Part shown: piece after piece, positions 1-64,000 of the stretch
Layout of the letters: each line of letters begins with the position of its first letter
Numbering within the stretch: the stretch's first letter is position 1
IMG/VR virus record: IMGVR_UViG_3300043104_000334
Length of the DNA stretch: 64,000 nt
From: a virus
Lineage: Duplodnaviria > Caudoviricetes
Reading direction: 5' to 3' (one strand)
Made by a program: the position numbers and the translations under genes
Notes under the pieces: generated by a model
Told to the model about the DNA's origin: nothing
Databases searched by the model: none
What the model saw: the letters and a program-made list of their open reading frames with translations, nothing else

Positions 1-526
1 CATTAAACTCCTGTACCGTAAGTTTACCTTTCTTATTCAAAATCTTAAAGTTAACTCTCATTTTACCAATATCATGTAATAAACTTCCGCAAGCTAAGGA
101 ATGTAATTCATTGATATCAAACCCAGCCTTAATCGCATATGTTAATGCAAGATTGGCAACGTTTATTGAATGAGTATAAGTCCCTTCGTCGTAGTCATAT
201 AACATGTTGAGGATAAGACTATTTTCATTCTCTCTAAGATTGTTTATCAAGATGTTTGCATAACGTGACACATCATTGATATTCAGTTTCTTTAAGCCAA
301 TATAAGTGATATTACTCATATCTCTAAAAGCATAGTGATTAGTATCAAACTCATCACTAACAATAGGTTGCACTTTGATTTGTTGTATTCCATGTCTTGG
401 TAACAACCTCTTCAAGGTAGCACTGACTGGGGTGCCCGGATTACATAATAGTGCCCCAGTCATGCCAAATATAGGTTCTGTTATAATCTGTCCAATGGCA
501 GCATCCTTAATATTAACAGTATACAC
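1..526 (-). CDS. HD-GYP family cyclic-dinucleotide phosphodiesterase (truncated by the window edge; not in the ORF track)
   Basis: Manual translation from GTG at 526: ...LYDYDEGTYTHSINVANLAL...GSLLHDIGKMRVNFKILNKKGKLTVQEF, matching the HD-GYP signatures YTxxHSxxV, LLHDIGK and ILNKxGKLTxEEF. The frame is open to position 1; the GYP motif would lie outside the window. Confidence 0.85.
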   Translation of the reverse strand, partial: MYTVNIKDAAIGQIITEPIFGMTGALLCNPGTPVSATLKRLLPRHGIQQIKVQPIVSDEFDTNHYAFRDMSNITYIGLKKLNINDVSRYANILINNLRENENSLILNMLYDYDEGTYTHSINVANLALTYAIKAGFDINELHSLACGSLLHDIGKMRVNFKILNKKGKLTVQEFN

Positions 527-530
527 CGAT

Positions 531-734
531 TCACGTCTGCTCCTTCTTGCCTACCGCATACTTGTCCATCAATTCCTGTATTCTGGCTCTCTTATCACCT
601 GTGCCATGAACTGTGCACCTAAGCGAACCATTTGCCGTTTCACCCTTAGGATTATTTATCATTCTGGCACTCTGCCGTTTCGATAATCTGTGTTTTCTAT
701 TCATCGTCAACCTCCACAAGTTCATCATTCTCAC
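531..734 (-). CDS. small basic hypothetical protein
   Basis: Minus-strand ORF packed between neighbours; the real start is probably an internal Met. Confidence 0.5.
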   Translation of the reverse strand: MRMMNLWRLTMNRKHRLSKRQSARMINNPKGETANGSLRCTVHGTGDKRARIQELMDKYAVGKKEQT

Positions 735-1056
735 CTACAGTAAAGCGCTGATAACAACCCTTACACTGATAGCCGTCACCACGTTTGTTACGGATACTAT
801 AGATGGTAGCACCACAACAAGAGCATTCCCCGATAGGCGTTCCCCATTCTTTTTCATGCTCCGGTAAAGGTATATTGAATACCTTTTCCTGACAATCGAA
901 ACAGATACCGGTCTTAAAGACTTCTCTGTGAAACGCATCCAAATTAGGAAATGCTGACTGGAGTGGCATCCCTGCATTAAAAGAGAACACTCCCTCTTCA
1001 TCCACATCAATAGTTGTGCTATTTGCACAGAACGGGCATTTCTTTGTAACTTTCAT
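697..1056 (-). CDS. Zn-ribbon protein (four CxxC pairs)
   Basis: CPFC, CFDC, CSCC and CKGC pairs; GAGGAGG RBS upstream. Confidence 0.65.
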   Translation of the reverse strand: MKVTKKCPFCANSTTIDVDEEGVFSFNAGMPLQSAFPNLDAFHREVFKTGICFDCQEKVFNIPLPEHEKEWGTPIGECSCCGATIYSIRNKRGDGYQCKGCYQRFTVGENDELVEVDDE

Positions 1057-1126
1057 AGTGAGTCCTCCTCATGACTTAATACATTCTATTTAGTATATTT
1101 ATACCAATAATTTTAACAGTTACACA

Positions 1127-2464
1127 TTAACCATGCCATTCATTATCACGCAAAACTGTATCATCACAAACGTCTACATCACCACAAACTGTAGTTTCCT
1201 TTTCTACTCTAGCGTCCTGATAAATTCTCGCATGACCATAAACCTCAACACTATCTTTAACTATAGCATTATCAAACACACTAGCCTCCTCAGAAACCTT
1301 AGCATTTCCAGAAACCTTGGCATTACCATACACTTGTGCACAAGCACCAATATAAGCACACTCATAAATTTCTGCATTCTCGAACACTCTTGCACCATCT
1401 ACCTTTGCATTGTCATATACACGTGCATTTCCATACACTTGTGCATTATCAATTATACATGCGTCGCCACTCACGTGAGCATTACCAAACACCAAAGCTT
1501 CGTCCGTTATCGTAACGTTACCATCAACGTAAGCTTCATCATAAATTTGAATCTCACCATTTATTGTAGCGTTACTACCAACCCTGGACTCTCCATAGAT
1601 ATAAGCCTCTTCAAACACTTTTGCATTACCGTACACGTAGGCATTACCTATTACTCTAGCGTCGCCATAAACTTTGGCATCATCAGCAACCCAGCAATTT
1701 CCTGTATGCGAGAGATTCTCTTCATACTGAATAAATCCACCTAAATCTCCAGCTTTGACTTTTCTACATTGACAATTAAAATCTTTTAAAGACACTATCC
1801 TGTGGAGTACATGACCATCCTCTTCAATTGTATCACCAGTGAATTCATATTTCTTTTCGTCAATCTGATTTGTATCATTACACACAAAGTGTATTGTATA
1901 ACATCCAGTATCAAGTATAGAATCACCACGAACCTTAGCAGAACCAGTTACAAAAGCATCCCTGCACACCTGTGCATAATCAGTAACCTTCCCACTCTCA
2001 TTCACTATAGCGTAACCATACACTCTAGCATTTCCACCAACAGTAGCATCATGATAAGCTTTAGTATCTCCATAAATCTTAGCATAGCCAGTTATATGTG
2101 CATGTCCAAATACTGCAGCTTCATCATAGACCATGGCATTCTCATCTACTAAAGCACTTCCATAAACCCTAGCATGGCCTTTTACACTAGCATGCCTTAA
2201 GACTTTAGCATCCTGATAAACCATAGCATCCTCGTACACCCAGCAATCACCATTATGCGATAAATTCTTTTCACTCTCAACATATCCACCCAATTCACCG
2301 GCTCTAACATAATTGCTTCCTGTGACATCTACTAATGCTCTTATCCTATGAAGTACGTGATTGTCTACCTCAATTGTTTCATCTGTGAGTTCATACTTCT
2401 TACCTGTTTTGTCCCCATCCGTATTAACCTTGCTAGCTGCACTTAATAGTTTATCTAATCCCAT
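1127..2464 (-). CDS. left-handed beta-helix (hexapeptide repeat) protein with two tandem modules
   Basis: Two copies of KYExTxxTI...LHRIxAL...GxLGGxxxxExNLSHxGxCWV, each followed by (V-Y-G-N-A-x)n hexapeptide repeats. Confidence 0.85.
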   Translation of the reverse strand: MGLDKLLSAASKVNTDGDKTGKKYELTDETIEVDNHVLHRIRALVDVTGSNYVRAGELGGYVESEKNLSHNGDCWVYEDAMVYQDAKVLRHASVKGHARVYGSALVDENAMVYDEAAVFGHAHITGYAKIYGDTKAYHDATVGGNARVYGYAIVNESGKVTDYAQVCRDAFVTGSAKVRGDSILDTGCYTIHFVCNDTNQIDEKKYEFTGDTIEEDGHVLHRIVSLKDFNCQCRKVKAGDLGGFIQYEENLSHTGNCWVADDAKVYGDARVIGNAYVYGNAKVFEEAYIYGESRVGSNATINGEIQIYDEAYVDGNVTITDEALVFGNAHVSGDACIIDNAQVYGNARVYDNAKVDGARVFENAEIYECAYIGACAQVYGNAKVSGNAKVSEEASVFDNAIVKDSVEVYGHARIYQDARVEKETTVCGDVDVCDDTVLRDNEWHG

Positions 2465-2492
2465 TTGACTTCACCTACTTTACTATGAAACT

Positions 2493-3254
2493 CTATACTT
2501 CTACTTTACCATAAGTGATTATGACGTTGTCACATACTTTAGCATTTCCTTTAATCAAAGCATTACCAAGGACCTGTGCATTACCACATACTCTTGCATT
2601 ACCACAAACTTCAGCTTCTTCCCAAACTTGAGCGTTTTCATAAACTTCAGCTTTTCCACAGATATTAGCATTTCCATAAATGCTAGCATGACCATAAATC
2701 TTAGAGTGACCTGCTATCACAGCGTAATCATGAGCCTCAGCAAAAGCATGTATTTCTGCGAGTCCCTCCACATTAGCATGGCCATAGATCCGTGCATTGT
2801 CATAAACCTTAGCACACTGATAGATAGCACTGTTATCATAGACACGAGCGCAACCATATACATTAGCATCTCCATGAACCCATGCATGACCATATATACT
2901 AGCGCCATGGTTTACGTGCGCGTGTTCACAAACTCTTGCGGTATCATACACTTCAGCATTACCCATAATTTTAGCATTTTCTGAGACGCTTACATCTCCA
3001 TAAACCATAGCATTATCATACACCCAACAGCAGCCACCATGTGACAAATTCTCTTCCTTCTCAATAAAGCCGCCCAGACTACCATCCGTGACCCTTGATT
3101 CACTCCAACTCGGCCCAAAACTTTTTAATGCTTTTATTCTGTGAAGTATGTGACTATCGACAGTAATTATCTCATCAGTGAGAACATACTTCTTATCCTG
3201 CTCTCCATTGACATTAACTTTACCAGCTGCTTCCATTAAACTATCTAGACCCAT
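2493..3254 (-). CDS. left-handed beta-helix hexapeptide repeat protein, single module (paralog of 1127-2464)
   Basis: Same module. Start moved to the ATG at 3254 (GAGGTG RBS), giving MGLDSLMEAA, which parallels MGLDKLLSAA of the paralog. Confidence 0.85.
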   Translation of the reverse strand: MGLDSLMEAAGKVNVNGEQDKKYVLTDEIITVDSHILHRIKALKSFGPSWSESRVTDGSLGGFIEKEENLSHGGCCWVYDNAMVYGDVSVSENAKIMGNAEVYDTARVCEHAHVNHGASIYGHAWVHGDANVYGCARVYDNSAIYQCAKVYDNARIYGHANVEGLAEIHAFAEAHDYAVIAGHSKIYGHASIYGNANICGKAEVYENAQVWEEAEVCGNARVCGNAQVLGNALIKGNAKVCDNVIITYGKVEV

Positions 3255-3267
3255 AACCAACACCTCA

Positions 3268-3777
3268 TCACAATAGTACTTCGTAGCTGTCTTCTGAACG
3301 CTTGATAATCTCAATAGGATAACCAAGTACAGGCTCACAGTCCGTGTACTTATTATCCGTGCAGTCATCAAGTAAGAAGCAGTTCCATACTTTTACAATG
3401 GCTGAGTATATACCGACTCCCTCCGGAGCTGCATCGTGCTGATGAATAAGTGCAAGGTTGAACTTCGCTTTTCTCCCGGTCGTAACATAATAACCCGTCC
3501 ATCTCAAGGCTTCCATAACCGTAATGAATTCATCATCACACACAACACCGTTCTTTACATACAGTGCAATCATATCAGCCTGCCGGATAAGCTCCGTTGC
3601 CTTTGTTCTCACATCAACCGGATCAACTCCGACAAACTTCTGGCACGTAAGCGCATATACCCTAGCAATCTTCGTGCAGAAGTGCGAAAGGTTAACTGAG
3701 CAATCTTTTTCTGTGTCTGTCTTAGCACCTCTTGGCCCACCCATAAGTGCCGCCTTTAATAATAACTCTTTTCCCAT
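3268..3777 (-). CDS. hypothetical protein with ELLxAA-type N-terminus
   Basis: ORF with GGAGG RBS; begins MGKELLLKAAL. Confidence 0.6.
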   Translation of the reverse strand: MGKELLLKAALMGGPRGAKTDTEKDCSVNLSHFCTKIARVYALTCQKFVGVDPVDVRTKATELIRQADMIALYVKNGVVCDDEFITVMEALRWTGYYVTTGRKAKFNLALIHQHDAAPEGVGIYSAIVKVWNCFLLDDCTDNKYTDCEPVLGYPIEIIKRSEDSYEVLL

Positions 3778-3792
3778 GATATTTATGTCCTC

Positions 3793-4353
3793 CTATACTT
3801 TCATATATTTTGCCTGTCGTTGGCGTTCTTCATATTGAATCTCTTTTATTTCATCCTGTGTAAGGAATCTCTTTTCACTATAGTTCCATACACGTAAGGG
3901 TGTGCAGTAGTTGTATGCCTGATAAATAAGATTACGCGTCATGTAATCTTGACCATCCCAGAATAATACGGCCGCTTTATGACTTCTTCGACCTACATGT
4001 AGGAACATCTTTTCATTTCGTTCAAACCCAGCCTTGTTACCGCTAGACTCCCAATCAGCCTCGTACTTAAATACATTGTAATTATGACTGATTGCATAAT
4101 CCTCGGCAAGACTATCAGCTCCATTGTTATCACCGACTATAACAATAATCTCGTCATAGTTCTCTTTGGCATTAGTAAGGAGCTTATCCATAGATATAGT
4201 TAATAACTCCTGTGTAGGTATTGTCTTAACCATATCATCTATAACAGCTATGATATAATCATCACGCCGGAATCCTTTGTCACCAGATATCACGACATAG
4301 AACCGTCTTTTGTCAAGCTGCATTTCTTCATTAAGATTTTTCCAGTCAACCAT
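3793..4353 (-). CDS. SLOG family (YspA/DUF2493-like) nucleotide-binding protein
   Basis: VVISGDKGF...IVGDNNGADSLAEDYA...YEADWE..GNKAGFERNEKM...VLFWDG resembles the SLOG pattern GAD-xx-A..W...AGxxRN..M...FWDG. Confidence 0.75.
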   Translation of the reverse strand: MVDWKNLNEEMQLDKRRFYVVISGDKGFRRDDYIIAVIDDMVKTIPTQELLTISMDKLLTNAKENYDEIIVIVGDNNGADSLAEDYAISHNYNVFKYEADWESSGNKAGFERNEKMFLHVGRRSHKAAVLFWDGQDYMTRNLIYQAYNYCTPLRVWNYSEKRFLTQDEIKEIQYEERQRQAKYMKV

Positions 4354-4364
4354 CTCAGCGCCTC

Positions 4365-5183
4365 CTAATCAGATATGTCATCATAGACATATTGTGGTAT
4401 GGAAACAGTGTCTGTGTCATTATAAGATACATTTGTCACAGCTATCATCATGTTATCAATAGTACACTGATAGTCCCCATACACAGCACTACCAATAGGA
4501 GTCACAGTTGCGGATAGTGTTAATATATCCAAAGAGCCGCTATCATACACAGCACGGAATGTGTAAGACGCATCTGATAATCCATACTGATTAAGTACAT
4601 ACTTCATATATGTATCAAAGTCAGAATCAGACAGAGAACTTACTTCTCCCTCAACGTAGAGTCTATCTCCATTCTGCTCAAACAGTGTAACCAACATATT
4701 ACTCGTTGACATACTATAAGAGTAATACTGCTCCTGAACATTATATTCCTTATGCTTCCATCCAAGATAATTACTGTTATAATACTCGAGATTATCATTG
4801 ATAGACACATAGGAGAATAACACGTCATTTGTAGTATTATCTCCAATTGAATCAGTACTCGTTATCGCCGAATAGGAATAGTTCTCATCAGTCTTGTGAA
4901 CAATAGTACTCTGTATATTGTGCTGAATGTTTCTATCATTCACAATAGCCGTTAAATCAATTACAGCCTGCAAATTAAGCTCTTGATACTTTGAAGCGAT
5001 ATCACCCTGTACCAACTGATAGCCATCAAACCCGAGAAGTTCTTCGAGCGTAGGTTCATAGACCTCAGTTGGTTCGGTTTCAGTCTCAGTCTCTTCAGCT
5101 AAGTTCCAAGGTAATTTAACAGAACATGCAGTTACTGATAATGAACTCATCAAACACAGTAAGCATGCCAATAACCTTTTCAT
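4365..5183 (-). CDS. lipoprotein
   Basis: Signal peptide MKRLLACLLCLMSSLSVTAC with a lipobox-like VTAC, followed by an acidic ET-rich linker. Confidence 0.7.
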   Translation of the reverse strand: MKRLLACLLCLMSSLSVTACSVKLPWNLAEETETETEPTEVYEPTLEELLGFDGYQLVQGDIASKYQELNLQAVIDLTAIVNDRNIQHNIQSTIVHKTDENYSYSAITSTDSIGDNTTNDVLFSYVSINDNLEYYNSNYLGWKHKEYNVQEQYYSYSMSTSNMLVTLFEQNGDRLYVEGEVSSLSDSDFDTYMKYVLNQYGLSDASYTFRAVYDSGSLDILTLSATVTPIGSAVYGDYQCTIDNMMIAVTNVSYNDTDTVSIPQYVYDDISD

Positions 5184-5439
5184 TATCTTTAATCCTCCTA
5201 TACTTAATTAGGTTCTTATATCTATCTTTGTTTGTCTTGTATTGTGAGTCTTTTTAAACATTCCATAAGAATTATCTATAAGCTTCTTTATTACATTTTT
5301 GTTGACGCAGGAATCTTCATTGATGTTAGACTTATTACTTATATAATGCCTATAAGAACTTTCTACTTTCAACAAGAATCGATATAAGACCTTTTGTAAT
5401 TATCCTGCTTGGTCACAAACATCTTATGCTAAGCCTTTC

Positions 5440-6405
5440 TCAAAATGTTTTTGTTATAACCTCATATGCTTTAGCCGGTGGATAGTTAATGAAATGGGAA
5501 TCAAGTATTCCTTCGATCTCATCTTCCGATATGTATTCAATTCCGCGTAGATACTCAGCAGCCTTATCCCTGTATTCGTCTTCATCTGATTTCTCAGTTT
5601 TAACTTCGAAAGGAGTGCCGGCTGCAATTGCAGCCATTAGCAGTGTGCTCGCACGACAAGGATTACCACAGACAACAAACTTAGTTGGTACTTCAAAGGA
5701 TGCATCTAATCCATACTGCTTGTAAGAATCACGCCCAATTATGAGCGAATCTGCAACGCCGTTCAAGTCAAGCGTAAGGTCCCTGAAACATTTTTCAATG
5801 ATATCGATATTAGATACACTAACCGGTATGCTATGTCCCACTAAAGCTAATGATAAATCCTTTGCCGTTGTTTTAGGGAAACATTTTCCGCTGTCAAAGA
5901 ACTTTGATCCGCATCCATGCATTCTATCAATATAGAAAAACACAACAGACACAAACTCAATGATTGTTGTATTCATCTCGAATTCAGCAATAACATTTTC
6001 ACACAGATTCTTTAGGTAAGCCTTATCCCAGTCTATCTGTACTTCCGGGTCGTCAATGAAAGTATAGATATTGAATTTCGGAGTCTGTACCTTATAGTCG
6101 AAGAATTCTCTCCAGAACTCTTCAACAAACTTCTCTTTCCAAAACTTATCAACACCATCATCTGTGAATCCCGGCTTAGGATCGAACATCCCATTAAGAA
6201 TGTAATCACAATCCCGGTTCACTTCATAGACCGTATCTTCATCGTTCATGACTGCAAAACAAAATGCAGTTAACGTGGTAAGAAGTTCCCACGCACCGAA
6301 ACTGCCCTCCGGCTTCATTGTATCAATGAATTGAATAAGGTCCATAAGAATGAACCGCATATCATCTCTGAACTTTTTATAAAACTCACACTCTTCCCGT
6401 GTCAT
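5440..6405 (-). CDS. hypothetical protein
   Basis: 321-aa ORF with AGGAG RBS; no motif recognised. Confidence 0.6.
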   Translation of the reverse strand: MTREECEFYKKFRDDMRFILMDLIQFIDTMKPEGSFGAWELLTTLTAFCFAVMNDEDTVYEVNRDCDYILNGMFDPKPGFTDDGVDKFWKEKFVEEFWREFFDYKVQTPKFNIYTFIDDPEVQIDWDKAYLKNLCENVIAEFEMNTTIIEFVSVVFFYIDRMHGCGSKFFDSGKCFPKTTAKDLSLALVGHSIPVSVSNIDIIEKCFRDLTLDLNGVADSLIIGRDSYKQYGLDASFEVPTKFVVCGNPCRASTLLMAAIAAGTPFEVKTEKSDEDEYRDKAAEYLRGIEYISEDEIEGILDSHFINYPPAKAYEVITKTF

Positions 6406-6424
6406 TTACTTTTCTCCTTATACT

Positions 6425-6739
6425 TTAATCGTTTCCGAATCTTGATTCATCAAATGGAATACCCGCTCTTTTCAACAGTGACTTAAGATACTCATTGTCA
6501 ACTTTTAATCTAGAGTTGTCATCTTTCTCACTTGATAAGGCACTGTTGAGGCACTGCACATCATCTTTCATAAGCTGGATATCATTATTCATCCGACGTA
6601 ATGAACCCTTAAGTGCATCGGCAATAGTATCACATTGATCGTCCATACTCCTAAGAATAGGTATAATATCATTGGCGTCTTCAACAGTCCACCAATTACC
6701 GTTCACGAGTACCATGACTTTTCCCTCCTTATAAATCAC
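6425..6739 (-). CDS. small coiled-coil protein
   Basis: Heptad-like C-terminal half; overlaps the stop of the upstream gene. Confidence 0.55.
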   Translation of the reverse strand: MIYKEGKVMVLVNGNWWTVEDANDIIPILRSMDDQCDTIADALKGSLRRMNNDIQLMKDDVQCLNSALSSEKDDNSRLKVDNEYLKSLLKRAGIPFDESRFGND

Positions 6740-7044
6740 TCATGAAAAATTTCAACACTGTGCACCTTTAATATATAACATTCTTTATTAGGTGCGCCAA
6801 GCTCCGGTTTACCCATACCAATACGAAGACTTGCTTCAACAATTATGCTACGGCATGACTCACTGTAGCCAGCCCGCAACATAACCTTTTTGATGTCCTT
6901 TCCAGTAGGCATACCGTTTTCATAGAAGTCAAATACTTTCTTGAATCGAATTGTCCAGTAAGGCTTAAACTCTCTATATTCCTCATCCTTTTCATGAGAA
7001 ACAATCTTGTTAAGCCAGTAAGTTTTGATAGGCAGTATTAACAT
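6736..7044 (-). CDS. ASCH/PUA-like domain protein
   Basis: LPIKTYWLNKIVSHEKDEEYREFKPYW...LRAGY matches the ASCH (G)xKxxExR motif family. Confidence 0.75.
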   Translation of the reverse strand: MLILPIKTYWLNKIVSHEKDEEYREFKPYWTIRFKKVFDFYENGMPTGKDIKKVMLRAGYSESCRSIIVEASLRIGMGKPELGAPNKECYILKVHSVEIFHE

Positions 7045-7063
7045 ACGTAACCCTCCTGTTATA

Positions 7064-7855
7064 TTATCTCCTAATGAGTAAATCCGTTCTCACGAACGGA
7101 TTAGACAGCGACTTAAGTTCTTTAAGCAGTTTCTCCTCATAAACATGTTCATCCAGTTTCCTGAGACCCTCGATGTCTTTACCTTTAGCACACTGAATAA
7201 TGAGTGCTTTTGGCAAACATCGTTTTATCTGTTTGATGTATGTGTCTCCAGTATCATCGTTATCTGGGACCATAATAAGCCTTGAACCAAACCTCTGCAG
7301 GATTGTTATCACGTAAGGTGTAAGGTGTGAACCTAACGACGCTAAAGCTTGGAACCCCTGTGACCTAAGGTATGCAGTACACATAAGACCCTCAGTCACA
7401 AATATAGGCTCCTTTGAAACATAATACTCAGGAAGTTTTTCCATCCCAAATAGCGTTGTTGCTTTAGCTTTATAACCATAGTTCTTCGAGTCAAGATACT
7501 TCGGTTCAGCAAATGGGTCCCATCCACAGAAACCCATTACTGAACCATGAACATCCTTTACAGGGAAAACACATCTACCCCACATAGGTACCCACTTGTT
7601 CTTGATAAACCCAAGTGATTCCTGTTGCATCCATTCTGGCATAGAGCCTATAGGCATATTTTCATCAACGCAGAATGCATCTAAATCTTTTGCAACCTGC
7701 AAGGGTAGTTCACGGGAGTCCTCAATAAACAGCTTCATTGCATGCTCGTGATAATCCTGCTGTTGGAAGAACTTTACAATATTGCCCAAGTCTTCACGGA
7801 CTTCCTCAATTGAGTATTCGTCAATATAAAGTTCATATTCATCAAACCCGTACAT
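7064..7855 (-). CDS. dnaG: DnaG-type primase catalytic core (TOPRIM) without Zn-binding domain
   Basis: GRCVFPVKD..GSVMGFCG, PKYLDS, IFVTEGLM, ALASLGSHLT and PDND (DxD). Confidence 0.8.
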   Translation of the reverse strand: MYGFDEYELYIDEYSIEEVREDLGNIVKFFQQQDYHEHAMKLFIEDSRELPLQVAKDLDAFCVDENMPIGSMPEWMQQESLGFIKNKWVPMWGRCVFPVKDVHGSVMGFCGWDPFAEPKYLDSKNYGYKAKATTLFGMEKLPEYYVSKEPIFVTEGLMCTAYLRSQGFQALASLGSHLTPYVITILQRFGSRLIMVPDNDDTGDTYIKQIKRCLPKALIIQCAKGKDIEGLRKLDEHVYEEKLLKELKSLSNPFVRTDLLIRR

Positions 7856-7894
7856 AGTGTTTTCTCCTATGGTGGTTAATGCTTAACTAACCAC

Positions 7895-8464
7895 CTACTC
7901 TGCATACCTGCTAATTTTGTCTACAATAAAGTCATACCGTGACATTGTCTCCGGACTAAATGTAGATATCGGAATGTTGAAATCGTTTCTACTAAGCGTG
8001 AACGAAACTTCATCGGTAGACTCGGCATCTCTTAGCTTGGCTCTTGCCTTCATAAGAGCAATACCAAGCCAATCCTTAGCTTCCGATTTCATACATCTAG
8101 AACAAGAGCATGCACCCCATATATTGTCATGCCATCCTGTCGTGTTCTCGACCAACCAAGCATTGCCGGTGCTGAGCAGCTTCCTTTTTAGCCTTTCATT
8201 CTGACTAAACTTAGCTAACACGATTTCACACATGATGTTAAATTTAACATCATCCCAGTCTGGTCTCATTGGGACTGCTCTCCCACGCTTCTTTGCCTGA
8301 CTACCCGTCATATCTACAAACTCACTCGCACGCTCAGGACATTTCTGTGCCTGAAAAGCGCCTTCACTGGTTTTGTATGTTAGCCCATTGTAAGTTACTG
8401 GACTGGCATAGAAATTGCTGAACTCATAATAAACACCACTTCTTCTTCCAAATTTGATTACCAT
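7895..8464 (-). CDS. NADAR (YbiA/RibX-like) family protein
   Basis: FSNFYASPV...YKTSEGAFQAQK...AKKRGR..MRPDWDDVK...AKFSQN..LKRKLLSTG...LVE...DNIWG...LGIALM. Confidence 0.9.
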   Translation of the reverse strand: MVIKFGRRSGVYYEFSNFYASPVTYNGLTYKTSEGAFQAQKCPERASEFVDMTGSQAKKRGRAVPMRPDWDDVKFNIMCEIVLAKFSQNERLKRKLLSTGNAWLVENTTGWHDNIWGACSCSRCMKSEAKDWLGIALMKARAKLRDAESTDEVSFTLSRNDFNIPISTFSPETMSRYDFIVDKISRYAE

Positions 8465-8503
8465 TTTTAATCATCCTTTCTGACAGGGTATTATTTATAT
8501 TCC

Positions 8504-8545
8504 TTATCATTAGTATATGACATTGATGGTCAAACCTTTTCAGAA
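8504..8545 (-). promoter_or_regulatory. bipartite putative promoter TTCTGAAAA-N16-TCATATACTAATGATAA (copy 1)
   Basis: Both boxes and the 16-nt spacing are identical to the copy at 15340-15381; contains a TATACT -10-like box; lies upstream of NADAR. Confidence 0.6.
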
Positions 8546-8578
8546 AATAGTAGTTACATGAGTATACCTCATATTCAG

Positions 8579-9325
8579 TCAGATATACCTATATTTACAA
8601 TGCTCCGTTTTGCAGATTTCACACTTAGGAATCTTGGAACAGATTTCACCATATCCGGTTGCTCCATAATGCCAGATAATCTCATTAATAAGAGTAATAG
8701 GCATTTCTAAATCGGTGCTAAGCTTTTCCATTACACTCATAATTTCCCATATAGACACATCTTCGTATCCTGTATAACCAAGCCTGTAAAGAATACGCCT
8801 GATATGCACATCAGGTTTACAAGTGTCTACACCAACATTCCTAAGGTACTGCAATGCAAGCGTCTGTGCAAATCCGTGAATCTTGTAATAACCATCAGAA
8901 AGTAGCTCAGACATTTTGTACGGTTTGACATTTGTAAGCTTATCGACATCTCCAAGTACTTCATCGATTCGCTGCAAAGTTTTTATATTGTCTGCTAACC
9001 CAGACATCTGCCTAACGATGGCTCTGTTGCCGCAGCCAATGCTCCGTATCTCATTTGCAAATTCAACAGGATTTTTACTCATTATATAATCAACATCATA
9101 CTGCTTGAAGATACGACTGATATTTGAGATATTATCCTCTATCTGTTTCCACGGTCTGTTTGCCGATAACAAAGAAAGCACCATAGCCTCAACATGGTCT
9201 TCAAACGTAAATTTGTATCCACCCTTTCTGAGGCTGTACATTTTATAAGAGTAACCCTCTTCCACATTAATACCTATGCTTCTGAGAGTATCCTCCATCA
9301 CTAGGATATCATTATTTTTTGTCAT
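8579..9325 (-). CDS. HhH-GPD superfamily DNA glycosylase-like protein with C-terminal Cys cluster
   Basis: KIHGFAQTLALQYLRNVG.DTCKPDVHIRRI (HhH plus catalytic Asp); C-terminal CSKIPKCEICKTEHC resembles the EndoIII FeS loop. Confidence 0.75.
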   Translation of the reverse strand: MTKNNDILVMEDTLRSIGINVEEGYSYKMYSLRKGGYKFTFEDHVEAMVLSLLSANRPWKQIEDNISNISRIFKQYDVDYIMSKNPVEFANEIRSIGCGNRAIVRQMSGLADNIKTLQRIDEVLGDVDKLTNVKPYKMSELLSDGYYKIHGFAQTLALQYLRNVGVDTCKPDVHIRRILYRLGYTGYEDVSIWEIMSVMEKLSTDLEMPITLINEIIWHYGATGYGEICSKIPKCEICKTEHCKYRYI

Positions 9326-9336
9326 ACAAATTTTCT

Positions 9337-9563
9337 TTACCGATGCGTATTAAGTTTATCCATATTTTCAAGGACAAAGTACCCAAATCGTTTTACAAGT
9401 GCATCGTAACCATTTAAGCACCAGCTTTTAAAATGTGGCGATAACATGATCTGTTGCATGAATTCATCATAGACCCATGCTCCTCAGCAAAAGCTTTCAT
9501 CTTAAATAAAAGCTCCTCTGTCATCTTATCATCAACTTCTTTAAAAGTCTCATAAGCACCCAT
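9337..9563 (-). pseudogene. small gene interrupted by an apparent 1-nt frameshift (or sequencing error)
   Basis: GAAAGGAG RBS plus ATG 9563 gives MGAYETFKEV...FAEEHG. Adding one G in CATGGGTC continues as VYDEFMQQIML...NTHR to a stop at 9337, filling the gap to the next gene. Confidence 0.45.
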
Positions 9564-9623
9564 AATGTACTCCTTTCGATTATTTGTACATTAACAGTAC
9601 TCCTCAAATAGGAATACTATTAT

Positions 9624-9649
9624 AGCGGGTTACGAAATAGTAACCCGCT
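9624..9649 (-). terminator. hairpin, probable terminator
   Basis: AGCGGGTTAC-gaaata-GTAACCCGCT perfect 10-bp stem immediately after the stop of 9655-9939. Confidence 0.6.
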
Positions 9650-9654
9650 TTGAA

Positions 9655-9939
9655 TCACATTAAAACATTTGTTCCGTCATAGAATATTGTTGGAAGCCCA
9701 AGGTTCTGAATACTCACCGGAATTCTTCCCATAGGTGTATCATCAACATCAGGTATAACCTCGCGTTTGATACGCTTAATAGAATTACCAATAGTGAGCA
9801 ATTCTTTACGCCGCTTTGTCACAATCCGATTTACTATTGTTTCAGCCGCACCGGACGCTTTAAGCTCATTTGCCTTTCCAACAAGTTCAATAAGGTTTGT
9901 GCAGGAATTGAGCACACTTTCGATTTCTTCTCTCTTCAT
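9655..9939 (-). CDS. hypothetical protein
   Basis: ORF with GGAGG RBS. Confidence 0.6.
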   Translation of the reverse strand: MKREEIESVLNSCTNLIELVGKANELKASGAAETIVNRIVTKRRKELLTIGNSIKRIKREVIPDVDDTPMGRIPVSIQNLGLPTIFYDGTNVLM

Positions 9940-9951
9940 AAAGCAGCCCTC

Positions 9952-10656
9952 CTAAAATAACCCAGCGATGTTACCATCAGCCCAAACAACATAGGTCATG
10001 ACTGCATCATATAACGCACCATGTGCCCCTGTAACTCTGTCTTTGTTTAAGTTACCATAGATGACATCAACTGCATGTTGCCCATTAGGAATTACGTCAA
10101 TATATTCCTCAAGCTTTCCTTTCTTGTTCTTCATGAGCGAGTACCCATACTTCTCATAGAATAAATCATGATACCGGTCTTTGTAGAGGACCTGCATATC
10201 ATCCGCATAGTATGAGTTAACGTAATGAACCTTACCCCGTTCATAAGCACTCATATTGAGGTCGATAGAAAGGTCTTCGATATCAAACTTGTATCCGGCA
10301 TGTTTCTTGATGAATGCGTTAATAAACGGAATATCAAATGAATTTGAACTCTTGCCGATGATACACGTGCACTGAATCATTGAATTCAATGCGATAAGGT
10401 TCTTTTCAAAGTCCTGTTCATATTGCTTAAGGAACTCCCGCGTAAGTCCGTGGACACGCTGTGCATCTGACTCTATATTGAAATAGGGTTTATAAAAGTA
10501 CAGCGTTCCATATGTCAGGATTTCTCTTCTATCCATATCAATGTTTATATAACCTACCTCAAGTATCTCTGAGTTATCAGATAATTGAGATACACCATTG
10601 ATTGTATCAAACTTAAGAAACCCTGTTGTTTCTATGTCAATAACTGTTCCAATCAT
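9952..10656 (-). CDS. DEDDh (DnaQ-like) 3'-5' exonuclease
   Basis: ExoI VIDIETTG, VHGLT, SFDIPFI and ExoIII AHGALYDA. Confidence 0.85.
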   Translation of the reverse strand: MIGTVIDIETTGFLKFDTINGVSQLSDNSEILEVGYINIDMDRREILTYGTLYFYKPYFNIESDAQRVHGLTREFLKQYEQDFEKNLIALNSMIQCTCIIGKSSNSFDIPFINAFIKKHAGYKFDIEDLSIDLNMSAYERGKVHYVNSYYADDMQVLYKDRYHDLFYEKYGYSLMKNKKGKLEEYIDVIPNGQHAVDVIYGNLNKDRVTGAHGALYDAVMTYVVWADGNIAGLF

Positions 10657-10676
10657 ATAAATCTCCTTTGCTCAGC

Positions 10677-10787
10677 TTACCTTAAAATAGCCTGAATAAC
10701 ACAATAGGCAACCACCCCGATAAGCAACACTGCTAAAATCCCTCTAAGAATTTTCTCTCCTTTTGTCCATGGATATTGCGAATTCAT
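10677..10787 (-). CDS. 36-aa single-pass membrane peptide (not in the ORF track)
   Basis: MNSQYPWTKGEKILRGILAVLLIGVVAYCVIQAILR; AAGGGAG RBS; fills the intergenic gap. Confidence 0.5.
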   Translation of the reverse strand: MNSQYPWTKGEKILRGILAVLLIGVVAYCVIQAILR

Positions 10788-10811
10788 TTTGTACTCTCTC
10801 CTTTACGCCAC

Positions 10812-11420
10812 TTATTCCTCTGCACCTAATTCTTTTATTAGTTCACTTATACCATTCACTGACTTGTCACTGTAAATCGTGTAGAACTCATGGTGTTCCT
10901 TCTTCCAGTAAAGGTCATCAATGATGTCTGAAAGGTACTGGTTCTGGTTTAACGTGAAGAAAGATAACTGCTTATGCCTATTAATGAAATCGAGCCCAGT
11001 TCTTTCATCATATATCTCCCTGATGTGATTAAGCCATTTTCCAAAGTCTTTGATATGGGAGTTGTCTCTGAGGACAAACCTGCCAAACCACTGTTGTTTG
11101 ATAAGCTGCCTTTCCACTGTTCTTTCCTGCGTTTCACACTCATTCCAAACGATATTATCCGGCTCAACAATAACGTAAGGTATCCCCTGTCTGTCCATTT
11201 CATCAATAACGGATTCTGTCTGGCATATGAATACAAAATCATATTTTCCGGACTTTGCAGCCTCCATAAAATCCCTGATATACTCTTTTTCCCAGCCTTC
11301 CGTCTTTTCATACGTTGAGCTGTCGCTGTCACGCATTGTGTAATTGAATTTGTTCTGGTTGTCTGTCAACCACGTTTTCCCGCAACCTGCAAACACACTT
11401 ATAATTAAAGTTCTCTTCAT
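10812..11420 (-). CDS. P-loop NTPase, kinase-like protein
   Basis: N-terminal IISVFAGCGKT Walker A followed by DSDSS. Confidence 0.65.
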   Translation of the reverse strand: MKRTLIISVFAGCGKTWLTDNQNKFNYTMRDSDSSTYEKTEGWEKEYIRDFMEAAKSGKYDFVFICQTESVIDEMDRQGIPYVIVEPDNIVWNECETQERTVERQLIKQQWFGRFVLRDNSHIKDFGKWLNHIREIYDERTGLDFINRHKQLSFFTLNQNQYLSDIIDDLYWKKEHHEFYTIYSDKSVNGISELIKELGAEE

Positions 11421-11477
11421 GTTTTCCCTTTCCTTATAGGTTCATTCTTATACCTATTAAAATCTCTTATAAATAAC

Positions 11478-12146
11478 TTATGCTGTTCTGTCTTTAATTC
11501 TTTTTTCGAGTACTGACAATCGGTACACTAAGTCTGCAATAGGTTCAACATATTTATTAAACCTACAACCGACTAATATTGTATCATCATCAGAATCAAC
11601 GACACGACATACCTTTGCAAGCACTCTGTAAAATACATCATATCTTGTCGATGTGAATGATACTGATAACGAATCACCAACTTTGATAGAGCGTTCTTCA
11701 AGTTTATCTTTCTTAATAGTCAATCCTAATCCTGTAACAGATACATCATGTGTGTAGCCATCTATAACAGATGTATGCCCATTTATTTGAATAACAGCAT
11801 TTTCACATAAGTATACTCTATAGGCTTCCCTCCTGTTTAGGGGTTCTGCGTTATCGTGAGCCATAATCATAAGATACCATTCTTTGTTGTATGTTACATA
11901 CTTTGTTGCAGATACCTTATATTTGAATGGACGCATAAGTTCTTCATCCATTAGCTCAGCCTCAACATAGCATCCACTTATATCAAGATACTTTCCAGAC
12001 TCAGCGCGAATAGGCTCGACCATGATCATGTGCTTGTCATGTAGACTGGCACCATACCGTATTGTTGTATTGTATTCTTTTGTCTCTCCCTTAACTGTAA
12101 CCTGCAACACTACAGATGTACCAGTCTTATGTTCGTCAATGTACAT
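11478..12146 (-). CDS. PilZ-domain c-di-GMP receptor (YcgR-like two-domain layout)
   Basis: NRREAYRV (RxxxR) and DVSVTG (DxSxxG) motifs; C-terminal AKVCRV...VGCRF. Confidence 0.85.
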   Translation of the reverse strand: MYIDEHKTGTSVVLQVTVKGETKEYNTTIRYGASLHDKHMIMVEPIRAESGKYLDISGCYVEAELMDEELMRPFKYKVSATKYVTYNKEWYLMIMAHDNAEPLNRREAYRVYLCENAVIQINGHTSVIDGYTHDVSVTGLGLTIKKDKLEERSIKVGDSLSVSFTSTRYDVFYRVLAKVCRVVDSDDDTILVGCRFNKYVEPIADLVYRLSVLEKRIKDRTA

Positions 12147-12186
12147 TATTACTCCTAGCCAAAATTATTTACCCCTTATACATTAA

Positions 12187-12465
12187 CTATTCTACTTTAC
12201 CCTTTCGCTTATAGAATATAAGCACAGACCCATAGAGAATCAATGCAAGAACAAAATCTGCAAATGTCTCAATCATTACAAGTTCGGATGGTTTAGTCAA
12301 TATAATATAAATACACCAACTAATATTACCAATCATAGATATTGCAATCCCTAGCAATGAGTAATCATTACTACTCTTTGTTCTCCAAATCTTCACTACG
12401 TACGGCACTGTACTAATGTATGAGCACACATAGAATACTGTGCAAAATACATCTATCATACACAC
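12187..12465 (-). CDS. PQ-loop / SemiSWEET-like 3-TM membrane protein
   Basis: VPYVVKIWRTKSSNDYSL...ISWCIY with three hydrophobic helices; the PQ motif appears as PY. Confidence 0.7.
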   Translation of the reverse strand: MCMIDVFCTVFYVCSYISTVPYVVKIWRTKSSNDYSLLGIAISMIGNISWCIYIILTKPSELVMIETFADFVLALILYGSVLIFYKRKGKVE

Positions 12466-12468
12466 TCC

Positions 12469-12837
12469 TTACTGCGCAGGCTGAATCTGTTTTGGCAACT
12501 GCACATTTGACTTTATAAGCTTCTTCAACCGGTTCGCAGCTAAAACGATTTCACTGAACTTTACACCGATTGTATTGTTGTTCGGAAATGGAATTGAATA
12601 TGTTGCACCAGTTGTCCGAATGGTGATTACCGGTGTATATGTATCCATATCCATTATGTACATACTACCTCGATTAAAATCGAGTAGAACACCAACGATG
12701 TAAGTCTTACCACTCTGAGAGCAGACCTGAGCAAGTATGAACTGTGATTCCTCGTTTGTCTCCTCGTCATGTTCACCTACAGCTTGATAGTATACAGTTA
12801 CTGTGCCATGTGCAATGGCATTGATGATTTCTTTCAT
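12469..12837 (-). CDS. hypothetical protein
   Basis: Start moved to the ATG at 12837 after a GGAGG RBS. Confidence 0.55.
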   Translation of the reverse strand: MKEIINAIAHGTVTVYYQAVGEHDEETNEESQFILAQVCSQSGKTYIVGVLLDFNRGSMYIMDMDTYTPVITIRTTGATYSIPFPNNNTIGVKFSEIVLAANRLKKLIKSNVQLPKQIQPAQ

Positions 12838-12876
12838 AGTGTATCCTCCACATTGTAATTTATATAAGTTGATTGC

Positions 12877-12910
12877 TCTATGCACTCAGGATTAAACTTG
12901 AGTGCATAGA
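12877..12910 (-). terminator. hairpin, probable terminator
   Basis: TCTATGCACTCA...TGAGTGCATAGA 12-bp inverted repeat downstream of 12959-14107. Confidence 0.6.
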
Positions 12911-12958
12911 TTTTATATCCAAACTAACTACTGTCGCACTACGTAGTGACCACGTTCC

Positions 12959-14107
12959 CTACTTTACATTGTAAACCTTTACAGTCTTACTTGCTGGCTT
13001 AGTGCCATTCACATGAGTTGCCCGTACATAGGAATAAGCACCTTGCTTGTTGCCGACAAAAATGTAAAAGCCATCAACCAGATTGTAATCACCTCTACCT
13101 CTACTTTTACGATAAAAGCCTTTACGATCATGCTCAATAGGCGATGAATGATGCCCACCTTTATAGGTATACTCTCCTGTAACATGATATGCGTTGAGGT
13201 TTACAAGCTTATCAGTTATTTCAGCCTTTTCATTATCCGTAGAACTTCTGACGACATGCACTGCATGCTCCTTATAAATTTTATGCTCTACAGACCCAGC
13301 CTTTTGTATTGTATCCCTATGATTGTAACAATGTACGCAATACATAATTGCATATATAATTTTGTAGGACATCCGCACAAAATAAGCGTTTACAGGCTTA
13401 TCTGAGTCAAGGTCAATAAGGTTGTATATGCCTAATGTAGAATTCTTTGACAGTTTTACCAGACTTGCGTCAAATTTGTAAGCTGGCCCTACACTAATAT
13501 GATATTCATCTTTAAGAATTGCGAGACCGAAGATAGGTGTGACGTCTTTATACTTACTATACATACAATTAGCGCTGAATTCCTTAGCATTATTGAGGTA
13601 TACAGAAGCAACTAAACCATTCTCAGCCCACGTATATTTATCCTTGTAGGTTAAGGGTATTCCATCCATGAATGGTTTAACATGTACAAACCAAATATCC
13701 CCGTCACCAGTTGGCATCTCAATAGTAAGTTCCGGCACATCTGTAATCTTCACATCGTTAATGTAGTCAAATATTGTCCAATCTATATTCAATGCACTAT
13801 AGTAAAAGTGTAAGATAGAGTCATAGTGCGCAGTAAGATCAATAGCATCGTGTGTAACCGCGAAATTCGTACGCCTGCCTGTGTAGCTTGCCATCTTATA
13901 CAACTTCTCATTGATAAGCTTCTTCTTGTCCTCAACAGAACTAAGAAGATGTGAGTAATCTTTTTTCTTCATTCCAAATACGGAATTAGGGATTACCTCG
14001 AGACTTCTGTTATAAAGCCAACGTCCATAATTATCAAAACCCATAATAGTTATCCTCCGTTTTATTTTCATGAATGGCTGATTAGCATAAGTATACCAAT
14101 CAGCCAT
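12959..14107 (-). CDS. hypothetical phage-type protein
   Basis: C-terminal HHSSPIEHDRKGFYRK...YVRATHVNG resembles an H-x-RxGxxR motif recalled from phage proteins of unknown function. Confidence 0.6.
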   Translation of the reverse strand: MADWYTYANQPFMKIKRRITIMGFDNYGRWLYNRSLEVIPNSVFGMKKKDYSHLLSSVEDKKKLINEKLYKMASYTGRRTNFAVTHDAIDLTAHYDSILHFYYSALNIDWTIFDYINDVKITDVPELTIEMPTGDGDIWFVHVKPFMDGIPLTYKDKYTWAENGLVASVYLNNAKEFSANCMYSKYKDVTPIFGLAILKDEYHISVGPAYKFDASLVKLSKNSTLGIYNLIDLDSDKPVNAYFVRMSYKIIYAIMYCVHCYNHRDTIQKAGSVEHKIYKEHAVHVVRSSTDNEKAEITDKLVNLNAYHVTGEYTYKGGHHSSPIEHDRKGFYRKSRGRGDYNLVDGFYIFVGNKQGAYSYVRATHVNGTKPASKTVKVYNVK

Positions 14108-14130
14108 TCCAGATACAGCAAGAATACTTA

Positions 14131-15222
14131 CTAATCTGCGTTTAGCTGTCTGATATTATCATAGATAGCATTCAGATTCTTAGCCCTGATGGTGTTTGGG
14201 CTATTGATAGCCATAAGTGCATCACAAGGATTAACACTATAAGTAACCATAAAGTTGCATTTTACACCGACTGAATTAAGAATGAATACTACCAACTCAC
14301 AGTAGACACGAGGGTCATACTTGATTTTTTCAGAGGTAATTTTCGTAATCTCTTCTACAGAGTATCCCCAATAATCTGCAAGCTCTTCGACATCAACTCC
14401 CGCAAGTATATCAGCGAAGTTGTATTCTTCCCGCTGTATATTACCATTTCTGAGATACTCAACAACAAACCTTGGATAGTCCTGTGACAGGTCATAAAGT
14501 CTGCACACATCCATTGTCTCACTGTAAGGAATGTTGTACACATACTTAGCAGTAATACTAAGTGTATCATCCCTGTTTGAAGACTTGTAACCCATCAAGT
14601 CCTTATATGTCGTCTTATAATCTGCGAGAACCCCTTCAACCGATAGTCTCATAAACTCATCAACAAGTTCCGGTTTTGTCTTAAGTAACTTGTCGAACTC
14701 ATCAATTCCGAAGCATGCAGCAATACAGTTCATATAGTATAAAGAGTGTAACAGCTTACTGTTCTTCATATCCTCAAACAGTTTTAGTATTTCATTTATT
14801 CTGATTCCGGGCGTCGAGTATTCACCAATACCATCCGGAGTATATGACACCTGATAGTAATACCCTCTAAATAGATGTAAGTATCTATTATACTTAAGGG
14901 CAAGCGTAGGTGTGCCATTTGAGTTCTTTTTAATATACGGCTCAAACTTAAGGTAACCAAGTTTCGCAGCGCTTGCAAGGAATGCATCAAGAGTTTTTTC
15001 CTCTGTCTTGATTTTTCCATAACAAGAGTTAATACGCTCCCAGTTCTTTTCTGGTATGAACTTAATACACTCCTCTGGCTCTGTCTGATAAACCATGACA
15101 TCAGTATAGCCATCTGCCAGAAGCTTTGTGATGACCATGTCACGATTTTTGTGTGTCTCATTGTCTGCTGTCGCAACAGACACACTCACACGGTTTGCGG
15201 CTCTTAATAATTCATTGTTCAT
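14131..15222 (-). CDS. hypothetical protein with ELLxAA-type N-terminus
   Basis: Begins MNNELLRAANRVSV. Confidence 0.6.
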   Translation of the reverse strand: MNNELLRAANRVSVSVATADNETHKNRDMVITKLLADGYTDVMVYQTEPEECIKFIPEKNWERINSCYGKIKTEEKTLDAFLASAAKLGYLKFEPYIKKNSNGTPTLALKYNRYLHLFRGYYYQVSYTPDGIGEYSTPGIRINEILKLFEDMKNSKLLHSLYYMNCIAACFGIDEFDKLLKTKPELVDEFMRLSVEGVLADYKTTYKDLMGYKSSNRDDTLSITAKYVYNIPYSETMDVCRLYDLSQDYPRFVVEYLRNGNIQREEYNFADILAGVDVEELADYWGYSVEEITKITSEKIKYDPRVYCELVVFILNSVGVKCNFMVTYSVNPCDALMAINSPNTIRAKNLNAIYDNIRQLNAD

Positions 15223-15339
15223 ACTGTACCTACTTTCTGCACTACTGTGCTATAAAATATTTATACAAAGACTACTGTCTTAGTACACAGGTTTGTAAGA
15301 ATACACTAACATAAGTGTCAATGTGCTGTATTTCGCTCT

Positions 15340-15381
15340 TTATCATTAGTATATGATAATAACGTGATTGTGTTTTCAGAA
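15340..15381 (-). promoter_or_regulatory. bipartite putative promoter (copy 2)
   Basis: TTCTGAAAA-N16-TCATATACTAATGATAA, with boxes identical to 8504-8545. Confidence 0.6.
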
Positions 15382-15637
15382 TTGTCATCTCACATCTTTG
15401 ATTACTTACTCATATTATAATTTTAAAGAAGTTGATTAAACATATCTGCTGTAAGACTATCTTATGCTCTTAAGTATTCACATATCTCTATTGATATACC
15501 AAATGTCTTTGTGTCATTTGACGTAAGTCTGATAGAGCGTAATCAAATGTATTTTCAAGACTATTTTTAACTCATAATAAACCTCAAGTTATAATAATAT
15601 TTTGTTGATTTTTTGACAGCTATAATACAACTGTTAG

Positions 15638-16058
15638 TGGACCTGACGGGAGTCGAACCCGTGTCCAAAGATAGTACTCATAGTAACATCTACATCTTAG
15701 GAAAACTTTCAGCGTTTTATATAAGAGTGTGACGGCTTAAGGGTTACCAACCTCTCCTATTACTAGAACTCCACACAATCACGATATCTCCTCTTCCTTG
15801 CTCATGACGGAATCTCACGCATGTTGATTTACGAGCAACATAAATTGACTGTTTACTTTATAGTACTAAACGTTGAGGCAGTATCCACCATCGTTCCAGT
15901 ACCCGGTACTAAACCGGAGGCTATTTACATAAATCCTAAAAATGATTAAGCAGCGATAGCCATTTTACGCGTGTTTGCGCTTATTTTAAATTTGGTTTAA
16001 GGTGACCAACCGATGCAGTTATTTACTTTCGTACCCCTGTCGAAACCATTACAGGCCC
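15638..16058 (-). ncRNA. ssrA: tmRNA (about 421 nt), tag (A)ANTRKMAIAA
   Basis: 5' GGGCCTGTAATGGTTTCGACAGGGG; 3' GACACGGGTTCGACTCCCGTCAGGTCCA. Acceptor stem GGGCCTG/CAGGTCC has the G3.U70 Ala determinant. Tag ORF 15978-15946 reads GCA AAC ACG CGT AAA ATG GCT ATC GCT GCT TAA. CCA is not encoded. Confidence 0.93.
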
Positions 16059-16100
16059 AGATACTTATTTAATATAAACGTGTTTATAAAATTACAAATG

Positions 16101-16143
16101 TGTAGGTATAAGCTTCATAATTATTATAAAGCCTACACCTACA
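16101..16143 (-). terminator. long hairpin upstream of tmRNA, probable terminator or processing stem
   Basis: About 21-bp inverted repeat whose three mismatches are all G.U pairs on the minus strand, followed by U-rich sequence. Confidence 0.6.
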
Positions 16144-16260
16144 ATAATACATTGTCTATTCGTTAGTAGCTATTATCGTTCCTACCTTTGTATAAAGGAA
16201 GCTACCCAGACGATAAGACTAAACCGGACATGTCAGCATACACATTTTTTCTCAAATATT

Positions 16261-16815
16261 TTATGATCGTTCATAGCGATAATATTTCGGTTTATCACCA
16301 AATCTCATTACACCACCATTCTCGTTCCTTAAGTAAACACCGTCTTCTTCTACAGAAAATGTGTACCCCTTCATTCGTCCTGCAGCGAAAGTGCACCTCC
16401 CGGTCATAGGGCCATCAAAGTCATATGAATCGAGTTCCCACTTTTCGGGTTTGGCACATTGATACAGCATGTAAGCCATCCTGACGTTATCGTCTTCACA
16501 ACTGCGCAAAGCTACCCTAAGTGCTTCATTGTGTACGATTTTCTTCAACCATAATTCTGAAGTAAGGTCTGGATTTTTCCACAATCTGCATAATCTGTTT
16601 GTTACACCAAATATCACTCGTGCATTAAATGCTCTCATACCATCCAGCCCAATAGTTGAGTCATCCGTCCTAATCATATTGAGTGTCAGATACATCGTTT
16701 CTTCATCAGATTTTATCCCATTCGCAGACTGTTCAGATGAAACCTCATCTGAATCTTCCCCAATGTTCATCTCAGCTGCTTTAGCAGCGTCTAATAATTC
16801 ATCAAGCATTGACAT
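16261..16815 (-). CDS. hypothetical protein with ELLxAA-type N-terminus
   Basis: Start at ATG 16815 after AAGGAG: MSMLDELLDAAKAAEMN. Confidence 0.6.
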   Translation of the reverse strand: MSMLDELLDAAKAAEMNIGEDSDEVSSEQSANGIKSDEETMYLTLNMIRTDDSTIGLDGMRAFNARVIFGVTNRLCRLWKNPDLTSELWLKKIVHNEALRVALRSCEDDNVRMAYMLYQCAKPEKWELDSYDFDGPMTGRCTFAAGRMKGYTFSVEEDGVYLRNENGGVMRFGDKPKYYRYERS

Positions 16816-16864
16816 AATAGTTTCTCCTTTAAACATTTATTACTGTTACCGAACCGAACATGTA

Positions 16865-17047
16865 TTAGTACATATACTTCCTATTGTACTCTCTTACACG
16901 TTCGTCATTGTGAGGACAGTCTCCACAGCCCATATGGCTGAAACCATCGTTGTGACAGCCATCACAACTATAACTCTCTACACCAGGACCACGGTCATGT
17001 TCACACCCACACCCAAACAAGATTGGTCCATCAAATTCATCTCCCAT
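16865..17047 (-). CDS. small Cys/His-rich protein
   Basis: GCGCEH, CDGCH and CGDCPH; AAGGAGG RBS. Confidence 0.55.
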   Translation of the reverse strand: MGDEFDGPILFGCGCEHDRGPGVESYSCDGCHNDGFSHMGCGDCPHNDERVREYNRKYMY

Positions 17048-17067
17048 TTTATTCCTCCTTTATTTTA

Positions 17068-18402
17068 TCAATCACCCGTATCTGAATAATGAGTAATAAC
17101 GATTGCCTTTGTGCTACTTAAATATATTCTTTTTGGGTGCTCTCGGAAACCACAAGATGGCGAAAAGTAACCATTTATACATTGTTCCACGAGTGCGGGA
17201 AGTAAGTTTGTAACATTCTCCTCAGTCAGATTATATTTGTCCAAAAGCTTTAAAACGTCTATTTCTATGACATCTCCACCCTCAGTGAATCTGCCATAAC
17301 ACTTTTGCCACGACTTATATAAAGTCCCATCTTCCGTCGTATACTCCGGCAATCTTTGTCCAGCAATCTTAAATAATTCCTCAAGATCAAAGTGATGCTG
17401 CTTAATCATCCTGTAACTTCCGCAATCGATTACAATTGCGTCTGTATAATCGTGTATATAAGCATCATAAAATGCTTCGCGCGTATCTACAACAGAACTT
17501 GGTAAGCTCCATTTGAAATTTTTAGGAAAACTGCCATGACCCTTACAGAACATATGTCGTATCGTTGTTAGCCCATACACCTTACTAAAATTCATTTTTT
17601 CCGGGGTGTCTACTTCTCTCCAGTGCAGCTCCCATCTGTCATATACTTTTTCAATTTTAAACACATCGATATCGAATATGATCTTACCCAAATCTTGTTC
17701 AGCAGGTGTACCCTCGGTAGTTCTACTATTTCCGCTGCCTTTAAACTCAATGACATCTGATGAAGTATCCCTATGATACACATCACCATTAAAATGAATA
17801 TAATACATGGGTATATTAGCATTTGTTAATAAGCACGCCCTTCCCTTAAGGTTACGTATAATACTATTTACTTTTTCTACGCCACCCCACACAGAAGAAT
17901 CGAACACACACACTGCTCCATGTTCAAGCTGATAAAGATATACATCTCCACGAACACTAGTACCATTAACATCCCATTGATCCTCATCGTAACATAGACC
18001 GATACGTTTAGGGTTCACCAATCTGAATTGGTTGTGCCCACAATAGTGATAAGCACCGGTGGCGAGTACTGAATACGTTGAGTTAATCATATTGAACTTA
18101 CTCAATACACCAGATTCTACTATCACATATGTTGGATACATCCCGACATAGTCCCCTGCATAGCACGGACAATCCATTTGACCATTCCTACACGTATCAA
18201 CAAAAATATAGTCATACCTGCCAATTATCTCTTTATACAATCCTTTAAAGCTACTGACATTTATAATATTGCTATTGTACTCTGTATTGTCACGTTCACA
18301 ATCCCATAGATCAATCATTCCATCGGCTGTATCTGCATATGATATCATATGTGTCCTAATGCAGTCACCCCATGGTACGACTTTATAGTATTTATCTTCC
18401 AT
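17068..18402 (-). CDS. hypothetical protein
   Basis: 444-aa ORF with AAGGAG RBS. Confidence 0.6.
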   Translation of the reverse strand: MEDKYYKVVPWGDCIRTHMISYADTADGMIDLWDCERDNTEYNSNIINVSSFKGLYKEIIGRYDYIFVDTCRNGQMDCPCYAGDYVGMYPTYVIVESGVLSKFNMINSTYSVLATGAYHYCGHNQFRLVNPKRIGLCYDEDQWDVNGTSVRGDVYLYQLEHGAVCVFDSSVWGGVEKVNSIIRNLKGRACLLTNANIPMYYIHFNGDVYHRDTSSDVIEFKGSGNSRTTEGTPAEQDLGKIIFDIDVFKIEKVYDRWELHWREVDTPEKMNFSKVYGLTTIRHMFCKGHGSFPKNFKWSLPSSVVDTREAFYDAYIHDYTDAIVIDCGSYRMIKQHHFDLEELFKIAGQRLPEYTTEDGTLYKSWQKCYGRFTEGGDVIEIDVLKLLDKYNLTEENVTNLLPALVEQCINGYFSPSCGFREHPKRIYLSSTKAIVITHYSDTGD

Positions 18403-18450
18403 TTTGATAGTCTCCTTTATTACTATAGAATGAATTGAATGTTCTTATAA

Positions 18451-18738
18451 TTATATCATGAATCTACCTGTAAGCTCCTTAGTTACTAACCCGAGAAATA
18501 CAAACTTGCAAATGCCATAAAGCCCGAGTGCACATACAAGCAATACTGTTACTAAAGCCAGTACTGGACTTATGCCATAGAGGAACCCATTCATAACAGG
18601 AAGCATCAATGCCGACATGGCAATATACACCATAACAACATCACAGATTACTTTCTTTCTGTAAATCATAAGGCCGTCAGATTCTCTTAACTTGCCTACC
18701 ACTTTCTCAATTTTCTTGTTCATATTTATTTCCTCCAT
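18451..18738 (-). CDS. 2-TM membrane protein
   Basis: Two hydrophobic segments. Confidence 0.55.
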   Translation of the reverse strand: MEEINMNKKIEKVVGKLRESDGLMIYRKKVICDVVMVYIAMSALMLPVMNGFLYGISPVLALVTVLLVCALGLYGICKFVFLGLVTKELTGRFMI

Positions 18739-18747
18739 ATTCTCGCT

Positions 18748-19149
18748 TTATTTTATCTCATAGACTTTCTTCATAGCTTTGATCATATGCTGTATATCTT
18801 TTCTTGAAAACCCAGACTCATCAAGCACTGTATTATTTTCATCAGTTACTACTACACGATAACTTTCACCTGATGGTGGTGTATTTTCTAGCATACTATT
18901 GAGCACATTATTTAGGTATAGTTCACCTCTAATATTGCAGTCAGATTGCGATCTTCTAAACCAGATGTGTGCATCACCCTTGTAGTACAATGCTCGTTCG
19001 AGGTCTTCTACCATTTCGGAAGCTTTCTTCTTATCGAAACTAAACGTTGCATCATGATTCTTTCCATACACAATTAGCTCGTACGAGCCTACAATGGTTT
19101 GTTTTGCTATTATTCCTTTACTCTCGTTGCTATTCTCAATTTTACCCAT
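18748..19149 (-). CDS. hypothetical protein
   Basis: Start moved to the ATG at 19149 after AAGGAG (MGKIENS). Confidence 0.55.
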   Translation of the reverse strand: MGKIENSNESKGIIAKQTIVGSYELIVYGKNHDATFSFDKKKASEMVEDLERALYYKGDAHIWFRRSQSDCNIRGELYLNNVLNSMLENTPPSGESYRVVVTDENNTVLDESGFSRKDIQHMIKAMKKVYEIK

Positions 19150-19150
19150 T

Positions 19151-19561
19151 TTAATCTCCTTTATAAGGATAAGCAACCGGTTCAATAGCAATATCAAAAT
19201 TGCTATAATCAATGTTCGTAATATGCACATTGTAATAGCAATCATATCTCTCGTAATAGATGTCACCAGTATCAGCATTTGCTGTTGGTGCAGCTGCTCC
19301 GGGCTTATGCAATGATTTATTCCATTTCTCCACGCTATCAACAGACCGAGTAGAATGAAATTCGGTATACCCTTCCTCTTCTAAAGAACACATAAAAGTA
19401 TCATCTACACAACACCTGAATTGCACACTGTGAAACTTCAATCTATTGAAAGCTTCCTTAAGTGGCAAATCCTTAAACTTAGTATTACATTGCTGTGAGG
19501 ATTCTGTATTTACATTTGCAGATATAGACATAGCACTTTTAAGCAATTCATTCATAAGCAT
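19151..19561 (-). CDS. hypothetical protein with ELLxSA-type N-terminus
   Basis: Begins MLMNELLKSAMSISANVN. Confidence 0.55.
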   Translation of the reverse strand: MLMNELLKSAMSISANVNTESSQQCNTKFKDLPLKEAFNRLKFHSVQFRCCVDDTFMCSLEEEGYTEFHSTRSVDSVEKWNKSLHKPGAAAPTANADTGDIYYERYDCYYNVHITNIDYSNFDIAIEPVAYPYKGD

Positions 19562-19569
19562 TCCCCAAT

Positions 19570-19773
19570 CTAATGATTTGTACCATACTTATCAAGAGAT
19601 GCTAATTCACGATTAAACATCTCATCAAATATGGCACCATTGGCACCTTTCTTTACTACTCTGACTTCCCTGTCATTACCTTTTTCTGTCATATTGAAAC
19701 TTGTAGAACTTTTTATTATCGGTTCGATCATTATCATATGTACCCCTCCAATACATACAAATAACAAACTCAT
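19570..19773 (-). CDS. small hypothetical protein
   Basis: Probable internal start at MIMIEP after GGAGG. Confidence 0.45.
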   Translation of the reverse strand: MSLLFVCIGGVHMIMIEPIIKSSTSFNMTEKGNDREVRVVKKGANGAIFDEMFNRELASLDKYGTNH

Positions 19774-19784
19774 CCTTTGTAAAT

Positions 19785-20321
19785 CTATTTAAGCGAGTCA
19801 TACCATGAGTTCATTATAAACTTTATGATATCCACTACTTTCATTTTGCTTTTGTCAATGTACAACCCAGGCCAGTCACCAATACTGTTAATTCCATTTA
19901 TGTATTTGATTGCAGTTCCACCTGCACTAGCCCAGGATACAAGATTCCTTTTATAGTCATCTACCAAGATATCTTGTTTCGTGAGATTCATTCCCTTTAT
20001 TTTTGATATAGCATTACGTTTGTCTGAACCACACGCAATAAAATTACATAGCGATATGACCGGGTAGTTTTCAGATACCCACAGCATCTTATCAAATATC
20101 TGCTCATTCCTTACACCCGTATCTCCATCATATACAGATGTAAGAATGTACATTTCTGAACTCATGTAACTAGAGAGTCCACGGACAACAAGCTGCATGA
20201 TTGAGTCCGGATAGACATTCCTAAACGCATGAGCTCCAACTTCATTCCAAGCTGGATTTGTTCTTTTATACATTGCTTCATCATACTCAGCAAGAACACC
20301 ATCTAAGTCAAGATAAATCAT
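19785..20321 (-). CDS. HAD-family 5'(3')-deoxyribonucleotidase-like protein
   Basis: IYLDLDGVLA (motif I), ILTS, and ILVDDYKRNLVSWASAGGTAI. Confidence 0.85.
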   Translation of the reverse strand: MIYLDLDGVLAEYDEAMYKRTNPAWNEVGAHAFRNVYPDSIMQLVVRGLSSYMSSEMYILTSVYDGDTGVRNEQIFDKMLWVSENYPVISLCNFIACGSDKRNAISKIKGMNLTKQDILVDDYKRNLVSWASAGGTAIKYINGINSIGDWPGLYIDKSKMKVVDIIKFIMNSWYDSLK

Positions 20322-20354
20322 ATAAGTGACTCCTCCTTGTTTCGTGCGTAATAA

Positions 20355-20897
20355 TTAAAACAATCCAAACTTCTTAACATATATTCTTCTAGGCCAGCCA
20401 TTCTCCGTCGTATAATCACTCACATATTTAAGGCCAGCCTTTTCGATGTTTCGTACGGAGTAAATATTATCAGGATGCACCCGACACCAGCAGCCTTTGA
20501 ATCCTTTGGATTTTGCATAAGCAATTAACTCCATCATAAGTTTATACTGTAATCCGTTTCCTCTATAAGGAAAGTCTACACAAGCCGAACACAAATATAG
20601 ATACTTTCCACCAGGCATATGTGCTCCACCAGCTTTAGCCTGCATATAATGTTCTTCGTCGTAACCAGATGCAGCCATACCTGCAACTCTGTAATCGACA
20701 AGTGCAAGTATAATAACTCCATTCTGCTTTTCAATGTGCTCATAAAAATCTTCTTTGTTGCTGGTTATATACCAAGAATCTTCCGGTAAAGTTTCATCAC
20801 AGCATTTCTGTAACCGCAAGATGTCGTCAATATAATTATCCAATTCAGAAGCATCATTAATTGTAATAAAATCAAATTCCATTGTATTACCCTCCAA
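20355..20897 (-). CDS. GNAT acetyltransferase
   Basis: CVDFPYRGNGLQYKL (AcCoA-binding motif A) and VHPDNIYSVRNIEKAG. Confidence 0.85.
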   Translation of the reverse strand: MEGNTMEFDFITINDASELDNYIDDILRLQKCCDETLPEDSWYITSNKEDFYEHIEKQNGVIILALVDYRVAGMAASGYDEEHYMQAKAGGAHMPGGKYLYLCSACVDFPYRGNGLQYKLMMELIAYAKSKGFKGCWCRVHPDNIYSVRNIEKAGLKYVSDYTTENGWPRRIYVKKFGLF

Positions 20898-20908
20898 TAT
20901 AATTATAG

Positions 20909-21166
20909 TTATTCAACTATGTACCTCTTAAATCTTTCCTGAAATTCCTTTGTACGCGATGACTCTGCGTGAATAACCATATCCATAGGCTTTGACAGAT
21001 TAAGACTGTAAACACCAAGTATAGACTTAGCGTCTACCATGTATCTATCAGAAGATAAATCAATGTCTTCGTCAACCTGATTTGCATCAGACACAAAATC
21101 AGATACCTTGTCAAATGAATTCAACAGAATCTTAATACACACTGAATCTTTGCTATTACCTTTCAT
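20909..21166 (-). CDS. HPr-family (Crh-like) protein lacking the phospho-His
   Basis: RYMVDAKSILGVYSLNLSKP keeps the Ser46 motif; no GLH(15)AR motif. Confidence 0.85.
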   Translation of the reverse strand: MKGNSKDSVCIKILLNSFDKVSDFVSDANQVDEDIDLSSDRYMVDAKSILGVYSLNLSKPMDMVIHAESSRTKEFQERFKRYIVE

Positions 21167-21183
21167 TTCTATTTATTCTCCAT

Positions 21184-21636
21184 TTATTTCTTGACTAAAT
21201 CATCAATAACTGACACATCAATGTAGTCCATTCCTTTATATGTCCTTTCATCATATAAGAAACTGAGCCACTTTGATGATGAACCTTTTACGTAATCATC
21301 ATACTTCTCATTCCATGTTGCTACACGTTTAACGAGCTCAGTAAGCGATAAGGTCATATCGTCACCAGACTCTAGACTCTTCATATTATCTGTCAGGACT
21401 GTATATTCAGTTATATGTCTATTATACAACTTTTTAGCTTCCACTTTTGTCAATATAGATGATGGTATAACTAATGCACTAATGCTGAATCCTAGCACAA
21501 GCCCAATCGTAGATATCCATATTGATATATCTCTCACTACAGACTGTTTGCAATTCACAGATAGTCGCAGTACAACTGCACTTATAATCATAAGTACAAT
21601 TAAATAGATTGATAATCGCATAACTTTATTCTCCAA
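21184..21636 (-). CDS. 2-TM membrane protein
   Basis: Two N-terminal hydrophobic helices. Confidence 0.55.
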   Translation of the reverse strand: MENKVMRLSIYLIVLMIISAVVLRLSVNCKQSVVRDISIWISTIGLVLGFSISALVIPSSILTKVEAKKLYNRHITEYTVLTDNMKSLESGDDMTLSLTELVKRVATWNEKYDDYVKGSSSKWLSFLYDERTYKGMDYIDVSVIDDLVKK

Positions 21637-22188
21637 TCACTTATACAAATAAGCCAATATATCTCCCGATATAGTACCAATATTTCTGTACTCTTTTGAT
21701 GGAATTAACTCCCACCAAAATTGCAGTTCCTGCTTACTCATTTCATTTGTGCTAATAAGTGTGCCATCACATGCAGACCAGATATAGTACAACATATCAG
21801 TCGGTATATTGTTTCCATTACTACCGTAGAGGTATCTATAAGCTGCTTCCTGCTTTAGCTTATCAATTCTATCTTCGGCTGGTAACCCGTCAGTTTGTAA
21901 TCTTGAAATAAAAGCAAGTAGGATACTGTTATCCTCAGGTACTCCGACATAAAGAGCACCAAGATAAGCATTAACAGAATCCTTAATGGTGTCATAATGG
22001 TTTATAGCAGCTAAGTAGTCTTGACCGAGAATAGCATACTTATACATATACCTAAGGTCACTTGCAGACATCTCTGGAGTAAGACCAATATGATATATAT
22101 CAAGTTCTTTCAACTCTGCAATTACTGCAAGCTGTTCCTCAGTAAACTCCCTAATCTGGGTTACTTCTCTTTTTTGCATAGTGTACAT
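21637..22188 (-). CDS. hypothetical protein
   Basis: Packed minus-strand ORF. Confidence 0.55.
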   Translation of the reverse strand: MYTMQKREVTQIREFTEEQLAVIAELKELDIYHIGLTPEMSASDLRYMYKYAILGQDYLAAINHYDTIKDSVNAYLGALYVGVPEDNSILLAFISRLQTDGLPAEDRIDKLKQEAAYRYLYGSNGNNIPTDMLYYIWSACDGTLISTNEMSKQELQFWWELIPSKEYRNIGTISGDILAYLYK

Positions 22189-22789
22189 ATTCGTAATAAT
22201 ACCTCATGAGTATAACAATTCCAGTTGAGAACAGAATTGCAATTATCCATATTAAAATTCCGATTATTCTATTTACATTGCAATAAATAAACTTGTATAC
22301 ATTCCTATACAAATATACTTCGTGTAACCTTAAGTCAGATAACATATTATATTGAATCTCATAATAGTTATCTGACTTAGTGTTCACGAATGCCTGAATG
22401 TCATAGATAGCATTTGTATAAATGTATGGTCTGATATAAGAGTTACATAGAGTTAGGTCTGCCGGTAGCAGTGCTTCGTAAAGTTCATCAGCGTCATCAG
22501 CTATTTCAATATACTGACTCTGCTCCTCAAACTCTATACTTTTCCGAAACTCTTTGTACTCAGTTAGTAACCCTGATACAGAATCCGATGAATCACACAT
22601 TTGCACTAATTCATCTTTATCAGGGTAACATAATGTATATTCGTTTATAATGAACTGTTTTAGTGTATCAAGATTTGAACTATCATGATCAAACCTATAA
22701 AGAAGTGCTATTAAGGAAATAACCATGACCTGCAGAACAATCAAGATAATTGTTCTGTTCGTAATGTGTTTATATTGTTCTGTAAGCAT
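22151..22789 (-). CDS. membrane protein (N- and C-terminal TM helices)
   Basis: Hydrophobic segments at both ends around a soluble domain. Confidence 0.55.
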   Translation of the reverse strand: MLTEQYKHITNRTIILIVLQVMVISLIALLYRFDHDSSNLDTLKQFIINEYTLCYPDKDELVQMCDSSDSVSGLLTEYKEFRKSIEFEEQSQYIEIADDADELYEALLPADLTLCNSYIRPYIYTNAIYDIQAFVNTKSDNYYEIQYNMLSDLRLHEVYLYRNVYKFIYCNVNRIIGILIWIIAILFSTGIVILMRYYYEYVHYAKKRSNPD

Positions 22790-22806
22790 AGCTTCTCTCC
22801 ATTAAG

Positions 22807-23466
22807 CTAAAATCTTGGCGGCAGATACTTCTCCTGTTTAATAAGAGCTTCTCTGAGTATATTATCCATCAGCTGTAAATTTAATTTATAATCCAATGGA
22901 GTATTGTACCTTCTGATAGTATCTTCAAGGTTGTTAAGTACACATAACTTAATGTACTCTTTCTGCCAATCAGACCTTTCATCAACGATGGTGCACTTGT
23001 CAACCATACATACAATAGGGACTATGTAATCCGTACATCCATCCGGTAAAGCCCTAAAGATATGCGGATAAAGATGTCTGCAATGCATCTCGTTCTGATG
23101 TACAGGCGACTTATCTGTTTTGTAACATCCGTAAATCCCTGCATCATCTAAGGTTATTTTCTTAGCCTTGTAAGCTTTAACCTCAATAGGAAAAACCCTG
23201 AATTTAGATACATAGAGAACATCAATTTCGGTAAGGTCACCAAGATTCTCAACATAAAGCTGTCCATTCTCACCTTTCTTTATATTACCAGCCTGTTCCT
23301 TATCAACCTTATACGAGTAAGAATGAATAAGGATACCGCCTTCTTTAAGATAGAACTGCTCACATATCTTGAAAACTGCCTGTTCACCGAAAGTACCTTT
23401 TCCCGTTTGGGAGGATGACCTCATCCTCCCAAGCAGATTATTAACTGAGTTGTCTAAACTAGACAT
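22807..23466 (-). CDS. NERD-domain (PD-(D/E)xK) nuclease
   Basis: GTFGEQAV...EIDVLYVSKFRVFPIEVKAY...SPVHQN. Confidence 0.8.
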   Translation of the reverse strand: MSSLDNSVNNLLGRMRSSSQTGKGTFGEQAVFKICEQFYLKEGGILIHSYSYKVDKEQAGNIKKGENGQLYVENLGDLTEIDVLYVSKFRVFPIEVKAYKAKKITLDDAGIYGCYKTDKSPVHQNEMHCRHLYPHIFRALPDGCTDYIVPIVCMVDKCTIVDERSDWQKEYIKLCVLNNLEDTIRRYNTPLDYKLNLQLMDNILREALIKQEKYLPPRF

Positions 23467-23468
23467 AT

Positions 23469-24284
23469 TTACTTCACATCCTCGTTTCTGACGCTGTAAT
23501 AGCCAACAAACTTTCTAAGCCACGTGTCAGGATAGAATGGCACATAAAGTCTGTTAGGATAGGACTTGTTTACTTTGACCCACACAACTCCGGATTGTGC
23601 ACTATCCATGGCCGCTGCATTATTCCCGATAAACAGATTTGATGTCTCCTCATCAATAGGAGTCACGATACGAATAGGGAATTTGAGTATTGTCTCTCCG
23701 GAAAGAGCATCTCTGTTACTCTGTGACAGTAACAGTAAATGTACGCCAACATCATCGGCATGGTCAAGTATTTTACTTATTGAGTCGTTGAACCATTTCA
23801 TTTTAGCCGGCGTATCACAGAATCTCTGATACTCATTGATAATAAAGATAACATCTTTCACGCCACTCTTCTTGTCATACACATCATCGTAGCAGTCTAC
23901 GTGAGCACGCACGCATTCTCTGGCCCTGTTGTAGACAAGAGATTTTAAAGCCATCAAGCTGTTCTCGAACTCACTATACAATTCCTTGATTGATGTTCCA
24001 TCACCGGCAACGTACTGATGAATTTCCTTAAACTGTGGAATATTTTTCCCGTCAGGAATACTATTCACCCAGATGGCTGCGTCACCAAATGCAAAGTCAT
24101 GCCAGCAGATATCAAGTTCTCTAGGGTTTGTTTCCTGAATTACCCTGACAAGAAGTGAGTTAAGAAATGTGCTTTTACCGGCACCACATCTTCCTGCCAC
24201 AACCGCACTCTGCATACACGTTGCTACATAGTCGTACTTCTCATTTCTGCCGAAATAGTAGTACAAGTCTCTTGTTCGTTTCAT
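23469..24284 (-). CDS. stand-alone FtsK/SpoIIIE-type ATPase domain
   Basis: AVVAGRCGAGKSTFLNSLL...NPRELDI, atypical Walker B FIINEYQ, GVHLLLLSQS, FPIRI. Confidence 0.8.
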   Translation of the reverse strand: MKRTRDLYYYFGRNEKYDYVATCMQSAVVAGRCGAGKSTFLNSLLVRVIQETNPRELDICWHDFAFGDAAIWVNSIPDGKNIPQFKEIHQYVAGDGTSIKELYSEFENSLMALKSLVYNRARECVRAHVDCYDDVYDKKSGVKDVIFIINEYQRFCDTPAKMKWFNDSISKILDHADDVGVHLLLLSQSNRDALSGETILKFPIRIVTPIDEETSNLFIGNNAAAMDSAQSGVVWVKVNKSYPNRLYVPFYPDTWLRKFVGYYSVRNEDVK

Positions 24285-24339
24285 AGTTACATTCTCCTTT
24301 TAATTAGATTATTTTTTTTTTGATGTGCGCACATCAAGA

Positions 24340-24486
24340 ACTCGGGTGAGGATTCGAACCTCACATTTATCTTAAGGCACTATGGATACTACATCCATAC
24401 TCCACCTTAAGTATTCTTAGATGTCCCAGGCTTTTGTATGTAATCATGACTGTACTCATGAATAGGCATACTCAACATCCCCAAGT
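24340..24486 (-). ncRNA. tRNA-like structured RNA of about 147 nt (not a canonical tRNA)
   Basis: Perfect T-arm TGAGG-TTCGAAT-CCTCA, followed by CCCGAGT that can pair with 5' ACTTGGG. Two long internal arms: GATGT..GTATG..TCATGA/TCATGA..CATAC..ACATC and CTTAAGG..TATGGAT/ATCCATA..CCTTAAG. Confidence 0.55.
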
Positions 24487-24493
24487 ATATCAC

Positions 24494-24518
24494 ACTGGTA
24501 GCTACAGTAGCTACCAGT
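24494..24518. terminator. perfect palindrome / hairpin
   Basis: ACTGGTAGCTAC-A-GTAGCTACCAGT, between the 24525 stop and the tRNA-like RNA. Confidence 0.5.
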
Positions 24519-24524
24519 TATGTT

Positions 24525-25001
24525 TTAATGACGAATAAAATCTATTGTCTCCAGTGAATAAAGTCCACCCCCAGATATCTCATTGTGTTCTGCACCGGCA
24601 TACCCTGCAACAAGAATTTGTGCGGTTCTAATGTCGAACCGTGTAATATCTTCCCTTGTTACTAGACTCCAGTCATCCGTATCAACGAAATCCTGAAACT
24701 CGCTGAATGACTCAACCTCGTCACCAAGGTTTCTCACACCGAGCTGAATAGCACAGGAATAGAGTGTGTATAGAATGGTGAATGAATTTGCATTGGTACA
24801 GTAGTCCTTCATAAATGGAAAGATATTCCGGTACATAAGGACAACACGCGCCGATAACCATTCATTGTCAATAGACACTACGCTCCTGTTAATTTCTGAC
24901 AATAAATTTCTGACCCAAATAAAAGCCTTCTCACTGAGCATAGGCTTTGTGAATTTGAGTAAATCCTCTCTGTATTTAGAAGTTATAGAGATAACGTCCA
25001 T
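24525..25001 (-). CDS. hypothetical protein
   Basis: 158-aa ORF apparently in the same operon as the RNase H genes. Confidence 0.6.
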   Translation of the reverse strand: MDVISITSKYREDLLKFTKPMLSEKAFIWVRNLLSEINRSVVSIDNEWLSARVVLMYRNIFPFMKDYCTNANSFTILYTLYSCAIQLGVRNLGDEVESFSEFQDFVDTDDWSLVTREDITRFDIRTAQILVAGYAGAEHNEISGGGLYSLETIDFIRH

Positions 25002-25014
25002 ATTTGTTTAATCC

Positions 25015-25572
25015 TCACTTCATCGTATAAAATGTATTGCCGAGCCTTGACGCAATAGCTCCCTGTAGGTTACGAATACTGAAATTGGTACCTTTGTACT
25101 TTGTACAAGCTAGATAGATACTCATATCAGGAAGTACCAATTCAATATTTATATATTTGTCAAATAGCGACAATATGTTTGTAATAGCTGTACAATGATG
25201 CGCTATAAGCGTATCATCCAGAATCACATTACATATTTTTAATTTCAGTAAATCATAAGTAGAGTCCTGTTTGACATTACTGGGTAAGTTACTAAGCTTG
25301 ATAAATCCGAAATGCTTAGTATCTACATTACAGTAGATGTTCTTACCATCAATGAAATACTGGATTGAAATATACCCAATATCAGATTCTCTACCGTATT
25401 TGTTTAATCCTGACTTCATAAAGTCACGATTACATTGCATGAAGAACTTTTTTGCTTCAGCAACTGTCTCGACTTTCTTAAACTGTGGATAAGTATACAC
25501 ACTGTTGAAAAAGTCAAGTTGCCTTTGGGAATATACAATTGCTCTATATTCATTAGATACAAATGCATACAT
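25015..25572 (-). CDS. protein with an N-terminal RNase H1 hybrid-binding (Cauli_VI)-like domain
   Basis: MYAFVSNEYRAIVYS...YTYPQFKKVETVAEAKKFF resembles YAV...GIY.W...Y.GA.YKKF.T.EEA..F; the remainder may be a degenerate RNase H fold. Confidence 0.45.
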   Translation of the reverse strand: MYAFVSNEYRAIVYSQRQLDFFNSVYTYPQFKKVETVAEAKKFFMQCNRDFMKSGLNKYGRESDIGYISIQYFIDGKNIYCNVDTKHFGFIKLSNLPSNVKQDSTYDLLKLKICNVILDDTLIAHHCTAITNILSLFDKYINIELVLPDMSIYLACTKYKGTNFSIRNLQGAIASRLGNTFYTMK

Positions 25573-25578
25573 ACGTAA

Positions 25579-26016
25579 TTACCTCCGTATTGCCAGTTTA
25601 GCAAGCCTGTCAACATAGGTATTAGGGTTGATGACATTCTTATGCCCTCTAACCTTTTGAAATCTAACCTTACACTTGTTTCGTAATGTTCTCACAACAC
25701 GGACTGAGTTAAATATAGCAGGAACATTAGTTCTTACCGTGTCCTCATTGTCAAGGTAAGTATTGTAAAAGTCAATAGTTGATGCGCAGTCAATATTGAA
25801 CTCGATTATATCATCAGGGCTCAACTCCTCGTTATCTATAAAGTAAGCAGCAGCCAACCCTACGCTTATGGTTTCTGCATGCGTAGGGTTTGACATACCA
25901 TTTAATTTTATACTGCCAGAATTGATATAGTTATCATCCGTAAGGATAATGTAAGAACACCCGATGACGTTTCTGTCATTAGACCCGGCACCGTCTGTAT
26001 AGACCATATATCTCAT
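25579..26016 (-). CDS. rnhA: ribonuclease HI
   Basis: VYTDGAGS, THAETI, NIDC, KVRGH and NTYVDRLAK supply the D-E-D-D catalytic set. Confidence 0.85.
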   Translation of the reverse strand: MRYMVYTDGAGSNDRNVIGCSYIILTDDNYINSGSIKLNGMSNPTHAETISVGLAAAYFIDNEELSPDDIIEFNIDCASTIDFYNTYLDNEDTVRTNVPAIFNSVRVVRTLRNKCKVRFQKVRGHKNVINPNTYVDRLAKLAIRR

Positions 26017-26034
26017 CTTACATGCTGTCCTTTC

Positions 26035-27351
26035 TTAATATAAATCTTCGATAAGTTTTAGCTTAGCATCCTTACGACCAAACTCTGGCTCTGCACTGAT
26101 AGGTAACCATCCATCAACATCATATGATACAATATCAGATAACTCTTTGGCAACTGCATCATACTCATCCTCGTAAATACCGAACATACCAGCATCATGA
26201 ACATAATTGATGATATAAGACTTCTTAGCCTTATTCATTAAGATACGATTAGCCTCGTAAACCGATACACGCATAAGGTCAGCAGCTGTACCCTGAATAG
26301 GATTGTTGATTGCGAGTCTCAACATTTCTTCATCGATACTACCAGCTCTAAGGTTGCCACCAACAAGTTTACTCGAATAGGCAGTATTTATTGGAGTACC
26401 GAATGCAGTCTTGAATACTGTATTACCATGACTGATTTGATCCTTCAATTCATTTGTCCATTCAATTCTTGCTGGATGATTTCCAATGCGTTTTATCATA
26501 GCTGCTTTGATGGGGTCTCCGGTTGGGTTCGACGTTGAACCATACATTACTGCATTACTGTACCTTTTGATAATGTTACGATTCTCTTTCATAGCATCCG
26601 TAATTTCCATCTTGTCAAATACTGTTTTTCCGCTGACGATATCCGACTCAGGCATTGTGATGTAATGTAACAAGCCGAAATAAGCATCATCATACAAGCG
26701 AATAAGCGCCTGTATCTGCGGGTCTTTGATAAATGCAGAATAAACGATACGTGGTTCAATCTGGCCGGAGTCTGTGTGTAATAGTACATACCCCTTTGGC
26801 ACAGTTATAATTTCCTGTATCTCACGAGCAAAATTCTGAATGGCTGGTTTCTTCATAGCAATACGACCAGTATTCTGCTCTGCCCATTCCGGCTTCAAAA
26901 TGAGCATCCTGTGCCCATCACAAGACGGAGAATTGGAAATAGGATTCTGCAGCAATGACACAAGCGTACCTCTCGTCTTTGTGAAATTAGCATACTTCTG
27001 ATACACTCGCAGTAACATCACTGTGTCCTCATTAAGCATACCTGTTTCAACAGCAGAATCGATGGACTTCTTCTCCAGAGATATTCCGGTTTTTGTTTGG
27101 TCAAACACAGATATATCTGCATTGTTAGTAAGCCAGTACCTCATGTTTGCACTGGCATCAATGCCGTTAGGTTTACCAATAACATCGAACAATGGTCCGG
27201 CAACTTTTTCAATCTGCATCTGGAGATAACAGATATTCATCATTACCTTGTCAAAGTCTGCAAACTGTGGCATCATGTTATTGTGCATTCTTAAAGTCCC
27301 CAGGGTTTCCTCAACCCCAGGGATTCTTGTATTATTTGTTATACGAATCAT
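26035..27351 (-). CDS. short family-A DNA polymerase (polymerase domain only, atypical motif B)
   Basis: TGRI..KKPAIQN, motif A DSGQIEPRI, motif B RNIIKRYSNAVMYG, NNPIQGTAADLM, motif C VHDA; no exonuclease domains. Confidence 0.85.
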   Translation of the reverse strand: MIRITNNTRIPGVEETLGTLRMHNNMMPQFADFDKVMMNICYLQMQIEKVAGPLFDVIGKPNGIDASANMRYWLTNNADISVFDQTKTGISLEKKSIDSAVETGMLNEDTVMLLRVYQKYANFTKTRGTLVSLLQNPISNSPSCDGHRMLILKPEWAEQNTGRIAMKKPAIQNFAREIQEIITVPKGYVLLHTDSGQIEPRIVYSAFIKDPQIQALIRLYDDAYFGLLHYITMPESDIVSGKTVFDKMEITDAMKENRNIIKRYSNAVMYGSTSNPTGDPIKAAMIKRIGNHPARIEWTNELKDQISHGNTVFKTAFGTPINTAYSSKLVGGNLRAGSIDEEMLRLAINNPIQGTAADLMRVSVYEANRILMNKAKKSYIINYVHDAGMFGIYEDEYDAVAKELSDIVSYDVDGWLPISAEPEFGRKDAKLKLIEDLY

Positions 27352-27354
27352 GTT

Positions 27355-30300
27355 CTAGACCTCCAGAATAAAGTCTCCATTGATTGCCCGGATGAAGTAC
27401 TTCTTCTCTCCAATCTTTGTAAGGATACCATTGTTTGCAAACTCCATAATCTGCTGTAAGGTAAGCCGTGACACAGCAATCCTGAATAGCGTGTCTCCCT
27501 TAACATTGATATAGTTTCCAGTTACAATGATTGGGATATTGTTTGGCTGAACCTCTCGTATAATATCACGCAACTTCTGAAACTCCTCAAGAGTAATGTT
27601 CGATGTACTAACCTCCTTGAGTGACACCTGCTTTGTCTCGATTGCAAGATTAGAGTTGAGGAAGTTCTTCCACGATACATTCGCAACATCTATAGCATTC
27701 TGACATTTCCTGTCGTCAACTGTAGTATCATTGCTATATACAGGTTCCGTTATTGGAGCTTCTTCGCAGTAAGAGTATGCGAGCGGAGAATAAACAATAT
27801 CCTGCTTGAGCGGGATTGAAATAAGCTTCTTTCCCATTGCATTGGCTTTCTTTCTTTCGAGCGCCCACCGGCGAACATAGGCAAAGATATACTCATGTTC
27901 TGACCTATCCAAATAAGGATACAAATCCTCTACATCTGAATATCCACGCACAAGTTCCTCATACATAAGAATTTCATCAATGTCAGAGCTCGGCAGGAAG
28001 TTATCCCGATAAGATAACTTAAGTGGGTTTACACAGATTGCATGAGAATCATACGCGTTCTGATAGAAACCGGCACCATTCGCCTTATCCAGAGCATTCT
28101 GTTCATAATAGTTCGGGAGCAATGGGTAGGTCTTTACAGAATAACCTTTCTTTGGCTTTACGTGCCACGGGTCAACATTTACATTCACCGCACAAATTAT
28201 AAATGTTCCGGTCACTGTATTTGGATTGTACTCATATTTACAGTAATCATAAACTGTCATATATTTCTTATGAGTATCCTTATTGAATGACCGGACAAAA
28301 TTGTACACATCCACCGGAACCTTAATAATAAGGTTCCTTGAATCATACATGTTGACAGTAACCTGATAATTCCCATCAATTGGTTCTGTCCGAACACCGC
28401 CCGCATAGATGAAGAAGAACAGCTGAGCAGCAACATAGTCAATAGACGCTTCTGCACATCTCTTTTCAGACCAGTTGCTAATCTCACCAAAGTTTGACAA
28501 TGGCTTCGCACTGAACTCAGCAGCCGCAACGGCGTCCTTGACAACCGCATGCATTAAGCGACGAATCTTCATATCATTTTTGCCATTATCAACAACAACC
28601 AGCTCCATTAGGTAAGGACGCTGTTTTTCAATAGGCGCATTAGAGATTTCCCTGAACACCTTTGTGCAATATGCCCATGCCCACGTATTAGCGCTAGCCC
28701 GGTTTTCACGATACTTGGCAAAATCGACAAGATAACCGTTATAAGCATTATCCCGTGTCGTAATGATCGACTTGATATCAATCAGGTCGGATGACTCAAT
28801 ATTGGCAATAAGTTCCTCAGCCTGTGATAGCGTAACATTACTGCCATATTCAGCATAGACCGTAGAGATGATACACTCAACAATAGGGATATAAGACACC
28901 CTAAGGTCATCCATAATTCCATCACCAAATGCATCAATAGAGATGTTCCCGTATAAGCAGTCATGTACGAACAGTAGCTTCGTGTAGTAATCAGCGGCAT
29001 CATACTTCTTATTGGTACGCCCCATAAGCTGGCTTACCTGACTGAGCATTGCTTGGTCTTTAGAATACTTAGCGAAGTAGTCTGTGAATGTGGAGTCAAA
29101 CCCAGGCTGTCCCGGTTCAATCTCTTTTCTCATCATCTGCTCACGCCGGTCTCTAAGGTCATCAATATCAGCAAGTTCAAGGAACGACTCAATACCGTTA
29201 TCTAAATCCTCAATACTGAGATCAAATGCATTAAGGATATACTCCGGGATGTCCTGCAGATACAACTCAAATGCATCACACAAATCGTCTGCCTTGTTGT
29301 CAAGCGCATAACGCTTATTAACCGAGTAACTTGCATTCCGTGTGATAGAGTTTGAAATCATGTCAATGATCGCAACCGGATTCAAGCCGTCATTTCGTAA
29401 GTACTCTGCCGTTGATTCCACCGGAGCTTTCTCTGACTTTGAAGCGATAAGCTGAATTGCCTTGAGTACCGCGAAGTTCCAAATGTAATAGTCATCTGCA
29501 CTCGCTATGATATCGACAGGAAATGCAATACCCGGGAATATAGATGCAAAGGCAAAGTTGGAAGCCGAGTAATAAACTGCACCATTTGTATTACTGTGAG
29601 TAAGACCAAGGTTGACTTTATTATGTGCAACCTTATAGGTGTAAGTATACCCACTCTCAGAAACGAGAGTGATATACAGTCTGTCTGAAACATCACTGTA
29701 AAGAGCGTTTGTTACCGGAGAATATTTCTTACCTGTATCTCTCCGACGGCGAATCTGCAAAAGTTCATCATTCGTAGGGATGAGAATACGCGACCGCTTG
29801 AACTCGACAACATCTGTAATGTCTGTGAAGTTCTCATGAGTCTTCAGATAATGCAGATTGTTCTGAGCATCGACGATAACCATTTTCTTGTCCCGGTTGT
29901 CAAATACATAAGACATAGAGCTTGCACTGCCGAGTGGGTCTCTAGAGAACTTGAACATTCCATCAACATTGAGCTTTGTCTCAACCTTTGTACATTTGTC
30001 TTTGAATCCCTCCGGACCCCAAGCATAGTACGCCGCCAAGAACTCAGCCGTTGTAGGTGTCTTTGTATTAAGTACACCTTTGCTGACGAGCCAGTCTACA
30101 AGCTGCACATAGGAGCCGTAGTTTCTCAGCCGATGTCTCTTAATCATAATATCGAAATACTTTTTGTAATCCGGATTTGCAGCAAGTTCGTCAATAGTAA
30201 ACAATGCTTCCGGATTTACGAAGAAGTTGATAGGACGATTGTCTGCGACGTAGTTCACGTCATAGAACGTCCGCTCCATTGTTTCCAGATAAGCAACAAA

Positions 30301-30672
30301 CTCTTCACGGGTGTTAATCTGGTACACCGGCTCTACCTTGAACTGATATGCTGACTCTTCTCTGAATGTGTAGTACTTTGATGCTTCAACATCGCTAAGC
30401 GCTGATGTAGACGCAATATCGATAGATGCGCCCCACTCAAGCTCGTCAACATCGTCACGACTCATAGATTCGTGTTCACTGATTGGCGTTCCGGTAGGGT
30501 CCTCAATCTGATCTGCTTCATAGCTATAATACTTATAGCCCGCCTGAATCAGCGGGCTCATATACATCTCCAGATAGAGAGCTTTCTTACACATAGGTAA
30601 TTCAAAATTTCCATCTTCGAGCATGTAGCCAACAATTGTACCGTTGTCCACAATTTTCTTTTTTATCTGCAT
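27355..30672 (-). CDS. large hypothetical protein (1105 aa)
   Basis: Long ORF with AAGGAG RBS; no motif recognised. Confidence 0.7.
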   Translation of the reverse strand: MQIKKKIVDNGTIVGYMLEDGNFELPMCKKALYLEMYMSPLIQAGYKYYSYEADQIEDPTGTPISEHESMSRDDVDELEWGASIDIASTSALSDVEASKYYTFREESAYQFKVEPVYQINTREEFVAYLETMERTFYDVNYVADNRPINFFVNPEALFTIDELAANPDYKKYFDIMIKRHRLRNYGSYVQLVDWLVSKGVLNTKTPTTAEFLAAYYAWGPEGFKDKCTKVETKLNVDGMFKFSRDPLGSASSMSYVFDNRDKKMVIVDAQNNLHYLKTHENFTDITDVVEFKRSRILIPTNDELLQIRRRRDTGKKYSPVTNALYSDVSDRLYITLVSESGYTYTYKVAHNKVNLGLTHSNTNGAVYYSASNFAFASIFPGIAFPVDIIASADDYYIWNFAVLKAIQLIASKSEKAPVESTAEYLRNDGLNPVAIIDMISNSITRNASYSVNKRYALDNKADDLCDAFELYLQDIPEYILNAFDLSIEDLDNGIESFLELADIDDLRDRREQMMRKEIEPGQPGFDSTFTDYFAKYSKDQAMLSQVSQLMGRTNKKYDAADYYTKLLFVHDCLYGNISIDAFGDGIMDDLRVSYIPIVECIISTVYAEYGSNVTLSQAEELIANIESSDLIDIKSIITTRDNAYNGYLVDFAKYRENRASANTWAWAYCTKVFREISNAPIEKQRPYLMELVVVDNGKNDMKIRRLMHAVVKDAVAAAEFSAKPLSNFGEISNWSEKRCAEASIDYVAAQLFFFIYAGGVRTEPIDGNYQVTVNMYDSRNLIIKVPVDVYNFVRSFNKDTHKKYMTVYDYCKYEYNPNTVTGTFIICAVNVNVDPWHVKPKKGYSVKTYPLLPNYYEQNALDKANGAGFYQNAYDSHAICVNPLKLSYRDNFLPSSDIDEILMYEELVRGYSDVEDLYPYLDRSEHEYIFAYVRRWALERKKANAMGKKLISIPLKQDIVYSPLAYSYCEEAPITEPVYSNDTTVDDRKCQNAIDVANVSWKNFLNSNLAIETKQVSLKEVSTSNITLEEFQKLRDIIREVQPNNIPIIVTGNYINVKGDTLFRIAVSRLTLQQIMEFANNGILTKIGEKKYFIRAINGDFILEV

Positions 30673-30804
30673 CTCTTAAATTCTCCTTTATTATCTATGC
30701 ACTTTATGATATACACGGTTAATACAGCATATATCTACTCCCTCAGGGAATAGGGAGCATGGCTTTATTTAGTTACGATAGGGTGTACGTAAGCTAACTA
30801 AATC

Positions 30805-31182
30805 CTAGTTAGCGCCAGAGCCGTCGATCTCGTCTGCTTTCTTAGCAGCTGCAGCGGTCTGAGCACCTGCCTCTTCGGTCGCAGCCTTATTAGCAGCGGT
30901 AGAGGACTCAAGCACCGCAGATACCTGATCGATGTTACTCTTCGCCTTGTCAAGGCGCTCTTTGATTTTTCCGAAAGTCTTTTCGAAGCCGTCAACAACC
31001 TCAAGAAGAGCAGTCTTTGTCTCGGACTCACCGATAACGTCTTCTCCCTTGAGCTGCTGGATAATCGGCATGATCTCTTCATACTTCTCGTCCATAGCGT
31101 TTACTGCGGCAGTGGTCTCATCAATGAGAGCCTGAAGTTGCGCCGCATCATATGCATTTCCTGCACCAGCTTTAAATGCCAT
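30805..31182 (-). CDS. WXG100-like helical hairpin protein (125 aa)
   Basis: Two amphipathic helices around a central Gly turn (KGEDVIGES), Ala-rich tail, strong RBS, near an FtsK ATPase. The Trp of WxG is absent. Confidence 0.5.
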   Translation of the reverse strand: MAFKAGAGNAYDAAQLQALIDETTAAVNAMDEKYEEIMPIIQQLKGEDVIGESETKTALLEVVDGFEKTFGKIKERLDKAKSNIDQVSAVLESSTAANKAATEEAGAQTAAAAKKADEIDGSGAN

Positions 31183-31204
31183 AATAGTTTACCTCCATAA
31201 GATT
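31179..31204 (-). repeat. 26-nt exact direct repeat of the leader/RBS (second copy at 31525-31550)
   Basis: AATCTTATGGAGGTAAACTATTATGG spans the RBS and start codon of both WXG100-like genes. Confidence 0.9.
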
Positions 31205-31228
31205 ATTTTTGTTTTACATGTAGTCAGT

Positions 31229-31528
31229 CTATGACAGAACTGCGCCCGTTGCAGAAGCCTCAGCAAACTGCTCGGAACTTGCAACGATTGCCGCCAGCTG
31301 AGAGCCAGCGTTCTGAACCGGGTCGGTCGTATCCGCAAGAAGATCAGCAGCTTCAAGCAGGTAATTACCGATGGTAACGTTCATGTCAACGCATCCGGTC
31401 ATGTTTCCGATTGATTCAGCCTTACTCTTCATCTCGGTAGAAATGTTTCCGATTTCCTCTCCGAGGTTTTCAAGTCTTGTAGCGAGCGCTGATGCAGCGT
31501 CTCTGTCTACCACGTTCCATTTTACCAT
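31229..31528 (-). CDS. WXG100-like helical hairpin protein (99 aa)
   Basis: VVDRDAASALATRL N-terminus, central NMTG turn and C-terminal QLAAIVASSEQFAEA helix; about 100 aa. Confidence 0.55.
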   Translation of the reverse strand: MVKWNVVDRDAASALATRLENLGEEIGNISTEMKSKAESIGNMTGCVDMNVTIGNYLLEAADLLADTTDPVQNAGSQLAAIVASSEQFAEASATGAVLS

Positions 31529-31673
31529 AATAGTTTACCTCCATAAGATTTTTGTGTATTAAATGTGTAGTAGCCCTATCCTCTACCACAATTTATATAA
31601 AGTCATAATAGTGACCTCATACCATAAACTTTAATGTACTTATACTTAATAAATTATGTTTAATTCAACCTTT

Positions 31674-31705
31674 CCTTTCTTTCACGTGTATATGTGAAAG
31701 AAAGG
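31674..31705 (-). terminator. hairpin, probable terminator
   Basis: CCTTTCTTTCAC-N8-GTGAAAGAAAGG after the 31721 stop. Confidence 0.6.
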
Positions 31706-31720
31706 TAGGCATCTTCAGTT

Positions 31721-32590
31721 TTACTTCTTATCATTATCTACTATGAAGTTGTATAACGATAATGGGGACCATCCATCATTACTATAACTCTCAATAAGGA
31801 CGGTTGTTTCACTTGTTGCATAGCCAATTATATCCTTTGTTGAGCCACCGGTAACAGATGCATTAGTTGTTGAACCGATTATAGTATGATGACTATCTTT
31901 ATGGTTCTCCCACGATGTTGTTACATCACTTGTACCGTTAGACGTCACCTGTGATGTTCCTACAGGCCCAGCACAAAACCAATTAGCAACATTGCTAAAA
32001 GTAATTCTACAGTTTCCTTTTGTATTAACAATAATGATTTCATCACTGTTTGTTGTATTAACAGAACCGAATACAAAGTTAAATGGTGCGATAATCTCAA
32101 TGTAATTATATTCACCAAAATCCCATAACTCACCTAATTTAACACCTTCGGTCTCTGTACTCATATTATTTGCCTTAGCTATGCCACTCGTTGACAAGCC
32201 AACGTTAGCTAAGTTAAATATAGGATTATCACTGTCACTGTTATCCATTGTTAAATTAGTACTTGTAGCACCGGCGAATGTAGATGTTACAAATAAAGTT
32301 TTTGCATTATATTTGTTTGTATTATTATTTCCATATAATGTAGCTAACGTGAACGTGGAGTTTGTTGTCTTAGACATTTCAGTCTGCGGACAGGTTAACT
32401 TTCTACTACCCGTCATTTGTTGATAGAGCTCAACAGATGAATCTGTCTTACTCTTAACGTTACTTGGAGTGTAATAAGTTCCAACCGCGAAATCCTTTTC
32501 ATCCTGCGTTGTATCATAGTTGTTAATAACGACAACAGCAATTATAATAAACCCTATAAACGCCAATGTCATAGCTACTCTATCTTTCAT
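31721..32590 (-). CDS. membrane-anchored, Thr/Ser/Asn-rich exported protein
   Basis: N-terminal TM helix; the C-terminal part weakly resembles an M23-like fold without Zn ligands. Confidence 0.55.
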   Translation of the reverse strand: MKDRVAMTLAFIGFIIIAVVVINNYDTTQDEKDFAVGTYYTPSNVKSKTDSSVELYQQMTGSRKLTCPQTEMSKTTNSTFTLATLYGNNNTNKYNAKTLFVTSTFAGATSTNLTMDNSDSDNPIFNLANVGLSTSGIAKANNMSTETEGVKLGELWDFGEYNYIEIIAPFNFVFGSVNTTNSDEIIIVNTKGNCRITFSNVANWFCAGPVGTSQVTSNGTSDVTTSWENHKDSHHTIIGSTTNASVTGGSTKDIIGYATSETTVLIESYSNDGWSPLSLYNFIVDNDKK

Positions 32591-32631
32591 TATAGCCTCC
32601 TTGATTACATATCTTAATAGTTATGCAATCA

Positions 32632-32651
32632 TACGGAGATTTCTCTCCGTA
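32632..32651 (-). terminator. hairpin after the FtsK gene
   Basis: TACGGAGA-tttc-TCTCCGTA. Confidence 0.45.
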
Positions 32652-32654
32652 CTT

Positions 32655-35600
32655 TTAAAGAACAATCTCAGAACTTGCAATCTCACGTTCGCATTCTGAA
32701 ATGTAAAGCTTATCGCGTGTAATGTTTCCATCATGCCATGAGAATATCCATCCTGTCTTCATACCCTCATAGTTCTTTCCAGCTTGTCTTGTACCAATAC
32801 ACTTATCGGAATCGTCAACAGAACACTTAGCTGCAATTCTGTAGTTACAAGCATTAACAGTAGCAAGTGCCATACCTGTCATTGTTGTTCCCATGAATAT
32901 AATATGAATATTGTACTCACCACATGTCTGTAATAAGTTGTTCATATTCGTTCTAACGTTCATGTCTGTTTCAATTCCGAATCCCGGACCTTTATCCCAA
33001 CCAAGTAAGAATATCCAAATAGGTGTGTCTTTTCTACCTTTCTCTTTCCTTGCATTGTACAAACCTTGAATCCATTTTACAATTTCTTTAGGCTTGTTAT
33101 TCTCGTATAGCAGGTGTCCATGTTTATCAGGAAATGTTATGCAATTGTCAATATCACATAAGTATCCTAAATCATGAACCTGCGTATTGATAATAACAGT
33201 ACCGGGCACTTTATTATTCTTGATATTACACATAAGCTCTTGGAAGAACATTACAAAGTCTGTATAATCAGATAATACTGACATAATATTTGTATTATTC
33301 TTCGCAGTAAGAATTATGTTATCAGGTGCTTTATTCTGTGAGTAAGCCATCCGGTTTCCTAAGAAGAATACACCAGAATCAGGTAATGATTTCTTTACTG
33401 CAGGACTGTTATATGTATCTACTAACTGTTGAATAGGATGCTTTGTTACCTCTTCATAAGTGATAACATCTTTCTTAGGCATTTTTCTTTCTTCTGCCAG
33501 TAGAGCCATTCTTTTGATATGTTCTCGTAAATCATCATCAGGTATGAATGGAGTTCGATACCTAGGCTGGTCTTCATTAGAAATACCAGTAGCCTTAACA
33601 ATAAGAAATCCAAATTTCTCCTTAATATCAGAAGCTTTAGATGTACCAAGGATTTCCTGTGATACTTCTTTATCACAACGCAAAGCAAACCTTAAGGTGA
33701 ACTGCTGTAAGATATCAGCACTCAAAGTTTTCTTCATTGACTGCGACGTAAAGAAGATATGTACATTAGCTGCACGACCTACCTTGGCAATCTGAGTAAT
33801 ATCAGCCTTAATTAAATCAAGATTCTTCGGGTCAGCCTTTTCAAAGATAACCTGAAACTCATCTGCTATAAACAGTATGCGTGGCCAGCAGTTTTCTGTA
33901 TACCTTTCATCCCCTGTATCAGAAGCTTTCTGTCTCCAGAACTTGTTCCAACCAACAGCACCCTTTTGGTTAGGTGATGTTTTACCGTCAGGACAATAAG
34001 CCAACTCACTAACATATAGACTCGGGTCTTTAAGCACATCGTATCTGTGGTCAGCCTCAACACGTAACGCATGAAACAGCGAAGTAGCATAATCACCATC
34101 AGATGTACATAGACATGCCTTAATATGTGGTAACATATATGGACACTCATCATTAGGCAGGTAAAACTTAAACTCTGTTCCCTTAAAGTCAGTAAGCCAT
34201 AACTCAAGCTCTCTAGGCGAGTATTCCTTAGTTGCAGTGGCGATCAAGTGGTTAAGGAATACTGACTTACCAGCACCAGTACCACCAACACCAATAACAT
34301 GTACGTTACCAGTGTTACCAACCTCGAACGGTTTATATGATGTAGGATCACCATTAAGATAACCAGGATACAACTCCATATAATTATCTGCATTACCAGT
34401 CCACATCTTTGAGTCAGGAATTACATTATCAATGAATTCTTTCCAAGGCAATCCCTTCGGCTTAGATTTGGAAATAGCATCTGCGTAGTTTGAAGCAACC
34501 TTAGCACACCAATCATCATTTACGATATCAGTAATAGGATGCTCAATACTTTCAAATGGTCTCCTGAACACAAATGCTGTCTTAGACTGCATATAATCAG
34601 AAATCATCCAAATGAAGACACCACCAGTTGCTGAGTATTCAAAGAAGCTCTGAAGTTTTTCATCTTCCTCAATTGTCTTAGGCTGCGATAAAACCATAAG
34701 AATACGATACTCAATAGGAGTCATCCCTACTTCTTCACACTTCTTATTATACTCGTCTATTGTCTTACCTGACATAGCCTTGAAGTTCTCTTGTACGTAG
34801 GTAACAAGGTCATCAATAATTTTGGTAAGATCGTCGTTATAGAACTCCAAGTATTGATTTATTTCATTCTTGAATAAAGGCATTATGCTACGACCAAAGT
34901 CATTTGGGTCGTAAACAATTACCTTTACTTTACCCGGCGATACATTGCTGACTGCATTAACATACATAGCCTGTAAGAACTTGTTCATCTTAGATGTGTC
35001 GACACTAGGACGAATAACAATATTCCTTTGACCAACGTCAACAGTCTCTTCTATGCAATCATCATGAATACCGAGAGTGAATGTTCCGTTAAATGTAAGA
35101 TGCTGGGAGAATCTATCACCAAGAAACTTGTACTCACTCTTAAGTTTTTCATACTGTTTATTCATGTATGCAATCTCGGCTATGACATCAGCTTTGATTC
35201 TCTCTATCTTATTATTGAATGTTGTCTCAAGTTCTTTAAGATGTTTCTGATTCTCTGGTAATGCATCAGACCACGCTGCAATTACCTTTGAATTACGAGT
35301 ATCAGGATTACTCTCTTCGAACTTTGCTTCAACTTCATCATACATAGACTCAAACTTACTGAATCTCTCATCTTTATCAAGCATCTCATCAGTAAGCTCT
35401 TCTGGCAATAGTTGTGATTCGTCTAGAGCAGTGAATCCCATATTCTCTGGTTTTACGTTAAACGTAATAGCCAGCAAGATACTATAGAACTTTACTCTAT
35501 TTATATTCTGAATCTGGTTCACACCTAACGCGGTAAAGAATGCTATACTTACAAAATCAAGTATAGGTGTGAAACATGCAATAAGCATACCTATCAGAAC

Positions 35601-36230
35601 TATTCCCTGCATCATAGAGTCATCACAAACTTTCCGGAACTTAGCAATAACATTAGTTCCAGTAGACTCCTTTTGCATGTATGCGATATACTCATCATAT
35701 AAGCTGCTAAGCTCATTGGGCGTGAACATTGTTTCATCGATAGCAATATCAGATGTTGTTATGCCATACTGATTGCATACATTAAATATCTTATCTGAGT
35801 ATTCCTCAAGTGATTTTCGTTTTTCCTCGAGCATTCTAAAATCGGCGTTACCATCATTATTCTGATTGATAAGACACTGATTGTGTAACTTGTTTGAAGA
35901 CTCAATTTCATTCTTTAAACTTGTTATCTGCTCATCAACAGCAGAGTAAGTGGCTTCCTTATCAGAAAGCCACTTCTCCTGTTCCTTTGCTAGCTCATCT
36001 GTTATTACAGCTAAGACCACATCCAATGATAGGTCAAATTTGATACTGTCAAGAGCCGTTTTGAAATTTGTTAACTTACTCATGTGTGCCTTGTATGCAG
36101 ACAAAACTTCCGGTCTTTCTTCCTGAAATTTCTGCAGGCGCTCATCATACTGGTCAATCATCGTAATAAGCTTTTTATAAGGCTCATCTAATAACGCCAT
36201 AACATATTCTGCAATACTTAACATAGGCAC
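32655..36230 (-). CDS. EssC/EccC-like membrane FtsK/SpoIIIE ATPase with tandem RecA-like domains
   Basis: Coiled coil, TM region at about aa 205-240, a degenerate domain (VSPGKVKVIVYDP), an intact domain (GGTGAGKS, SPRELELWLTDFKG, LPHI, IADEFQ, GRAANVH, SQ) and a degenerate C-terminal domain (PIWIFLLGWD, GEYNIHII). Confidence 0.85.
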   Translation of the reverse strand: MPMLSIAEYVMALLDEPYKKLITMIDQYDERLQKFQEERPEVLSAYKAHMSKLTNFKTALDSIKFDLSLDVVLAVITDELAKEQEKWLSDKEATYSAVDEQITSLKNEIESSNKLHNQCLINQNNDGNADFRMLEEKRKSLEEYSDKIFNVCNQYGITTSDIAIDETMFTPNELSSLYDEYIAYMQKESTGTNVIAKFRKVCDDSMMQGIVLIGMLIACFTPILDFVSIAFFTALGVNQIQNINRVKFYSILLAITFNVKPENMGFTALDESQLLPEELTDEMLDKDERFSKFESMYDEVEAKFEESNPDTRNSKVIAAWSDALPENQKHLKELETTFNNKIERIKADVIAEIAYMNKQYEKLKSEYKFLGDRFSQHLTFNGTFTLGIHDDCIEETVDVGQRNIVIRPSVDTSKMNKFLQAMYVNAVSNVSPGKVKVIVYDPNDFGRSIMPLFKNEINQYLEFYNDDLTKIIDDLVTYVQENFKAMSGKTIDEYNKKCEEVGMTPIEYRILMVLSQPKTIEEDEKLQSFFEYSATGGVFIWMISDYMQSKTAFVFRRPFESIEHPITDIVNDDWCAKVASNYADAISKSKPKGLPWKEFIDNVIPDSKMWTGNADNYMELYPGYLNGDPTSYKPFEVGNTGNVHVIGVGGTGAGKSVFLNHLIATATKEYSPRELELWLTDFKGTEFKFYLPNDECPYMLPHIKACLCTSDGDYATSLFHALRVEADHRYDVLKDPSLYVSELAYCPDGKTSPNQKGAVGWNKFWRQKASDTGDERYTENCWPRILFIADEFQVIFEKADPKNLDLIKADITQIAKVGRAANVHIFFTSQSMKKTLSADILQQFTLRFALRCDKEVSQEILGTSKASDIKEKFGFLIVKATGISNEDQPRYRTPFIPDDDLREHIKRMALLAEERKMPKKDVITYEEVTKHPIQQLVDTYNSPAVKKSLPDSGVFFLGNRMAYSQNKAPDNIILTAKNNTNIMSVLSDYTDFVMFFQELMCNIKNNKVPGTVIINTQVHDLGYLCDIDNCITFPDKHGHLLYENNKPKEIVKWIQGLYNARKEKGRKDTPIWIFLLGWDKGPGFGIETDMNVRTNMNNLLQTCGEYNIHIIFMGTTMTGMALATVNACNYRIAAKCSVDDSDKCIGTRQAGKNYEGMKTGWIFSWHDGNITRDKLYISECEREIASSEIVL

Positions 36231-36237
36231 TCCTTAC

Positions 36238-36921
36238 CTAAACACATTCTCGTAAATCAAAATCATCTTTGGTGATTCCGAGTCTATCACCAAGTGTTCT
36301 CATTGGGATATCTCCCAACATGATACCTTTGTCCAAGTTGAAACTAAGATGCTCACAGTCTTCCTGAGATAACATCCCGGCAATACCATCTGGCATTATA
36401 GCCACACGAGACACATCAGGAATGTAAACTTCCCAATCTTTACCAACCTGTATCTTTCTGACGGACGTATTGATAAGCTTAATGGAGTTGCCACAAACAT
36501 TCTCAATAACATCTTTTAATGTGTATGCCTCGCCGTCACACGCAAAGCTACAGTTAGCGTAAGGTTTAAGCAACTGTACTGCTGTATTCATTGCAACATT
36601 GATATATTTCTTGTCACTTTCAGTAACCATTTTGTTTACAATGTATAACAGCTTCGCCGGAATACCAGCCATATAGTAATCCATCTTACATGCATAGAAA
36701 CATTCTACACACTTCCGGCTACCAATGACTTTCTTGACATCCGGAAACGTAGCAAAGAATGAATTTGCATCCTCAGTCTGATTATATACGGCCTTAATCT
36801 TTGAACTACACTGCAAGGCACGCTTGAACAAAATAAGGTCGTCATTCGTAATCTCTGGTACAACTGTTTTCTTCTTTTTACCATATATAATAGAATCGTT
36901 TAATTCTAACAATGATGTCAT
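36238..36921 (-). CDS. hypothetical protein
   Basis: Same operon as the FtsK gene. Confidence 0.6.
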   Translation of the reverse strand: MTSLLELNDSIIYGKKKKTVVPEITNDDLILFKRALQCSSKIKAVYNQTEDANSFFATFPDVKKVIGSRKCVECFYACKMDYYMAGIPAKLLYIVNKMVTESDKKYINVAMNTAVQLLKPYANCSFACDGEAYTLKDVIENVCGNSIKLINTSVRKIQVGKDWEVYIPDVSRVAIMPDGIAGMLSQEDCEHLSFNLDKGIMLGDIPMRTLGDRLGITKDDFDLRECV

Positions 36922-37496
36922 ACTGTACCTCCCTGTTTATGTCTTGCCTGTATAACCATGTCTGCAAGTGGCTTGAGGAAATTTGACAATGTTGCATCCT
37001 CAGGACCATGCACATTAAACTTGTAGACAGGACTTATATACTCCATAGTTGTCATAAGAGTGTACAAGTCATCCCGAAATATCCAGTAATCCTGACCGGT
37101 TGGAACGAAACTTGACTTCAGTAAAGAAACAGGCGGAACACTTACGATATTGATACCTACTGTACTCGTAAGTTTCTTCATCTGTTCAATAACTGGAGAC
37201 GCGTCCATGAAACTAGGCCACATCAGATAAGGCACCATTCCGGCATCAAAGTATCCTGTATTGACCCAATCCTGATGATACGTATTAAGATACATTACGT
37301 AATTATAATACATATCATAGTCCATAGTAGGCGCTACACAGTAGATATTGTTTCGCCGGTCGTAAGCAACCTTTGCCCCTTTGGAAATCATCTCATTTTT
37401 CCATTTTGCAAAATCAGCACTATCGTCCTGATTGTATATTCTTACCTGCTTGAAATTAGCAGTTACACGCTTAGCTTTAAAAACCTCGTCATTCAT
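36918..37496 (-). CDS. hypothetical protein
   Basis: Start moved to the ATG at 37496 (AAAGGA RBS). Confidence 0.55.
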   Translation of the reverse strand: MNDEVFKAKRVTANFKQVRIYNQDDSADFAKWKNEMISKGAKVAYDRRNNIYCVAPTMDYDMYYNYVMYLNTYHQDWVNTGYFDAGMVPYLMWPSFMDASPVIEQMKKLTSTVGINIVSVPPVSLLKSSFVPTGQDYWIFRDDLYTLMTTMEYISPVYKFNVHGPEDATLSNFLKPLADMVIQARHKQGGTV

Positions 37497-37509
37497 GGCA
37501 TAAGTCCTT

Positions 37510-38127
37510 TCACATAGATAATACTGTTGGTAGATAGTCCTCTTGCAAATATGCTCCACCATAATATGCAATGGCTCCGTTTGAGTTTATATTTACCTCA
37601 ATACAAAGTCTCCCGTCTCCATCAGCAATAGTACTACGTAAAGCACTTACCCAGTCAGTACCATTATCAGCCCTAAACATAAGTACTGCCTTACGTGACC
37701 TAAGCAATATATCAGAAGCAACTCTCCGTCTCTTTCGATAAACCTCAACACGTTTCCTGATATACTCTTCTCTGTTCTCACGTATAAGGTTAATAGGGAC
37801 AGTGTATTGTTTTTCGACAACACCAGAGTTATTCTCTGCATTAAAGTATTCCTGATATACATTTGGCTGCAAGTCAACCAAGTCTCTGTAGTCATTGAAA
37901 AACTTTATGTCACTCTGACTAACACAAGTAATCACCTTAGAATCCTTGAATTTAAAATCCTTAAGGAAATCACCTGCAAGCTTGTCTTCCAACATATACT
38001 CAACAGAACAGTTACACTCTGATAACATATTCAAATACTTTCTGAAAACATCACCATAGATTCTCTGTGTATCCAGACTTTTGCCGTCATAGCAGCTAGC
38101 CTTTGGAAATACTACAGTTACTTTCAT
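37510..38127 (-). CDS. hypothetical protein
   Basis: Packed minus-strand ORF. Confidence 0.55.
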   Translation of the reverse strand: MKVTVVFPKASCYDGKSLDTQRIYGDVFRKYLNMLSECNCSVEYMLEDKLAGDFLKDFKFKDSKVITCVSQSDIKFFNDYRDLVDLQPNVYQEYFNAENNSGVVEKQYTVPINLIRENREEYIRKRVEVYRKRRRVASDILLRSRKAVLMFRADNGTDWVSALRSTIADGDGRLCIEVNINSNGAIAYYGGAYLQEDYLPTVLSM

Positions 38128-38130
38128 TCT

Positions 38131-38598
38131 TTAATCCTCCGCTGTGACTCCCTTATCCTGCAAAAGCACTCCCTGTAAATGGTCATACTCATGCATAAAG
38201 ATTCTTGCTTTCTTATATGGGAGCCACTCAACTGTTTTAATATTATGCTCATCTACATACGATACTTTTATTAAAAGTGGTCTCTTAACAATGTATCGTT
38301 TGTCTCCCTCAGATAAACATCCCTCGTTTGACTTCTTTGACCCAAATGCAAATAATACTTTTGGGTTGTATACAACCTTTGGGTCTTTGCCTTTTGTGTA
38401 CCTTAACAAGACTGCACAATAAGGCATACCACACTGTACAGCAGATATGCCTTGAGCAGCTCCTTTTAAATCCCTGAATGTCGTTAACAAAACAATCCTA
38501 AGAGTTGAGACAAAATGATTGTCACGCATATCAACTTCTTTCGACACCTGATGCAGCGTTTTTACATCTGTCTCTACAGGACTCCTTTTTACTTTCAC
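38131..38598 (-). CDS. def: peptide deformylase
   Basis: GISAVQCG, EGCLS and HEYDHLQG motifs. Confidence 0.93.
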   Translation of the reverse strand: MKVKRSPVETDVKTLHQVSKEVDMRDNHFVSTLRIVLLTTFRDLKGAAQGISAVQCGMPYCAVLLRYTKGKDPKVVYNPKVLFAFGSKKSNEGCLSEGDKRYIVKRPLLIKVSYVDEHNIKTVEWLPYKKARIFMHEYDHLQGVLLQDKGVTAED

Positions 38599-38612
38599 GT
38601 ATGCTTCATCTC

Positions 38613-39320
38613 CTACTTGAATGTGATATATTGAGTTACATCCAACCCGGCAGCAACCTGAATAAGGTACCCATCATACGTATAGTAATCATACTTAGAG
38701 GATGACCCTTTCATAAGCTGGTACTCCTTGTTGTTCTGTGTTACTGATACCGTTTGTGTGCAGTCATAAGTTCCCTGTGAAACCTTAGCTACACCCAAAA
38801 TAAGTGCACAGTCATTTCTTGCAGTGACCTGATCATATTCATTTCCGAATACAAAATTTCCGAAGTCTACATAAACTTGTGCGTTTGTAAGACTTACTGT
38901 ATTCATGAATTCATAGGCATACACAGCAACAGTTGTTGCGGGCAAGTCATTGGTCGTAACCTTGCAAATCATCCACATGTTATTACCAAGACTCTTTGCC
39001 ATTGTGAGACGTGAACCAAGGTACTCAGTGTAATAGTAGCAACCTTTATATTTGTCCATGTCCTCTTCCATGATACCTTGCGTATTTGATGTAATATTCG
39101 TTACATCAGTAGCATTGTCCAATGACAGCTCAAAGTATAAACCGCTATCAGCCGTCCCAGCTGCTTCATATCCGGAATAAGATTCCAGCTGTGTTTCTTT
39201 CCCGTCGATTTCAATTATACCGTTGTTCCACTCTACAGTAATATCTTCAGTCGGGTTGCCACTAGAGCAGCCCATTAAACATAGAGCGCATAGCATTAAT
39301 ACTGGAATTATCTTTTTCAT
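38613..39320 (-). CDS. lipoprotein
   Basis: MKKIIPVLMLCALCLMGC lipobox. Confidence 0.75.
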   Translation of the reverse strand: MKKIIPVLMLCALCLMGCSSGNPTEDITVEWNNGIIEIDGKETQLESYSGYEAAGTADSGLYFELSLDNATDVTNITSNTQGIMEEDMDKYKGCYYYTEYLGSRLTMAKSLGNNMWMICKVTTNDLPATTVAVYAYEFMNTVSLTNAQVYVDFGNFVFGNEYDQVTARNDCALILGVAKVSQGTYDCTQTVSVTQNNKEYQLMKGSSSKYDYYTYDGYLIQVAAGLDVTQYITFK

Positions 39321-40350
39321 CTATGATTCCTCTCCTTATGTTAATGATATCATTAACAAGTCCGCGAATTTTAATGTAGGTCAGCTTCGTAGAACTTGCT
39401 TCTTCTTCTGACAGTGTATCTATCATAAGCAGCAACTCTTTGTCGGCCCTAAGACTCGGAACCGTAATGACCTTGTTTGAGTTCAGCATCGGGCGTGACC
39501 ACGCTGTCTTCTTCGGTAAGAGATACCCTCTTGAGCAAATAACAGCACGCCGCATAGCCCGAATGTCAAGGTCAGTAGAGATATTATCGATGGCATTTAT
39601 CATATAAATTTCTGATGCCATTCTCACGAAATTGTAACCCGGCTCACCATCAATTACAGCAGAGATATTCTGCATGAAGTTGAACTTTGTATCATACTCT
39701 GTAAGTGCTGCATCTGACTTGATAAGCTTATCAATAATTTCTTTTGCGACAATTACTTCTGGAGACTCTTCAACATCATTAGGTAACTCAACGATTTCTT
39801 TTGTTTGATAGCCGTACTTTGTTGACTCCAAATCAAAGGCTACGTAATGCCCAATAAAGGAATTAAGCAGCTCTTCCATTTCTTCTGTTGTTGTATTAGA
39901 CGCAAACAGTCGAACCTGAAACTCCTTTGATTCTGAATCAATCATTGTACAGTCAAACCACTTTGCTTTAGGGGAACTCCCAAGCTGTACCACCGACATG
40001 AGTGCAATGCAGTTGGGATAGAACTCACCAAACCGGATGTTCTTACTCTCGATATTACAGATAGTTCTTTTATTTCCCTCCGGTATAAGCTTGATGTTTT
40101 CTGTACTTTCGACTGTCATGATATTCGAGATAATTACCAAGTCATAAACAACCATCTCCTGTTTACCTTTGATAACATCCGGACGACGCGTGTACATAAC
40201 ATCCTTGCCAACGAACTGTAACAGCTCTGTGGCATCACCAAATATTTTGACCGCATCAAAATCAATCTGAATCTCACAGTAGTCTAAGCCATCATCATAC
40301 TTTTCAATGAATGTAACTTTCTCTACTTTACCCTGTAGTCTCTCAATCAT
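39262..40350 (-). CDS. possible OB-fold nucleic-acid-binding protein
   Basis: Central VQLGSSPKAKWFDCTMIDSESKEFQVRLF loosely resembles a YhaM-type OB fold. Confidence 0.35.
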   Translation of the reverse strand: MIERLQGKVEKVTFIEKYDDGLDYCEIQIDFDAVKIFGDATELLQFVGKDVMYTRRPDVIKGKQEMVVYDLVIISNIMTVESTENIKLIPEGNKRTICNIESKNIRFGEFYPNCIALMSVVQLGSSPKAKWFDCTMIDSESKEFQVRLFASNTTTEEMEELLNSFIGHYVAFDLESTKYGYQTKEIVELPNDVEESPEVIVAKEIIDKLIKSDAALTEYDTKFNFMQNISAVIDGEPGYNFVRMASEIYMINAIDNISTDLDIRAMRRAVICSRGYLLPKKTAWSRPMLNSNKVITVPSLRADKELLLMIDTLSEEEASSTKLTYIKIRGLVNDIINIRRGIIDEKDNSSINAMRSMFNGLL

Positions 40351-40670
40351 ATCTTTTTCCTTTCCTCATTTACGTAGACAAAGACAGTATCATCATAAAT
40401 ACAGATGATTAGGAAAACTGCCCTTACTAAGATACTTAATAACAGTTTAATAATGTGAACTTTATGGAACAAGCATCTCCACACTAAACTGAAGAATAGC
40501 ATCAACACTTCTGTTGCTACTATATTTCCGAACTTGACATGTATGCCAATCTTCCTCGCACTAAACATCAGTGTTGGCACTATAAGTAGTACATTGTATA
40601 ATGAGAATCCATTTATAAAGAATCCCGCAATCCAACATACGAATGCTGTTATAATAAATCCTGTAAGCAT
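40347..40670 (-). CDS. multi-pass membrane protein
   Basis: Four hydrophobic segments. Confidence 0.6.
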   Translation of the reverse strand: MLTGFIITAFVCWIAGFFINGFSLYNVLLIVPTLMFSARKIGIHVKFGNIVATEVLMLFFSLVWRCLFHKVHIIKLLLSILVRAVFLIICIYDDTVFVYVNEERKKI

Positions 40671-40671
40671 A

Positions 40672-40884
40672 TCATATCAACTCCAATTCTTTTAATATGA
40701 GCGTGTAAGCACCCGGTTCTTTAAATAACTGCAAGTTCTGTCCGATTGGTAAATCATCATATGTAGATGACGTTACTGTTGCTCCTGTTTCAACGATACC
40801 TTCATCTTCAGAAACTTGAGCAGTACGACCAACTCGTACAAATCCAATGATAGCAATTATCACACAATAAATTATTAGGTCCAT
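40672..40884 (-). CDS. small membrane-anchored protein
   Basis: N-terminal TM helix. Confidence 0.5.
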   Translation of the reverse strand: MDLIIYCVIIAIIGFVRVGRTAQVSEDEGIVETGATVTSSTYDDLPIGQNLQLFKEPGAYTLILKELELI

Positions 40885-40888
40885 AACT

Positions 40889-41179
40889 TTAAATGCAATT
40901 CAAGTATGTTACAATATCTCCAACATCTATCACTTCATCAGCAGACTTTCTGTAGGAGATATGACCAACAGTCCTAAGGAGTTTGCTGATATTATAAGCA
41001 CTTTCGCTTATGTTTGCAACAACTTTTCTCTTCCCATTGAACTCAACAATGAGTTGCATATCTCCTTTCTCAAGAGTTCTTACAACGACGGGTAACGTCT
41101 CATTAGGAGTTAGGACTACAACGCTAGGAAACTTCTCCTGCGTCTTTCTTTCTGTTAACTCCTGAATACTGAAACTCAT
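40889..41179 (-). CDS. hypothetical protein
   Basis: Start overlaps the upstream stop; AAGGAGG RBS. Confidence 0.55.
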   Translation of the reverse strand: MSFSIQELTERKTQEKFPSVVVLTPNETLPVVVRTLEKGDMQLIVEFNGKRKVVANISESAYNISKLLRTVGHISYRKSADEVIDVGDIVTYLNCI

Positions 41180-41667
41180 CGCTTAAATGTATCCTCCTTA
41201 GCCTGTGCATGTCTAATGACGTTAGGCAGATATGCGCCGATAAAATACTGACCAAATGGGAACGCAATCGTGTAGAACAGCAGCTTAGCACCACGTAATG
41301 CATCAGCGTCATGTATCACCGTGTACACGAACATCATGTTGGAAACAATCCAGAAAGCAAGTACTGCCCAGAACAGAACAATACTTACCGTGCCGAGCGT
41401 GACATTCTGATAATACTTGTACCATACTCCAACCCTGAATACAGAGATAAGGATTACGAATATGGTCGAGAATGTTACAAGTCGGAGCCGCCCAAAGTAC
41501 TTGTACTCCGAACGAATAATGTTGACGATAGGGATACAGCAGATGACCCTTTCGCCGCCAGAGATTTCTCCCTCCATCTTTGAGATGCCCATTGACATAA
41601 GAGCCGGCGTCCAAAACATAATTGCAAGCAATCCTACAATAATTCCTGATACAAAAGTCTCACTCAT
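41176..41667 (-). CDS. multi-pass membrane protein
   Basis: Four hydrophobic segments and a CIPIVN motif. Confidence 0.6.
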   Translation of the reverse strand: MSETFVSGIIVGLLAIMFWTPALMSMGISKMEGEISGGERVICCIPIVNIIRSEYKYFGRLRLVTFSTIFVILISVFRVGVWYKYYQNVTLGTVSIVLFWAVLAFWIVSNMMFVYTVIHDADALRGAKLLFYTIAFPFGQYFIGAYLPNVIRHAQAKEDTFKR

Positions 41668-41681
41668 CGTTTTAACCCTCC

Positions 41682-42527
41682 TTAAACATCAAACTCATCG
41701 AGAACGGCATTTGCCGCCGCCGCTTCATTTTTCTTTTCACCAAGCATCTGGGTCTTAGCCGGTGCAGATGCACTAGGCTTAGGCTGTGAATCCTGCTTAG
41801 CTTCTTTCTTCTTCATTTCCTCGAACTCAGCATCCGATTTCTTCTTAAGCTCTCTGAGCTTTTTCACGATTGGGTCTTCTTCCTCTTCTACTTTTGGCTG
41901 AGGAGCGGGTGCTTCAACAGGCTTTGCTTGATGGACAACCGATTGTGTCTGAGCTGGCTGTTCCGGCTTAATAGATTCCTGCGTTTGCTGAGTAGGCTGA
42001 ACCGAAACACTCTGTGCAATAACTGGAGCAGCAAGCACCACCTTATCTTCAAGCGTAGAACAAAGGTCATCCCAAGAAGCTTCGTACTGTTTAAGTAATG
42101 CAGTCGGGATTGTCAGATTAGTCCGGATTTCTACCGGTACTAATGTCGTAGCATTAAAATCTATCAGCTGTGAAAGCTGATGAAGAATTCCGTAAGCCAT
42201 CTCTCTGTTTTCTGCGTCCCACTCAAGTCCCTGATTCTGAGCGCAATACATAAGGAATGGTGCAAGCATATTGATAGGCTCCGGCATCGTCTTTGCCATC
42301 TTTTCGATGGTAGACCGCAGGCCAGCATTTGTGATATAGATTTCTGTTTTCTTTGTCTTGATGGCATTGATAACTCTTTGAGTATCACCATCAAACCGGC
42401 TCTGCAACATTAGTGCCTGGTCATAAGTTGCTTTACTTACATAGACGCAGCCCTTAGACTCTACGTCATCTAAGAGCATAATATTTTTCATCTGTAAGCG
42501 ATATGGTTCTTTCTTGTAAAGTATCAT
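41682..42527 (-). CDS. hypothetical protein with Pro/Gln-rich linker and acidic tail
   Basis: Composition of the C-terminal third; ends LDEFDV. Confidence 0.6.
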   Translation of the reverse strand: MILYKKEPYRLQMKNIMLLDDVESKGCVYVSKATYDQALMLQSRFDGDTQRVINAIKTKKTEIYITNAGLRSTIEKMAKTMPEPINMLAPFLMYCAQNQGLEWDAENREMAYGILHQLSQLIDFNATTLVPVEIRTNLTIPTALLKQYEASWDDLCSTLEDKVVLAAPVIAQSVSVQPTQQTQESIKPEQPAQTQSVVHQAKPVEAPAPQPKVEEEEDPIVKKLRELKKKSDAEFEEMKKKEAKQDSQPKPSASAPAKTQMLGEKKNEAAAANAVLDEFDV

Positions 42528-43305
42528 TTACGTACACTCCTTCTTCATACAGTTTTAATATTGTTCTTATATCCATAAACTTTCCACGGTTATAATCCAA
42601 CGCATAGTTTAGCCTTACAATATTTTTATAAGGCAACAATGTTATCAATTTGGTCCCCTGTCCAGTCTTAAGATACGTTGTCTTTTCTTCCAAGAACTTT
42701 CTAGCTGACTTTCTGATTGCGTACATTACCAAATCATTACCAAAGTAATCGATGCACTTATTCAGATTACCAAATCTTCCTCTGTCCAACCTAAGAAACA
42801 TTATACAAACATTCCTAGGATAGACAACGCTATCAACCACGAACAATCTTGAAATTTCATCCTCAGTAATAGGACTCACATCCGGAAATGTTCTTTGCAA
42901 TAATTCCAAAGCAGCATCCATATCCTCATAACTATGACTTATCGAAAAGTACATTGTTCTGAGACAATTCTTTTTGAAGAGTATACCATACTTTGAAACC
43001 AATTCTTTGAACACCTCAAAATTAGACTTGGACTCCAAAAGTTGTACATCTGGCTTCTGCAACATAATATAATTCAATAGAGTTTCATTAACTTCTATGT
43101 AAATAATAAGTGTTGCATAACTGTTTGATACAGATATGAAGTTGATAATATCCTTATAGGAGTCTGTCTTAATCTTAATGTAATATGCACCAATGAGCGG
43201 GACTTCCAGTAGTTTAGCAATCTCATAGAAATCATCAAACTTACTGAACACATATTGAAACTCAGGCAGCTCAGCGCTCTTACTCTTTTTATAAAGATAA
43301 TACAC
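42466..43305 (-). CDS. possible clamp-loader delta (HolA)-like protein
   Basis: ELVSKYGILFKKNCLRTMY...DMDAALELL...PITEDEISRL loosely resembles the HolA lid domain. Confidence 0.3.
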   Translation of the reverse strand: MYYLYKKSKSAELPEFQYVFSKFDDFYEIAKLLEVPLIGAYYIKIKTDSYKDIINFISVSNSYATLIIYIEVNETLLNYIMLQKPDVQLLESKSNFEVFKELVSKYGILFKKNCLRTMYFSISHSYEDMDAALELLQRTFPDVSPITEDEISRLFVVDSVVYPRNVCIMFLRLDRGRFGNLNKCIDYFGNDLVMYAIRKSARKFLEEKTTYLKTGQGTKLITLLPYKNIVRLNYALDYNRGKFMDIRTILKLYEEGVYVNDTLQERTISLTDEKYYALR

Positions 43306-43663
43306 TAAGCTTTTCCTCCCTTTCTTTCATGATACTTTGATGCTGTTTAACACACTCCATCATATCAGCTATGTTTAAGTCCTCTAAATCTATTTGGCTC
43401 ATATATGCATCCCAAACACATAATAAGTCTTCATCACCCGACGCTACAATATCCTTGCGCTCCATCCCAATCAAATCCATAACAGAAATGAATCGCTCAG
43501 AATTAACTTCCACGAGCTTTGTAATAACTCCACCCTCGTCAGGACCAATCGTATCGTAAGGTAAATCGTCCATTTCAGCAATACGCTTATATGGGTCTTC
43601 AAGTCTGACTTTTACCTTATTACGAATAGGGTACTGTGATTCTATAAACCCAATAATATTCAT
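43289..43663 (-). CDS. hypothetical protein
   Basis: AAAGGAG RBS. Confidence 0.6.
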   Translation of the reverse strand: MNIIGFIESQYPIRNKVKVRLEDPYKRIAEMDDLPYDTIGPDEGGVITKLVEVNSERFISVMDLIGMERKDIVASGDEDLLCVWDAYMSQIDLEDLNIADMMECVKQHQSIMKEREEKLSVLSL

Positions 43664-43690
43664 GTTAAGTTACTCCTTTCTTCATTTCTA

Positions 43691-43703
43691 CAATTATATA
43701 TGT
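43691..43703 (-). promoter_or_regulatory. putative element-specific promoter motif CATATATAA[T/C]TG
   Basis: Identical 13-mer at 53456-53468; variant at 59381-59392; related TTATATAAATT at 12857-12867 and 31590-31600. All are intergenic and upstream of RBSs. Confidence 0.45.
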
Positions 43704-43712
43704 CACGCTGAA

Positions 43713-44519
43713 TTATTTTTCTTCAGCATTAAGTTTATTCATTACCTCAACGAGATAACGAACAAATTGCTCTGATGTTACAATAGGTATACCACCACGT
43801 TTTGCTGCGTCTACCTTTCCTCTTGTTGTAGAGCCAGGCTCCCTGATAAGAAAGTCAACACCAGACTGTCTTTTTGTTTTCTGATGAAGAATTATAATTC
43901 TTCCTTTGCATGCCATATTAAGAGTATCAATAAAATCTTCTTTCGTCCTGTATCCATTTGGTGTTCCTGTAATCATTATAGTGAATACCGCTTCAGGACC
44001 TTTTGTAACTATTTCTTTAGGCCGCTTAACAAACTGAACATACTTAGCATTATCATAAATTTCATCTTTATTCTTATCAAGAACAGGACGCCACTTACCA
44101 TCGTACTTTTCATATAGTTCATCAAGTGTATAAATTCCGAGTGTCTTTGTTATGTTACCCCACTCGGAATCAACTCCCTCGAAACAGTGTATTCTCAAAA
44201 ACTGTTCCATTGTAACAAGTGGTTTGAAATTCCACAACTCGAACAACTGGAATGGAGATGTAGCATGTATAAGTGTAGCATCGTTTAAACACCCTGCAAA
44301 TCCAATTCCTTTTACGCCCAATAACTTCCTTGCAAAATCAGCCTTAGCTGCAACAAACCCATAACAATGCTCATTAGAACATTTTCTATTTGTGCACCTA
44401 AGGTCCTCATTATAATAGTTCATCATAGGTGAACCACAATGAGGACACTTAGATGGCAACTTGCCTTTTAACCAATCCGGTATATATGGGTCTTTATCGT
44501 GTTCAACCCAAATAGACAT
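43713..44519 (-). CDS. NAD-dependent DNA ligase C-terminal half (Zn finger, HhH, BRCT)
   Basis: LPSKCPHCGS...RCTNRKC, VKGIG HhH, and BRCT IMITGT...VDFLI...KVDAAKRGGIPIVTSEQF; start at ATG 44519. Confidence 0.8.
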   Translation of the reverse strand: MSIWVEHDKDPYIPDWLKGKLPSKCPHCGSPMMNYYNEDLRCTNRKCSNEHCYGFVAAKADFARKLLGVKGIGFAGCLNDATLIHATSPFQLFELWNFKPLVTMEQFLRIHCFEGVDSEWGNITKTLGIYTLDELYEKYDGKWRPVLDKNKDEIYDNAKYVQFVKRPKEIVTKGPEAVFTIMITGTPNGYRTKEDFIDTLNMACKGRIIILHQKTKRQSGVDFLIREPGSTTRGKVDAAKRGGIPIVTSEQFVRYLVEVMNKLNAEEK

Positions 44520-44535
44520 ACGTAATCTCCTTATC

Positions 44536-45585
44536 TTAGATAATTTCCAAGCTAGCACTCACAATGTAGATGTCATCCATGTCCTCAGTGGATTCAAAGT
44601 AATCATCACCAATAAGGTGCGTCCAGTAGGTATATGTTACAAGCACGTTACCACTATCATTAAGCTGATTCCATTCATCCGGCGTAACACTCACAAAGAA
44701 CCAATCCGCATGCTCATTGTCATCCAGATAAACCTTGATGAAGAGCTGGTTACCATAGACATCAATCTTCTCATAATCGAGGTTCTTCGTTTCTGTATAG
44801 GATGCACCAATCATTGTCCAATCAGTCATATCTGTACGCTCCGGGAGCGTAAGCCATGTCTGCGCTACATAGTGCTTGTATTCATCAGATGCTGTGTCAT
44901 ACAATGGTGCAATAGCCTCCTGAATCCAAGCGTCACGTTCCGCTTCAGCCTGAGTAATTAAATCAGCCGCCGGAACCTGCTGAGTTTGATAGGATTCAAT
45001 TTCATCACCAGTATAACCCGCAGCTCTTAACTGTGTAATCTCATCGGGTGTGTATAAGAATGTCTCTTCACCCACTGGATCGAGCCACTCGAGTCCCTCT
45101 GTACTTGTATCAACATCTGTACTAGAATCTCCACTTGGCTTAAGTAAGATATACCCGACGACAAGCACCGCTACAACAATAGCAGCAATACCAAATACAA
45201 GCGGTTTACTAAGCTGGAATCCACCGGAACCACCTGTCTGCGTCGTGTTGATGATAGTATCATTTGCAGTACCTTGCACAGTTTGCGTTTGCTGAGTCTG
45301 CTGTACCGGCTGAGCGGTAGAAGACGGCTGATAACTTTCAGTCTGCTGTAATACTACCTGCTGAGTGCTATCAGTAGCATTCGCTCTTGCACTCATCATC
45401 CTTTCACGGAGTTGCTCCTGCTGACTCTTATGAGATTGTTGAACTGGCTGACTCTGAATTGTCTGCTGTGTACTTGCAGCCCGCTGCGTATCTTCATTGT
45501 CTGGAACTTTATCACTACGCATCTGCTTCATAAGTTCACGCATCTTTTCTGCGTCTTCAGTAGTCATACCATTAAATCTATCCAT
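44536..45585 (-). CDS. single-pass membrane protein with Gln-rich N-terminus
   Basis: Q/T-rich N-terminus, TM PLVFGIAAIVVAVLVVGYILL, acidic C-terminal domain. Confidence 0.65.
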   Translation of the reverse strand: MDRFNGMTTEDAEKMRELMKQMRSDKVPDNEDTQRAASTQQTIQSQPVQQSHKSQQEQLRERMMSARANATDSTQQVVLQQTESYQPSSTAQPVQQTQQTQTVQGTANDTIINTTQTGGSGGFQLSKPLVFGIAAIVVAVLVVGYILLKPSGDSSTDVDTSTEGLEWLDPVGEETFLYTPDEITQLRAAGYTGDEIESYQTQQVPAADLITQAEAERDAWIQEAIAPLYDTASDEYKHYVAQTWLTLPERTDMTDWTMIGASYTETKNLDYEKIDVYGNQLFIKVYLDDNEHADWFFVSVTPDEWNQLNDSGNVLVTYTYWTHLIGDDYFESTEDMDDIYIVSASLEII

Positions 45586-45586
45586 T

Positions 45587-48500
45587 TTATATTACCTCCG
45601 TAATCTTTCTATTTCGCACTTCGTCGAATACTGCATTAACCTCGTCCTCAAGGTAGTTTATTCTAAGCGGTGTTCTCATTGTCTTGTTACCAATTACGTA
45701 TACAACGGTGTAATAACCATCTGGTATGGTCAGCTTTTGAACACCCTGATTAACTGCTTCCTGTTCTTCAGCAGTCTTAAGGTTTGTAAGGTCTATAACA
45801 CATTCGTCCATAAGATATAACACGTCCGGATTCCTAACACATCTCTCTTCAACTGGTAATAACTCTTCAACATTCGAAATATCGTCCGCATCACCATTGT
45901 TATCATCTCCAGCCTCTTCAACAATAAGGTCACCGTTTGCATCAATATGAGTGTAGGTAGTCGACCACTCATCCATATCCATATACTGCGTAGTGTCCTC
46001 AGCTTCAACAGGTTTAGAAACGATTACTTCAAGAGTTCCATCTCTGTCAAGCTGTTCTATATAACGCTTAACAGACTCATGAATTCTCTCAACATGACTT
46101 AGCGGTTTTCTCTCTTTCTTTGTGAGCATTGTTTCAATAAGAGTATGCGTCAATGAATCATGCTGTACATGCTTAGCAACCTCGTCTACAGTTTTATACT
46201 TGGCAATTAAATCTTGCATATATTCCTTAATCTCATTGTTACGATAATCAGAAAGCACTTGCAAGTAATCATGCCCTGTAAGCATGTAGTTGCCTTTATG
46301 ATATTCCTCAACAACCTTATCGCGTAATGGAATATCGACCTCATACGCTGAATCTTTTCCCTGATACCAGTTGTCAATAAATGCTGGTGCCGCATAGAAT
46401 GGTGGCATATTCTCAATGTCTAATTCCATACATTCCTTAAACATTGAAATGATTTCTTCCTTAGGTATTGACTTATCATAAGATAAAAGAATTTCATCAT
46501 GAATAGGAAGGATCATTCTAACCATAGGTAGCATCTTACCATCATAATCCTTTTCCTTGTCCCATCCCTTTGCTCTGATATAGTTCCATACTTTGGTTTC
46601 TACTATCTTAAGCATCTGAGCACCAGTACCCTGCACCGGAGTATTATTACCAGAACGCACCATAGACTGCGCGAGCTTAGGGTCAACCGTAGGATCAAGC
46701 AATTCAGGAAAATATCTGTAGTAGCAGAATGCCGTTTTGATATAACCGTTCTTCTTTAGGAACTCTTCATTGTTCTTTAGGTAAGCCTTGATATGAGGCA
46801 GACCATTAAAGAAATCTGTAATCTTCTTACGTTCCTCTGCAAGATTCTCCTTAGTATAAGCCGGACCAAAATCTCTTCGCGCAAGTCCATATTCAGTCAT
46901 CATGTATACGACACCAAAGTTAACAGACTTACCTTTCTTTCTGTCTTCCTCCGAAATCATATACATAGGTTTCTTCTGGATAATGGATAGGATTGCTCGA
47001 TGAATATCAACACTAGCATCAGCCTCGAGTTCCATAAGGTCTTTCTGCCCAGCAAGTCCAGCTAGAATTCTAAGCTCTACCTGTTTCCAGTCACATGATA
47101 CTAAACCATGATGTGGGCTATCTGCAACAGCACAAGATTTCATAGTGTCTGAAAACTGATGCGCATCTGACGTCTGCCTGTTTGAACCTGCACCAACCTG
47201 ATTAATATAGAACTTAAAGTATCCATCAACACTGTGATTCATAAGACGGTTTAATGCACCAAGTTCCTTAAGACATTTCTTATAAGTCTGATAGATTACC
47301 AAGCTAGGGTACTTATTCTTAGCTAAGTCCTTTCCAGCTATTATAACCTTACCATTCCTGTCAACAATATCTTTAGGCACAGGAACATTTGGGTCAGCCT
47401 CACGATAACCAGTATCAATGATTCTATCTATAGCAAACTTTGATGTAGATGGCATACCCTTATTCGTACGTACTTCAACCTTACATCTAAGCTTGTTATA
47501 TAAAATATCTGATAATACCTCATAGGAATTAATATTTCTAGAGGTATGATGAATCTTCTTAAACATGTTACTAAGAAGTTCCACTTTATACTCTTCATCT
47601 TCAATCAGCTTTACAAGCCTCTGTTGGTCCATACGAATTCCATAGAACTCGTTCATCGCCTTTATAGGAGGCAATCCCATTTCGAGACTCATAACAAACG
47701 ATTCATCCTTAGGTAGCTTACTCATAAGATAAGGGTAAAGCTTTGCCGGAGACGTAGCATCAGGGCAACCATAAAGCTTTACAATCTCTGGTGGAAGAAC
47801 ATTGAACTTAACCGGTCCAATAAAGATATCTTCCAATGTAAGATAAAAGTTGTGGTCAACCTGTGCAGTAAGATTCTTCAGTGTATGTGAACCTTTCTTA
47901 ATAAGAGGATTTACGAGAACTGCGAGAAGATACGTATCAACATCACAGCGTATAATCTCCCTGTATTCTTCATAGAATCCTTCAATCTCGAACTTAACAT
48001 TATGTCCAAGAATGATTACTTCTGGGAAAGGTGGCTGATTATTTATGGCATCAAAAATCCTACGCAAAAACTCAAGTGGAAGATTGTATTCAAAGTTCTG
48101 CTGTCTGAACGGGAAATAGGTTGACCATTTTGTACCAAGTCCTAAGAACACACCAGTAATCCTGTTTGTTGATGCAGGACCCCAGTCTGTACTAAAGGAT
48201 TCAATATCGAATGACTTAAGTTGCTCTTTAGAGTTAATCCATTCAGTAAGTCTCTTCTCACCCTCTTCAAATGATTGAACAACTACATAATCGTTTGATG
48301 GGTCAATAACATGAGACACCTGTGGATATCTCCTAAGTAGCTCGTCATAAGAATAATATTCAGCCTGTTCAGTACGCACAGTATGACTTCTATCAACCCT
48401 CTGAACATCACTCATCAACTCATAGAGTTCCCAGTTGATAGGCTTATCAGATGCAATATAGATAGAGTCACTCACTTCAGCAATACGTATCTCACCAAGA

Positions 48501-48880
48501 TTAGTCTTGTAGAACTCACTTGCAATACGACCATTTACCATACTACGTTTGTACATCATAGTAGAAGTGTCGTTTTCTTTTGAAATGTCCATTATGAACA
48601 TTCCATCCTCAACTCTGACATCTTTCTTCTCTGCAACGTGCAGAAATGTAGACTCAGCCTTTATCTTCATGATACCGGAGATAATGTTCTTTTCCCCATA
48701 ACACTTCTCAACATTATTTGTCTGTATATAAGACGCAACACATTCAGAAGTATCAATGACGTTGTACTGCTCAATGTCAGTAAGAACGTCTATTCGTTCA
48801 TTAGATGAATTATCAGTATACCATACAATCGCATAAGCATCATTCGATGTACTGAAATTCACCGTTCCAATTTTTAGCAT
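45587..48880 (-). CDS. polA: family-A DNA polymerase with 3'-5' exonuclease
   Basis: Exo motifs SFDIES, GHNVKFE, YGCPDA; motif A DWKQVELRI, motif B RKKGKSVNFGVVY, NTPVQGT, motif C IHDE. Confidence 0.93.
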   Translation of the reverse strand: MLKIGTVNFSTSNDAYAIVWYTDNSSNERIDVLTDIEQYNVIDTSECVASYIQTNNVEKCYGEKNIISGIMKIKAESTFLHVAEKKDVRVEDGMFIMDISKENDTSTMMYKRSMVNGRIASEFYKTNLGEIRIAEVSDSIYIASDKPINWELYELMSDVQRVDRSHTVRTEQAEYYSYDELLRRYPQVSHVIDPSNDYVVVQSFEEGEKRLTEWINSKEQLKSFDIESFSTDWGPASTNRITGVFLGLGTKWSTYFPFRQQNFEYNLPLEFLRRIFDAINNQPPFPEVIILGHNVKFEIEGFYEEYREIIRCDVDTYLLAVLVNPLIKKGSHTLKNLTAQVDHNFYLTLEDIFIGPVKFNVLPPEIVKLYGCPDATSPAKLYPYLMSKLPKDESFVMSLEMGLPPIKAMNEFYGIRMDQQRLVKLIEDEEYKVELLSNMFKKIHHTSRNINSYEVLSDILYNKLRCKVEVRTNKGMPSTSKFAIDRIIDTGYREADPNVPVPKDIVDRNGKVIIAGKDLAKNKYPSLVIYQTYKKCLKELGALNRLMNHSVDGYFKFYINQVGAGSNRQTSDAHQFSDTMKSCAVADSPHHGLVSCDWKQVELRILAGLAGQKDLMELEADASVDIHRAILSIIQKKPMYMISEEDRKKGKSVNFGVVYMMTEYGLARRDFGPAYTKENLAEERKKITDFFNGLPHIKAYLKNNEEFLKKNGYIKTAFCYYRYFPELLDPTVDPKLAQSMVRSGNNTPVQGTGAQMLKIVETKVWNYIRAKGWDKEKDYDGKMLPMVRMILPIHDEILLSYDKSIPKEEIISMFKECMELDIENMPPFYAAPAFIDNWYQGKDSAYEVDIPLRDKVVEEYHKGNYMLTGHDYLQVLSDYRNNEIKEYMQDLIAKYKTVDEVAKHVQHDSLTHTLIETMLTKKERKPLSHVERIHESVKRYIEQLDRDGTLEVIVSKPVEAEDTTQYMDMDEWSTTYTHIDANGDLIVEEAGDDNNGDADDISNVEELLPVEERCVRNPDVLYLMDECVIDLTNLKTAEEQEAVNQGVQKLTIPDGYYTVVYVIGNKTMRTPLRINYLEDEVNAVFDEVRNRKITEVI

Positions 48881-49415
48881 AACTTAGCACCTCACAGTCT
48901 ATTCTACTTGGCAGTAATGGTTTTGAATTTGAATCCTCTACTGAAAAGTAAAGATAACCATCACTAACACAAATAACAACTTCAGGTTTACCCCTAAAGA
49001 AACCACGATAAGAACTCTCTGCATTTATAAGTACATCAGCAAGAACCTGCATGATGTGATACCCGAAGCTCTGTTCTTCAGGACAACTATTATAGATATC
49101 CTGAATAGCAGAACGGAACTTCTTATCCATACTCATAAAGTCTTTTATACACCCAGAAAATTGCTTAGGGTCTTTAACCTGTCCTTTCATGATAAGCATA
49201 AGAACATACCGATATTTCTTTATGGTTTCCATCTCAAAATAACATTCTAATAACTGCACAACATCTGCTCTGCAAACAACCTTGTTTCGTATGCTGTTAT
49301 TACGATAGTAAAATTCGAGATTGTCCCAGTCCTTTATACCGGTATCATATGTTGTAACTGTGGTAGTACATTTTGTATACTTTATTGACACATCGTATTC
49401 ACTCAACATAGTCAA
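48840..49415 (-). CDS. hypothetical protein
   Basis: Overlaps the polA start. Confidence 0.55.
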   Translation of the reverse strand: MTMLSEYDVSIKYTKCTTTVTTYDTGIKDWDNLEFYYRNNSIRNKVVCRADVVQLLECYFEMETIKKYRYVLMLIMKGQVKDPKQFSGCIKDFMSMDKKFRSAIQDIYNSCPEEQSFGYHIMQVLADVLINAESSYRGFFRGKPEVVICVSDGYLYFSVEDSNSKPLLPSRIDCEVLSYAKNWNGEFQYIE

Positions 49416-49518
49416 CGTCCTCCACTTCGTCTTCCTCTTTTACGATAGTAAAACGCTTACCTTTGTCGATTAGTTCCTCAATAGAGCTATTCATGACATC
49501 ATCAATTGTTAGCTCCAA
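49399..49518 (-). CDS. 39-aa acidic peptide (not in the ORF track)
   Basis: TTG start after GGAG: MELTIDDVMNSSIEELIDKGKRFTIVKEEDEVEDVDYVE; bridges the gap between its neighbours. Confidence 0.4.
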   Translation of the reverse strand: MELTIDDVMNSSIEELIDKGKRFTIVKEEDEVEDVDYVE

Positions 49519-50971
49519 GACATCTCCAATGTGCCTCTGACTGTGATATCCCATAGGTCTCATACTCCTTTAATGCTTCGAAGCAGTCATCAATTTTGAG
49601 GTAGTAAACATCATCATACTCCTCTTCCAATGCTACAACGAAATTATACTTGGTTAATACAATACGGTAATCAGTTCTACCTTTGTATGTTCCAAAATAC
49701 TCACCAGGCAAGTCAAGTATCTCTTTCTTGAAGTGCAATAAACCGTTTGCTTCGAATGTAACAATCTGTCTGGGAACAGTAATATTCTTACCTTGCATAA
49801 CACTAAGTATGCGATCAAGTAAAGCAAGCGTAGTATCTTCATTTTCCTCGAGCAACTCATCATCAATCTCACCAAGCCTGTAGGCAAGCTTGATGCGCTC
49901 GGTTATGAAGAATGCTGATTTGTTATAATCAAATTCTTTATTATCCGACAATGTATTTATATACATGTTTGATTTCGAAGTGCTGAAAATATTCTCCGGC
50001 TTGAGTGCAACCATAAGTTCGATATCCACATCCTTAAACTCACTAAAGTACTCCTCATTAGTCGGAAGATATGTACAAATAATGCTGTTAATAAAGTCAT
50101 TATTGTATTCAACAGGGTCCTCGTCCCTATAATCTATTCCCAAGATACTTAAGGCATCCATGAACTTCACACATAGACCAAATTCAGCTTTGTGAGCATC
50201 AGGGTTAATAAATATCTTTGTTACATTAGGATAGATAATATATTTGTTATCGTCCTCATGCACGAAGTTTCTTTTATAATTACCGTTAGAATCGATAAGG
50301 AATGTTGGATACCATCTGAAATCCGTAACCGTAACATAATTACGTTTACGGTCCTTAGCTTTAATATCCATGTAAGCGAATATGAAAGAGAATAGATTGG
50401 CTTTATACTGTTTTGAGTAACTCCAGATAGACTTCATGATGTAAGGTAACTCTCTAACAGTTTCCTCGAATGCATCATTAGATATCATTTCATCCTGTCT
50501 AACCTGAAGAACCTTTTCTTCCTCAGTGTCTCCATCCCCATCATAGTTGCGTAAGGTACGAGTGTATGTTTCAACATTTGCGATTACTGGTGACTTGTTA
50601 TTCTTCTTATAACCGACACACATATTGATAACATACTCTTTTACTTTTGTACTCTCTACGCCATCTATAATTAAATCTTCAAGCGTAGAGTAATTGCCTA
50701 AGCTCTGTTCAACTTCCTGTAGCATTCCATACTGTTTCACTTCACGCACCATAGCAGGATTCAAGTCCTTATATGCATACAATGTGTACGCAAGAAACTC
50801 GGACTGTTTATACTTACTTTTAAGCGTGCCATTAAATTGCCTTTTGATTTCATCGGCTTCACCATTAAATGGACTAAAGCTGTCATACGTTGCAGGCCCT
50901 TCTCTTGTAATCAAATCCTCAAGCACAGTCTTGCTAGGATAGGCACTAAAGCATCTAGTTTGTCTTAACAC
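49502..50971 (-). CDS. hypothetical protein (489 aa)
   Basis: Long ORF; no motif recognised. Confidence 0.65.
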   Translation of the reverse strand: MLRQTRCFSAYPSKTVLEDLITREGPATYDSFSPFNGEADEIKRQFNGTLKSKYKQSEFLAYTLYAYKDLNPAMVREVKQYGMLQEVEQSLGNYSTLEDLIIDGVESTKVKEYVINMCVGYKKNNKSPVIANVETYTRTLRNYDGDGDTEEEKVLQVRQDEMISNDAFEETVRELPYIMKSIWSYSKQYKANLFSFIFAYMDIKAKDRKRNYVTVTDFRWYPTFLIDSNGNYKRNFVHEDDNKYIIYPNVTKIFINPDAHKAEFGLCVKFMDALSILGIDYRDEDPVEYNNDFINSIICTYLPTNEEYFSEFKDVDIELMVALKPENIFSTSKSNMYINTLSDNKEFDYNKSAFFITERIKLAYRLGEIDDELLEENEDTTLALLDRILSVMQGKNITVPRQIVTFEANGLLHFKKEILDLPGEYFGTYKGRTDYRIVLTKYNFVVALEEEYDDVYYLKIDDCFEALKEYETYGISQSEAHWRCLGANN

Positions 50972-51179
50972 TCCTTATCCCCTCCAATAATAATGCTGTT
51001 TGCTCCCCAAGCATTACCCCAACTGTATAGTTTTCTCGCATATATCGTAATGCACCCATAGGGTCATCCGGATATACAGTTGTAAGATATGCTACCAACT
51101 CCTCAGGGCTATAGTCAGATTTCTCCCTGCCCTTAAGGGAATTAACATCAATTACTCTTTGAAATATGTTCTTCATCAT
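50955..51179 (-). CDS. small hypothetical protein
   Basis: GAGGTG RBS. Confidence 0.5.
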   Translation of the reverse strand: MMKNIFQRVIDVNSLKGREKSDYSPEELVAYLTTVYPDDPMGALRYMRENYTVGVMLGEQTALLLEGIRSVKTN

Positions 51180-51184
51180 TCACC

Positions 51185-51376
51185 TCAAATGCTGTTGAAC
51201 CAATTAGCAAAATCATCGACTGTTGACTCATCATTTATAACTTCCACTGTAGGTTCCTCTTCCTTGAAGTAGGAACCATCCTTGATAAGCAAGTAATATA
51301 GATAATTCCTATCCCTGTTTACTTTACCAGTAAGCATGCATAATTCTCGCATATAGATATCTTCAGATGGTTCCAT
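51185..51376 (-). CDS. small hypothetical protein
   Basis: GAGGA RBS. Confidence 0.5.
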   Translation of the reverse strand: MEPSEDIYMRELCMLTGKVNRDRNYLYYLLIKDGSYFKEEEPTVEVINDESTVDDFANWFNSI

Positions 51377-51396
51377 ACTTATTTCCTCATTTCTTA

Positions 51397-52134
51397 TTAG
51401 TCTTCTGATTCATATTCCGAATCAATGTTTGTGTAAATATCCGGCTCCACACCGTTTGTTTTCATATCTTCCATTGGAATGTCATCATGTTTCTCTAACT
51501 CACCTGATATTGTAAGGCTCTCCGTTTCTTTATCCGCAGTCACAATCTGTTCTTTACGTTCACGTATTACATTTATCTGTATTATGTAAACCATGATTGC
51601 TACGATAGCGATAATCATGATGAACACAATCATATTTACATAATACTCTTTTAACCCGAAGCTGTGTGTGGCGACTACCATATTAATAATGATGATTACA
51701 GTAGATACACTGAACAGATTTGTAGCACGAATTATAACACTGTTCTTTGATATACTATCAATGTCATTACACTTCTGACACTGTGTCTTCGTTGTCTGGA
51801 TATTAACACAAGATACACAGATGAACCAGATGAACCAGCACACAATTGCACTGATGCCACAGAAAGCTTTTATAACATCTGTGCTCATAGAAACCGGTCT
51901 CTCAATGTCCGGTAACTTGATGGCGAGAACTGTACAAATTCCAAACCTTAAAACAAGCTGGAATATCTGTATACCAAACAGTGCACTCCAGACGGCATTG
52001 TTGTGTCTAGCATACATCCACACCGGCATAGCAAGAGATGCGATGATGATAAGCTCCCACGGTTGCAGCAGTCCTATTGAATAGGATAAGAAACTTCCAG
52101 CAACAAGGACATAAAATAATATACAACTACTCAT
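51397..52134 (-). CDS. multi-pass membrane protein
   Basis: About six TM segments; start at ATG 52134 after GGGAGG. Confidence 0.6.
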   Translation of the reverse strand: MSSCILFYVLVAGSFLSYSIGLLQPWELIIIASLAMPVWMYARHNNAVWSALFGIQIFQLVLRFGICTVLAIKLPDIERPVSMSTDVIKAFCGISAIVCWFIWFICVSCVNIQTTKTQCQKCNDIDSISKNSVIIRATNLFSVSTVIIIINMVVATHSFGLKEYYVNMIVFIMIIAIVAIMVYIIQINVIRERKEQIVTADKETESLTISGELEKHDDIPMEDMKTNGVEPDIYTNIDSEYESED

Positions 52135-52156
52135 AATAGTTACCCTCCCTTTAGTA

Positions 52157-52615
52157 TTATATAACGCACCCAGGCATATAGGCATTCATAATGTCAAGTG
52201 CCTTAGCATGCAAATTTGAAGACTTTCTGTCTGCACAGTATTCCTTTAATACACGTACCCTACATCCACATGAGTACATAGACATAGCGCAACAAAGTAC
52301 TGATGCCGCGGTAGAGATACCAATGATATCATACTCTGCATCTTTCCGGAACATAGAGCAATCAACATCATATCCCGGGACCACAATAACATTGTCACTC
52401 TGGTAATCTAAGTAAACATTGTCACTTGACATCATCTCACCGGAGCGCCTGAAATTTGTATCACCATTCATAGGCTTACGTACAATAGACATGACACTGT
52501 CATACTGGTCACTATTTCCATTGATGAAGTCGAGAATCTTTCTTTTCTGCTTCTTGTCAATAAGTGCCAGCTTCTCTTTCTGGCAACCAATAACAACTAA
52601 GTATCTGGTCTCCAT
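52157..52615 (-). CDS. isochorismatase/nicotinamidase-fold protein, catalytically degenerate
   Basis: YLVVIGCQ in place of LLVIDxQ; IIGISTAASVLCCA...RVRVLKEYCAD in place of GxxTDxCV...V.V..D.CA. Confidence 0.55.
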   Translation of the reverse strand: METRYLVVIGCQKEKLALIDKKQKRKILDFINGNSDQYDSVMSIVRKPMNGDTNFRRSGEMMSSDNVYLDYQSDNVIVVPGYDVDCSMFRKDAEYDIIGISTAASVLCCAMSMYSCGCRVRVLKEYCADRKSSNLHAKALDIMNAYMPGCVI

Positions 52616-53115
52616 TATTCTTTTTCCTCCTTATACAATTTCATAGCTTCGACAATTTTCTTTATCATCTGTTCGTCATCCTCGTCTGTCTCAAATATGA
52701 CATGATATGATCTAGCATAAAACTCGATTGCCCATCTTGTTAGTGAGCCCCACTCTAACAGACCGGCAGAGTCCTTCATACCCTTTTTTGTGGACAGCTC
52801 ATCACAAACATCTCTGCAATCTTTGTAAAGTGTTTCTGCATAGGCACGAAGCTTTCTTCTTTCTGTGTACAGACCGAGCCTTACATCCATATAGAACTCA
52901 AGCCGAATTGCAGTTCCTTCAACGAGAGATTTCTTCATAGAGATTTCCCTTTCCTCGTCAGGATGTTCATTGTACAACTTTTCAAGTTCTTCACTCTCAT
53001 CTTTGAGAGTTTTAGCAAGGCTCTTTACATCTATGAATTCACACTCTTCGGTCTGTGCAAGCATTTTGTTGCATTCAGCTACAATTTGCTGAACCGAATT
53101 AACGACCTTACTCAT
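52615..53115 (-). CDS. helical hypothetical protein
   Basis: Charged, coiled-coil-like composition. Confidence 0.55.
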   Translation of the reverse strand: MSKVVNSVQQIVAECNKMLAQTEECEFIDVKSLAKTLKDESEELEKLYNEHPDEEREISMKKSLVEGTAIRLEFYMDVRLGLYTERRKLRAYAETLYKDCRDVCDELSTKKGMKDSAGLLEWGSLTRWAIEFYARSYHVIFETDEDDEQMIKKIVEAMKLYKEEKE

Positions 53116-53438
53116 TGTTTATCTCCTTCATGATACTTATTTACTTTATTCATGTTTATCCTTTTCTCAAGCTCACTACAGGTTATATAGGTATCAGTAT
53201 AACCAACTACTCTTATACCCTTTGTCAAGTATTTACTCACCTGCAGTTTTCGTTCCATCGGAATTGATGTGTTCTTGAGAACACACATATTTATATAATA
53301 ACGTGTGTTGTGATAGATGGCATCTATATGCCTATATCTATCTGGCACCAATGTTTTAACATAGTTGCACAATTCTTCATAATTCTCTCGTAAAGCAATA
53401 ACTTTATCCAAATCGAACGAATCCGTTGCGATAATCAT
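53112..53438 (-). CDS. hypothetical protein
   Basis: Packed ORF downstream of a promoter-like motif. Confidence 0.55.
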   Translation of the reverse strand: MIIATDSFDLDKVIALRENYEELCNYVKTLVPDRYRHIDAIYHNTRYYINMCVLKNTSIPMERKLQVSKYLTKGIRVVGYTDTYITCSELEKRINMNKVNKYHEGDKQ

Positions 53439-53487
53439 ACGTAATACCTACCTTTCAATTATATATGTTATTAACATCTTCTTATAT

Positions 53488-53658
53488 TCAAAAGATTCTT
53501 AATAGGCCATACTGACACATATAATCTTCATCAATAGGAACGCCAATTGCTATGAGTGCATGCGTTAGTAAATCAAACAAAACAGCAATGCACACGATAG
53601 CAAACAGCATAGCAATGTACTCAAATACAAATGTAAGTACATCCTTAAATAATTTCAT
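53488..53658 (-). CDS. 56-aa membrane peptide (not in the ORF track)
   Basis: MKLFKDVLTFVFEYIAMLFAIVCIAVLFDLL...; start coupled to the dnaK stop (TGATG). Confidence 0.45.
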   Translation of the reverse strand: MKLFKDVLTFVFEYIAMLFAIVCIAVLFDLLTHALIAIGVPIDEDYMCQYGLLRIF

Positions 53659-54995
53659 CACTTCATAACGAGTTTAATCTGCTGGGTATCATTCGTCATA
53701 ATGTTCGTACAGGATAACGAAATTCTACCATTTCTGTCAACAGTAATCTCGATCTCGACAAGACCGGTATGAGCAGGCATGACCTCGCCATAATCATATA
53801 CCAGTGTACCAACGTACTCATTTTCACTGCAGAGAATTGAGTCACCCTGATAGAGATTAACATTAAGGTACCGTGTATCTTCTGTGTTATCAAACACCTT
53901 AATCTCCGTAACAGGAATAACCGTATTTTTCTCGATGATGACCTCAGCCATACCAAGACTGTTCTCGATACATAAGCATTTTGTTACATCATCGACTTCG
54001 CTCTCAGCAGTCCCGTTCTCCACCATTTCAGCATAGAGTGCAACACCCTTTGCCACAATAAGGTCAGCAGGAACATCACATGGGATACTTTCAAGACCGG
54101 TCTCCTCCATAACCCATTCCCGCAGATAAGGACATTCTGTTGATCCGCCAACAAAGACAATCTTTGGTTTCTCAGATTCCATAAGATTTGTCTGGATAAG
54201 CTGCTTTGTAAGTTTGATAGTTGGTGCAAAGATTTGTTTCATAATGCTTACGTAGTCTTCCTTTGTAAGCTTCCACGCACCATCAACACCCATAATGTCC
54301 ATATCAACGTACTGCTCAAGTCCTGTTTTCTGCAAAGCTTCTTTTGCTAACCGAACCTTTGATACAAGTACTTTGACTGAATCGGCCGAACGAAAACGCA
54401 TCTTTACTTTGCAGTCAGTCATAGCTTTATTGGCTAGTGCCCTGTCAAAGTTGTCTCCGGCAAGATGCCCATCACCATCCGTGGCAACAACAAAATAGTT
54501 ACCAACTCTTGAATCGAGAATAGTAACATCAAATGTTCCACCACCGAGGTCATAAACAACCACGAGGTCTTTTAAATCCCGGCATACATATAATGCCGCA
54601 GCTGTAGGCTCATTGATAAGACCATGCATTGTGAGACCTGCCTGTTCAGCAGCATCCCATACTGCTTGTCTCTGCGTATGTGAAAACTTTGCTGGTACCG
54701 ATACGACAATGTCCTCAATATATTCGCCAGTTCGCATAGAGGCTTTATTCACTAAGTCTCTTAATATAATTGCAGAACAAGCGATAGGCAACTTGCCGGA
54801 CGAACCAGTTGTCATGTTAATCTTATAGGACGATACAATATCCTTAGATACTACATCCCGGCTAACCTGAGCTTTCTTGGACACATCTACACTGGACGAC
54901 ACAAGCCCAGTATAGAGCTCATCACCATGCCCAATGAGAGAGTTTGTTGTTCCCAAATCAATTCCACAGATTCTACCCATTAATCTTTCCTCCAT
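53658..54995 (-). CDS. dnaK: shortened Hsp70/DnaK-family chaperone
   Basis: GIDLGTTNS, VVSVPAKF, INEPTAAAL, VYDLGGGTFDV and VFVGGS; 445 aa, no helical lid. Confidence 0.9.
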   Translation of the reverse strand: MEERLMGRICGIDLGTTNSLIGHGDELYTGLVSSSVDVSKKAQVSRDVVSKDIVSSYKINMTTGSSGKLPIACSAIILRDLVNKASMRTGEYIEDIVVSVPAKFSHTQRQAVWDAAEQAGLTMHGLINEPTAAALYVCRDLKDLVVVYDLGGGTFDVTILDSRVGNYFVVATDGDGHLAGDNFDRALANKAMTDCKVKMRFRSADSVKVLVSKVRLAKEALQKTGLEQYVDMDIMGVDGAWKLTKEDYVSIMKQIFAPTIKLTKQLIQTNLMESEKPKIVFVGGSTECPYLREWVMEETGLESIPCDVPADLIVAKGVALYAEMVENGTAESEVDDVTKCLCIENSLGMAEVIIEKNTVIPVTEIKVFDNTEDTRYLNVNLYQGDSILCSENEYVGTLVYDYGEVMPAHTGLVEIEITVDRNGRISLSCTNIMTNDTQQIKLVMK

Positions 54996-55834
54996 TATTC
55001 AACCAATGTTATTCCATCATTGGTTACCTCAATCAAGTATGACCATAAGTTATCACGTATAGTATCCTCAATTGATATGCTTAATATTCTGTTCTTATCA
55101 CACTGTATATAGGCGTATGCGTTGTATGTTTGACTGTAAGAGTTATACACTTCAATATATAACGCACCACCAAATGCAGTATCCACTGTTGTATCACAGA
55201 GAAGCTGAAAGTTATCCTCAACAGTAGGGTCACGATATGGAGTCATTTCAAAATATGATTCATAATCCGTTAACCCATTGCCAACTTCAACCTCAGCATC
55301 GAGTGTAATTCCGGATGGAGTGCAACCAAGATAATAGTCAAAGTTATATGCACTCAGGGCATCCTTTCTGAGTTCCTGAACTGTCATAGATTCTGGGTCA
55401 ACTTCTGTCACAGTTACCCGTGCTCCAGAAACATCACAAATAAGTGCACCCTCATCAAACCCGTAGGACATCAACCGCAGATTATCAGTACTCTGCAAGA
55501 TAAATCCATTTGAGAACTCATACTTGTCTACGATATCAATATCCTCAACATTTGTAGAAGTTACATCTTCACTTCCCGTTACATAAGATGTACCATCTTT
55601 GTTTATCGTAACTTTATTATTGAACTTAAGCTCCCTGTCCTGTTCATATGACCCAGCATCATCAGTAGATGTAACGTCATCGGACTCTGTAGAATTGGAA
55701 GCTTGAGTCTCCGTTGTGGTCTCAGTATTTGTAACTTCATTACTGGAAGAGGATTTACCTCTTCCAATAACGAATATTGCAATACCAATTATTACAACCA
55801 CCAGAATAGCGACTATAATAATTTTCTTTTTCAT
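54995..55834 (-). CDS. membrane-anchored exported protein
   Basis: MKKKIIIVAILVVVIIGIAIFVI TM, then an S/T/D-rich linker. Confidence 0.65.
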   Translation of the reverse strand: MKKKIIIVAILVVVIIGIAIFVIGRGKSSSSNEVTNTETTTETQASNSTESDDVTSTDDAGSYEQDRELKFNNKVTINKDGTSYVTGSEDVTSTNVEDIDIVDKYEFSNGFILQSTDNLRLMSYGFDEGALICDVSGARVTVTEVDPESMTVQELRKDALSAYNFDYYLGCTPSGITLDAEVEVGNGLTDYESYFEMTPYRDPTVEDNFQLLCDTTVDTAFGGALYIEVYNSYSQTYNAYAYIQCDKNRILSISIEDTIRDNLWSYLIEVTNDGITLVE

Positions 55835-55842
55835 AGAACACC

Positions 55843-57729
55843 TCACTTGGTTACAAGTGTCTTCAACAGTTCAATCATTGTATCTGTGCTGTCATCCATG
55901 TTATCAGCATAGATTACCAGATAGTCATTGTCTATGGTGTAAACAGCCATGTAGCCTTTTGTTTGTGTCGCGTCATCAAAGTCGGTGTACGTAATGGTAT
56001 ACGGCACAATTCTACCAAGCTCAGTAACAGCAGCTTTTGTGTCTTCTGAATTGATAGAATAATCAAGGCTACTCATATCATTTGTTGAGTAGATACAAGT
56101 CTCCTTGTAAGTGTCAATCTTAGACGAATTGGAAGTCTCAATATAGTACTTGTTACCATTATAACTAAGGACAGTAACACTTGACGTAGAAGACGCTGTG
56201 TTGATAATAACATCGGACATATTCTCATTATCGATGTAATACGTACCAGCTGTAGTAACGAGAATTTGCATAGCACTGCTATCACCATCAACATCTGCTG
56301 TACCGTAACTGTAATCATCGGAAGAAAAATCAATACTTGTATCATCATCTTCATCCTGATTACCGCTCACCATCTGTGTGCCATCCTTAAAGATAATCGT
56401 AGACGTGAATGTAGTATCAGAATCAATTACGTAATTCCATCTACTGTAACGTGTACCATTGGAATCAGCAGGCCATTCATACACTTCCGGATATTTAGCC
56501 TGATAGGTCTGCTTAGCAGAGACAACTTCCTTTTCCTCTGTCTCTTCTTCTGTATCTGAAGATACATCAACTTCATTTACATCATCAGACTCTGAGCCGG
56601 TGTACTCACCTGCAAGGAACGTATTCTGCAATGTATCAAATGAGTAAGCTTCCTCATAATAAGGAATTCCATTTGTCACAAAGTAGTCTGTCACAGCCGT
56701 CTTTAAATCATCCTCAGAAACGTCATCAGCAATATCAATATTACTTAATCCGAGTACATCGAATGACTGCGCTTCTGTAATGTAGAATACGTTGTTTGCA
56801 TCATAATTCTGCAGAACGTATCCAATAGGAAATGCTCTTGTATCATCACCCGTACCAGTAAGCAGACTGTAATCAAAGTTTGCGTAAACCTCATATACAT
56901 CAACTCTTGTACCATCAAGCGAGTAAAGTGTACCAGCATAAGATGATGACATTCCGGTATAAATAGAATCAATGATAGCATTACCGTAAGAAGCCATATC
57001 ATCCTGACTTGCATCATCAGTATCTGACTCGTCTTCATCTGTCACACTTGAGCTATCATCCTGTAAATGAATTACACTAGACATTACGTCTGCAACTGCC
57101 GTGTCTACATCGCCGTAGTATACATATACTTTACCATCTGTTGTAGATAAAGTAGACTTTTCATACTCGGACACGCCAAGATACGAACCATCAATGTTAT
57201 TACCAGAACCGATGATGTTTAAATCGTCGTCCATCATCCAGCAACCTGACTCACTGTAAACAACAGTAATGATAGTTGAATTATTACTTGTTACCGTATT
57301 ATGACCATCAACATTTGTATAAGCCGCTGTTGCTTCTTCGTCAGCTCCAAATGATTCAACAGTATAGTCATAAGTAGCTGACCATTCGTCACCCTCAATG
57401 AACTCGACAATAATGGTGACAGTATAATCACCAATAATCGTCGTATCAAGTGAATTGACAATCTGTCCGGTGCTATCAAGAATTGCTTCCTGAACTACAC
57501 TTCCGGCAACACTATCATCCACAGAAATAATGTCATCAATTGTGACCTCATCACGAGCCGTATAGATTCCGGTTCCGATGACTGTTACTCTTGTATCCAC
57601 TTCTTCCGTAGAGACCTCTGTATCATCTGTGCTTCCTTTCTTGAATTTCTCCAGAGGATTTGTACAACCAGTAAGTATCATGCATGCAAGTAATGTAAGC
57701 ATGACAATAAGAGACAATTTCTTCTTCAT
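55843..57729 (-). CDS. large acidic lipoprotein
   Basis: LLACMILTGC lipobox; D/T/S/Y-rich, beta-type sequence. Confidence 0.75.
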   Translation of the reverse strand: MKKKLSLIVMLTLLACMILTGCTNPLEKFKKGSTDDTEVSTEEVDTRVTVIGTGIYTARDEVTIDDIISVDDSVAGSVVQEAILDSTGQIVNSLDTTIIGDYTVTIIVEFIEGDEWSATYDYTVESFGADEEATAAYTNVDGHNTVTSNNSTIITVVYSESGCWMMDDDLNIIGSGNNIDGSYLGVSEYEKSTLSTTDGKVYVYYGDVDTAVADVMSSVIHLQDDSSSVTDEDESDTDDASQDDMASYGNAIIDSIYTGMSSSYAGTLYSLDGTRVDVYEVYANFDYSLLTGTGDDTRAFPIGYVLQNYDANNVFYITEAQSFDVLGLSNIDIADDVSEDDLKTAVTDYFVTNGIPYYEEAYSFDTLQNTFLAGEYTGSESDDVNEVDVSSDTEEETEEKEVVSAKQTYQAKYPEVYEWPADSNGTRYSRWNYVIDSDTTFTSTIIFKDGTQMVSGNQDEDDDTSIDFSSDDYSYGTADVDGDSSAMQILVTTAGTYYIDNENMSDVIINTASSTSSVTVLSYNGNKYYIETSNSSKIDTYKETCIYSTNDMSSLDYSINSEDTKAAVTELGRIVPYTITYTDFDDATQTKGYMAVYTIDNDYLVIYADNMDDSTDTMIELLKTLVTK

Positions 57730-57750
57730 GATAATTTAATCCTTTCATAT

Positions 57751-58863
57751 TTAATTTTGTTTACGTATCATATCACGGTACGCTTCATATCTTCCACTCC
57801 ACTGTTGCTGCAATTGTGCAGTTTCAGTAGTGTCAAGAACAACATTTGCAGAACTCCTTAAGTTGAACGCAATAGGATATCCAACCTGCAAATTGTTCTC
57901 AACAATGTTTGCAATATTGTTTATTGATATCCTAGGGAACGTCTTACCCTCAACACTGATAGGATAACACTTAACTTTTAGGAATGTTCCATACATGCCC
58001 TGATTCTCTTCATAACCCTCTACAAAAGAATGCATGGCATGTTCTTCCCAAGCACCAAGCCGAATAGCATACTGATATTGGGAATTCTCAATAACTAGCC
58101 CATCTGTTAAATAACCATAGGCTCTGTTGATATAGGACATATACCAAATATATTTCTTAAGTTCCTCAAAGTTATTCACCCAAACAAACTTAGGTGACTT
58201 AAACCCGAGACTCTCAAGAACTTTATACTGGTCCTCAACTTCATCTCCATTCTCAACAAACATATTAAATGCTAAGAATGACAGATAGTCAACAGCAGAC
58301 CTAGCTAACGCCGACCTTACAGACGCACGCTGGTCATTATTACCGGTTATCATTTTGAATGCTTCCCACTTATCATTCGGAATAGACATCTCACCGGTTA
58401 TAGCTGTTCGTGCCTTGATAGGAATCTTCTGCGGAAATAGTTTATAAACGTTTTTAATGTCAAGATTAGTACCAGACCGCCCTCTAGTCTCAACATTTAC
58501 AATATTCCCATTGAAGTAGGACACTCTAGTGTTCCAGCCATCAATTTTGAAGGATAGTCGAGAACGCTCATTCAAACCTCTAAATACTTCATTGAACTCT
58601 TCTTCATTGTTAATGGAGTAAATAGACTCTGCCATGTAACCCATTGTAGGATTACAGATTAACCGTGACAGATTGTATTTCTTTAATAACTCTTCTGGAC
58701 ACTCATCAAATGACCAAGGCTGCTTCGAGTGAATATCATCTGGATACTCAAACTTGAAATGTCTCTCAAGCTTATCATACTCAATATCTGACAGTATTGG
58801 TTCTCCCATTAGATAGGTCCATCTCGCGATAATATATCGCTCATACGTATTGTCAATTACCAT
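57751..58863 (-). CDS. ligA: NAD-dependent DNA ligase N-terminal half (Ia, adenylation and OB domains)
   Basis: YLMGEPILSDIEYDKL (domain Ia), KIDG adenylation motif, TRG, ITGE and TDGLVI; ends before the Zn finger. Confidence 0.85.
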   Translation of the reverse strand: MVIDNTYERYIIARWTYLMGEPILSDIEYDKLERHFKFEYPDDIHSKQPWSFDECPEELLKKYNLSRLICNPTMGYMAESIYSINNEEEFNEVFRGLNERSRLSFKIDGWNTRVSYFNGNIVNVETRGRSGTNLDIKNVYKLFPQKIPIKARTAITGEMSIPNDKWEAFKMITGNNDQRASVRSALARSAVDYLSFLAFNMFVENGDEVEDQYKVLESLGFKSPKFVWVNNFEELKKYIWYMSYINRAYGYLTDGLVIENSQYQYAIRLGAWEEHAMHSFVEGYEENQGMYGTFLKVKCYPISVEGKTFPRISINNIANIVENNLQVGYPIAFNLRSSANVVLDTTETAQLQQQWSGRYEAYRDMIRKQN

Positions 58864-58865
58864 TC

Positions 58866-59363
58866 TTAGTTGCTCCTATCAATAACATTGATTGTAACTG
58901 ATTCTTTATTTGTGCTGTATAATGTTTCGTATTGCAAGTCTAGAGTAAGTACATTGTACACCTCAGAAACTGGCACACTAATAATGACATCACCCGGACT
59001 AAGTACTCCAGATGCAATAACCTCACTGCCATTTACAAGTGAATACTCAACATCACATATGTTATCATCATCACTTGTTAAGTTAATGTACAGTAAATCG
59101 TTGTAATATGTCGACATGCTGTTGTAATATACCTTAACAGTTTCATTATGTATATACATAATATTAAGAGTCACACATGCAATAATGATAAGCATACACA
59201 ATACTTCCCATTTACGCCCAGGCTTCCTACAGTAAACATTTGTTACATTTGTTTCTGCATTATACAGCATTTTCTTTACTAGGGTTTTATCTGGTTGGTC
59301 GAGATAATTTGTACCCTTGTAGACATAATTTGGTCTACCACGTATAACTTTAGTCTTTACCAT
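58866..59363 (-). CDS. single-pass membrane protein
   Basis: TM VLCMLIIIACVTLNIMYI. Confidence 0.55.
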   Translation of the reverse strand: MVKTKVIRGRPNYVYKGTNYLDQPDKTLVKKMLYNAETNVTNVYCRKPGRKWEVLCMLIIIACVTLNIMYIHNETVKVYYNSMSTYYNDLLYINLTSDDDNICDVEYSLVNGSEVIASGVLSPGDVIISVPVSEVYNVLTLDLQYETLYSTNKESVTINVIDRSN

Positions 59364-59417
59364 GCTTAATTCACCACATTCAGTTATATATGAAACATAA
59401 ACTAATTTACGTTCATT

Positions 59418-60413
59418 TTATTGAAAAAGCTCGTCTACTCCATAGGTAACACCATCAAGGTATAATGCTAGGTGTAAGTGCGGTCCCGTACATCTTGAAC
59501 CAGTACCACCTGACAATGCAATCGTTTGATACTGTTTAACTTCCTGTCCCTCTTTCACCTTAATCTCAGACAGATGACAAACAAGATATTTTACATTATC
59601 TCCACACTCAACCGTTACAAAATATCCAATAGTATCAGACCATCCACAGGATGATACTGTCCCGTTGAATAGTGCACCCACCTTTGTTCCAACTGCAGCT
59701 CTATAATCAGTACCTGCATGGAATCTAACTTCATTATGATTAAGAGGGTCAACTCTATAACCATATGTTGACGTTACATATTTATCATTTGGAAGAATCC
59801 ATTGAATATTCTTAACATCACCAAGATCATAAGCATCCATTGCTTCAACATATAAAGCTTTTGCATCTTCTAGCTGCTGTTCAACTGACGACAAATCACT
59901 CTCGATAGATTTATAAGAGTAATTCAATTTATAGTCATTAACAACAGAAAGCAGAGAATTCATATTTGATACATTGGATTTGTAAGAACCATCCAATTGC
60001 AATAAGGTATTAATATCAGCCGTAAGAACGTCGGAACTAATCTCACTTGCTATAGCATCATTCTTTGTTTTATAAACAGAGATACTGTCAAGTACATCGT
60101 TTAATTCTTCCTCTCTCTTAGCAATGTACTCTTCCATTATTGCATTATATTGTTCATTCATTGTCTGCTGAGCCTGCATTGATTGCAAGTCATTTTCAAT
60201 GGAATTGATTTCATCTTCAATATCTGATGTTACAGGACCACCTAATGTTAATCCATAGACATTAAGCAAGTCTTCTGTATTATCCGCATAAACCTGCATA
60301 GGTTGGGATGGTAGAATAGAAACTACCATCCCAATTACTATACTAGCCCTGTAAAGCTTCCTGCAGGCTGCGGAGCACATATGTGATTTCAGTATAGTCA
60401 CTACCGTCCTCAT
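59418..60413 (-). CDS. exported coiled-coil M23 metallopeptidase (peptidoglycan hydrolase)
   Basis: HAGTD (HxxxD), CHLS and TGPHLH (HxH); signal-like segment and coiled coil; start ATG 60413 after AGGAGG. Confidence 0.88.
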   Translation of the reverse strand: MRTVVTILKSHMCSAACRKLYRASIVIGMVVSILPSQPMQVYADNTEDLLNVYGLTLGGPVTSDIEDEINSIENDLQSMQAQQTMNEQYNAIMEEYIAKREEELNDVLDSISVYKTKNDAIASEISSDVLTADINTLLQLDGSYKSNVSNMNSLLSVVNDYKLNYSYKSIESDLSSVEQQLEDAKALYVEAMDAYDLGDVKNIQWILPNDKYVTSTYGYRVDPLNHNEVRFHAGTDYRAAVGTKVGALFNGTVSSCGWSDTIGYFVTVECGDNVKYLVCHLSEIKVKEGQEVKQYQTIALSGGTGSRCTGPHLHLALYLDGVTYGVDELFQ

Positions 60414-60669
60414 CTGTGTCCTCCTCACGTGTCATTGTATATCCGTCCACTTCCTCAGGCACCAACATAGCACCTTTTCGATTGTATCTCTGAAGCATAA
60501 GCATAGGCTCATTTGTATATACGTTGTAATATATCAATATGAGCGAATCGTCACCGGCCTCAAGTTCATCCCCAAAGATTTGAACGACATGTTTTTCCAT
60601 GTTAGATTTAAACACATAGTCACTGTTCATAATGTCGTCCCAATTCATTTTTAATAACTTATTCTGCAT
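60343..60669 (-). CDS. hypothetical protein
   Basis: GGAGG RBS directly after rpoC. Confidence 0.55.
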   Translation of the reverse strand: MQNKLLKMNWDDIMNSDYVFKSNMEKHVVQIFGDELEAGDDSLILIYYNVYTNEPMLMLQRYNRKGAMLVPEEVDGYTMTREEDTDEDGSDYTEITYVLRSLQEALQG

Positions 60670-60679
60670 TCGTAACCTC

Positions 60680-63600
60680 CTAAGATTCGACGTCGGAGCC
60701 TATGCCTATCCTTAATCCAAATGCGGCTCTTGTAATCGGATTTGACATTGAGTCATTAGGGTTCATCAAGATTGCCCTAGGCACATATGTATCCATATTT
60801 TCCATAAGGACACTCTCAAAGAAATCATTTTTATACTTTGGAAGAGCTTTCAAACCAAGTAACGTACGCATACTAAGCTGCTGCCCATTCACATCATTAC
60901 AAGCTTCAGGCCAAGTCAGGACAGAGCCAGCTTTATAATATGTCTTCTCACCAGTATGCAACGACTTGTAATCATAAACATTATTAGCATCAGCCCAAAG
61001 ATAGCATACAGACATTGAAGCTACGATTGTTTCAAAGTGCTTAAAGTTTACATCCTGCGTCATGAAAGTATCATATAGCTTTAATGCCAAATAGGATGCC
61101 GCTTTATCAAATCCCCTGTACCGTAACACTTCTTTCATGTTGAGATTACCCTGAATCTTCTGGAAAGAATCACCTTCGTATACATGGTCTTTTAATTTTG
61201 TCTGTGCATGAACGATAATCTTTTTGACAGCAAGTGAACGCATTCTTGATTTCACAATTCTGTCCTCAGGGTTATCAGGGATGATAAAGATTCTCTTGGT
61301 ACCATTACCAAGGTACTGCTCCCTTATTTTTCCATCCACCGGACTTATCATGTCGTACGTAAGAACTCCACGTTTACTCTTCCGTTTAGAAAAGTCATGA
61401 AGCTCAAAGTAATCTTCAATAAGCTGGAATGAAGATGTAAGGTTTGCATCAGTAACGACACCACCCTTTTGGAAGTTCTTCATTGTAAGCTGTGTACCCG
61501 GTTCACCAATAGCCTGTGCCGCAATAAAACCAACGGGTCTGCCGAGTTGTGGCTCATCTGTTCCAGCCGCAATATCCCTGCCATAGCACTTCTTGCAGAC
61601 AGGGCACTTGCAGTAAACTGGAGAACGCATCTCAACAATACCATCACCAGTCTCAACAAATTCATGTGTCTTAGGATTGATATATCCCCACGACTTATCA
61701 ATATGCTGGTAAGCCGCATTGATATTAGGGATGAATACAGACCTACTGTCTTGGCTGGTTCGATCAATACACCAACGACCAACGATAATCTTACTGAGAT
61801 ATTCTCTTGCAGCAAGCAACTGAGTTTTATACTCTGATGAATTCCTGAAAGCATCAACAACCTGCTTTGATGCGTTAGGCACACGAACGCCATACCTTGA
61901 AATCTGTGAATCATCAAGGAACGGTACAATGTCCTCAAGACTGAACTGCATACCCTCAGTTGTTTCACAATCTTCACTGAACACACTCATGATAGCGCCG
62001 GCATGTTCAAGCTTACGTGACATGTATCCCGGGTCAGCAGTAGCAAGTACCTTATCAGCAATACCCTTACGTGAACCATAAGCGGTAATGAATCCCTCGA
62101 GTCCTGTAAGATGACCTGAATAGCATCCGGCAATAATACTATTGAACGCTGTTGTATCATTCTTTTGTACACGACCCTTAAGACCAAATATCTGCATGAT
62201 ATTATTCTTGTCACCCTTACCACCGGACTTCATCATAGCGATATATCCATTATCATCTCCAAGGTTATTGACAAGATAATCTATAACTTCATCACGCAGT
62301 TCGTTCCACCGTTTATTGAAGTAGTTAGAGTATTCAGACTCAATCTCAATTCCAATGTTGACATACTCTTCACGCTCAAGCACATCTTTATTGAAATCAT
62401 CAATAAGTTGCTTTACGTGCTCCTTAACAGTGCTACTAACAATCGTTGAAATATTAGGCGGCCAAATCTTGGCAACTCTGAACCCAAGTTTTACAAGTCT
62501 GTTAATAGCATTTAAGAAGAAAGTCTTATTATTGCTATAAGCATTCTCCAAGATACTCGTAATCTGCTTCGCCTTGATTCCTTTACCCTTAAGGACCGTA
62601 GTAAGGTCCTGCGTATTGAAACCACAATAGATAGCATACTCCAATGCCGCTATTCCTGCTGTCTGCGTTCCAAACGGTGTCTCAACATTGTCATAGATAT
62701 TTATCTTCTGCTTACATACAGCATCATAGATATTTTTACCATGACCATTGTTCTGTGGAAGCCCCATCGATTTCGCGATATTATTCACATCAGCTTGTGA
62801 GAGATTCCTTGATTTTGTATTAGCCGTTGCTGTACTACACATCCATAGACCATAAATGATTTCATGCCGCATAACGATGGTGATTTCACCATTCTTTGGA
62901 TACCGGTAGTTGTTCGTAAAGGACATACGTTCACGTATCTCTTTATTTGCTTCAGCCGTCTGTGCCATATTAAAATGCATCTGGTCACCGTCGAAGTCAG
63001 CATTAAATGGCATAACGACAAGTGGGCTAAGCACAATCGCGTCACCATCAACCGGCTTAATCTTAAATGCTTCTATGCCTAGATAGAACAATGTAGGTTG
63101 TCTACCAGTAGGTCCAAACCTCGGTTCATATTCAAGCCATCTCTTAAGCAAGTCTTTATAAACCAAACCATCTACATCAGTTTTAGTAGAAGTAGATAAT
63201 CTTGCCAGATTCTTCTTTGTTACTTTCTTCGACAGGTCTGGGGCTTCATTACGGAGCCATTGTATAACACTTGGCTCTGCAATCTTATAGAGCATACTCC
63301 ATGGTATTCCTATTGTATCAATAGGCATCTCTGGGTCACAGGTAATTACTGTACGTCCCGAATAATCAATACGCACGCCCTGCATTCTACCACGCATGAG
63401 TCCCTCTTTACCAGTTATTGTATCTGAGATGGATTTATAATCCTTTAATCTTTGTTGCTGAATGACTTGGTCATCTCCAATAAAGATATTCCGGATATAC
63501 TGTACAACCTCTCTGTACTTATTTAACACAGCATAACAGGTTGCGTTTTGCTGCTGTTCAAGGATATCACGCAGTTCAGAGTTAGCATTTACGAGCTTGT

Positions 63601-64000
63601 TGTACTGCGATGTGATGACATCAACACGACCATCAATCGTAGGTCTATAACCCTCAGGCAGTACGAATATGTAACTAAGAATCTGACTTTTAAGTGCTTC
63701 CTTACCATCTCCATCAATCATAGAACTGAGCAAGCTAAGGATTGGAAATTGCTGCATGTTTGTTATATCATAGTTCTCAGTGTTGTCCAACATCTTAGCG
63801 TATACATCATCAATCCTATCTTCTGGCAAATCACCGCTTTCAAGGTCAATGAAATAGGTTCCAAATAACCAACCGTTTTCAATAGATACCCTACCAGAAA
63901 TAATATCTTCAGGGTCTACCGTAACGATAGGTCCAAGATTCAAAGTGCCTGCTTCATAGGCTGCTTTTTCGTCTTTCGATAAAACAGGTACAACATATGT
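60680..64000 (-). CDS. rpoC: multisubunit RNA polymerase beta-prime subunit (5' end outside the window)
   Basis: RIDYSGRTVI, RQPTL, catalytic FNADFDGDQM, bridge helix GSRKGIADKVLATADPGYMSRKL, Zn site RSPVYCKCPVCKKCYG, trigger loop AAQAIGEPGTQLTMK, and KHFETIV. The frame is open to position 64000. Confidence 0.95.
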   Translation of the reverse strand, partial: TYVVPVLSKDEKAAYEAGTLNLGPIVTVDPEDIISGRVSIENGWLFGTYFIDLESGDLPEDRIDDVYAKMLDNTENYDITNMQQFPILSLLSSMIDGDGKEALKSQILSYIFVLPEGYRPTIDGRVDVITSQYNKLVNANSELRDILEQQQNATCYAVLNKYREVVQYIRNIFIGDDQVIQQQRLKDYKSISDTITGKEGLMRGRMQGVRIDYSGRTVITCDPEMPIDTIGIPWSMLYKIAEPSVIQWLRNEAPDLSKKVTKKNLARLSTSTKTDVDGLVYKDLLKRWLEYEPRFGPTGRQPTLFYLGIEAFKIKPVDGDAIVLSPLVVMPFNADFDGDQMHFNMAQTAEANKEIRERMSFTNNYRYPKNGEITIVMRHEIIYGLWMCSTATANTKSRNLSQADVNNIAKSMGLPQNNGHGKNIYDAVCKQKINIYDNVETPFGTQTAGIAALEYAIYCGFNTQDLTTVLKGKGIKAKQITSILENAYSNNKTFFLNAINRLVKLGFRVAKIWPPNISTIVSSTVKEHVKQLIDDFNKDVLEREEYVNIGIEIESEYSNYFNKRWNELRDEVIDYLVNNLGDDNGYIAMMKSGGKGDKNNIMQIFGLKGRVQKNDTTAFNSIIAGCYSGHLTGLEGFITAYGSRKGIADKVLATADPGYMSRKLEHAGAIMSVFSEDCETTEGMQFSLEDIVPFLDDSQISRYGVRVPNASKQVVDAFRNSSEYKTQLLAAREYLSKIIVGRWCIDRTSQDSRSVFIPNINAAYQHIDKSWGYINPKTHEFVETGDGIVEMRSPVYCKCPVCKKCYGRDIAAGTDEPQLGRPVGFIAAQAIGEPGTQLTMKNFQKGGVVTDANLTSSFQLIEDYFELHDFSKRKSKRGVLTYDMISPVDGKIREQYLGNGTKRIFIIPDNPEDRIVKSRMRSLAVKKIIVHAQTKLKDHVYEGDSFQKIQGNLNMKEVLRYRGFDKAASYLALKLYDTFMTQDVNFKHFETIVASMSVCYLWADANNVYDYKSLHTGEKTYYKAGSVLTWPEACNDVNGQQLSMRTLLGLKALPKYKNDFFESVLMENMDTYVPRAILMNPNDSMSNPITRAAFGLRIGIGSDVES

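What the first reader, a model, noticed from the sequence alone, without database searches (positions are those of the whole stretch)
30805..36230. Type VII secretion-like module (EssC/EccC-like ATPase plus a WXG100-like pair) on a jumbo-phage-like replicon
Seen: a 1191-aa membrane protein with tandem RecA-like domains, one with intact Walker A (GGTGAGKS) and Walker B (ADEFQ). It is followed by a membrane-anchored protein and two 99-125 aa helix-turn-helix proteins with a central Gly turn, an identical leader, their own promoter-like motif and flanking hairpins. Known: an FtsK ATPase plus WXG100 substrates is the minimal core of T7SS (EssC/EsxA, EccC/EsxAB). Inference: this element, which carries its own RNAP, encodes a divergent protein-export machine for effector delivery, competition, superinfection exclusion or cell-to-cell spread. 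Both small proteins lack the Trp of WxG, so standard profiles may miss them. The alternative is an FtsK/TraB-like DNA translocase.
Basis: partly seen in the sequence, partly recalled or inferred. Interest (0 to 1): 0.88.

Follow-up and report, generated by a model that had tools for sequence, protein, structure and literature searches.

The report
Secretion-like motor with two Esx-like proteins
A roughly 200-kb unclassified gut element carries a membrane-anchored FtsK-type motor next to two fast-evolving small proteins that are distant relatives of the ESAT-6/WXG100 secretion substrates, so it probably exports proteins in a type VII-like way, although the motor is not a true EssC/EccC and a DNA-pumping role is not excluded.

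Summary
At 32655-36230 (-) lies a 1191-aa FtsK/SpoIIIE-family protein with a membrane hairpin, one intact ATPase domain (GGTGAGKS, DEFQ) and a degenerate second copy. It is followed by a membrane-anchored 289-aa protein and two helical-hairpin proteins of 99 and 125 aa that share a 29-nt start region.

This gene order is kept in 13 related loci, mostly from 90-310 kb contigs, down to 26-30% motor identity. Profile comparisons link both small families to WXG100 (91-96% and 77%; reversed controls 6-26%). Pfam WXG100 is the commonest family among 66 relatives of the first protein, although the window's own proteins miss it and lack the Trp.

The motor is not an EssC/EccC. It lies outside their clade, is as close to FtsK as to EssC, and has two to three rather than four NTPase domains. 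No T7SS accessory family was found by Pfam. Its nearest cellular relatives sit in a conserved four-gene locus in which one member carries an ADP-ribosyltransferase toxin domain, which points to protein export.

Best reading (about 0.5): a reduced type VII-like exporter, a new variant of a known kind. Main rival (about 0.28): a DNA translocase or coupling protein for the element's VirB4 apparatus. The scan noted this stretch before only in overlapping windows of the same genome.

The parts
32655..36230 (-). 1191-aa membrane-anchored FtsK/SpoIIIE-family ATPase (P0001), GTG start
   Evidence: Pfam PF01580 at 3e-15; PHROG FtsK/SpoIIIE-like at 1e-27; more than 139 homologs, mostly on 150-310 kb contigs
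35616..36230 (-). N-terminal region of about 205 aa, read as coiled-coil-rich and inferred to be cytoplasmic
   Evidence: Only weak coiled-coil-type Pfam hits. Basic residues flank both sides of the hydrophobic hairpin.
35520..35612 (-). Membrane hairpin, residues 207-237, with a conserved T-P-x-L-D/N turn
   Evidence: Family-averaged hydropathy and alignment
34356..35045 (-). Domain D0 (residues 396-625), a possible degenerate NTPase-like domain
   Evidence: ESM Atlas feature search: 19 of 30 named hits are FtsK_SpoIIIE clusters, score 0.92. hhalign to D1, the EssC DUF region or FtsK is not significant. Residues 325-515 resemble the C-terminal part of the separate membrane protein of the cellular sister system (hhalign 80%, E 1.4e-5).
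33516..34355 (-). Domain D1 (residues 626-905), the catalytically intact FtsK-type ATPase domain
   Evidence: Invariant G649, G652, G654, K655, S656 and D790, E791, F792, Q793. hhalign to EssC D1 gives 2e-22 and to the FtsK motor 7e-22. Tree placement.
32658..33413 (-). Domain D2 (residues 940-1191), a degenerate second FtsK-like domain without a P-loop
   Evidence: hhalign D2 against D1: 96.5%, E 9e-10. The D1 HMM hits this region in all family members tested.
31721..32590 (-). 289-aa protein with one N-terminal TM anchor and a Ser/Thr/Asn/Gly-rich domain inferred to be extracytoplasmic (P0002); function unknown
   Evidence: TM at residues 5-23. No Pfam, PHROG, NCBIfam or PADLOC family. No usable Atlas hit. 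Present in all relatives examined.
31674..31705 (-). Perfect 12-bp hairpin just after the stop codon of P0002
   Evidence: Inverted repeat I2
31525..31553 (-). Translation-initiation region of small A, copy 1 of the 29-nt repeat, with a GGAGGT Shine-Dalgarno
   Evidence: Direct repeat D1; sequence
31229..31528 (-). Small A (P0003, 99 aa): helical hairpin, divergent WXG100-superfamily protein without the WxG Trp
   Evidence: AF2 pLDDT 89. hhalign to 11 Bacilli WXG100: 91%, E 1e-6. With the deeper alignment: 95.9%, E 6e-9. Pfam WXG100 hit by 11 of 66 relatives.
31179..31207 (-). Translation-initiation region of small B, copy 2 of the 29-nt repeat
   Evidence: Direct repeat D1
30805..31182 (-). 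Small B (P0004, 125 aa): helical hairpin with a long second helix and a conserved (D/N/T)-G-(S/T)-G-A tail; probable WXG100-like partner
30738..30757 (-). 6-bp stem, 8-nt loop hairpin downstream of small B
   Evidence: Read directly from the sequence. Not listed by the terminator scan because no T-run follows.

Best explanation
The module is a reduced, divergent type VII-like protein export unit carried by a giant non-cellular element of gut Bacillota.

Shown:
- The large protein is an FtsK-superfamily ATPase held at the membrane by one hydrophobic hairpin. It has one catalytically competent domain followed by a degenerate copy.
- The two small genes encode hairpins of about 100 aa that are remote WXG100-superfamily relatives. 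They have strong, matched ribosome-binding sites.
- They lie in a separate gap-flanked unit.
- They diverge fastest in the neighbourhood.
- They have conserved extreme C-terminal tails.

Inferred:
- The ATPase forms a membrane-associated hexamer.
- The two hairpins pair as an Esx-like four-helix bundle.
- Their C-terminal tails dock on the degenerate C-terminal domain and switch on the active domain.
- The pair, and perhaps other element proteins, are pushed across the host membrane.
- The membrane-anchored 289-aa protein acts on the outer face.

The biological purpose is guessed. Candidates are support of cell-to-cell transfer alongside the element's VirB4 apparatus, as in mycobacterial pRAW plasmids, or competition and exclusion.
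For: 1. Small A resembles WXG100. hhalign gives 91%, E 1e-6 over 88 columns, in register from the N-terminus through the turn. With 66 relatives it gives 95.9%, E 6e-9, against 18-26% for reversed controls.
2. The small A profile found 66 short full-length relatives among 1.84 billion representatives. One is a bona fide Pfam WXG100 protein on a bacterial contig. Pfam WXG100 is the most frequent family among the 66: 11 members, best E 8e-9.
3. Small B against WXG100 gives 77%, E 2e-5, against 6-9% for reversed controls. The small A HMM picks small B as its second-best hit in the window, E 0.002.
4. Both AF2 models are hairpins. Their top Foldseek PDB hits are mostly Esx proteins, TM-score up to 0.77.
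5. The order ATPase, anchored protein, A, B is kept in 13 related loci down to 26-30% ATPase identity.
6. The ATPase layout is cytoplasmic N-domain, membrane hairpin, stalk, then tandem NTPase-like domains with only one active. This is the EssC/EccC layout minus one or two domains.
7. No FtsK gamma domain was hit by Pfam.
8. The nearest cellular relatives of D1 (99 SH-aLRT) sit in a conserved four-gene locus. In it, a roughly 243-aa helical protein shares its fold-defining N-terminus with a downstream protein that has a variable C-terminal part, an ADP-ribosyltransferase toxin domain in L006.
9. Tail motifs are conserved in small A (31 of 64; shuffles average 3.3) and in small B (10 of 15).
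10. The pair diverges fastest locally, for example 48% and 42% identity where the ATPase is at 81%.
11. Precedent: T7SS is defined by an FtsK-type ATPase plus a WXG100 protein (PMC11217815). Plasmid pRAW needs both type IV-like and type VII systems for conjugation (PMC4173767).
Against: - The active domain lies outside the EssC/EccC D1 clade (SH-aLRT 94). It sits with FtsK and conjugative FtsK-like ATPases across a split supported at 90.
- It scores the same against EssC D1 and FtsK.
- Only two NTPase domains are demonstrable. A third is suggested only by language-model features.
- There are no FHA domains, and no YukD/EsaB, EssA, EssB, EsaA or EccB/D/E families by Pfam in the module or in the 10 upstream proteins scanned.
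- The window's own small proteins do not reach any WXG100 profile threshold and lack the WxG Trp.
- The whole 20-kb region is collinear in relatives, so the co-occurrence is not specific.
- Unrelated genes are inserted between the ATPase and the pair in two relatives.
- Earlier unverified notes report a VirB4 apparatus on the element but no VirD4 or relaxase, which leaves a coupling-protein role open.
Confidence: 0.5

Rival explanations
1. The ATPase is a DNA translocase. It would be either the coupling protein of the element's atypical VirB4-type transfer apparatus (like TcpA of pCW3, TraD of pELF plasmids or Streptomyces TraB) or a segregation or packaging pump. The two small hairpin proteins would be merely neighbours in a collinear core genome, or accessory factors.
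For: - D1 groups on the FtsK and conjugative-ATPase side of the tree, SH-aLRT 90.
- D1 is as similar to the FtsK motor as to EssC D1.
- FtsK-type ATPases are essential conjugation motors in Gram-positive plasmids (PMC13492992).
- Earlier scan notes, not verified here, report VirB4 but no VirD4 or relaxase on this element.
- No VirD4/TraG family was found in the distant relative's genome bin either.
- The pair is a separate unit, and insertions separate it from the ATPase in two relatives.
Against: - The family forms its own starred clade together with cellular ATPases whose loci include a toxin-domain protein. Those loci have no Pfam-recognisable relaxase or transfer gene among the eight proteins scanned.
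- The tandem degenerate domain is not a feature of TcpA, TraD, TraB or FtsK. The pELF TraD homolog groups with FtsK, not with this family.
- There is no gamma or winged-helix DNA-recognition domain by Pfam.
- By the earlier notes, the ATPase gene is tens of kb from the VirB4 block.
- Two WXG100-like genes follow the ATPase, one gene downstream, in every relative examined.
Confidence: 0.28
2. The small hairpin pair acts inside the cell as abundant structural, regulatory or chaperone-like proteins of the element, for example membrane-remodelling or coat-like helical proteins. The resemblance to WXG100 would be convergent coiled-coil similarity, and the ATPase would have an unrelated role.
For: - The hairpin fold is generic.
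- Sequence-profile hits to PDB are dominated by unrelated coiled coils and designed bundles, with S. aureus EsxA only at E 0.06.
- The strong matched ribosome-binding sites and flanking hairpins fit any abundant protein.
Against: - Reversed-sequence controls score far lower than the true WXG100 comparison for both families.
- The alignments are full-length and in register.
- Pfam WXG100 is the single most frequent family among 66 relatives.
- The profile retrieves a genuine cellular WXG100 protein.
Confidence: 0.15

Closest known systems
Type VII secretion systems of Bacillota and Actinomycetota (T7SSa-j; EssC/EccC/TsxC plus EsxA/TsxA), as surveyed in PMC11217815
   Same: - A membrane-bound FtsK-family ATPase with tandem NTPase-like domains, of which one carries the catalytic motifs.
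- One or two hairpin proteins of about 100 aa from the WXG100 superfamily encoded beside it. A non-identical pair also occurs in T7SSa, T7SSe and T7SSg.
- Conserved C-terminal tails on the small proteins.
   Different: - The ATPase lies outside the EssC/EccC clade.
- It has two demonstrable NTPase domains, perhaps three, instead of four.
- It has a coiled-coil N-domain instead of FHA domains, and a single short membrane hairpin.
- No ubiquitin-like TsxB and no other subtype components were found.
- The small proteins lack the Trp of WxG.
- The carrier is a roughly 200-kb non-cellular element with its own RNA polymerase.
Mycobacterial conjugative plasmid pRAW and other ESX-encoding plasmids (PMC4173767, PMC4779608)
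   Same: A mobile replicon that carries both a VirB4-type apparatus and a type VII-like module. In pRAW both are needed for transfer.
   Different: - pRAW has a complete canonical ESX locus (EccB, EccC, EccD, EccE, MycP, Esx, PE/PPE) and a relaxase.
- Here only the motor and the hairpin pair are recognisable.
- The host is a gut Clostridia-type bacterium.
- The VirB4 block of this element was reported by earlier notes and was not checked here.
FtsK-type conjugation motors of Gram-positive plasmids (TcpA of pCW3, TraD of pELF2, Streptomyces TraB; PMC13492992)
   Same: An FtsK-superfamily ATPase on a mobile element, membrane-associated. The element lacks a recognisable VirD4.
   Different: - Those motors have a single NTPase domain.
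- The pELF TraD homolog groups tightly with FtsK, not with this family.
- None is linked to WXG100-like genes.
Uncharacterised four-gene locus of Bacillota found here (for example Sporosarcina sp. FA9, loci L008, and a Lachnospiraceae MAG, L006)
   Same: - It holds the closest relatives of the active ATPase domain.
- Its separate coiled-coil plus TM protein resembles the N-terminal half of the element's ATPase.
- It has helical partner proteins encoded next to the motor.
   Different: - The motor is soluble and separate from the membrane protein.
- The helical partners are about 243 aa and not detectably related to small A or B.
- One partner is fused to a variable C-terminal part, an ADP-ribosyltransferase toxin domain in L006.

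Membership tests
Type VII secretion system (criteria of PMC11217815) | Membrane-bound FtsK-related ATPase | tested here: met
   PF01580 at 3e-15. Conserved hydrophobic hairpin at 207-237.
Type VII secretion system (criteria of PMC11217815) | ATPase with four C-terminal NTPase domains (DUF, D1-D3) | tested here: not met
   Only D1 and a degenerate D2 are demonstrable. D0 is FtsK-like only by language-model features and not by hhalign. The 1191-aa length leaves no room for a fourth domain.
Type VII secretion system (criteria of PMC11217815) | ATPase belongs to the EssC/EccC lineage | tested here: not met
   In the quick ML tree of 37 domains, EssC, EccC and Rothia D1 form a clade (94) that excludes this family. 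This family joins the L006/L008-type ATPases (99*). hhalign scores to EssC D1 and FtsK are equal. NCBIfam EccCa and EssC hits are far below their cut-offs.
Type VII secretion system (criteria of PMC11217815) | WXG100-family hairpin protein(s) encoded at the locus | tested here: met
   Met at superfamily level. Small A: hhalign 91-96% and Pfam WXG100 in 11 of 66 relatives. Small B: 77%. Neither window protein passes Pfam on its own.
Type VII secretion system (criteria of PMC11217815) | Ubiquitin-like EsaB/YukD/TsxB and subtype membrane components (EssA, EssB, EsaA or EccB, EccD, EccE) | tested here: inconclusive
   No such Pfam family in the module or in the 10 upstream proteins scanned. Only sequence profiles were used; no structures were predicted for these proteins.
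Type VII secretion system (criteria of PMC11217815) | ATPase-dependent export of the small proteins | not testable with these tools
   Needs secretion assays. No sequencing runs could be retrieved.
WXG100 (Pfam PF06013) | Helix-turn-helix hairpin of about 100 aa | tested here: met
   AF2 models. Esx proteins are among the best structural matches, but tied with other hairpins.
WXG100 (Pfam PF06013) | W-x-G motif in the turn | tested here: not met
   There is no Trp in either turn. Small B keeps a hydrophobic-G-x-S turn (VIGES in the window) that aligns with W-x-G-x-S/T. The turn of small A is not conserved.
WXG100 (Pfam PF06013) | Match to the family profile | tested here: inconclusive
   The window's proteins have no Pfam hit. 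Relatives hit at E up to 0.1 in 11 of 66 cases, best 8e-9, and that best hit is probably the cellular WXG100 protein P0205. Profile-profile comparisons are positive.
WXG100 (Pfam PF06013) | Homo- or heterodimeric four-helix bundle | not tested
FtsK/SpoIIIE DNA translocases | Motor domain plus C-terminal gamma (winged-helix) DNA-recognition domain and a multi-TM N-terminus | tested here: not met
   The motor domain is present. No FtsK gamma hit at E up to 1. The C-terminus is instead a degenerate NTPase copy. There is one membrane hairpin rather than four TM helices. Bona fide FtsK proteins form a separate starred clade.
FtsK-like type IV coupling proteins (TcpA/TraD type) | Single FtsK-like NTPase encoded within a transfer operon with VirB4-like, VirB6-like or relaxase genes | tested here: not met
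   The domains are tandem. The neighbours are replication genes, unknown genes and the hairpin pair. Plasmid FtsK-like motors group elsewhere. The rest of the element could not be searched because no genome is held.

The most novel reading that the evidence does not exclude
The element's ATPase and the soluble ATPases of the four-gene Bacillota loci together define an unrecognised branch of FtsK-type protein-export machines. This branch would be separate from EssC/EccC. Bacteria would use it to export polymorphic toxins, and giant extrachromosomal elements would use it to export WXG100-like hairpins. That would make type VII-like secretion older and more modular than the current T7SSa-j scheme, and give a giant non-cellular element its own protein secretion system.
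Probability: 0.3. Interest if true: 0.8.

Novelty: new variant of a known kind. Interest (0 to 1): 0.62.

Why it matters
If the reading is right:
- A large, widespread family of roughly 150-310 kb gut elements would carry its own minimal protein-export motor with Esx-like substrates. At least 139 protein clusters were found for the motor.
- This would extend type VII-like secretion beyond cellular chromosomes and mycobacterial plasmids.
- It would show that an FtsK-type motor outside the EssC/EccC lineage can be paired with WXG100-like proteins.
- It points to a testable sister system in a sequenced isolate, Sporosarcina sp. FA9.
- It offers a candidate reader or export route for other element proteins.

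If the rival is right, the protein is instead the missing coupling motor of an atypical Gram-positive transfer apparatus. That would also be useful to know.

Tried and rejected
- Complex prediction of small A, small B and ATPase residues 906-1191 gave no verdict, score 0.00. It counts neither for nor against binding.
- No whole genome is held for the window.
- IMG/VR and the phage DNA collection gave no relatives. Protein hits in phages and plasmids were generic FtsK-domain matches at 22-30% identity over most of the domain, or up to about 37% over short stretches.
- Word-based homolog searches with the small proteins found almost nothing, because they diverge too fast. Syntenic extraction and a full HMMER scan were needed.
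- Small A against small B by hhalign is not significant.
- Small A and B against the 243-aa helical family of the cellular sister loci are not significant.
- D0 against D1, the EssC DUF region or FtsK is not significant.
- PADLOC gave only generic FtsK/HerA-type hits (mad8, SspH, HerA), not diagnostic of a defence system.
- The Atlas search for the anchored protein gave nothing usable.
- WXG100 was not found by Pfam in five genomes that carry the sister ATPase loci.
- The Hodor megaplasmids (PMC12934698) were considered as the element's identity and rejected. They have VirD4, relaxases and Rep_3, and the paper mentions neither FtsK nor RNA polymerase.
- The element's 13-mer promoter candidate is not upstream of the pair.

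Full report
**What is there.**
All genes of the window run on the minus strand. The window belongs to a large non-cellular element with its own multisubunit RNA polymerase beta-prime, two family-A DNA polymerases and an Hsp70. Earlier notes of this scan describe the element as a roughly 193-kb circle with a VirB4-type apparatus elsewhere. I did not verify those notes. No DNA relative exists in the phage collection or IMG/VR, and no genome is held for the window.

The finding covers four genes:
- P0001 at 32655-36230, 1191 aa
- P0002 at 31721-32590, 289 aa
- P0003, 'small A', at 31229-31528, 99 aa
- P0004, 'small B', at 30805-31182, 125 aa

**The ATPase.**
- Family: P0001 matches Pfam FtsK_SpoIIIE at 3e-15 over residues 636-831 and a PHROG FtsK/SpoIIIE-like family at 1e-27. 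In 30 homologs the Walker A and Walker B residues (G649, G652, G654, K655, S656; D790, E791, F792, Q793) are invariant.
- Second domain: residues 940-1191 are homologous to the active domain (hhalign 96.5%, E 9e-10) but have no P-loop. This is a degenerate second NTPase domain.
- Possible third domain: residues 396-625 look FtsK-like only to a protein language model (19 of 30 named hits, score 0.92). No profile comparison confirms it.
- Membrane anchor: it is one conserved 31-residue hydrophobic stretch (207-237) with a T-P-x-L-D/N turn and basic residues on both sides. I infer a hairpin with both ends in the cytoplasm.
- Overall layout: cytoplasmic coiled-coil domain, membrane hairpin, stalk, then two or three tandem NTPase-like domains with one active. 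This resembles EssC/EccC with one or two domains fewer.

**Descent of the ATPase.**
- NCBIfam lists EccCa, EssC and EccCb ahead of FtsK, but all are far below their cut-offs.
- A family profile hits the B. subtilis EssC homolog YukB, an EccC and FtsK in PDB at similar E-values.
- With reference domains taken from genomes and plasmids, D1 scores 2e-22 against EssC D1 and 7e-22 against the FtsK motor.
- In a maximum-likelihood tree, the EssC, EccC and Rothia D1 domains form one clade (SH-aLRT 94) that excludes this family.
- The family joins, with 99 support, a set of cellular ATPases (loci L006 and L008). That group sits on the FtsK and conjugative-plasmid side of a split supported at 90.
- So the motor is not an EssC/EccC by descent.

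**The sister system.**
The cellular relatives lie in a conserved four-gene locus found in about fifteen loci. Its genes are:
- a 665-890-aa protein with an N-terminal coiled coil and TM segments
- a helical protein of about 243 aa
- the soluble FtsK-like ATPase
- a protein whose first roughly 200 residues are homologous to the 243-aa protein and whose C-terminal part varies

In L006 that C-terminal part carries an ADP-ribosyltransferase exotoxin domain (5e-19). A small helical partner plus a toxin that shares its N-terminal domain, next to an FtsK-type motor, is the logic of LXG/Lap toxin export by T7SSb. That comparison is my inference.

Residues 325-515 of the element's ATPase resemble the C-terminal part of the separate membrane protein (hhalign 80%, E 1.4e-5). 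This suggests that the element's ATPase is a fusion of the two cellular proteins.

**The small proteins.**
- Fold: AlphaFold2 gives clean helical hairpins.
- Foldseek: against PDB it puts EsxA, EsxB, GBS1074, CFP-10/ESAT-6, EsxEF and HP0062 among the top hits for both proteins. E-values are only 0.14-2 and TM-scores reach 0.77.
- Reference set: I extracted 11 Pfam-positive WXG100 proteins from Bacilli genomes.
- Small A: its family aligns to that set full-length and in register at 91%, E 1e-6.
- Small B: its family aligns at 77%, E 2e-5.
- Controls: reversed-sequence comparisons give 6-17%.
- Wider search: a full HMMER scan of 1.84 billion representatives with the small A profile found 66 short full-length relatives.
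- Pfam on the relatives: scanned one by one, their most frequent Pfam family is WXG100 (11 of 66, best 8e-9), with WXG100_2 in two more.
- Cellular WXG100 retrieved: one retrieved protein is a genuine cellular WXG100 on a bacterial contig with Spo0A.
- Deeper alignment: it raises the hhalign result to 95.9%, E 6e-9, with controls at 18-26%. It includes that one cellular protein, which makes this number slightly circular.
- Limits: the window's own proteins hit no WXG100 profile and lack the Trp. Small B keeps a hydrophobic-G-x-S turn.
- A against B: they are not detectably paralogous by hhalign, though the small A HMM ranks small B second in the window (E 0.002).

**Context and evolution.**
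- Synteny: the order ATPase, anchored protein, small A, small B, a protein of about 900-1140 aa, then (where annotated) second PolA and RNase H is kept in 13 related loci, most of them from 90-310 kb contigs, down to 26-30% ATPase identity.
- Caveat on synteny: the whole region is collinear, so co-occurrence alone is weak evidence.
- Insertions: unrelated genes sit between the ATPase and the pair in L001 and L170.
- Divergence: the pair diverges fastest in the neighbourhood. Identity is 48% and 42% where the ATPase is at 81%, and 14% and 23% in L167 where the ATPase is at 64%, which looks like an allele replacement.
- Tails of small A: a tail of the form N/G-x-L-G/F near the C-terminus occurs in 31 of 64 small A sequences, against a mean of 3.3 in shuffles.
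- Tails of small B: a D/N/T-G-S/T-G-A tail occurs in 10 of 15 sequences.
- Start regions: the 29-nt shared start region is real, but exact identity is specific to this lineage. Relatives share only a strong GGAGGT site and a Met-Ala start.
- Transcription signals: hairpins flank the pair. A promoter could not be confirmed.

**What is missing.**
- No YukD/EsaB, EssA, EssB, EsaA or EccB/D/E family was found in the module or in the 10 upstream proteins scanned. The upstream genes include a peptide deformylase, soluble proteins, a lipoprotein and two small polytopic membrane proteins.
- The anchored 289-aa protein has no recognisable family.

**Weighing.**
- The small pair is probably a divergent WXG100-superfamily pair; I put this at about 0.75.
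- The motor has a T7SS-like layout. It also has toxin-linked cellular relatives, but it is not an EssC/EccC.
- I therefore do not file the module as a T7SS member. I propose that it works like one (0.5).
- The main rival is a DNA-translocating coupling motor for the VirB4 apparatus (0.28). Support comes from the tree side, from FtsK-type conjugation motors in Gram-positive plasmids (PMC13492992), and from the reported lack of VirD4.
- The pRAW plasmid shows that the two ideas can coexist, because both type IV-like and type VII systems are needed for its transfer (PMC4173767).
- A third possibility is that the hairpins act inside the cell and the WXG100 similarity is convergent (0.15).

Noticed in passing
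L006:6487-16328 and L008:6915-13736; also L007, L009-L011, L089-L099, L102, L110: A conserved four-gene locus in Bacillota: a coiled-coil plus TM protein (665-890 aa), a helical protein of about 243 aa, a soluble FtsK-like ATPase, and a protein with an N-terminus homologous to the 243-aa protein and a variable C-terminal part (ADP-ribosyltransferase toxin domain in L006). No Pfam or PADLOC family names the non-ATPase parts. It looks like an undescribed toxin-export system.
   Followed up: partly
L167:11756-12487: In this relative the small pair is only 14% and 23% identical to the window's, although the ATPase is 64% and the flanking genes 40-67% identical. This suggests that the pair was replaced as a cassette.
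   Followed up: partly
window 27355-30672 (-): A 1105-aa protein directly after the pair has no Pfam, PHROG, NCBIfam or PADLOC family, yet is kept (about 900-1140 aa) in the related loci examined, between the pair and the second PolA.
   Followed up: no
window 38131-38598 (-): The 155-aa gene here lies where every related locus carries a peptide deformylase gene (Pfam Pep_deformylase on the relatives' products), in the operon upstream of the ATPase. That is an unusual gene for a mobile element. The window's own product was not scanned.
   Followed up: no
window 53658-54995 (-): The element encodes an Hsp70/DnaK-like protein (Pfam HSP70 at 3e-62) that lacks roughly the first 95 positions of the profile.
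   Followed up: no
L001:13788-16259 and L170:11460-12244: Variable insertions lie inside the module in relatives. In L001 they include a Flg_new_2 surface-repeat protein and a guanylate kinase. In L170 they are an HD-domain protein and a DUF488 protein.
   Followed up: no
window 38613-39320, 40347-40670 and 41176-41667 (-): A predicted lipoprotein (signal peptide with a Cys after LMG) and two small polytopic membrane proteins (3-4 hydrophobic segments each) lie in the conserved upstream operon. They could be membrane partners of the ATPase but match no family.
   Followed up: partly
L005 (contig JAISYS010000042.1, 155,790 bp, binned in a Candidatus Endomicrobiellum MAG): A distant member of the same element family, with the same gene order around the ATPase, sits in a genome bin named Candidatus Endomicrobiellum. 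The family therefore reaches beyond human-gut Lachnospiraceae samples, and the contig may be mis-binned.
   Followed up: partly
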